This document shows, one piece after another, positions 1 through 64,000 of a stretch of 64,000 nt of DNA. A model generated the notes under the pieces. The model was given only the letters and a program-made list of their open reading frames with translations. It was not told the DNA's origin and did no database searches. The stretch is from the NCBI GenBank assembly GCA_964016885.1, contig OZ024743.1:112716001-112780000 (forward strand). Direction: 5' to 3'. Source of the DNA: Eledone cirrhosa. Taxonomy: Eukaryota. Position 1 is the first letter of the stretch, and the number at the start of each line of letters is the position of its first letter. Position numbers and translations under genes: made by a program.

Positions 1-28228: not shown

Positions 28229-28667
28229 TACCACCAGCGTAATAATGAGAAATTTAGTTACATTACTAATTCCTTATAAATTATTTGAAACGTATAGTAA
28301 TAACTCTCATTAGAAATATGTTAATGAAAGAGCTAATGCGATCGATTCGTTTCGCAAGTAAGCTTCTCCTGATTGAATCGATGGCCTTGTGCCAATGTGT
28401 TAAAATCAATACTGTTTACAAAATTATTTTTGCGGCCTTAACTCTCTATTTACAACGTCACTTTCTATCTAAAATTTTCCACAATTGTCTCATATATTAT
28501 TTGCAACCATATTCCAACTTCTATTCTGTAATATTTAAATTACACTACGTTTTAATTTAATTTATTCCTTCGTGATAGTTCTGTTGCATGATTTTCATAT
28601 GTATCAAATACACACACACACACACACACAGACACACACGCGCGCGCGCACACACACATACACACAG

Positions 28668-28775
<108 letters not shown>

Positions 28776-28974
28776 ATACTTTGGGAGGGTCACGCTGGCA
28801 ATAAAAGCATACGCTCATGTTGGTTTTCAGTTCAATGTATTATAAACTCACAGTCGGTTAGTTTAATAACCGGATGGTAGTTTATTTGTTTGTCAAAGCT
28901 CTTCGTCATACATTCTATGACCTTCTATGACTTGTTCCATATAAATATTGGAGAAAATTTTGAAATAAGATAGA

Positions 28975-29780
28975 GAGAACTACGAAGAATAATAATAAGA
29001 TCAACTCGTGGAATGATAGCAATAAATACCAAAGTGTAATATTCGTCAATGCTACCCCAGAGGAGAACTAGCCTACAGATTTAGAAGCGCTATAGACAAA
29101 CTAAAATTAAATATTAAGTTAGTAGAAAAACCACGTATTCCCATAAAATCCCTAATTAGTAGAACATATATTTTTGAGAAAACCCTCCTACACTGATAAT
29201 AGAAAATGTATAGTCTGCAAATTAAGCCCTACAAAACTAGGCACGCATTATATAGCATTAGATGTACGGAGGAGAGTGTAGGAATAGGAATACGACTTAC
29301 ATAGGTGAGAAGGTCTGTAGTATAGGGAAAGCATTAAATGAACACTGGCGAAAACTGCAAGATGGGAAAAACTTCACCAAAATACCAGAGGGAACATGGG
29401 GGCACACTAGAGAACATAGAGATAAAAATCATATCCACACATAGAACAGACGCAATGCTCCGACAGATTATAGAGGCGACAAACATAAACGATCTCCAAC
29501 CAAAACTAAACAGAAAATATGAGTGGAATAGCAACAACATCACAACTAGTAACTAAGGACAAGACATACAGAGACACACATGAACCAAACTAATAAAAGA
29601 AACCAGACAGGGCACAGATAGACCAAGCATCCAACTAGTGACAAGTAAATAAACGTATAAATAAATAAATAAACACACACACATACACACACACGTACAC
29701 ACACGTGGATATAACGCATGCGCAACCCATGTACGCAGCACACTGTTCATAGCTCACGAAACCAAGATAGTGTAGCACAG
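28975..29780 (+). mobile_element. Penelope-like element relic (Neptune-like linker + GIY-YIG endonuclease, frameshifted, plus 3' region)
   Basis: Fragments SVIFVNATP..IKLVEKP..IKSLI; C..C; YIGE(K)..LNEH; IKIISTHRTDAMLRQIIEATNINDLQPKLNRKYE, which fits the R..E...I....P.LN GIY-YIG C-terminus. Confidence 0.8.
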
Positions 29781-30116
29781 AACATAGGAGAGACACAATA
29801 ATATGTATATATATATATAAAGATTATTTATCGGTGTATAAAAAATATATTGACTTACTGACCAATAACGCCTCAATGTAAATGCGCTAGATTTTCCGAA
29901 CAATGGAACTAACAAGATATTGTTATTGGTAACTCAATTTAGATATATTATACAAAAAAACGTATAGAGCGTATAAACATTTAGAACAAGGAAATATTAC
30001 TTACAGTTCTAATACGTACCGAGACAGCCGCTGTTTCTGAAGAAACATAATAATCACCACAATTATGAAATGTTCGTCAGTGAGTCAATCTTAATTAATC
30101 TATTAATTCATTCCAT

Positions 30117-30202
<86 letters not shown>

Positions 30203-30356
30203 TTAGTTATACTATGGTTATGTAAACACAAAACCTTAAGCAGTTGTAAGTATTTTACACACACCCTAAATAGTGGTAGGCAGTAATGTATTACTACCTT
30301 ATTACCAGTAAGTTAAGTAGCTCAATGTAAAAACATCAGATGATTTACAGAGCAGT

Positions 30357-31540
30357 TATATGAAATATAAGAATCAAAGAACTGTTCAAAACATTATTGT
30401 GCTTACAGCTGTTTCCTCCAAACCGAGGTTTGGATTCTTCGGAGCAATTTATTAATGCATGGACAGTTATATGACCTCCTTTTCAGCCGAGAGACATACC
30501 AACACATATTCAAACATTGATACATATTCAAACATTGTGGGTCAACATTCATTACAGAATTTAGAGTGGCAGTACACACTTCGAGATTACATTTATATTA
30601 ATAGGTACAATCAAAAATCAAAGATATAGGTTAAAGTACAACATGAAGATAAGTGGTTATATAGTGCAAATGTTATATGTGTGGCACGCATGTGCGTCTT
30701 GTTTATATAGTGTGGTAGAGGCACTTAGGTAGGTAAATAAGAGTGTTAGGTTGGTAGATCTGGTGGCAAAGTCTTTATATGATTGATATAGTCTGTGTGT
30801 GGAGAAATATTATAAGCATTAAAGATAGTGCAAGCATTAAAAGTGTTATAATTATTGGAGATGCACAGCGCAGGGATGTCAAGTAATTCATGTACTTCGG
30901 CATTTTCATGGTCAAGGAGACTACGATCTCTAACTGGATTGTCGTGGATTATGTGAAAGGCATATAATCGAAATATACACTCCCTTGACCATGAAAATGC
31001 CGAAGTACATGAATTACTTGACATCCCTGCGCTGTGCATCTCCAATAATTATAACACTTTTAATGCTTGCACTATCTTTAATGCTTATAATATTTCTCCA
31101 CACACAGACTATATCAATCATATAAAGACTTTGCCACCAGATCTACCAACCTAACACTCTTATTTACCTACCTAAGTGCCTCTACCACACTATATAAACA
31201 AGACGCACATGCGTGCCACACATATAACATTTGCACTATATAACCACTTATCTTCATGTTGTACTTTAACCTATATCTTTGATTTTTGATTGTACCTATT
31301 AATATAAATGTAATCTCGAAGTGTGTACTGCCACTCTAAATTCTGTAATGAATGTTGACCCACAATGTTTGAATATGTATCAATGTTTGAATATGTGTTG
31401 GTATGTCTCTCGGCTGAAAAGGAGGTCATATAACTGTCCATGCATTAATAAATTGCTCCGAAGAATCCAAACCTCGGTTTGGAGGAAACAGCTGTAAGCA
31501 CAATAATGTTTTGAACAGTTCTTTGATTCTTATATTTCAT

Positions 31541-31543
<3 letters not shown>
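30357..31543. repeat. Large palindrome: 561-bp arms (30357-30917 and 30983-31543) with a 65-bp spacer; inverted PLE pseudo-LTR
   Basis: The arms are reverse complements with no mismatch seen by eye (coordinate sum 61900). Each arm carries an HHR. The spacer reads RGLCERHIIEIYTP, resembling a GIY-YIG C-terminus. (TA)n lies nearby on both sides. Confidence 0.92.
31454..31500 (+). ncRNA. Minimal hammerhead ribozyme, CCGAAGA core variant (mirror copy on - strand at 30400-30446)
   Basis: Stem I TGCT/AGCA; CCGAAGA; stem II TCCAAAC-CTCG-GTTTGGA; GAAA; palindromic CAGCTG; GTA triplet. Confidence 0.75.
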
Positions 31544-31572
<29 letters not shown>

Positions 31573-31682
31573 ATTCAGAATGGATGCAGTACAAACCTGT
31601 TAGACAATTACTCACATACACGGTATATATATATGTGTGTGGGTGTGTGGGTGTGGATGTGGGGGTGTGGGGGTGGGGGTGT

Positions 31683-31744
<62 letters not shown>

Positions 31745-31828
31745 AACAAATCATACACAAAACGCCAGCACCAACAGTTTTCCAATTCCAACCCACCGTC
31801 CCCTCAATCTATTTTATTTGTCATTCTT

Positions 31829-31864
31829 TCTTCTGATGAAGGACTAGCGTCCGAAACGTTAAGA
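31829..31864 (+). ncRNA. Minimal PLE-type hammerhead ribozyme
   Basis: TCTT-CTGATGA-A-GGAC-TAGC-GTCC-GAAA-CG-TT-AAGA: stem I TCTT/AAGA, palindromic ACGT stem III (dimer type), GTT triplet. Confidence 0.75.
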
Positions 31865-31954
31865 CCCTCTTCCTGCTATATCAAGCGTTAACCTAATATA
31901 TACCTTCCATATACTGTACCGATTGTGTTGTTATTTCTGTTTACCTTTTACATA

Positions 31955-32016
<62 letters not shown>

Positions 32017-32924
32017 TAATAGTCGATATAAAAGTCCACCCCCTTTCTTTGTCCAAAATATCTGGAATATTCCATAGACCTTTTAAAAAAGTTGTTCATA
32101 ATATTATGTACATAATACCTTGACCCACAATATCTGTGGGTCAAGGTATTATATTGTACGTAAAAATAACATTGTTATAAAATCATGAATTTAAAGCAAA
32201 TATATGCTGTTGCAAATATATGTCTGAAACTAAATATTTATCGAAATGTTTACCTACCTATAGCTGGAATGTCTGGTGCTAATTGCAGAATGCTTAGTAC
32301 TTATAGTAAAACACCATATATTAGCAAGCACTACACATCTTTTGATGGGTGAAACTCCAGCATTACTAAAATGTATGTGCAAGATGTGCTACAAGCCTGC
32401 AGCCTTTATATGTTCGTTGCCAAACACAATAAACACATGCGTCACATCTCGTCTCATCGTCTGTTTGCATGGTGAGACACGTGTTTCCTAGACATCGCTG
32501 TTGCGGAACACTAGCAATCGCCACTCTCTCATTTCGTATGATAGGATGACTTCGGGCGTGTATTTTGATGCATAGAATCGGTAATATTACTCTAATCATT
32601 ATGATTTTGTTTTTATTCATTTAGAGATCAGATGGGCTTCTACTACTGATAGGTACTTTGGATTCTAGCTTGAATCTTAAGCCCATAAATGTAGTAAGCA
32701 TCCATATCATAGTCGACTCTATAAATTTAACCTTAAAAATAGTCTAAAAATGTGACATTTAAACGGGTATATACGATATATATATATATATATATACATA
32801 CAAACATACATATATATATATATATATATATATGCGTGCGTGTGTAAGTGTATGCATATATATATATGTATATATATGTATTATATTTCATGTAATATAT
32901 ATTTTATTGTTGTTTTTATTATTA

Positions 32925-33482
32925 TTATGGTGGATTGGCAGTATCGGTAGAGGGTCTGACGCCATGCTTTGTAGCAAAGAGTTACGGTCCTTTATGGTCC
33001 GAGTTCAAATCCCGCCGGGTTAACTTTGCCTTTCATCCTTACAGGGTCGATAAAATAAAGTATCAGTAATATACTGGGATAATTGCTGGCCTTGTGCCAA
33101 AAGTAGAAACAGTTATTATTATTAGTAGTAGCAGTAGTAGTAGTAGTAGTGTTATTATTACTATTACCTATATATTTATTTTGTTTATTTATTCAGTAGT
33201 AAGGGCGGTGGATTGGCAGTATCGATAGAGGGTCGGACGCCATGCTTTGACGTATAGTGTTACGGCCGTTGCCTTTCTGAGTTCAAATCCCGCCGATGTT
33301 AACTTTGCCTTTCATCCTTACGGGGTCGATAAAATAAAGTACCAGTAATGCACTGAGTAATTGCTGGCCTTGTGCCAAAAGTAGAAACAATTATTATTAG
33401 TAGTAGTAGCAGCAGTAGTAGTAGTAGTAGTAGTAGTGTTATTATTACTATTACCTATATATTTATTTTATTTATTTATTCA
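32925..33482 (+). mobile_element. Two tandem SINE copies, each followed by the same (AGT)n-containing ~85-bp tail
   Basis: SINEs at ~32925-33112 and ~33200-33390; GTGTTATTATTACTATTACCTATATATTTATTTT follows both. Confidence 0.85.
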
Positions 33483-34339
33483 TTGCTTTTGAAATTGGTA
33501 ATATAGGTGTTTATCACTCTTCTAACTTTCAGAAGTAAAATAGATAGATAAATAAACAAATAAAACTTATTTATTTCTTCCATCTTTTATTGTAGTGGGT
33601 AAAGATGATTTCTTTAGAATTCCGTTTATATTTGTTATTGTTGTTGCTGCTTTATCTATTTTATTGTTACTTTTGTTTACTTTTCATTTATATATTACTT
33701 ATTTTCTTTCACCTTGTTTCATCTCTTTAGGGATTTCATCGATTTCCAATGGAGGAAAACTTGTCAGAATATTAATAATACAACATCGGGTATCAGATAA
33801 CTTGTTTACGTCTTATTTTTTCGTCTTATCTAAAATGGATAAGAGTTTTTTCTTGTTTTCAACTGTTCAAACATTGTCTTTGTAGATATTTAGTTTTAAG
33901 TGATGCGATTTTTTTAATGATTTTTTTTTCTTGTATATATTTTTATTATATGTGTCTGTGTTCTTCGATAATATTTTTCTCTAACTGTTATTAGTAAATG
34001 GCTAGCAAGCTAGCGAGCTATCGTGAAGAATTTGGTAACTGAAACATTCCAACTTTGAAATAAAGAAAGCAATAACATGTAGAAAAAGTTCAAAACTTTC
34101 TATTATAATAACATTTAAGCTCGTACCCAATCCGAAGAAACTGCAATAAATAAAAGTGGATACAAAATGGCGAAAAGAAATATACATACATACATAAATA
34201 AGTAGTACTGGATGCCACGCGATCATAGACGCATGCGCAAGAAAAACAAGCACACAAGCACCTTCAAGCAAGATCCTTGGGTTGTATGTGTCGGTGGTAT
34301 GTGGCTATGCGTGCGTACACGTTCATGCATCAGAAAGTG

Positions 34340-34565
34340 TAAGTGGCTGAGCATATTATAAACACGTGAACCCTTAACCTAGTTCTTGGATTGATTCAAT
34401 CTGACACATGGCTGCCGCTGTGAATTATGGGTATAACTCTTGTTTGTTTGTTTGTTTTTTTATTGGACTGGAGTAATGAAAAAAAAAAGTATCTTGCTCA
34501 ACACACTGCCAGGAATCAAACTCTTGACTTTACAATAGAAAGCCAAAACACTGTAACGATAAGGT
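34340..34565 (-). mobile_element. Degenerate SINE of a second (CORE-like) family
   Basis: AAGTATCTTGCTCAACACACTGCCAGGAATCAAACTC resembles the reverse complement of a B-box followed by TTGAGCAAGA.ACTT (CORE-like). Confidence 0.5.
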
Positions 34566-35434
34566 ACGTGCCTTTACTATGAGAGTATGAATGCATGAAT
34601 CCATATCTCTTGATAAATCATAGGGGCGCCATCTTGACATTTTAAACATAGACTAACAGAAACCCATCCCCTCCATGTTTGAACACTGATGATTTCTTCT
34701 AGACAGAGTGATAGAGAGGAAGTGAGAAAGAGATAAAGAGAAAAAAATCGACCTCGGTACTGGACTGCTACTTTGTTATCGACGTCGAAAGGATTAAAGA
34801 CAAAGTTGATCTCGGCTGGATTTGAACGCAAAGAGCGCAGAGAGCGGGAACAAATAATGTAGCAGACGTTCTAACGTCTGTCAATTTACTGACTCGCTGT
34901 GGTGGCATTAAAGGAAGGAATAAGAAACGGCGGAAATGATGGAAGAAGGATAGGAGGAAGATAAGAAAAGAAAGAAAAAAAGAAAGAAAGAAAAAAAGAA
35001 AGAAAGAAAGAAAGAAATGAAGAAAGAAAGAAAGACAAAAGACAGAAAGAAAGGAATAAAGAGAGAAAGAAAGAAAGAGAGAAATAAAGAGAGGAAGAAA
35101 GAAAATAAAATGAAAAAGAAAGAAAGAAAGAAAGAAAGAGAAAGGAAAGAAAGAAAGAATGAAAGAAAGAAGAGAGTATATTCCTTTTGAAATTATGTAA
35201 TTAGTAGTGGTGGTGATAGCGATACACTGTTGGTATATATTGGACATAAAAACAAGATGTCGTATTGAAATATTTCCACGTTTGTCATTCCTGTGTAAAC
35301 AAGGATATAAAAACCAGTTGAATGTAGAATCTATATAAATCTTCGTTTGGTGCTTATTTGCTTTAAAATTTGTTCTCCACCAGATATCTATCATATATTA
35401 TCTACAGGCATAGAGTTAGCTAGTTTTATATCTC

Positions 35435-35539
<105 letters not shown>

Positions 35540-35605
35540 TAGTAGTAGTAGCAGCAGCAGCTGCAGTAGTAGTAGCAGCAGCTGCAGTAGTAGTAGTAGT
35601 ACTAC

Positions 35606-35649
<44 letters not shown>

Positions 35650-36109
35650 CCATCCGCACAATTTGTTCCGATGTTTGAGGCTGCCGTTTATTCAACACTT
35701 ACCGGAAGCTGTAACATCCATCCATATCTTTTTAATCATGCTGCCTTGATGCATCCATAGAAGCAAAGGTTCAAAGGCGAGTGTCCATTATGGCCGGAAC
35801 TTTCGTGCTAAGGTCAGTCCTTTATGAAGTGCTAACAAGCTTATCGCTGTTTAATGAGTATGTCCGGAATATTCTGCCTTTGACAAATTAACCCAACCCC
35901 CTTAGCACTACTAAACCCTTCACCCTTTCCTGTCTTTACGATTTCACTGATCAAATTTTCCATCAGACGCCATTTCTAACTCCATTTCCTAAATTCTCTC
36001 CCTCCATCTCTGCATTTTTCTCTCTTTCTGCCTCCCTCTCTCTGTATATCTCCTTCTCTCCAATTTTAACTATCTTTCCTTCCCTCCATCTATCTCTCCC
36101 CTCCCCCTC

Positions 36110-36203
<94 letters not shown>

Positions 36204-36613
36204 ACTCTCTCCTTCTCTCCAATGTTAACTCTCTTTCTTTCCCTCTATCTATCTCGCCCCCTCCTATCTATTTATCATGTTATCTGTCTACCTTTCACTT
36301 TCTATCTCGTTCTCATTCTCTATCTTTTTCTATGTCTTATTTCCTTCGCTTATCTTTCAATAATGTCTTTCTTTTAATCTCTATTTTACTCTATTCTATT
36401 CTATATGTTTTCCCCACTGTGTATCGATTTATCTATTTATCCATCTATGTTATCTGCATGTTTGTATATCTTGCTCTCTACTTCCTTTTCTTCCACTTTC
36501 TTTCATATATACATATGAAAATTGAAAATTGGTTGTCTTGTAGCGGCTTCCAAGATATAACCGATTTTCATATCCCACAATGCTTCAAGCAAACTACAAA
36601 ACTCTCTCTCTCT

Positions 36614-36644
<31 letters not shown>

Positions 36645-36732
36645 ATAATAATAAATCTGAAGACTAAAATCCAAAGAGGGCTCGATAAGGATAAATATAT
36701 ATCAAATATATAAGAACCCTAGAGCAAATATT

Positions 36733-36859
36733 TATTAAAATAACAGATTAAAGTTTAAAGAAAGAATCGCTGCTATCACCCTTAATAGGATCTTCTGAGT
36801 TTCAGAGGATCCCGTTAAGGGTGAAAGCAGCAATACTTTGCTTAAACTTTAATCTGTTA

Positions 36860-36867
<8 letters not shown>
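36733..36867. repeat. Fold-back palindrome of an HHR-like tail next to (TA)n
   Basis: TATTAAAATAACAGATTAAAGTTTAA ... TTAAACTTTAATCTGTTATTTTAATA. The arms start at CAGA(A/G)GA-TCCC-GTTAA-GGGT-GAAA. Confidence 0.8.
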
Positions 36868-36950
<83 letters not shown>

Positions 36951-37014
36951 TAGTAGAACACTTGAGGGCTATATCCGTAGTAGTAGAGCACTCAGTCTAT
37001 AGGACGAGTTTGGT

Positions 37015-37140
37015 AGAAGTATCACAACAGTTAGTTCACCATACCCAGAACAAATGTTTCACCTTGCGGGTCCCGAGCTGAGGATCTGCAAGGTGAAACA
37101 TTTGTTCTCGGTATGGTGAACTAACTGTTGTGATACTTCT
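37015..37140. repeat. Fold-back palindrome containing an intact hammerhead motif (37073-37111, +)
   Basis: CCGAG-CTGAGGA-TCTGCAAGGT-GAAA-CATTTG-TT-CTCGG (stem I CCGAG/CTCGG); arms AGAAGTATCACAACAGTTAGTTCACCATACC / GGTATGGTGAACTAACTGTTGTGATACTTCT. Confidence 0.85.
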
Positions 37141-37155
37141 TCTATATATATATAT

Positions 37156-37332
37156 AAATAAAGAAAGTGTGGTAAGGAACCAGGTGAACCATAATGCACC
37201 AGAGTACTCGATACTTAGGGTAGTGGAGTGGGTAATAGAAAAAGAGTCAGAACCCCGACGGCTAGCCTCTGGCCGTTTCAACAACTAGATCCGAACTGTT
37301 CGGAGCGCAGCCGTCGGGGTCCTGATTCTTTT

Positions 37333-37335
<3 letters not shown>
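37156..37335. mobile_element. Second copy of the 543-722 hairpin element
   Basis: Same body and same terminal fold-back; (TA)n on both sides. Confidence 0.75.
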
Positions 37336-37424
<89 letters not shown>

Positions 37425-37612
37425 CAAATTATAAACGTAAACATGTAAGTATGTTTTTGAAACGGTGCGCGAGTTTGAAATTAGAAATTAGAAATTATAA
37501 GCTTTCACCGTATTTTAGACTAAAGAAATTTCTAGCCTGATAGTGGGGTTTATAACCCTCGGAGAAATGGAAAAAGATGAGTGTTGCCGTATGTATATAT
37601 ATATATATACAT

Positions 37613-37643
<31 letters not shown>

Positions 37644-37658
37644 AATATATATACACAT

Positions 37659-37762
<104 letters not shown>

Positions 37763-37794
37763 ATAAGATGGATTCGGTTAGAAACTAGTTAGAC

Positions 37795-37983
37795 CAGGCA
37801 TGTCAGACATGCGGCCCTTTACAAGTACACCTGCGGTCCGAACAAAGGTTTTTACAGCACTAGCGTAATATAAAATAAAAAAATATTAGTTGTAATGTGC
37901 GCAATTAGTTGTCATGTGTGACCCTCAGACAAGACATATGTGGCCCATGTGGCCCTCGGGGGACTCTCTGTTTGACATGCCTG
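37795..37983. mobile_element. hAT (Charlie-like) MITE, 189 bp, nested in a third copy of the 543-722 family
   Basis: TIRs CAGGCATGTCAGAC / GTTTGACATGCCTG; 8-bp TSD AGTTAGAC / GGTTAGAC; subterminal TG(C/T)GGCCC motifs. Confidence 0.88.
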
Positions 37984-38384
37984 GGTTAGACCATTACTCA
38001 CCAGATTACTCGATACTAGGAGTAGTAGAGTATGGTTATATAAATGAGTCAACCGTCGGGGTTCTAACTCATTCATACATACATATATGGTGGCTGCCAA
38101 CTCGTTTTCGAGTACGGCCACTACTTTATATCCATGTAGGAGAACCCCTACCGATGCGCTGAATAAGTGTGACTTTTTAGTCCAGCCAGCGACTTGAAAA
38201 CTCTGGTACAAACACTACACCTGTGACAATTATTGACACATAGTGCTGGGCCCATGGTACCATGTGATGACAAGTGCAGAGAGATCTCCAGATACAAAGC
38301 AATGCCTGTGCCCTGAAGCTTTTATAGTGAGCAAAGGCACTGCACAAAGCCAGTCCCAGTCTCTTAACCAAGATGATATTTACC

Positions 38385-38729
38385 AAAAAGAAGAACAAGT
38401 CAACATCATTGGATACCATCAGGGTTGCAGGTGTTATATCAGAGTTTTCCTTCTCCTAGAATTCTGCCTTGACAAAGGCTAAGGGGTCATCTCTCCCGGT
38501 GATTTTGGATGGCCATTGACTCTTAAGAGCTCCTTTGCCCTTTGACAGGTTTTGTTTTTAGTCCTGCAGGATGTCCAAAGTCACCCTCCTCACCAAGAAA
38601 CCTTGGTGGGGTTGCCACTTTAGTCGCCAACGACCCGACCATGGGACAGGTTGTACTGGGATACATGTTACCAGTAGCACCACCTGGTGACCTGACATAG
38701 ATACATACATACATACATACATACATACA

Positions 38730-38763
<34 letters not shown>

Positions 38764-39410
38764 CATACATACATACATGATGCCTGCCCTCTCGTTATCG
38801 AGTATGGCCATTGCACAGTATAACATTATTAATAATTCTGAATTAATGCTATCGTGCAACGCTTGTGCGTGAAGATTATTTTAAAAGTGAGGAAAGACTG
38901 TGTACTGAGCCAATCCTTCTCTCTGAGAAACAGTAGCTATAACCCGAAAAGAAGAAAAGATCAACATCATCGGTAACTACTGAGCCGCAGGTTTATGTCG
39001 GAGTTATCCTAGTTTCCTGAGTTGCCTTCTTCAAGGAGAATGCCCTGAAAAAGCTAGAGGTCCTTCACTCCCACTGGTTTAACCGCGCGATCGGGTGTCC
39101 AGCCAGACTATTTCTATGTCCTCGCGCATATACATACACATGCACCCATGCATATACACATATACATATACATACATATGTACATGTCTATATACATATT
39201 TACACATTTTTGGAAGGCCGTTGACTCTTATGAGTTCTTCCGCCCTTTGTCAGGTTTTGTTTTCTTGTCCTGCAGGGTGTTCAAGATCACCCTCCTCACC
39301 AAGTAAACTTGGTGGGGTTGCCGGTTTAGTCGCCGACGACCCGACCATGCGACAGATTGTACTTGGCTGCATGTTACCAGTAGCACTCAAGAGTGACCCG
39401 ACATACATAC
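38385..39410 (-). mobile_element. Two diverged copies (~38385-38700 and ~38945-39405) of a non-coding retroposon-like repeat abutting (ACAT)n
   Basis: Shared CACCCTCCTCACCAAG..CTTGGTGGGGTTGCC..TTTAGTCGCC.ACGACCCGACCATG..CATGTTACCAGTAGCAC. Orientation is inferred. Confidence 0.7.
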
Positions 39411-39429
39411 GTACATATATACATACATA

Positions 39430-39735
39430 CTGCCTCAATACACATCTTGATAAGCTAGGCTTCACAGGAACAAAAAGGACACGACTAGTTAGGAAATTAC
39501 AAGTACAATCCATTAATGGAACAGTAAAAATATGTAAAACATTCCAAAAATGTTGCATCTAATAACTGCATATACACATCCACACATACAATAACATCAA
39601 TATCTATACATGCATACATATCTACCTAGTTGATGTTGTATAAATTCAAATGAGAGAGTCCTGTATCTATGTTAGAAACCGACTTTCTCTTTATTGGTAA
39701 AACTTTGTGAAATTATAAAACCAGAAGAACATACA
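39430..39735 (+). mobile_element. Short 3' end of an RLE-type LINE flanked by (ACAT)n
   Basis: CLNTHLDKLGFTGTKRTRLVRKLQVQSINGTVKICKTF resembles the LQ.....GT..I C-terminus of R4/NeSL-like proteins; ACATACATAC on both sides. Confidence 0.55.
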
Positions 39736-39789
39736 TACAAAAATGTATTATTGTACAAAATATAATTTAGAGATATATCAGATGAAAGA

Positions 39790-40300
39790 ATGGTATTTAA
39801 CTAATGTATTGGTACGCGATGGGGCCCACCCACAGCCCGAGCGGACAGAATGGAGAAGGCGTTTCCCCGGAAGACGGCAAGGGAGACGCGCTGGAAAAGC
39901 CACTCCAACTCGCGGAGCTCACACCTGCGGCCGGCCAGCTCACTGCCTATGGTGGTGAGTAAGGATGTAGCCCTGGGGCCGAGGAACCAGAAGTCTCCAC
40001 TGCCAGGGGAACGACCGCAAACCTGTCGGAGAGCGACCGGTATTTGAGGAGTTTGGCCCCCTCAGCCCGACATGCAGCAGAACCTGGGTCAGTCGCAGAC
40101 TGCACCAGGTTGCGGCTGCAGAAAGTGTCGGTGCAACTGGCATCCCAGACGAGAGTCTGGAGCTGTTGAAGCCTGGACCTGATGGTGGAGTGGATGTCCG
40201 GCGGGACATCCTCTTTGGGGGTCACCTGAACCTGGCGGAGAATGGACCGCACGTCCAAGACGGAGGCTGCAAAGCTCGCAGCATCGAGGCTAACGTTATA
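39790..40300 (-). mobile_element. CRE-clade-like LINE RLE fragment
   Basis: LVWDASCTDTF..SAACRAEGAKLLKYRSL..VPLAVETSG; after a frameshift, IGSELAGR..EWLFQRVSLAVFRGNAFSIL. Confidence 0.8.
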
Positions 40301-40739
40301 CATGCATACATAATGCGCTCATCCAGAAATAAATTATGTACTCTTTCTACTCATTTAGGAGTTTGTCATCACCATGTTCTGCTTCGATCGTCACGTTTAC
40401 TATATAATTCATGTCTGTGTTCCGTACTGCACTTTCGTTTCGTTCTTCATCTTGTAAAATACTCCAGGTCAGTATTTAGCTATCTAGTTAGACACCGCGG
40501 CCCAGAATGGACCAGCAGGGTCGAATCTGCGTAAGGCCATCTCAACAGCCTTTAACCACAAATTTATTGTTTTTATCATAATTTTGTATCATCTATATCC
40601 AATCTCGTCCCGAATCAGACTATACATGTGGCAGTATCAGATTTATATATTATCTGTTGACAATTTTGTAATATTTTCTGTGACGTACACGGCTACCTCC
40701 TCCTTTGCTTTTTCACTCCGTATATATATATATATACAT

Positions 40740-40838
<99 letters not shown>

Positions 40839-40876
40839 AGGAGGTTATAGTTCACTTGAAGCATTGTGTAATGAGG

Positions 40877-41441
<565 letters not shown>

Positions 41442-41771
41442 GTCTGTGTCTCTGTGTCTGTGTCTGTGTGCATGCGTGTGTGTGTATATATATTATATGC
41501 TGTGCTGGCAGATGGCCAGTTGGGGCATTGCATCCAACACTCTAACTGGTAGAGGACTAACTATCCTGATATAAGCACTCAACTACTTCAAATATCATCT
41601 GGTTTTTACATCAATTTGTTCGGAAAATTTCATTACACATGTTTTAGCGGGTTTGCCGACAATGCAGCGTGTTGGTTCCAAAGCATCAATCCAGTCCCTT
41701 CAGATGCAAAAACCCATTATGTATGCGTATTCTTCACTATATATATAGATGTGTGTGTATATATGTATGTA

Positions 41772-41817
<46 letters not shown>

Positions 41818-42389
41818 AATAAGATAACAATGACGATTGGTTACTCCTTCATTTCGTCGCAACTTATTTCAACTGGAGCAACATGATATATATATAATGT
41901 ATACGTGTGTGTGAGTGTGTGTGTGTGTTTGTTTGTGTGGGGGGGGGGGGGATTTGTTTACTTTGCTATCGCATGGATTGTTTTGCAAACCAATCACAGA
42001 AACTAATTTTTCGATCACTGTTTGTTGTATATTCTAAAACTAGTTATAAGTTAGTATACTCTCTAAAGTCAGAAATTGACTTATTGATATCTGATAACGT
42101 GGTAGCAAACGTTGTAAATAGCCAGCCTGATTTCTCTGTCTGTTCAGAGAGTCTGACAAACTTGTGAAGCATTCGTCTACTTTTCTCAATGATGATAAAA
42201 TGTGTTATCATTTTCACTTGATTCTGTTACCATCGCAGACATCCACTGCTTGCTACCAGTTTTGTATTTTGACAGATTTTATCTGTTTACGTTCTGCAAT
42301 ATATATTTCCATTTTATTTCCTAAAAAAGTCATGGCAAGGTAGAATTTTATATATATTTGGCTGTTATTTCAAAGCAGACCGAACCACT

Positions 42390-42780
42390 ACATGTACACT
42401 CCCTTATTAATTTTACTCAAAAATACAGCGGCGAACCTACAATGAATATTTGGAACTACAACTTATTACCTAAACTCTCACTCAATGGATTTACTCAAAA
42501 ACATAGCCTGGAGTCTGTATGTATATTTGAAATCACAACTTATGACGTACTAAACTCTCACTCAATAGATATACTGAAAAGCATAGCCTAGTGTCTGTAT
42601 GATATTTGAAATCACAACTTATGACGTACTAAACTCTCACTCAATAGATATACTGAAAAGCATAGCCTGGTGTCTGTATGATATTTGAAATCACAACTTA
42701 TGACGTAAACCTTACTCATTAGATATATTCAAAAATATAGTATGGTGCCTGTGTGAATATTTGATACCACAACCTTTGAA
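42390..42780. repeat. Minisatellite, ~79-80-bp unit, ~5 copies
   Basis: TAAACTCTCACTCAAT at 42471, 42551 and 42630, with degenerate flanking copies. Confidence 0.85.
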
Positions 42781-43169
42781 TAATAAGACGAATTCTTTAT
42801 CCACTGAGCCATCTTGTATCAATAATCATTGAATAAAGAAGTCTCATAAACGAACTGCCAGGATAATTATGCCATATATTCACTTATCTTTCTCTTTCTC
42901 TCGTCTTCTCTTTTCTCTTTCTCCCTTTCTTTCTCTCCCTCTCTCCCTCTCTCTCTCTCTCTCTCTCAAACACACACACACACAACACACACACACACAA
43001 CACACACACACACGCACACGCTCGCACTTCTCTCTTCCTCTCTGTTACACATATACACGCAAACACATTCAGGCACGCACGCATGTTTCCCTCAATCTCA
43101 TTTTATCTCTGTGTAGTATTACACACATACATACACACAAAAATGCATACACATACACAGACCCACATT

Positions 43170-43252
<83 letters not shown>

Positions 43253-43375
43253 TATTACACACACACACACAAACGGGTATAAACACATAATCACAAAAAG
43301 ACATACACACACACTCATATTTCTCTATGTCTTTCCCCCATCTCTCTATTTCTATATCTCTCTCTCGCTCTCTTA

Positions 43376-43450
<75 letters not shown>

Positions 43451-43740
43451 GCACGCACACACGAGTCTCCATCATTCTCACTCTTTAACACACACTCACA
43501 CAAACACGAACACAAACAGAGTCACTCTCTCTTCAATGGTTTCCTATTAATATCGTTCCAACTACTGTACGTGAATATTTGCACATCTATCAGTCCTTAG
43601 AAATTACGCATGCGCATAAACCAAGAGAAGTATCAGAACCCATACTTCTATTCCTATTTTCCTCAATCGTCTCAACATGTACCACACACTAAATATCTCA
43701 TACCGACCTTCCATCTACCTAGCTATCTCTCTATATACAC

Positions 43741-43771
<31 letters not shown>

Positions 43772-43778
43772 AGATAAA

Positions 43779-43883
<105 letters not shown>

Positions 43884-43912
43884 TGTGTGTGTGTATATAT
43901 ATTCATATATAA

Positions 43913-43999
<87 letters not shown>

Positions 44000-44017
44000 C
44001 ATATATATATAAGATAA

Positions 44018-44061
<44 letters not shown>

Positions 44062-44222
44062 TATGCATGTATGTGTGTGTGTGCGTGTGTGTGTATGTAT
44101 ATATATACATATATTAACTTTATCTGATATAGATATGTATATATATATATATATATAGATAGAGATATACATTTATATATATATATGTATGTGTGTGTGT
44201 GTGTATGTAAGATAAAGTTAAA

Positions 44223-44275
<53 letters not shown>

Positions 44276-44583
44276 ATAAAGTTAATATATGTATATGTAT
44301 ATATATATATTTAAATATATATATATGTGTGTGTGTGCGCGTGTGTATGGTTGTGCGTGTATATATATATATGTGTGTGTGTGTAGGTATAGATTTCTAT
44401 ATCACTGGCATTCTCGCTCCCTTTCCAGGTCCTACATGTAGTGTTAATTATCGGAATTTAAATTATTCTACCCCGTAGAAATGCTGGATAATTATAACAT
44501 ATAGTTCTTGTCATTAGTTAATTAAGAATTAGTATATCGCAATTTCCTTCTGTGATACATAAATCGATAGATAGATAGATAGC

Positions 44584-44702
<119 letters not shown>

Positions 44703-44739
44703 TGAGTGAGTGAGTGAGAGAGAGAGAGAACGAGATAGA

Positions 44740-44786
44740 TATGTTTCTTTATTAGCCACAGGGGCACAAAAGAAGGGGACAAATAC

Positions 44787-44787
<1 letters not shown>
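44740..44787 (-). mobile_element. ~48-bp extreme 3' stub of the element-B family in (GATA)n
   Basis: GCCACAGGGGCACAAAAGAAGGGGACA nearly duplicates 44864-44890. Confidence 0.75.
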
Positions 44788-44823
<36 letters not shown>

Positions 44824-45080
44824 TGATAGATAGATAGATAGATAGATAAATTTCTATTTATTTGCCACGAGGGCACAAAAGAAGGGGACATTTACACAGT
44901 GGGGGAGTTTACATAAATCGAGTAAAGAAAAAAGGAATAACAATAATAATATAACAATAAAAAGTCCTCAAAAGGGAGGGGGCGTGTTGGGGATTGCACA
45001 TACCCCCGAAAAGTGTGCAACTCTTTTCGCGGGGGAAGCCCAGAGAGGAGGCGCTCCCCCTTTCCTCTTCACTTCTTCAC

Positions 45081-48000
45081 CTACAGAACAATGTAGAGAG
45101 AAGGCCCATTTACACGGGCCATTCTCGCTTCTTTCACCCACCTTTCATAAAACTGTCTGGGACCAAGCACTTCTCTCTCCATCCTGATTCTTCTTCCGAA
45201 GTGGTATCGGAAGAAGTAAACCAGGTGATGGCCGGAGAGAAAGTCACCCGACCTCAGACCTTTCAGGCGCGTCCACCACACAACCTCTTTCATCATGGCT
45301 ATTACGCACAGAAAGACCGCCTCTGCTTCATTTCTGAAGGGAGGAGGCGGCTTGATGTTCACCACAGACTCGGCGGTTAATCGAATCGGCGCCACACGCG
45401 ACAGCAGTCGTTCGACGTAGCCCCACAGATCGGCAACGCCCGGGCAGTGTACCAGTGCATGCGCAACGGTTTCCTCGTCGCGCACGCATCTGGGACAGAT
45501 CTTTTTCGCGGGATCCCTGCCCGGGCGCCCGTGTCTGTAGAGCTTTTCTCGAACGGGCAGAGCCCCCCGGTAACACTGCCAGGCTAGGGACCTCTGGAAG
45601 TTGTCCATGGGTCCCGGGCCGAAAGTTCTACCGAACAGGCTGGCCAGTTCGTCCTCCTCCATGCCTAGCGACTCTCCAAGGGTGTCGTCGCCCCTGCTAG
45701 CCACCAACCCTCTATAGAATGTCGAGGTGGATTCTCCACTGACAGTCGGGTCCGCTTGCCAGATAGCCGTGAGCGCCTGGGCACACTCAGTGTGCCAGTT
45801 GCCCAGTTTTCTCGGTCTTTGCTTCACCCAGGATTGCAGTTCGGTGAGCGAGACGAGCTGTGGGAAGGCTCGCCTCACAAACGGGGCCCACACCGGCTGA
45901 CCGTTGAGGAATACCTGTAGATGCCCTAGCCTCAATGCGTGCCTACGCATCAACAGCCACGGCATACCCAGCCCTCCTTTCGAAGGGTGCTGGCAGCAGA
46001 TGGATCTCCTCACCATGGGAGGCCGCTTCTTCCAGAGGAACTGGAAGAGCATGCGTTCCATGATGGTGAGCTTTTCCTTGGGGCAAGGCACGACGGTCAG
46101 GCGGTAGTAGATGACGGACGCTATGTAAGCGTTCGTCACCTCCGCCCGACCTTTCAGTGATAGTTTGCACTTGGCCCACTTCTGGGTCAGCGCAAACACC
46201 CTGCTCGTCACCTCGCCCCAATTCTTCTCCACCTGGAGGTCCGGTCCGAACCAGACCCCGAGCAGCTTCACCGGGCCCTCCGTCCACCGCCCGACGACAC
46301 CGTCTAACGGCATCGGTTTGCCCCTCCACGTTCCGAGTTGCAAACCGACTGACTTGTCCTGGTTCAGCTTAGCCCCCGTCAGCCTTTCGTATTCCTCCAG
46401 TAGGGTGGCGATCGCCCCGATTTCCGAGGCGTCCGCCACCATTACTGTTACGTCGTCGGCATAGGCCGAGACCGCTTTGTGCAATCCCGGTTCCAGGGGT
46501 ATGCCCCGCAGCAACTCCAACTTCCGCAGCAGTGGCTCGAGAGTCAATACGTACAGAAGGGAGGAGAGGGGGCACCCCTGTCTGATGGATCGGGTGATTT
46601 GAAACGGCTCCGAGAGGTAGCCGTTTACTTTAATCCTAGAGTAGATGTTGCCACTGTGCATGGCAGAAATCCAGCCCCTGAAAACGGGTCCGAAGCCCGC
46701 CGCCGCTAGCACCGCATCCAGGTAACCATGGTCGACCCTATCGAACGCCTTAGATTGATCCAAGTTGATCAGGGCCCCACCAAAGCCGGGTTCGTAGCCA
46801 ACCCTCTCTATGATGTATCGCATGAGGTGGAGGTTGTCGTGAATGGACCTGGACGGGATAGCGCATGTCTGCGCGTCTCCCACCAAACCACCCACCACAA
46901 GCGCCAACCTCTTCGCCAACACCTTGGCCAAAATCTGTAACTCTGCATTCAGCAGAGTTATGGGCCTAAAGTTACTTAAGTCGTCCCCCTTGCTCTCGTC
47001 CTTCCTCACTAGCGTGACCACGCCCTTTGTCACAGAACAGGGAATTCTCCCGTTCTGTTGCCAGTTGCAATAGACAGCCTCGAGGAGTTCGGAGAACAAG
47101 ACCGGCATAGCTAAATAAAGTTCGTATGGTAGACCATCGAGACCCGGGGATTTGCGTCTGCTGCATTGGCTGAGCGCTTCCCCGATTTCAGTGGCTGTGA
47201 TTGGCCCTTCGCAGCACTCCGCTTCGCCGCTCGAAAGACGCGGTAGACCGTCGAGGTATGGACCGAAGTCCACATCCCCGTCCGGCCCCCCGCCACCTCC
47301 GAACAGTCGAGCAAAGTGCCTTTGAAAGGTCTCGCACATTCGCTCAGGTTCAAGGATCACCCGTCCATCCTGGTCTCGCAAAGACCGAATGGTGGATTTA
47401 ATCCCACTCTTGGCTTCTGTCACGCGGGCCCAGCTAACAGCTTTGGTCCCCTCGTTTCCTAAAGCACGTATTTTACTTCGGACAACGCAGCCTTAGTGCT
47501 TCGCGTCAAAGAACTGGCTCAATGCCGTTCTCGTCGCTAACACTCTGGCTACGTCTCCGCTCCTAATCGCCTCTTCTAGTTTATCTGTTGACTCCCTTTC
47601 CCTCCTATTTCTATTCGCCGCTAGTTCCTTACTGTAACCTATCGAACTTACTCTAATCTCTCTCTTTAGAGATATCCACCACCTACTGTTGACGATCGCT
47701 CCCGTCAACCGCATCTTAACTAAGCTACTAATCCGGTTTCTGTAATCTTTCTTTGTCGGTAAGGACAAGTTCATCTTCCAGTAACCGGGACCCTGTCTAT
47801 GCGTTCTATCAAGGTTGACCACGCAGGTCACTAATTTGTGATCTGAATAGCCAACCATGATCAGTTCTGGACAACTAAATACGTCCCTATCCTTACTCCT
47901 AACCAAAAACCTATCTAGGTACGATCTAGATTGTCCACTGCGGTTTGCCCAGGTCCAGGTTGGCGCAGTTGGACAATCTAGTCGAAATCTATCGACCAGG

Positions 48001-48519
48001 TCGAATCGATCGAGTAACCCCTTGAGGCTGCTACACCCCTCTCTATCGGGACATGCCCCTGCATAGTCCCAACGCGCATCTAGGATTCCATTCCAGTCCC
48101 CCACTAAAAGCAGGGAACGCGACGTTCCTAGAAAAGTCTCCAGACGTTGGAAGAAGTCGGCTCTCTCCGCCCCGAAGGGAGCATAAAGACCGACCAGTCT
48201 GAAAGCCCCGCCTTCACCACCTCCGACGTCCAGCACCAGTAATCGACCCCCCGGGTCCGAGTGAACAATCTGTACGTCGAGAGTCAGACGTTTATCCAGC
48301 AGTACGGCAACTCCCCCCCCCGCCTCCGGGTTGACAGAGAGATGCGTGCATCTCAAAGTCATCGAAGGCGGGCGCCAGCTGTCTCACGCTGCTGATCCGA
48401 CTCTCGCAAACAACCATCACATCTATACTTTGTGACCTGAGGTCACTTAGAAGCTTTGCTTGCTTCCAAGCTGAGCTCAGGCCACGCGCGTTCAAACAGC
48501 CAACTCTCAATTGATCTAT
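45081..48519 (-). pseudogene. ORF2 of element B (APE-RT-CCHC); a frameshift near 48310, a stop at 47493, start probably ATG>ATA
   Basis: LRVGCLNARGL, VGDWN, YLDRF, SDHK; 780-aa ORF with LDQSKAFDRV, RQGCPLS, SAYADDVTV and CPRC..HALVHC. Confidence 0.95.
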
Positions 48520-50351
48520 TTTGGTGTTGAAAGTGAAGAAAGAAAAGCACTTACCTCTCCGGGTTGCGTAATTTCCATGGCATCAGGTGTGTTGGGTGGA
48601 GGGATGTTTTGTGGTGGTGTGGGGGTACACGTGTGTGGTGGGGTTGGGGTATTTGGAGTTGTGTCAGGGAGAGGGGCGGTTATGGGGAAATCTTTCAAGA
48701 GGACGCGATTCAACGGTTTTAAACAGGGGGGGCTCACGTCCCGTCTAAATTGTTCTTTTAAGGAACGATAAAGGTCCAGAGGGACCTTTATCATTTTTAA
48801 ATGGGTGAAGTTCTCTGTTGAGATAAAGTTTGGCCCTTCGGTCTGCACCATAGGGTTATTGTTTATTAATTTAACCAGTTTTTTGTTTTCTTTATTTATA
48901 TATGTGTATTGCAACGTCTTTTTTTGTGATGCTGTCAATGTTTCGGAGAGGGGAGGCGCAGATTTATTTTTGTTTGTTGAGGGTGGGGTGTTTTTGATTG
49001 GAGTTGGTGTTTGTGTGTGGGTTATTTGTGGTGTGCTGGGTGTGTGTTTTCTTTTTTTTCTTTTAACTTGTCTGAAGGCTTCTCCTCCTTCTTCTTCAGA
49101 AGTTGGGGGAAACTCTTCAGCGCTAGGTGGGAGGGACGTGTTGTGTGGTTGTTTTTTTTTTGCGGGAGGGGTAGATTTGTTACTGTTTTTTTTATTATTT
49201 GTTTGGAATGGGTTTTGTGGTGGTGGTGGTGGTAATGTTTGTGTCGTGCTTGTGGTTGGTAATGGTGGTGGTGATGTTTGTGTTGTGGTTGGTGGTGGTG
49301 ATTTTTGTGTCGTGCTTGTGTTTGGTGCTGGTGGTGGTGATGTTTGTGTTGTGTTTGTGGTTGGTGGTGTCTGTATTTTGTTTGCTGTGTGTGGTATTAG
49401 TGTATTTTTGGAGGTGGGTGGTGCTGGTGTACTGTTTGTGGTGGGTGTGGGCAATAGTCCTTTTTGGGGGATACGTTTCGGGCAGTTAGCCTTAACGTGT
49501 CCCCTTTCCATGCATAAATAGCATGCTGGTCTTCTCCCCTCTACAATTATGTCTATTGGGGTAAGGTCATCCAGCCAGATGCGATCCGGGATTTGTGCTA
49601 TTCTTTCGGGCCTCATTTGGACTAGTATGTCGAGGCCCATTCCCAGGAACGCATCTCCAGTTGCCTTCCCCATTGACAGCATAGTGTCTTCGCCCATATC
49701 AATGAAGCCAGCAATAGCCCACCAGAAGTCCATTGTGGGCAGCATTGTTTTTACTTTTATTCTTTGTGTTCTTCTACCCATGTAGGAGGGATAGAAGCTA
49801 TATGTTGTCGACGAGAGTGGGCTTAGGGAAAGCTGAACCGCCGTTTCTTTGTCTCTTGTTAGGACCGAAATGCTGCCATAGAGTCGGTCCTTTCGTATGA
49901 AGAGAATATTCTTCATATAGTCTTTTAGGACTAACTCTATTTCCATTTGGCTGGGCTGTGCTGGCTTTCTTGACTGGTTTAGTATAGTTCTGTATATAAC
50001 TGTGTTTTCTGCTCTGGCTTTCTTGAATTCTGGGGGGGAGTTAATGGAAAACATTCCGTTCTCCCCCAAAACAATATGTTTCTTTGCTTCGGCCAGTTTT
50101 TCTCTGGCGGCAGTTAGGTCAATTGGTGTGTATGTAATGGATTGCTTTGTTTTCTGGGCGAAAGTTGCCCTGTCGTTATTTGTATTATTTTCTGTTTGTT
50201 TGTTTTCTGTTTGCTCATTTTCCTTAACATTTGTTTTTTCATTTTGTTTGTTTGTTTCAATGTCTAATTTTGTTGTAATTATTTTTTGTTCTTCAGACTT
50301 GGGGGGCGTGGCAGAGCTAATGGCAGACATGTCTGCCATCTTTTCCGCCAT
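48516..50351 (-). CDS. ORF1 protein of element B (gag-like, CCHC knuckle, Pro/Thr-rich tail), ~611 aa from the first ATG
   Basis: Uninterrupted ORF; IIVEGRRPACYLCMERGHVKANCP; homologous to ORF1 of elements A and C (PSY.G, IP..I.L, VEG.R.C). Confidence 0.88.
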   Translation of the reverse strand: MAEKMADMSAISSATPPKSEEQKIITTKLDIETNKQNEKTNVKENEQTENKQTENNTNNDRATFAQKTKQSITYTPIDLTAAREKLAEAKKHIVLGENGMFSINSPPEFKKARAENTVIYRTILNQSRKPAQPSQMEIELVLKDYMKNILFIRKDRLYGSISVLTRDKETAVQLSLSPLSSTTYSFYPSYMGRRTQRIKVKTMLPTMDFWWAIAGFIDMGEDTMLSMGKATGDAFLGMGLDILVQMRPERIAQIPDRIWLDDLTPIDIIVEGRRPACYLCMERGHVKANCPKRIPQKGLLPTPTTNSTPAPPTSKNTLIPHTANKIQTPPTTNTTQTSPPPAPNTSTTQKSPPPTTTQTSPPPLPTTSTTQTLPPPPPQNPFQTNNKKNSNKSTPPAKKKQPHNTSLPPSAEEFPPTSEEEGGEAFRQVKRKKRKHTPSTPQITHTQTPTPIKNTPPSTNKNKSAPPLSETLTASQKKTLQYTYINKENKKLVKLINNNPMVQTEGPNFISTENFTHLKMIKVPLDLYRSLKEQFRRDVSPPCLKPLNRVLLKDFPITAPLPDTTPNTPTPPHTCTPTPPQNIPPPNTPDAMEITQPGEVSAFLSSLSTPK

Positions 50352-50628
50352 GCTGCCAAGAAAGAAATTTTTCGGCAAAAATAGATATTTATTTTACCCC
50401 CTAAAAAGGGGGTAAATGCAAAAATGTTTCCCTAAATAACAGGGGTTAGTGTTCCAAATGTGTTGCACTAAAAAATTTATCCGGTACTTACAATAGTAAG
50501 GGTAAATCCCGATGGAATAGCGGAGCCGATGCGAAGCGTGTCTTACTCTATCAAGATAGATAGATAGATAGATAGATAGATTGATTGATGGTTTTAATAG
50601 ATAGATAGATTGATAGATAGATAGATAT

Positions 50629-50726
<98 letters not shown>

Positions 50727-50862
50727 TGATTGATGGTTTTAATAGATAGATAGATTGATAGATAGATAGATATATAGAGATAGATAGATAGATAGATAGA
50801 TATTATTTAAATATAGAGGGTCATGCACGTACACTGATATTCGCGTATGAATAGGTATGCGC

Positions 50863-50960
<98 letters not shown>

Positions 50961-51384
50961 GTATATTGATATGCCCTATACGAGATTATACACAATATCT
51001 CACACAAACTTACAAATGTATATATAGAGAATATATTATATATAAATGCTTATATGCTTGTACGAACGCATGAGATTATGTGTGTCTATATATACATATG
51101 TACGTACCTTCCAACCTACATACATACATGCATTCATACATATTTACATGCATGTATATACATATACACATACACACGTACGTACATACATACGTACATA
51201 TGTACATACATACGTACATATATACATACATACACAAATACATTCATAAATACATACACACAAGTATGCAAGCAACATGTATACATACATACAAAACATG
51301 GTGTCGAATTCATTCTCGTCTGTATACAGAACTACTATTCGTTGTTTCTTGTGATGAATAATATCTTCTGAATATCAATCATTA

Positions 51385-51810
51385 ATAGTGGTGGATTGGC
51401 AGTTTCGGTAGAGGGTCTGACGCCATGCTTTGCAGCAAAGAGTTATGGCCCTTTATGTTTTGAGTTCAAATCCCGCCGAGGTTAACTTTGCCTGTCATCC
51501 TTAAGGGGTCGATAAAATAAAGCACCAGTAATACACTGGGGTAATTGCTGGCCTTGTACCAAATGTAGGCACAATTAATATTAGCCTGATAATGGTGGTG
51601 GGTTGACAGTATCGGCGAAGCGTCGGACAATATGCTTTATGGCATAGAGTTTTGGCTCTTTACGATCAGAGTTCTAATGCTGCCGAGGCTAACTTTGCCT
51701 TTCATCCTTACGGGCCCGATAAAATAAAGTACCAGTGATGCACTAGGGTAGATTTAATTGACTTTCCCCTCCCTAAAAATTGTTGACTTGTGCGTAAATC
51801 AGAACTCATT
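51385..51810 (+). mobile_element. Two tandem SINE copies (further minus-strand copies at ~34740-34910, ~52310-52445, ~63220-63420, ~63750-63860)
   Basis: SINE consensus motifs. Confidence 0.82.
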
Positions 51811-53656
51811 AACCTTAACCTAATTAAAAGGGTTAATTTCTTTAGATAAATGTAAACAAGTGCTTTTGTATGCTTTGTTTTATATGTGTTGTTGTTTTCA
51901 AGAGAAATTCATGGCAATAATTAAGCAGCGGAATTAAACTTTTAAATAACGCGGGAATTACTGCTACCTACTTCGATGGCAAGACTCTAAACCAGGGCAA
52001 ATCATCGCAGATTCCTGAACTATCCATATAAATTCCAATACTAGAAATACAAGATGGCTAGTGATGTTCCCATGGTTTGTTTCATGTAGAGGGTGAAGTG
52101 AAGTTCAACTAAGATGTAAAAGAAAAATCCTAGTTGTCACTTGCAATCTAGTTTGACCTGGTAGTATGTACCATGCTTTCGCTAAGTGTTTAGGTGTCTA
52201 TGTTGTAGAGAGAAGACACAGATACCCACTCACTCTTCCCTCACTTCATCCCTTTAACCAACTAAATATTCAGAATGTGATAGCTGTAAGGAGAGAAGAC
52301 TGCAACTGTACTGGTTTGAAATTTGTATATCTACCCGAAACGATGAAAGGCAAAGTGGAACTCGGTGGTATTTTACCTAAGAACACAGTGACATGGAACA
52401 ATTATCCAACGCTTTAACGACTCAATTACATTGATCGATCGCCTTAGTTGGATGTAAATTATCAAAATTTCATACATTTCAGTGTGAAGCAATTATCGCC
52501 AGTATGTTTTGTTCGGTGAGAAGAATATGCTATTCTGCGAAGAAAAAAACCACCACCAAATATTCACTGCACACAAACAGTGTCAATAGCCCATTAGATT
52601 CTGTTCTCTAAATTGTTAAAGTCTCGAACAAAAACGAAAACAATAGCAATAATACCGAGAGAGGACCACTGTTGTTACAGAGATATGTGGTAGCCACTTA
52701 CGAACATGTAGAAATGAGTGAAGTATACAAGCTGCTCAAAACATCGCTCAATGCAAAATTTAAACAGAACTTAAGCAGAACTAAACTACTCACACTGAAA
52801 AAGCATTCAATGAAATAACCATCTAATATGAGTCGTTAACAAAAATAGCTTACTGATTTAATTTTATCCGCGTACGATCAAATCGCTAAAACACACCTTA
52901 TGAAAATTGAAGCTCTTAGCTCTTATACGTTGAATGTAATACTGATTTGTGTTGTAGTTATAATCCAACATGTGAGAGTAGCAATGGCCGATCAAAATGA
53001 TAACAGACAACACAACCTTACTCTCCTAAAAAAGAAAATGGATTACGGCAAAATATCAGACAATTGGAGACAATCATTAGCTACAAAGAGAATAATGAAT
53101 TCACAGAAGCCAGCTGCGAATTAAAATTATTTTTCGGCTTTAGTTACTTTTGCTCCTCAAGGAGCATTGAGCAGCGAAAGATCTCCATTCCAAAGTCGCA
53201 AGCGTGTCTCCTCTCAGGCTAGATGTCAGCTCATCGTTCCTGTAGCAATTTTGATTAATGGATGTAAGGTTGTTAATCTCGCGCTCCATCCTTCTTCCCT
53301 TCTCCACACATGCCAAAAACTAACATTCACTGGTAAAGTAAATACGAACTACAAGTGATACGTCAAAATCTGTTTTATCATAAGAAATTACAAACATGTA
53401 GGACTATCAGACGGAAGTTTGCACTAAACCTACAAAAGTGTATATCGCAATAAGTATGTCTATACATTCGAAGTTGTAATTCCACCACTACAGGGTGATC
53501 TAGAATCACTTTATTTAGGGTTGAGCAATCTGGAACGTAAATAATCACGACAACTACGGTATAATGAGGAACGGAATAAGTATTGTGTACATATTTATCC
53601 TAAAACTTCACCAGTGAAACTCTTCTGACATTTGATAGAATATTATTGGATGGATG

Positions 53657-53830
53657 CAGACCTGTCAACTCTCCCCGTCCGTCGGGGAGATCTCCAACCC
53701 ATTTTTTTTTGGGGGGGGGGTGAAAATGGGTATAGTTTTCATTATGCAAAATCTCTCCATTTTGCCTCATTTCTCCCCGTTTCGGGGAACTTTTTTTCAT
53801 CGTTTGGGCTTTTAAAGGTTGGCAGATCTG
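53657..53830. mobile_element. Probable hAT-type MITE (174 bp)
   Basis: TIRs CAGACCTGTCAACT / GGTTGGCAGATCTG; GGATGG-containing flanks on both sides (imperfect TSD). Confidence 0.6.
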
Positions 53831-54239
53831 GGATGGGAGAGATATAGTAGTCAGTTTATTGGTAAAGGAAGTCCACGTTCTACAGGGAAGTTCTCATCCA
53901 ACCTGTGCTAACAAATAGGGGACACTGAACTTGAAATGGCAGACTGGTCCACAGATATATTTCTACTTAACATCGAAAAAACGCATGTGGTAAGAAAAAA
54001 AACACATAAATTATATAGTGCTTGCAATTAAAAAGAGAAAATAATTACATATTTAAAGTGAGAAGGGTGAGATAGACGCAGACTCTAGACCCAATCTGGG
54101 CAGGATATTTCAGCAGTACACTGCGGACAAAATGGCGAAAATTTTGCGGTGGAGAACAGTTAGTGACACCCGCTGCATCAAGCCATACCACTCACCAGGC
54201 TCCTTTCTCAAGCTCCTCCCAGTTTGTTACTGTGAATAC

Positions 54240-54272
54240 TGTGGTTGCTGATATTGTTTTTGCTGCTGCTGC

Positions 54273-54312
<40 letters not shown>

Positions 54313-55000
54313 AGTCTTGTTGTTGTTAGTCTTGTTGTTGTTAGTATTGTTGTTGTTGTTGGTGTTATTGCTGTTGTTACTCTTTTGGTTGTTGAATACG
54401 TTGTGGTTGCTGATATTGTTGTTGCTGTTATTGCTCTTGTTGTTGTTGTAGTTGTTGTTGTTGTTATTATTGGTCTTGCCGTTGCGTTTATTGCTCTCGT
54501 TGTTGTTGTTGTTGTTGTTGTTGTTGTTGCTGTTGTTGTTGTTGCATTTGTTGTGGTTTCTGATATTTTTGTTATTGTTGATAATAATGATGATGATCAT
54601 ATATCTGTTATTGATGTTGTTGATGCTACTGTTGCTGTTGTTGATATTAATTTTTTTTTTTTACCATCACTGTTGTTGCTTTTGTTAGATGCTACAAGTA
54701 TTGTTACTGTGCTTTTTTTATTCCTTCTTATTGTTATTTTCACCATTGTTGCTGTGGTTTTTGTTGTTGATATTCTTATTGATGCTGTTGTTATAGTGAC
54801 TAATGTTTTTATCATCGTTGGTTTTGCTTTTGATGTTGATAATGTTGCTGTTGTTACTGTTGATGCTTTTGCTGCTAATGTTGATATTATCACAGCTCTT
54901 GATGCTGTTATTGTTATTGCTGTTTTTATCATCATTGCTATTGAAGTTGATTTTATTGTTGTTACTGTTATTGTTTTATACATGATGTTTATTATGACTA
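54240..55000. repeat. Degenerate (GTT)n trinucleotide tract
   Basis: Directly visible; source of the poly-Val and poly-Asn pseudo-ORFs. Confidence 0.9.
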
Positions 55001-55280
55001 TATCATTTATGAGTTTCTCCCTATTTTGACCATCAAATCATGCCAGTATATTTATATTTCTTCTTGTGTGTTCAAGTATCTTTATGAATTGTACTTTAAA
55101 GTAAAGACATTTCATGCCATTTCATTTTGATTTTCTACCTTTAAAAAATCTTTCAAAATGTCAAGTTGTTTATCGTTTCAATTTGTTTTGTAAATACGTA
55201 GAATCGATGATAACTTGATGTTAAAGAACGGATGTAATACGAAAGTTTATCCCAAGTTTTAATCTTATTTTCATTTATGA

Positions 55281-55323
<43 letters not shown>

Positions 55324-55481
55324 CGTGTGTGTGTGTGTGTGTGTGTATACACCCACATATATAGATAGGTATAGTTATGGATGTATGCATATATATTTAT
55401 GCGTATATATATATGCATGTATAAAAGAATATATATATATACATATTCATATATATAAATGTGTGTGTATATATATATACA

Positions 55482-55519
<38 letters not shown>

Positions 55520-55524
55520 TATAC

Positions 55525-55557
<33 letters not shown>

Positions 55558-55659
55558 AAGTAAACAAATGTAACTCTACAAACCAAGCTAAATTTGAACC
55601 CGCACCTACGTTTTAGAGAAGAATGCAACAAGCTTACTAACTAGACCACTATCTATATA

Positions 55660-56431
55660 CAGTGTGTGGAAAGAAACTTTCTATTTATAACTGTTAATAA
55701 ATTTCCCGCAAGTGCGAGCCTCGCGTGCTGGTATGGCTCCTCCAACGCGTCTCTTTCACAATCCTCCAGGTAAACGACTTCTCTTTTCTGTCCATCGGGG
55801 CAAATTGCTTATAATAGTAAGAGACGCGGAGAGCGAAATAGACGGAAGCAATGACTATATCAGCATTGCTGAAATATTTTGTAGAGTTAAAGGTTAAGTG
55901 ATTCCGTTAAATACCTTATTCAACTTTTATTCTTTTTGTGACTTTGTTAATCATGGGTCGATTTTCATAAAACATGTTTATTAAAACAGCATAACAGTGG
56001 AAGTACTCTACAGTTTTAACTTTTTATACAGGCACCAACGTTGACCACCAGTGTTTTTAATCGTCTGGTTATATCCTCGATTAACTTCATCAGGAACTCA
56101 GGCAGCATGCTAAACAGTACATGACGAATGCGTTCCCCCAACTGAATCAGAGTTTTTGGTTTTAAGCTATGAACTTAAACCTTCGCCCACCCCCACAGAA
56201 AAGAATCGCATGGTGCTAAGCCAGAGCTTCTTGCTGGCCAATCAGGTGGATCTCGACGTCCAAGACAACGTCCTAGACATTGGACATCAACACACCCACA
56301 GACAGTGCAAGCAAAAGGATGAGTTGACCCATCCTGTATGTATATGAGGTCATTGGTGTTGTCCCATGTGGTCACAGTAGGACAAACATTAGAAGTAATT
56401 TTCAATAGGGACTTTCTTTCCATCCACCTTG
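55660..56431 (-). mobile_element. Tc1/mariner-superfamily relic with TIRs and a transposase DD(D) fragment
   Basis: TA|CAGTGTGTGGAAAGAAA ... TTTCTTTCCATCCACCTTG|TA; LIYIQDG..GRRDPPDWPARSSGLAPCDSFLWGWAK matches QDGA/WPARSPDL.P.DF.LWG. Confidence 0.8.
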
Positions 56432-56917
56432 TATATAATCATGCGTGCATGTGTGTGTTTGTGTGTTTTCTTTATGTGTCACTAGGCTACCTGTGACCAG
56501 TTGGGTAGTCTAGTTGTTACCTAGGTGGAATCTTTTCCTGTCTGTCTTTAACTTGACTGCATTAAGGCTTTTAGGAAATGAAACACAACACAAAGTGCGC
56601 TAACGATCTGATTGGTTATCACGGAGCTGTTGGCTATTTATAAAGGTACCCGGATAAAAAAACCCACATCTCGGGAACCCGTGCTCCGATTTACGCGAAA
56701 CTGGTTTTATTCCATTTGTATTCCCATTTCAGGGGCAGCTCCCTTTCAAAGTATTTTCCCATTATGCGCCATTTTGGCTGTATGAAACTACAGAGAAGCT
56801 CACAATCACAGAGTTTTAGTAGTATATAGATAGATAGATTTTCATTCTTCCATCATATATCAAAATTCCGATTTGATTGTTGTTGCTGATAATGATGATT
56901 ATTATGACGATGAGGAC

Positions 56918-56990
<73 letters not shown>

Positions 56991-57495
56991 CGGAGGAGGA
57001 GGAGGGGGAAGACGACGATGACGACCAGCTGATGACACATGTATTATATATAGGCTGTAGAAAATTCCCTATTATGCCATTTAATTTGCCTTTTGTTATA
57101 AATGAGTTGAATTTTCACGCCAATGTTTTCTTAGCCATTGAAAGGTCTTGTTAAATAATTTACTGTTAGAGAGGATAAGACTCACCAACAGCGAAGCGAA
57201 GATTGAAGTCTAAATTAAACCTTAGAATAGACACTTTACCAAGCGAAGTAAATACAATAACATAGATATCACTCGATAATGCTATCAGAAAAGTTAATTA
57301 GAATACTCTGTATAAGTATTCATCATCTTAATGGTGGCGCATTGGCAGAGTTGTTAGAGTGTCACATAGTATGCTTTACTATATTTGTTCAAAAACTCTT
57401 TGCTCTAAATTCAATTCTCATCTTTGTCAATGTTGATCTTCTTTTTCTTCTTTTTCTTCTTTTTCTTCTTTTTCTTCTTCTTCTTCTTCTTCTTC

Positions 57496-57528
<33 letters not shown>

Positions 57529-58246
57529 GGCACGGAAGTGCTGTCAGACGGATCTGCCCAAGATGCGCACAGAACGACGAGACCGTTCTGCACGCACTTG
57601 TCCAATGTCCGTGCATTACTGAATTGTGGAGTTATGTCGAACAGCTACTGTCGCGTGTGGAACGAATCCGGCTATCGGCCGAGTCCATACTGAAGATCGA
57701 TCCACCGCCTTCCTTAGGTCGGGAAGAGCAGGAAATTTTCCTCTGTCTGGTGGCAGTTGCGAACGAGGTTATACGGTGGACCAGGTTAAAAGGACTGAAG
57801 ACAGACACTTTTCTCTTCGGCCAATCCCTCTTCAACTTCTTCAAGTTTCACCTGGACAGGAAGGTGAGGGTGGAGAGAGAAGTACTGCCCCCCCCCCCCC
57901 CGCAGTACATTTGCTAAAGGGTGGATGAATGTGGCGAGAATGGCTCGTGTGAATGACCATGCGCCTATAGGGTAGCTAACTTGAGGAGAGGTGTGCGTCC
58001 CTGGGTGCCCAAGAAGCGCAGGGTGGTTCAGGATTGGTGAGGTACCCGAGTCACCCCAGGGTCGTCTACCCCCTATCGGGGAATTTATTTTGTTATGTTT
58101 ATGCATAGTTTATTTTATATTTTTATATCTTCATTGTTAAATTAATCTTGCCATTGTGCACTTTTACTCGACCTTATTGTAAACCCCCACTGTCCTTGGC
58201 TTTGTATTGTCCCCTACATGTCGGCCCTTGTGGCTAATGAATGAAA

Positions 58247-58248
<2 letters not shown>
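57529..58248 (+). mobile_element. Tx1 3' fragment (same subfamily as 10665-12118), (ATT)n on both sides
   Basis: RHGSAVRRICPRCAQNDETVLHALVQCP...; its 3' UTR is similar to 11840-12110. Confidence 0.92.
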
Positions 58249-58289
<41 letters not shown>

Positions 58290-58293
58290 TATT

Positions 58294-61200
58294 GGCGACC
58301 TACGTAGGAAATCGTATTATCGTGAGCTCCGCAAAGGTTTGTTGTTTTCAGTTGATTCAAATTACCAGTTATGGAAAATTTGTGTTGTTAAGTGTTTATA
58401 AGTTCACATATATTGCTTTCTGAAAAGGACACAAAAGGATATTGGAGCCTTAAGCCCAAAACTTAAACTTTTTATTTATCAAACAAAATATTTCTTTGAA
58501 AAAAAACATGTACGACAAATTTACTGTTTTTAACAGACCGACACCCCCTCCCCCACCACCACCAACACTAACACCATTGTAAGCCTTGCCACGGATGCAA
58601 ACACTAAATATATAATTACTAGCACTCTGAATTATTTAGATTTGCCACATAAAGACATGGATTTCCCGCCATTATCAACTGCAGGTGTTAAAGCCGCCAC
58701 GCCCACCACCACAATGTCAAAAATAACAACGAAAACCACTGATACCACCACCACCACCACCGCCGCCACCAAAGCGACAACAGAAACCCCAAAAATAAAT
58801 TATTATCTCCTGACATCGAAATGGAATCACCCAGAATCGATTCTTCCACGCCGAACACCACTGACACCACCACCACCTCCACCACAACTGAAACTAAAAA
58901 TAACAATAACTACAACAGCAACAACAACAATGAGAATAACAACAACAACATCAACACCGCCGAAAAACAAAATGTGTCGTTTGCCAAAGCAGCTAACAAA
59001 AGCGAAAAAATAGAGGTAAGCCAGGATGAATTAAATGAAGCCAAGAGAATGGTAAAAAAAGATGGGTACAGGGTCAGCCTCACCCCCACCCCACCCCCTC
59101 ACACACACCTAATAAAATGGAGCCTCGGCGCCTATACACAGTATCTTATCGGACGATAAACACAAAATCACGCCGAGTGGAACGGGCATCCGAGTCTCAA
59201 ATACAAAAGGCTTTGGGACATGTGTGGGCGAAAAAAAACCACATCAGACGTGGGCAGAAATATGGAACCATGGACGTGTTCTTTGGCACACCACAGGAAG
59301 CCAGAGAGCACTCCATGGCCCCATTAAGAAGCGACGATTTCACACTCGTCCCAAGCTATTGTGGCCAGAGACTCGTGAAGATCAGGGTGACCCACGTTCC
59401 ACCGGCCATTGAAATTCCCTGGCTAATGGCTGCCCTCCTCGCCGGCATTGAGGCCAACACGAAAATAATTGAAATAACAAAAGAAAAGCAGGAGAACTGG
59501 TCGGAATCTGGGATGGAGCTCTTGATACAAGCGGACCAAAAAAACATTGAGGAAATTCCAGAGGTGATAGACCTTACTGACGGCAGCCACCTCATCGTAA
59601 TCGTTGAGGGTAGAAGGCGTAGGTGTGTCGTTTGTGGTGAAGGACCCCACCTAAAGGCTTTCTGCTCTCAGGCTAAAAAGTTGAGGCCACCTCTCTTACC
59701 CACCCCAGTAACTCAACCATCAACGCCACCAGCAGCAGAAATGGTAGCAACAACTATAGCAGCAACAACAGAAGCAACTGTAGCAGCAACAACCCCAGCA
59801 ACAGTAGCAAAATCAACACCACCACCACCCAGCGCGCCAGAACTAGCACCAGCGCCTCCACCATCAACCACGCCACAACCAAAACCAACGCCTGTGGAGG
59901 AGTTTCCACTCCCCGACCTATCGCAACTGGAGACAGATTGTAACGACGAGGAGTGGGAAACTGCACCAGGAAAAAGAAAAAAAAAGAAAAAGATACCCAA
60001 AAAAGAAAACATCCTCTTCCTTCCCCCTCCAAAAACACAATACAGGGGGAAACAAATAAACTAACAAACAAAAATGTTAGGACAGCTAAGCCACCATCCA
60101 CACCAGCATCACCAACCTCATCACCACAAACACCAACACCATCACCATCATTAACCCCAACACCACCATCACCAACACCACAAAAGTCACCAAAAAGCGA
60201 AACAGAAATAAACCCACAACAAACGCAAACAAAACAAAACAACCAAAACGATACACATTACACAGCAATAAATTTGAACAACAAGCAGTGAGAAGGATAG
60301 AAAACCATCCTTCCTCTACGGGAAATAAGGTAAGTGGTCTTTCCCATCTTTTCCACTCCTTTTCAACATGACCTCGCTCAGAATAGGCAGCATAAATTCG
60401 CGTCGCTTGGGATCGTTATAGAAGCAGGGCCACCTGCTCAACGACCTCAGGTCACTAAACATAGATGTCGTGGCCATCAGCAAGACCAGAATCTCCGAAG
60501 CACCGGCCTTCGCACCGATCTTCGGCGGCTACGATGTGTACGCATCTCCCAGCCGTCCTGGATCGGGGGGGGGGGGAGTTGCTGTGCTTTTTCGGAGAGG
60601 TTTGGATCTCGTCATACGGGCCATCTTCCTGGACCCAGAAGGTAAGTTGGTGGTGCTGGACGTGACCAGCGGAGACGGGCAAGCTTTCAGGCTAGTGGCC
60701 GTCTATTCCCCGACAGGAGCAGGGCGGCCTGATTTCTTCCGGCGTCTGGAGACCTTTCTTGGAACGTCCCGCTCTTTAGTGTTAGTGGGCGACTGGAACT
60801 GGATCTTAGATGCACGCTGGGACTGTGTGGGAGTAGCAGATAGGGGAGGAGGGTGCAAGAGCCTCACCAACCTGCTCAGGCGTTTTGAACTGTCTGACAG
60901 GTACCGATTGGATTTCCTGAATGTGCCAATGTGGACTTGGACAAACCGCATCCGGTCATCCAAATCATATCTAGATAGAGTATTTTGTAAGGAAATAGAT
61001 AGGTCTAGCATAGGCTGTTCACAATTCAAGATAGTCAGCTACACCGACCACAAATTCGTGATCTATGTGCTTGACTTAGATAGGCTTCATAGACAAGGGC
61101 CCGGCTACTGGAAGCTAAACGCGTCCTTACCAGCGCGCAAGGCCTACATAGACCGGATTAGCGAACTATTTAAGCGGGCGTTGACGGGGGCCATTGTCAA

Positions 61201-62665
61201 AAACAAGTGGTGGATTCCTCTGAAAAGAGCGATTAGAATAGAGTCCATTAGGTTTAGAAAGGCTTTAGCAATAATGAAAAATAGAGCAGAGGGAGAACTA
61301 GTTAGAAAATTAGACGATGCGCTTAGCAAAGGCATCGCGACCGACGTACTTGCGTCGAAATTGGCCCTTCACCAATTCTTCAATGCAAAGGACGAAGGCT
61401 GCGTTGTCAGAGCTAGGGTGGGTGCTCTGAGACACGAGGGAACGAAAGCCGTTCAATGGGCCCGACTGGCGGAAGCACGTCGTGGCAACGAAGCCATGAT
61501 CCGGTCTTTGGTGGACCACGACGGGCGCATGCTACTCGATCCCAGGCAAATGTGTGAAGCTTTTCAGCGACACTTCGCTCAGCTGTTCGGAGGCAGCGGC
61601 GGGCCGGACCGAGGGATAGATTTTAGTGTCTACCTCGACGGACTGCCGCGGCTCTCGGCCACTGAGGCGGAGTGTTGCGAAAAGCCGATAACAGCCGCTG
61701 AAGTACGGGAGGAAATGACTGGCTGCACAAGGGGTAAATCGCCTGATTTGGATGGTCTGCCCTATGAACTTTACGTACAGATGCCAGACTTGTTCAGGGG
61801 CCTCTTGGCGGATGTCTACTGCAACTGGCAACAGAACGGGAGAATTCCCTGCTCTGTGAGCCGAGGAGCGGTGGCGCGGCTGAGAAAGGATCCGCACAAG
61901 GGAGATAACATAGATAATTTCAGGCCCATAACTCTGCTAAACACAGAGTTCAAGATTTGAGCCAAGGTGCTAGCAAAGAAGTTGGCGCTTGTCGTTGGTG
62001 GTCTGGTGGGAGAGGAGCAGACATGCGCCATTCTCGACTCGTGGGTTTATGTCGACTTGTGCTGACTTTGTGGGTTTATGTCGAACACCTGTTATCTCGT
62101 GTAGGACGGATCCAGCGATCAGATGAGTCCATCGTGAGGATTGCTCCGCCCTCTTCCTTTAGCCGGGAAGGGCAGGCAATTTTTATCTGTCTGGTGGCCA
62201 TGGCGAAAGAGATAGTATGGTGGACACGTTTGAAAGGGCTGAAGACGAGCACTTACCTCTTCGGTGATGCCCTGATTAACTTTTTCAAATTTCATTTGAA
62301 AGGAAAATCAGGTTAGAGAGGGAAGTGCTCTCTTCCCAGCATTTTGTTGAAAGATGGGTGAGAGAGGCAAGAATGGCCCGAGTGAATGGGCCTACTCTAA
62401 GTATGTGTCTGTAAATTAAAGGTGGAAAACTGGGAGAGGGCACTTGCCCTGATGGTCAGGTCACTGTGGCCTTTTAATGGGCTTTCTCCACGAATGTCCC
62501 TCGGAAGTCTCCTCCCTATTGGGGATTTTTTCATTGTTATTTTTTGTTACATCCTCTGTTTTTTTTATTTTTTACACGCAGAAATGCCCTTTAGTACCGT
62601 CCTGTATTGTCCTGTACTCTCCTTAATGTCTACTTTATGTAAACCCTTGTGGTTAATAAAGAAAT
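58294..62665 (+). mobile_element. Tx1-clade element C: ORF1 (~58657-60371) and ORF2 from ATG 60368, with a ~1.4-kb internal RT deletion; in (ATT)n
   Basis: ORF1 has CVVCGEGPHLKAFC. ORF2 is nearly collinear with element A to ~62032, then jumps to the equivalent of ~17770. Confidence 0.95.
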
Positions 62666-62689
62666 CATTATTATTATTATTATTATTTC

Positions 62690-62970
62690 TTCTTCTTCTT
62701 CTTCTTCTTCTTCTTCTTCTTCTTCTTCTTCTTCTTCGCCCATTTATTCTTGAGAAGTTTCAAAGAGCACAGTCCTCCCACACTCCCTCCACTGAGTCCT
62801 GTCAAAAGCAACTGCCTCCAATTTATCTGACTAAATCCTGAAGCAAGACCAGACAAAGTCATGGATGTTATCCAAACAGCTTTCTCTGGTCTTCTCCTGG
62901 GTCTCCTGCTAGCTGGTTTTGCCCGTATAATCTATCCAGCAATTCTTTATTTAGACATTCTAACCACATT
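62690..62970 (-). mobile_element. RTE-like LINE 3' end with (GAA)n tail
   Basis: Minus strand VRMS..RIA..I..AKP..RRPRRRP, then AATAAATGGGC(GAA)n; related to 6515-6620. Confidence 0.65.
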
Positions 62971-63518
62971 TAAATATCGCAGCTCCGATACTATATTCCC
63001 TAAATATTATAATTAATGGAACGTACGAAACTGAATTCAATATAAAATTGAAACAACTTATGAAACTCTAATTACCTCACAAATTTAATGTGGCATGAAT
63101 TCATAAAAGCTCAGTGCATTGGAAGGTTGCTGTAACATTGATTAATTCACAAGAAACAGCTGCAAAGACTAGAGGTTTAAAAAACAAAATCTGCCATGAA
63201 TAATAATTTCTAATTTAGGAAACTAGACCAACAATTCATGGGGAGGGGACATTCAATTACATCTACATCAGAATTTGACTGGTACTTTATTTTATCGTCT
63301 TTAGAAGAATGAAAGTTAAAGTTGATTTCGATGAGATTTAAATCTAAAACATGAACAACCAGAACAAATACTGCCATGTATTTGTCCATCGCTCTAACGG
63401 CACTATCAGTCCATCGCCTTTAATCCGCCATAAATAAAGTATTTAAAAATTACAGCTATAAGGAATAATGGTTATTTCAAAACTACGTACAATTGATAAA
63501 TTACATAGTAAAAATTAA

Positions 63519-63694
63519 TCATGAAAAAGCTTCTTTTTTTTTAAATGAATCTGGAGTGAAAAGAGGGACATTAATTCGTGATGAACTCATATGTCTACCG
63601 TCCTGGCATGCAGTATGTCTTGGGCATATTAAACATTTTAAACACTTTAATCCAGCCGGTGCACATCCATCTTCAGGCGGAACACAGCCGATTT
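63519..63694 (-). CDS. Candidate host exon encoding a Cys-rich peptide
   Basis: Polypyrimidine tract plus AAG| acceptor at 63695, then (E)IGCVPPEDGCAPAGLKCLKCLICPRHTACQDG...; non-repetitive; family not recognised. Confidence 0.3.
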
Positions 63695-64000
63695 CTTTCA
63701 GAAAAAGAGACAGATAGAGAAGGAGAGAGGGCCAGAGAGACACTTGACTAATTCATTTATCGACCAAGAAAGGGTGAGAGGCAATGGTGACCTCAAAAGA
63801 ATGACAGCTAAAGTTAACCTCGATGGAATTTGAACACTGAGCGCAATATGCCGGAAGAAATGCCGAGTCAATTTTAATCCATATATTTACGAATCTGTCA
63901 ATAAGACGTCTTCAAAGAGAAATCTAAGTATAACAAAAACAATAACTAGTAAAGTACAGTGGCAACAACAAAGATTAAAGTAATCTTCCTTGAGCATTAC

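Follow-up and report, generated by a model that had tools for sequence, protein, structure and literature searches.

A conserved U1-type donor at the ORF1/ORF2 border of Tx1-like LINEs in Eledone cirrhosa and a putative intron containing all of ORF2

We analyzed two-ORF LINEs in a 64,000-nucleotide stretch of the Eledone cirrhosa genome (the window) and their relatives elsewhere in the assembly, and found a 5′ splice-site motif at the ORF1 stop that is conserved throughout the clade and, in the family of element B, is accompanied by a strong AG at the very end of ORF2. The likeliest use of this donor, at a probability we place just short of even, is removal of a putative intron containing the whole of ORF2.

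Element B (44849..50554, minus strand) is, by sequence, a full-length LINE of this type inserted in a (TATC)n microsatellite, which flanks it on both sides. Its family is young, with about 700 copies (675 and 714 matches in two pattern searches), and 40 of 40 scored copies were 100% identical across 301 nt. The 5′ UTR holds a second donor-like GTAAGT about 63 nt from its start (50486..50491, minus strand; 5 of 7 consensus positions) and a hairpin recognized by eye (50393..50416, minus strand), with similar ones in other families. The translation of ORF1 (48516..50351, minus strand) gives 611 aa with a low-complexity C-terminal half and, as read from it, a CCHC zinc knuckle, CYLCMERGHVKANC (49482..49523, minus strand), spaced C-x2-C-x4-H-x4-C. 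A Pfam search of this ORF1 returned no match, while its look-alikes in the Atlas fell in zf-CCHC and RNA-binding families (score 0.90–0.92), which we treat as a lead. ORF2 (45081..48519, minus strand) encodes an APE endonuclease, a reverse transcriptase and a zf-RVT domain (Pfam PF03372, PF00078 and PF13966). In this copy it is interrupted twice, by a frameshift close to the G run (48324–48311) and by a stop at 47495–47493; other family B copies have an intact ORF2 of 1,145–1,146 codons. The 3′ UTR (44849..45080, minus strand) has an AATAAA at 44862–44857, followed by the TATC tail.

The splice sites lie where the original prediction had placed them, with the donor at 48554 and the acceptor at 45081. 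The exon ends in CAACCCGGAGAG at 48555 and the intron opens with GTAAGT from 48554, giving the consensus GAG/GTAAGT (48549..48557, minus strand; the slash marks the exon–intron boundary), the signal conserved across the clade, followed by a tract pyrimidine-rich in composition (48525..48548, minus strand). The intron would end in CCTTCTCTCTACATTGTTCTGTAG at 45081, within a polypyrimidine tract plus TAG (45081..45104, minus strand) in which the ORF2 stop is also the putative 3′ splice site, and the downstream exon starts with GTGAAGAAGTGA from 45080; directly 3′ of the stop is a purine-rich tract (45057..45080, minus strand) whose composition is enhancer-like. The coordinates read from the sequence give a putative intron (45081..48554, minus strand) of 3,474 nt, a multiple of three, in phase 0, and the predicted spliced ORF1 has 602 aa and the C-terminus QPGEVKK before the stop, again as predicted. 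Two points refine that prediction. First, the GAG/GTAAGT donor stands, but ORF1 does not finish there, the unspliced frame running 12 codons past it to a TAG at 48518–48516. Second, that stop overlaps an ATA in the ORF2 start position (48516..48519, minus strand; ATA at 48519–48517), 35 nt inside the putative intron. ORF2 of element B thus starts without an AUG; the ATA was present in seven of the seven family B copies compared, while among 100 sampled copies of the clade the start was ATG in 80 and ATA in 11. Family B offers a ready-made case for studying how ORF2 is expressed without an AUG.

The clade is large, its marking motif giving 13,255 matches in the genome. We sampled 17 families by one representative each (median nucleotide identity 71%) and scored 100 copies separately for the donor. 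Two further elements in the window, A, of a different family, and C, have the same donor, AAG/GTAAGT in A (14655..14663 and 60327..60335, both plus strand), in each case 38 nt before the ORF2 ATG. The best solved-structure match of an intact family B ORF2 was human L1 ORF2p (E 1.1e-48, residues 6–856), and the order of APE endonuclease, reverse transcriptase and Cys-rich end is that of the L1 group, as is the layout with a separate upstream ORF1, no LTRs, a poly(A) signal and a simple-repeat tail. A CCHC zinc knuckle in ORF1 is a feature of the Tx1 clade, and element B has one. Another is a tendency to insert into multicopy targets, microsatellites among them (PMC4494074), consistent with the location of element B and with the TATC-type or ATT tails across the families. 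We therefore call the elements Tx1-like, an assignment based on target and ORF1 features; their close homologues are unlabelled. The closest homologues outside the genome were 38–44% identical, with one at 68% (proteins without DNA context), and metagenome loci were mostly only 21–33% alike; the motif comparison covers this genome only.

The donor signal is real, clade-wide and beyond chance. All 17 families have a U1-type site, AG/GT followed by AAGT, AGGT, GAGT or AATT, 25–52 nt ahead of ORF2. Scoring presupposed G at +1 and T at +2; among the other positions of the representatives, –2 A, –1 G and +6 T were invariant (17/17), +3 was always a purine (17/17) and +5 was G in 16. Sixteen families scored at least six of seven, whereas in 79 control windows the number of the 17 families reaching that score averaged 0.19 and never exceeded 4, and none of 36 distant LINEs reached it. 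So many consensus positions were matched in 88 of the 100 copies. The variants are ordinary donor hexamers: the 86 copies with AG/GT included GTAAGT 52 times, GTAGGT 26 times and GTGAGT 5 times. Across the 17 families, modal identity in the flanks fell to 35–88% upstream and 35–82% downstream, and the tract after the donor was pyrimidine-rich in every family while varying in sequence and length. The motif has been kept in three ORF1 reading frames, with at least three separate frame shifts on the family tree. Counted from the donor, the stop of ORF1 falls at +1, +5 or +36, and splicing would therefore leave ORF1 whole or nearly so.

The acceptor signal is weaker than the donor and above chance in family B. 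Splice scores come from a crude matrix built on the metazoan consensus rather than from MaxEntScan. With it, the ORF2-end AG of family B ranked first of 261 AGs, and none of 300 permutations under a synonymous-codon null reached its score. The expectation that both sites would be conserved was thus borne out for the donor, with its less conserved flanks, and in part for the acceptor: the terminal AG ranked 1–3 in 9 of 14 families and 7–28 in the other five. In four of five intact ORF2s it was no better than the synonymous null (P 0.43–0.74), and there the protein sequence explains the acceptor. Of 14 families, 13 used TAG as the ORF2 stop. The terminal CTG was matched in invariance by 29 of 100 conserved Leu columns, and internal acceptors were not depleted. 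In all 15 families with a located end, the purine fraction at +3 to +24 after the stop was 0.77–1.00. Splicing there is predicted to stop ORF1 within three codons in 9 of these families and to add a tail of 33–86 codons in the other 6, with family frames set by eye and one family 3 copy (L119) differing. One copy (L109) bears a family 15 3′ end. An AG in the family B spacer, considered as an acceptor for an ORF2-only RNA, scored –3.2 and was rejected.

We looked for the spliced product among genomic copies and in RNA. The retroposed ORF1 plus 3′ UTR copies expected by the original prediction did not appear in family B, where we found none against 450 copies unspliced at the donor and 714 unspliced at the acceptor; joint patterns likewise gave none in family 5, family 15 and families 9–11, the unspliced control count applying to family B only. 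Donor exons followed by other bases were explained by point changes (4/4) or small deletions (7/7), and no ORF2-less copy was among 20 family B copies picked from match lists, of which 16 had been chosen because their pattern was unusual. Two internal deletions checked in family B copies were not at GT-AG. A protein search for spliced ORF1 C-termini had no matches, a pattern search in family B for retrocopies with a non-G base at +1 of the 5′ UTR donor found none, and we thus saw no copies missing exactly the intron, the hallmark of SpIRE- or HAL1-type products. The result is not decisive because an ORF2-less RNA needs mobilizing in trans.

Four sequencing runs from one study (X1–X4) were examined as contigs only. 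Run X4 is probably RNA, judging from its size and uneven depth; the contig depth of X1–X3 was flat at about 2,700–3,900. Contigs of X4 ran unspliced over both the donor (48334–48680) and the acceptor (44870–45449), and the predicted junction of 48555 to 45080 was absent among the 15 joints listed of 104 (there were 1,508 loose ends besides). As contigs lose minor isoforms and the run type is deduced, this blank is not decisive either. Depth per contig in X4 was 131 and 337 over ORF1 versus 13–35 over near-exact ORF2 and 3′ UTR contigs; if real, the contrast would point to an ORF1-rich RNA lacking this 3′ UTR, and since contig depth cannot rank gene parts we did not count it.

Under the explanation we propose, the donor at the ORF1 end would bind U1 snRNP and, in family B, would splice to the AG within the stop codon of ORF2, yielding an ORF1-only mRNA with the 3′ UTR alongside the unspliced full-length RNA. 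We hold this chain tentatively, as falling a little below an even chance. The switch would serve to supply ORF1 protein in excess of ORF2 protein. ORF2p would still come solely from the unspliced RNA, and cis preference would make that RNA the sole template copied, which would account for the lack of spliced retrocopies. The original reading as a splice switch thus gains from the donor conservation and the family B acceptor, and loses from the lack of a spliced retrocopy or a listed joint.

A possible alternative, which we rate as somewhat less probable, is that the donor binds U1 for another product, suppressing premature polyadenylation on a long intronless RNA or splicing to other acceptors such as downstream host exons, with the ORF2-end AG a by-product of the last residues. 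The donor is conserved far more strongly than the acceptor, donor-like sites occur near the 5′ end in several families too, a similar G-x-S/T-L motif closes distant ORF2 proteins, and the families searched have no spliced retrocopies, all as this explanation would have it. Suppression of premature polyadenylation without splicing is a role that the copia 5′ site has (PMC5580714). An AATAAA inside ORF1 in 14 of 17 representatives agrees with a protective role, yet ORF2, downstream of the donor, has none in 9 of 17, leaving little for U1 to protect. The family B acceptor exceeding its synonymous null and the purine tract in 15 of 15 families also argue for use of the terminal AG.

Two further explanations fare worse. 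The motif might be a translation signal, either a strong context for the ORF1 stop (AGG followed by TAA, TAG or TGA and then G) or a stop-restart or hairpin element passing ribosomes to ORF2. The three commonest hexamers do contain TAA, TAG and TGA, and in 12 of 17 families ORF1 ends on that triplet; in the other five (8, 12, 13, 14 and 16), however, it is out of the ORF1 frame and the full motif is retained. The donor often forms a weak hairpin, but folding z-scores of –2.7 to +0.7 without a common stem give the hairpin no support, and we regard a translation signal as unlikely. Slightly less probable still is that both sites have no function and were inherited from one ancestor in a clade too young for decay. 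The families are indeed related and have high background synonymous conservation; nevertheless, spacer length, sequence and frame have changed while the U1-pairing positions have not, and equally related control windows reach at most 4 of 17 families. Even if no whole-ORF2 intron is made, a U1-type site held across three frames indicates that selection makes these LINEs engage the splicing machinery where ORF1 meets ORF2.

LINEs require a large surplus of ORF1 protein over ORF2 protein. Even for human L1, the way in which the bicistronic RNA yields this ratio is described as not fully understood (PMC11485995). A splice switch, if true, would be an alternative to weak reinitiation for setting the ratio, and host control of splicing could silence a very large, young LINE clade at this point.

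HAL1 (half-L1) elements are genomic nonautonomous families with ORF1 and the 3′ end and without ORF2. The RNA predicted here has the same composition, whereas exact genomic ORF1 plus 3′ UTR copies numbered zero. The human L1 splices described in PMC5860796 and PMC2896524 start in the 5′ UTR, remove 5′ UTR or ORF1 and leave ORF2, and SpIRE97/622 retrocopies make up about 1.8% of full-length L1s (PMC5860796). Both are LINE RNAs with splice sites, functional in L1 and predicted here, and both have a 5′ UTR donor; unlike in SpIREs and SpORF2, the donor studied here closes ORF1, splicing would remove ORF2, and no retrocopies were found. Kibi and Koshi of the Tx1 clade are likewise two-ORF APE-RT LINEs in microsatellites, with repeat units other than the (TATC)n or (ATT)n of the present elements, and the passages on them in PMC4494074 mention no splice signal.

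The closest parallel is the Ty1/copia shGAG strategy, in which, as described in PMC5580714, a conserved U1-type 5′ splice site follows the structural-protein region and a structural-protein-only RNA accompanies the intact full-length RNA, as proposed here. In Arabidopsis EVD the intron is short, centred on the protease and coupled to early termination (PMC5580714). The copia analogy of the original prediction holds for the conserved 5′ site; that site also acts without splicing (PMC5580714), which agrees with other uses of U1, and a conserved donor is thus no proof of this intron. EVD, moreover, is of the LTR type and encodes Gag-Pol in one ORF, whereas here a two-ORF LINE would lose all of ORF2 as an intron and keep its normal 3′ end. 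By analogy, element B could work like the shGAG strategy without being a member of it, having no LTR or single Gag-Pol ORF. Across the clade of 17 or more families, we consider it plausible, at rather less than even probability, that a retained-intron switch treats a whole endonuclease–reverse transcriptase gene as an intron ended by its own stop codon, with host splicing setting both the ORF1p:ORF2p ratio and which transcript is copied; it would be to LINEs what the gag splice is to copia elements.

Element B, a Tx1-like two-ORF LINE, occupies 50554-44849 on the minus strand and sits within a (TATC)n microsatellite. According to the original prediction, its entire ORF2 lies inside an intron, and the sequence bore out the sites: the donor GAG|GTAAGT (48555/48554, minus strand) and the acceptor CCTTCTCTCTACATTGTTCTGTAG|GTG (45081/45080, minus strand) are 3474 nt apart in phase 0, and the predicted joined ORF1 has 602 aa and the C-terminus QPGEVKK*. 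The claim that ORF1 ends at the donor applies to this joined form; unspliced, ORF1 continues 12 codons further, to 611 aa. ORF2 contains endonuclease, RT and zf-RVT domains, with human L1 ORF2p as the top solved-structure relative; it is broken in the window copy and intact in other copies of the family.

A degenerate motif at the ORF2 start matched the genome 13,255 times. From 100 listed places, 60 full-length copies were picked for variety. Clustering gave 17 families at 90% identity and 8 groups at 85%, and the median identity between families was 71%; the stretch upstream of ORF2 was read in all 100. Every family representative (17/17) carried AG|GT(AAGT, AGGT, GAGT or AATT) 25-52 nt upstream of the ORF2 start, with positions -2, -1 and +6 invariant, a purine at +3 and G at +5 in 16, and identity dropped immediately beyond the motif. 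As the site was chosen by best score with GT obligatory, control windows matter: the donor scored at least 6/7 in 16 of 17 families, whereas in 79 windows from the same copies the number of families averaged 0.19 and never exceeded 4, and none of 36 distant LINEs (those of 80 metagenome loci that include the ORF2 start) reached that score. By copy, 88 of the 100 scored 6 or 7, four had lost the site by point change, deletion or truncation, and one subfamily read CG|GTAAGT. The expected conservation of the donor beyond its flanks was thus confirmed; the donor is under selection, and this large LINE clade genuinely carries a conserved splice-donor signal where ORF1 meets ORF2.

What the signal does can be read in several ways. 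The donor hexamer contains the ORF1 stop (TAA, TAG or TGA) in 12 families, which might make it a translation signal or a mere stop codon. However, the motif is kept in families 12, 13, 14 and 16, where ORF1 ends G-K-stop in a different frame, and in family B, where ORF1 reads through it; the ORF1 frame relative to the donor has shifted at least three separate times on the tree, in which two long branches are deleted copies. We consider a translation signal improbable and neutral inheritance about equally so. Nor did the families share a hairpin that would account for the motif.

Both remaining readings treat the donor as some form of U1-type signal, a view that is quite probable when the two are combined. 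In the one we tentatively favor, U1 would be recruited at the ORF1 end, the ORF2 stop would in B be the closest strong splice partner, the product would be an ORF1-only mRNA keeping the normal 3' end, and the intron-retaining RNA would supply ORF2p and the template. The main rival, somewhat less probable, has U1 bind the donor but act otherwise, by suppressing poly(A) site use or by directing splicing into the host sequence.

The ORF2-stop acceptor is plausible, its predicted conservation holding in part. Of 14 aligned families, 13 end ORF2 in TAG and 13 have CTG before the stop, an invariance that 29 of 100 conserved Leu columns match. With a crude matrix built on a metazoan consensus, the terminal AG ranked 1 of 261 in B, 1-3 in nine TATC-type families and a weak 7-28 in five ATT-type families. 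Synonymous permutations reached the terminal AG of B in 0 of 300 cases and gave P values of 0.43-0.74 for four other ORF2s, only B exceeding this null. A purine-rich noncoding tract directly follows the ORF2 stop in 15/15 families. In families 15 and 17, a stronger AG occurs in the 3' UTR, at about 160 nt; in A and C, the plus-strand family 15 elements of the window, the ORF2 stop is TAA and the acceptor-like TTTTTTACACGCAG, also found in family 17, lies at 18279-18288 and 62572-62581 (plus strand). In 9 of 15 families the predicted spliced ORF1 would reach a stop within 3 codons; in the other 6 it would gain 33-86 codons.

Among copies L061-L120 the 3' ends define two target classes, TATC-type repeats in families 1-11 and (ATT)n in families 12-17, and the split coincides with strong versus weak ORF2-end acceptors. 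Two 5'-truncated clade copies adjoin A and C (11260-12110 and 57530-58250, plus strand), and C (58510-62680, plus strand) has lost a large internal segment near 62020. The ATT repeats after A hold another non-LTR fragment with a GGRGL-type motif (18390-20290, minus strand), which may be R4/Dong-like.

Direct searches bear on the intron itself. Genome pattern searches found no spliced retrocopies, that is, ORF1 plus 3' UTR without the ORF2 interval, for B, family 5, family 15 or families 9-11. Open searches for donor exons with an altered continuation turned up only four point changes in B and seven small deletions in family 15. The missing retrocopies are moderate evidence only, because ORF2-less RNA needs mobilization in trans, which is rare for L1 owing to cis preference (PMC5860796). 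The element is present in four sequencing runs, none recorded as RNA; one, X4, is probably RNA. The predicted 48555-45080 joint was absent among the 15 of 104 X4 joints listed, and one contig across the donor and one across the acceptor were unspliced, although contigs lose minor forms and host-intron read-through would yield unspliced cover regardless. The proposed splice switch is partly supported: the conserved donor signal stands, and the whole-ORF2 intron is a candidate. In X4 only, contig depth, a poor measure, was several-fold higher at ORF1 (48566-49900) than at ORF2 and the 3' UTR.

The 5' UTR of B contains a donor-like GTAAGT (50491-50486) and a hairpin (50416-50393), with an acceptor-like AG (50367-50353) immediately upstream of the ORF1 ATG (all minus strand), so that ORF1 is framed like an internal exon. 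A 5' donor-like site recurs in several other families, along with a hairpin resembling that of B; a genome pattern search found no retrocopies spliced at this donor of B.

The youth of family B shows in its 40 scored copies, all of which are identical across 301 nt. In the genome, the unspliced donor pattern has 450 matches, the unspliced acceptor pattern 714 and a 30-mer of ORF1 675; a GTAGGT sister subfamily at least partly explains the gap between 675 and 450. As ORF1 (48751-48780, minus strand) has 675 matches versus 714 for the 3' end (45067-45098, minus strand), nearly all copies extend to ORF1; so little 5' truncation is unusual in a LINE. Head-to-tail arrays spaced ~5.7-7 kb (G000:C2:38732986-38748809; G000:C1:4225357-4255777) fit the expectation if microsatellite tails of older copies receive new insertions; in the tail of B itself lies a short remnant (50 nt) of the 3' end of a related family (44786-44736, minus strand).

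ORF2 of B lacks an AUG: its ATA (48519-48516, minus strand) overlaps the ORF1 stop (A-TAG). Among 100 clade copies, 11 start with ATA and 80 with ATG. Nevertheless, there are ~700 young B copies, some with intact ORF2, and the lineage-specific codon changes (109 synonymous versus 75 replacement) point to purifying selection; the first 40 codons by themselves, with 3 versus 4, are uninformative. Translation of ORF2 may begin by reinitiation at the AUA or through a -1 frameshift at CCA-AAA-TAG. AUG-independent translation is reported for human L1 ORF2 in the available part of PMC11485995.

Assignment to Tx1 rests on target preference (PMC4494074) and a zinc knuckle rather than on phylogeny. Active L1-Tx1 families are described in a recent mollusc repeat annotation, whose main text does not mention splicing (PMC13282606). 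Among listings and abstract openings of the open-access literature, a scope outside which subscription journals and Repbase Reports fall, no LINE turned up that keeps a donor at the end of ORF1 or has all of ORF2 as an intron. In the descriptions at hand, human L1 splices remove the 5' UTR or ORF1, not ORF2 (PMC5860796, PMC2896524). In the shGAG strategy of Ty1/copia, which yields a spliced structural-protein-only RNA, the 5' site is likewise the conserved part and acts both in splicing and independently of it (PMC5580714); the clade of B would work like this strategy without belonging to the Ty1/copia family.
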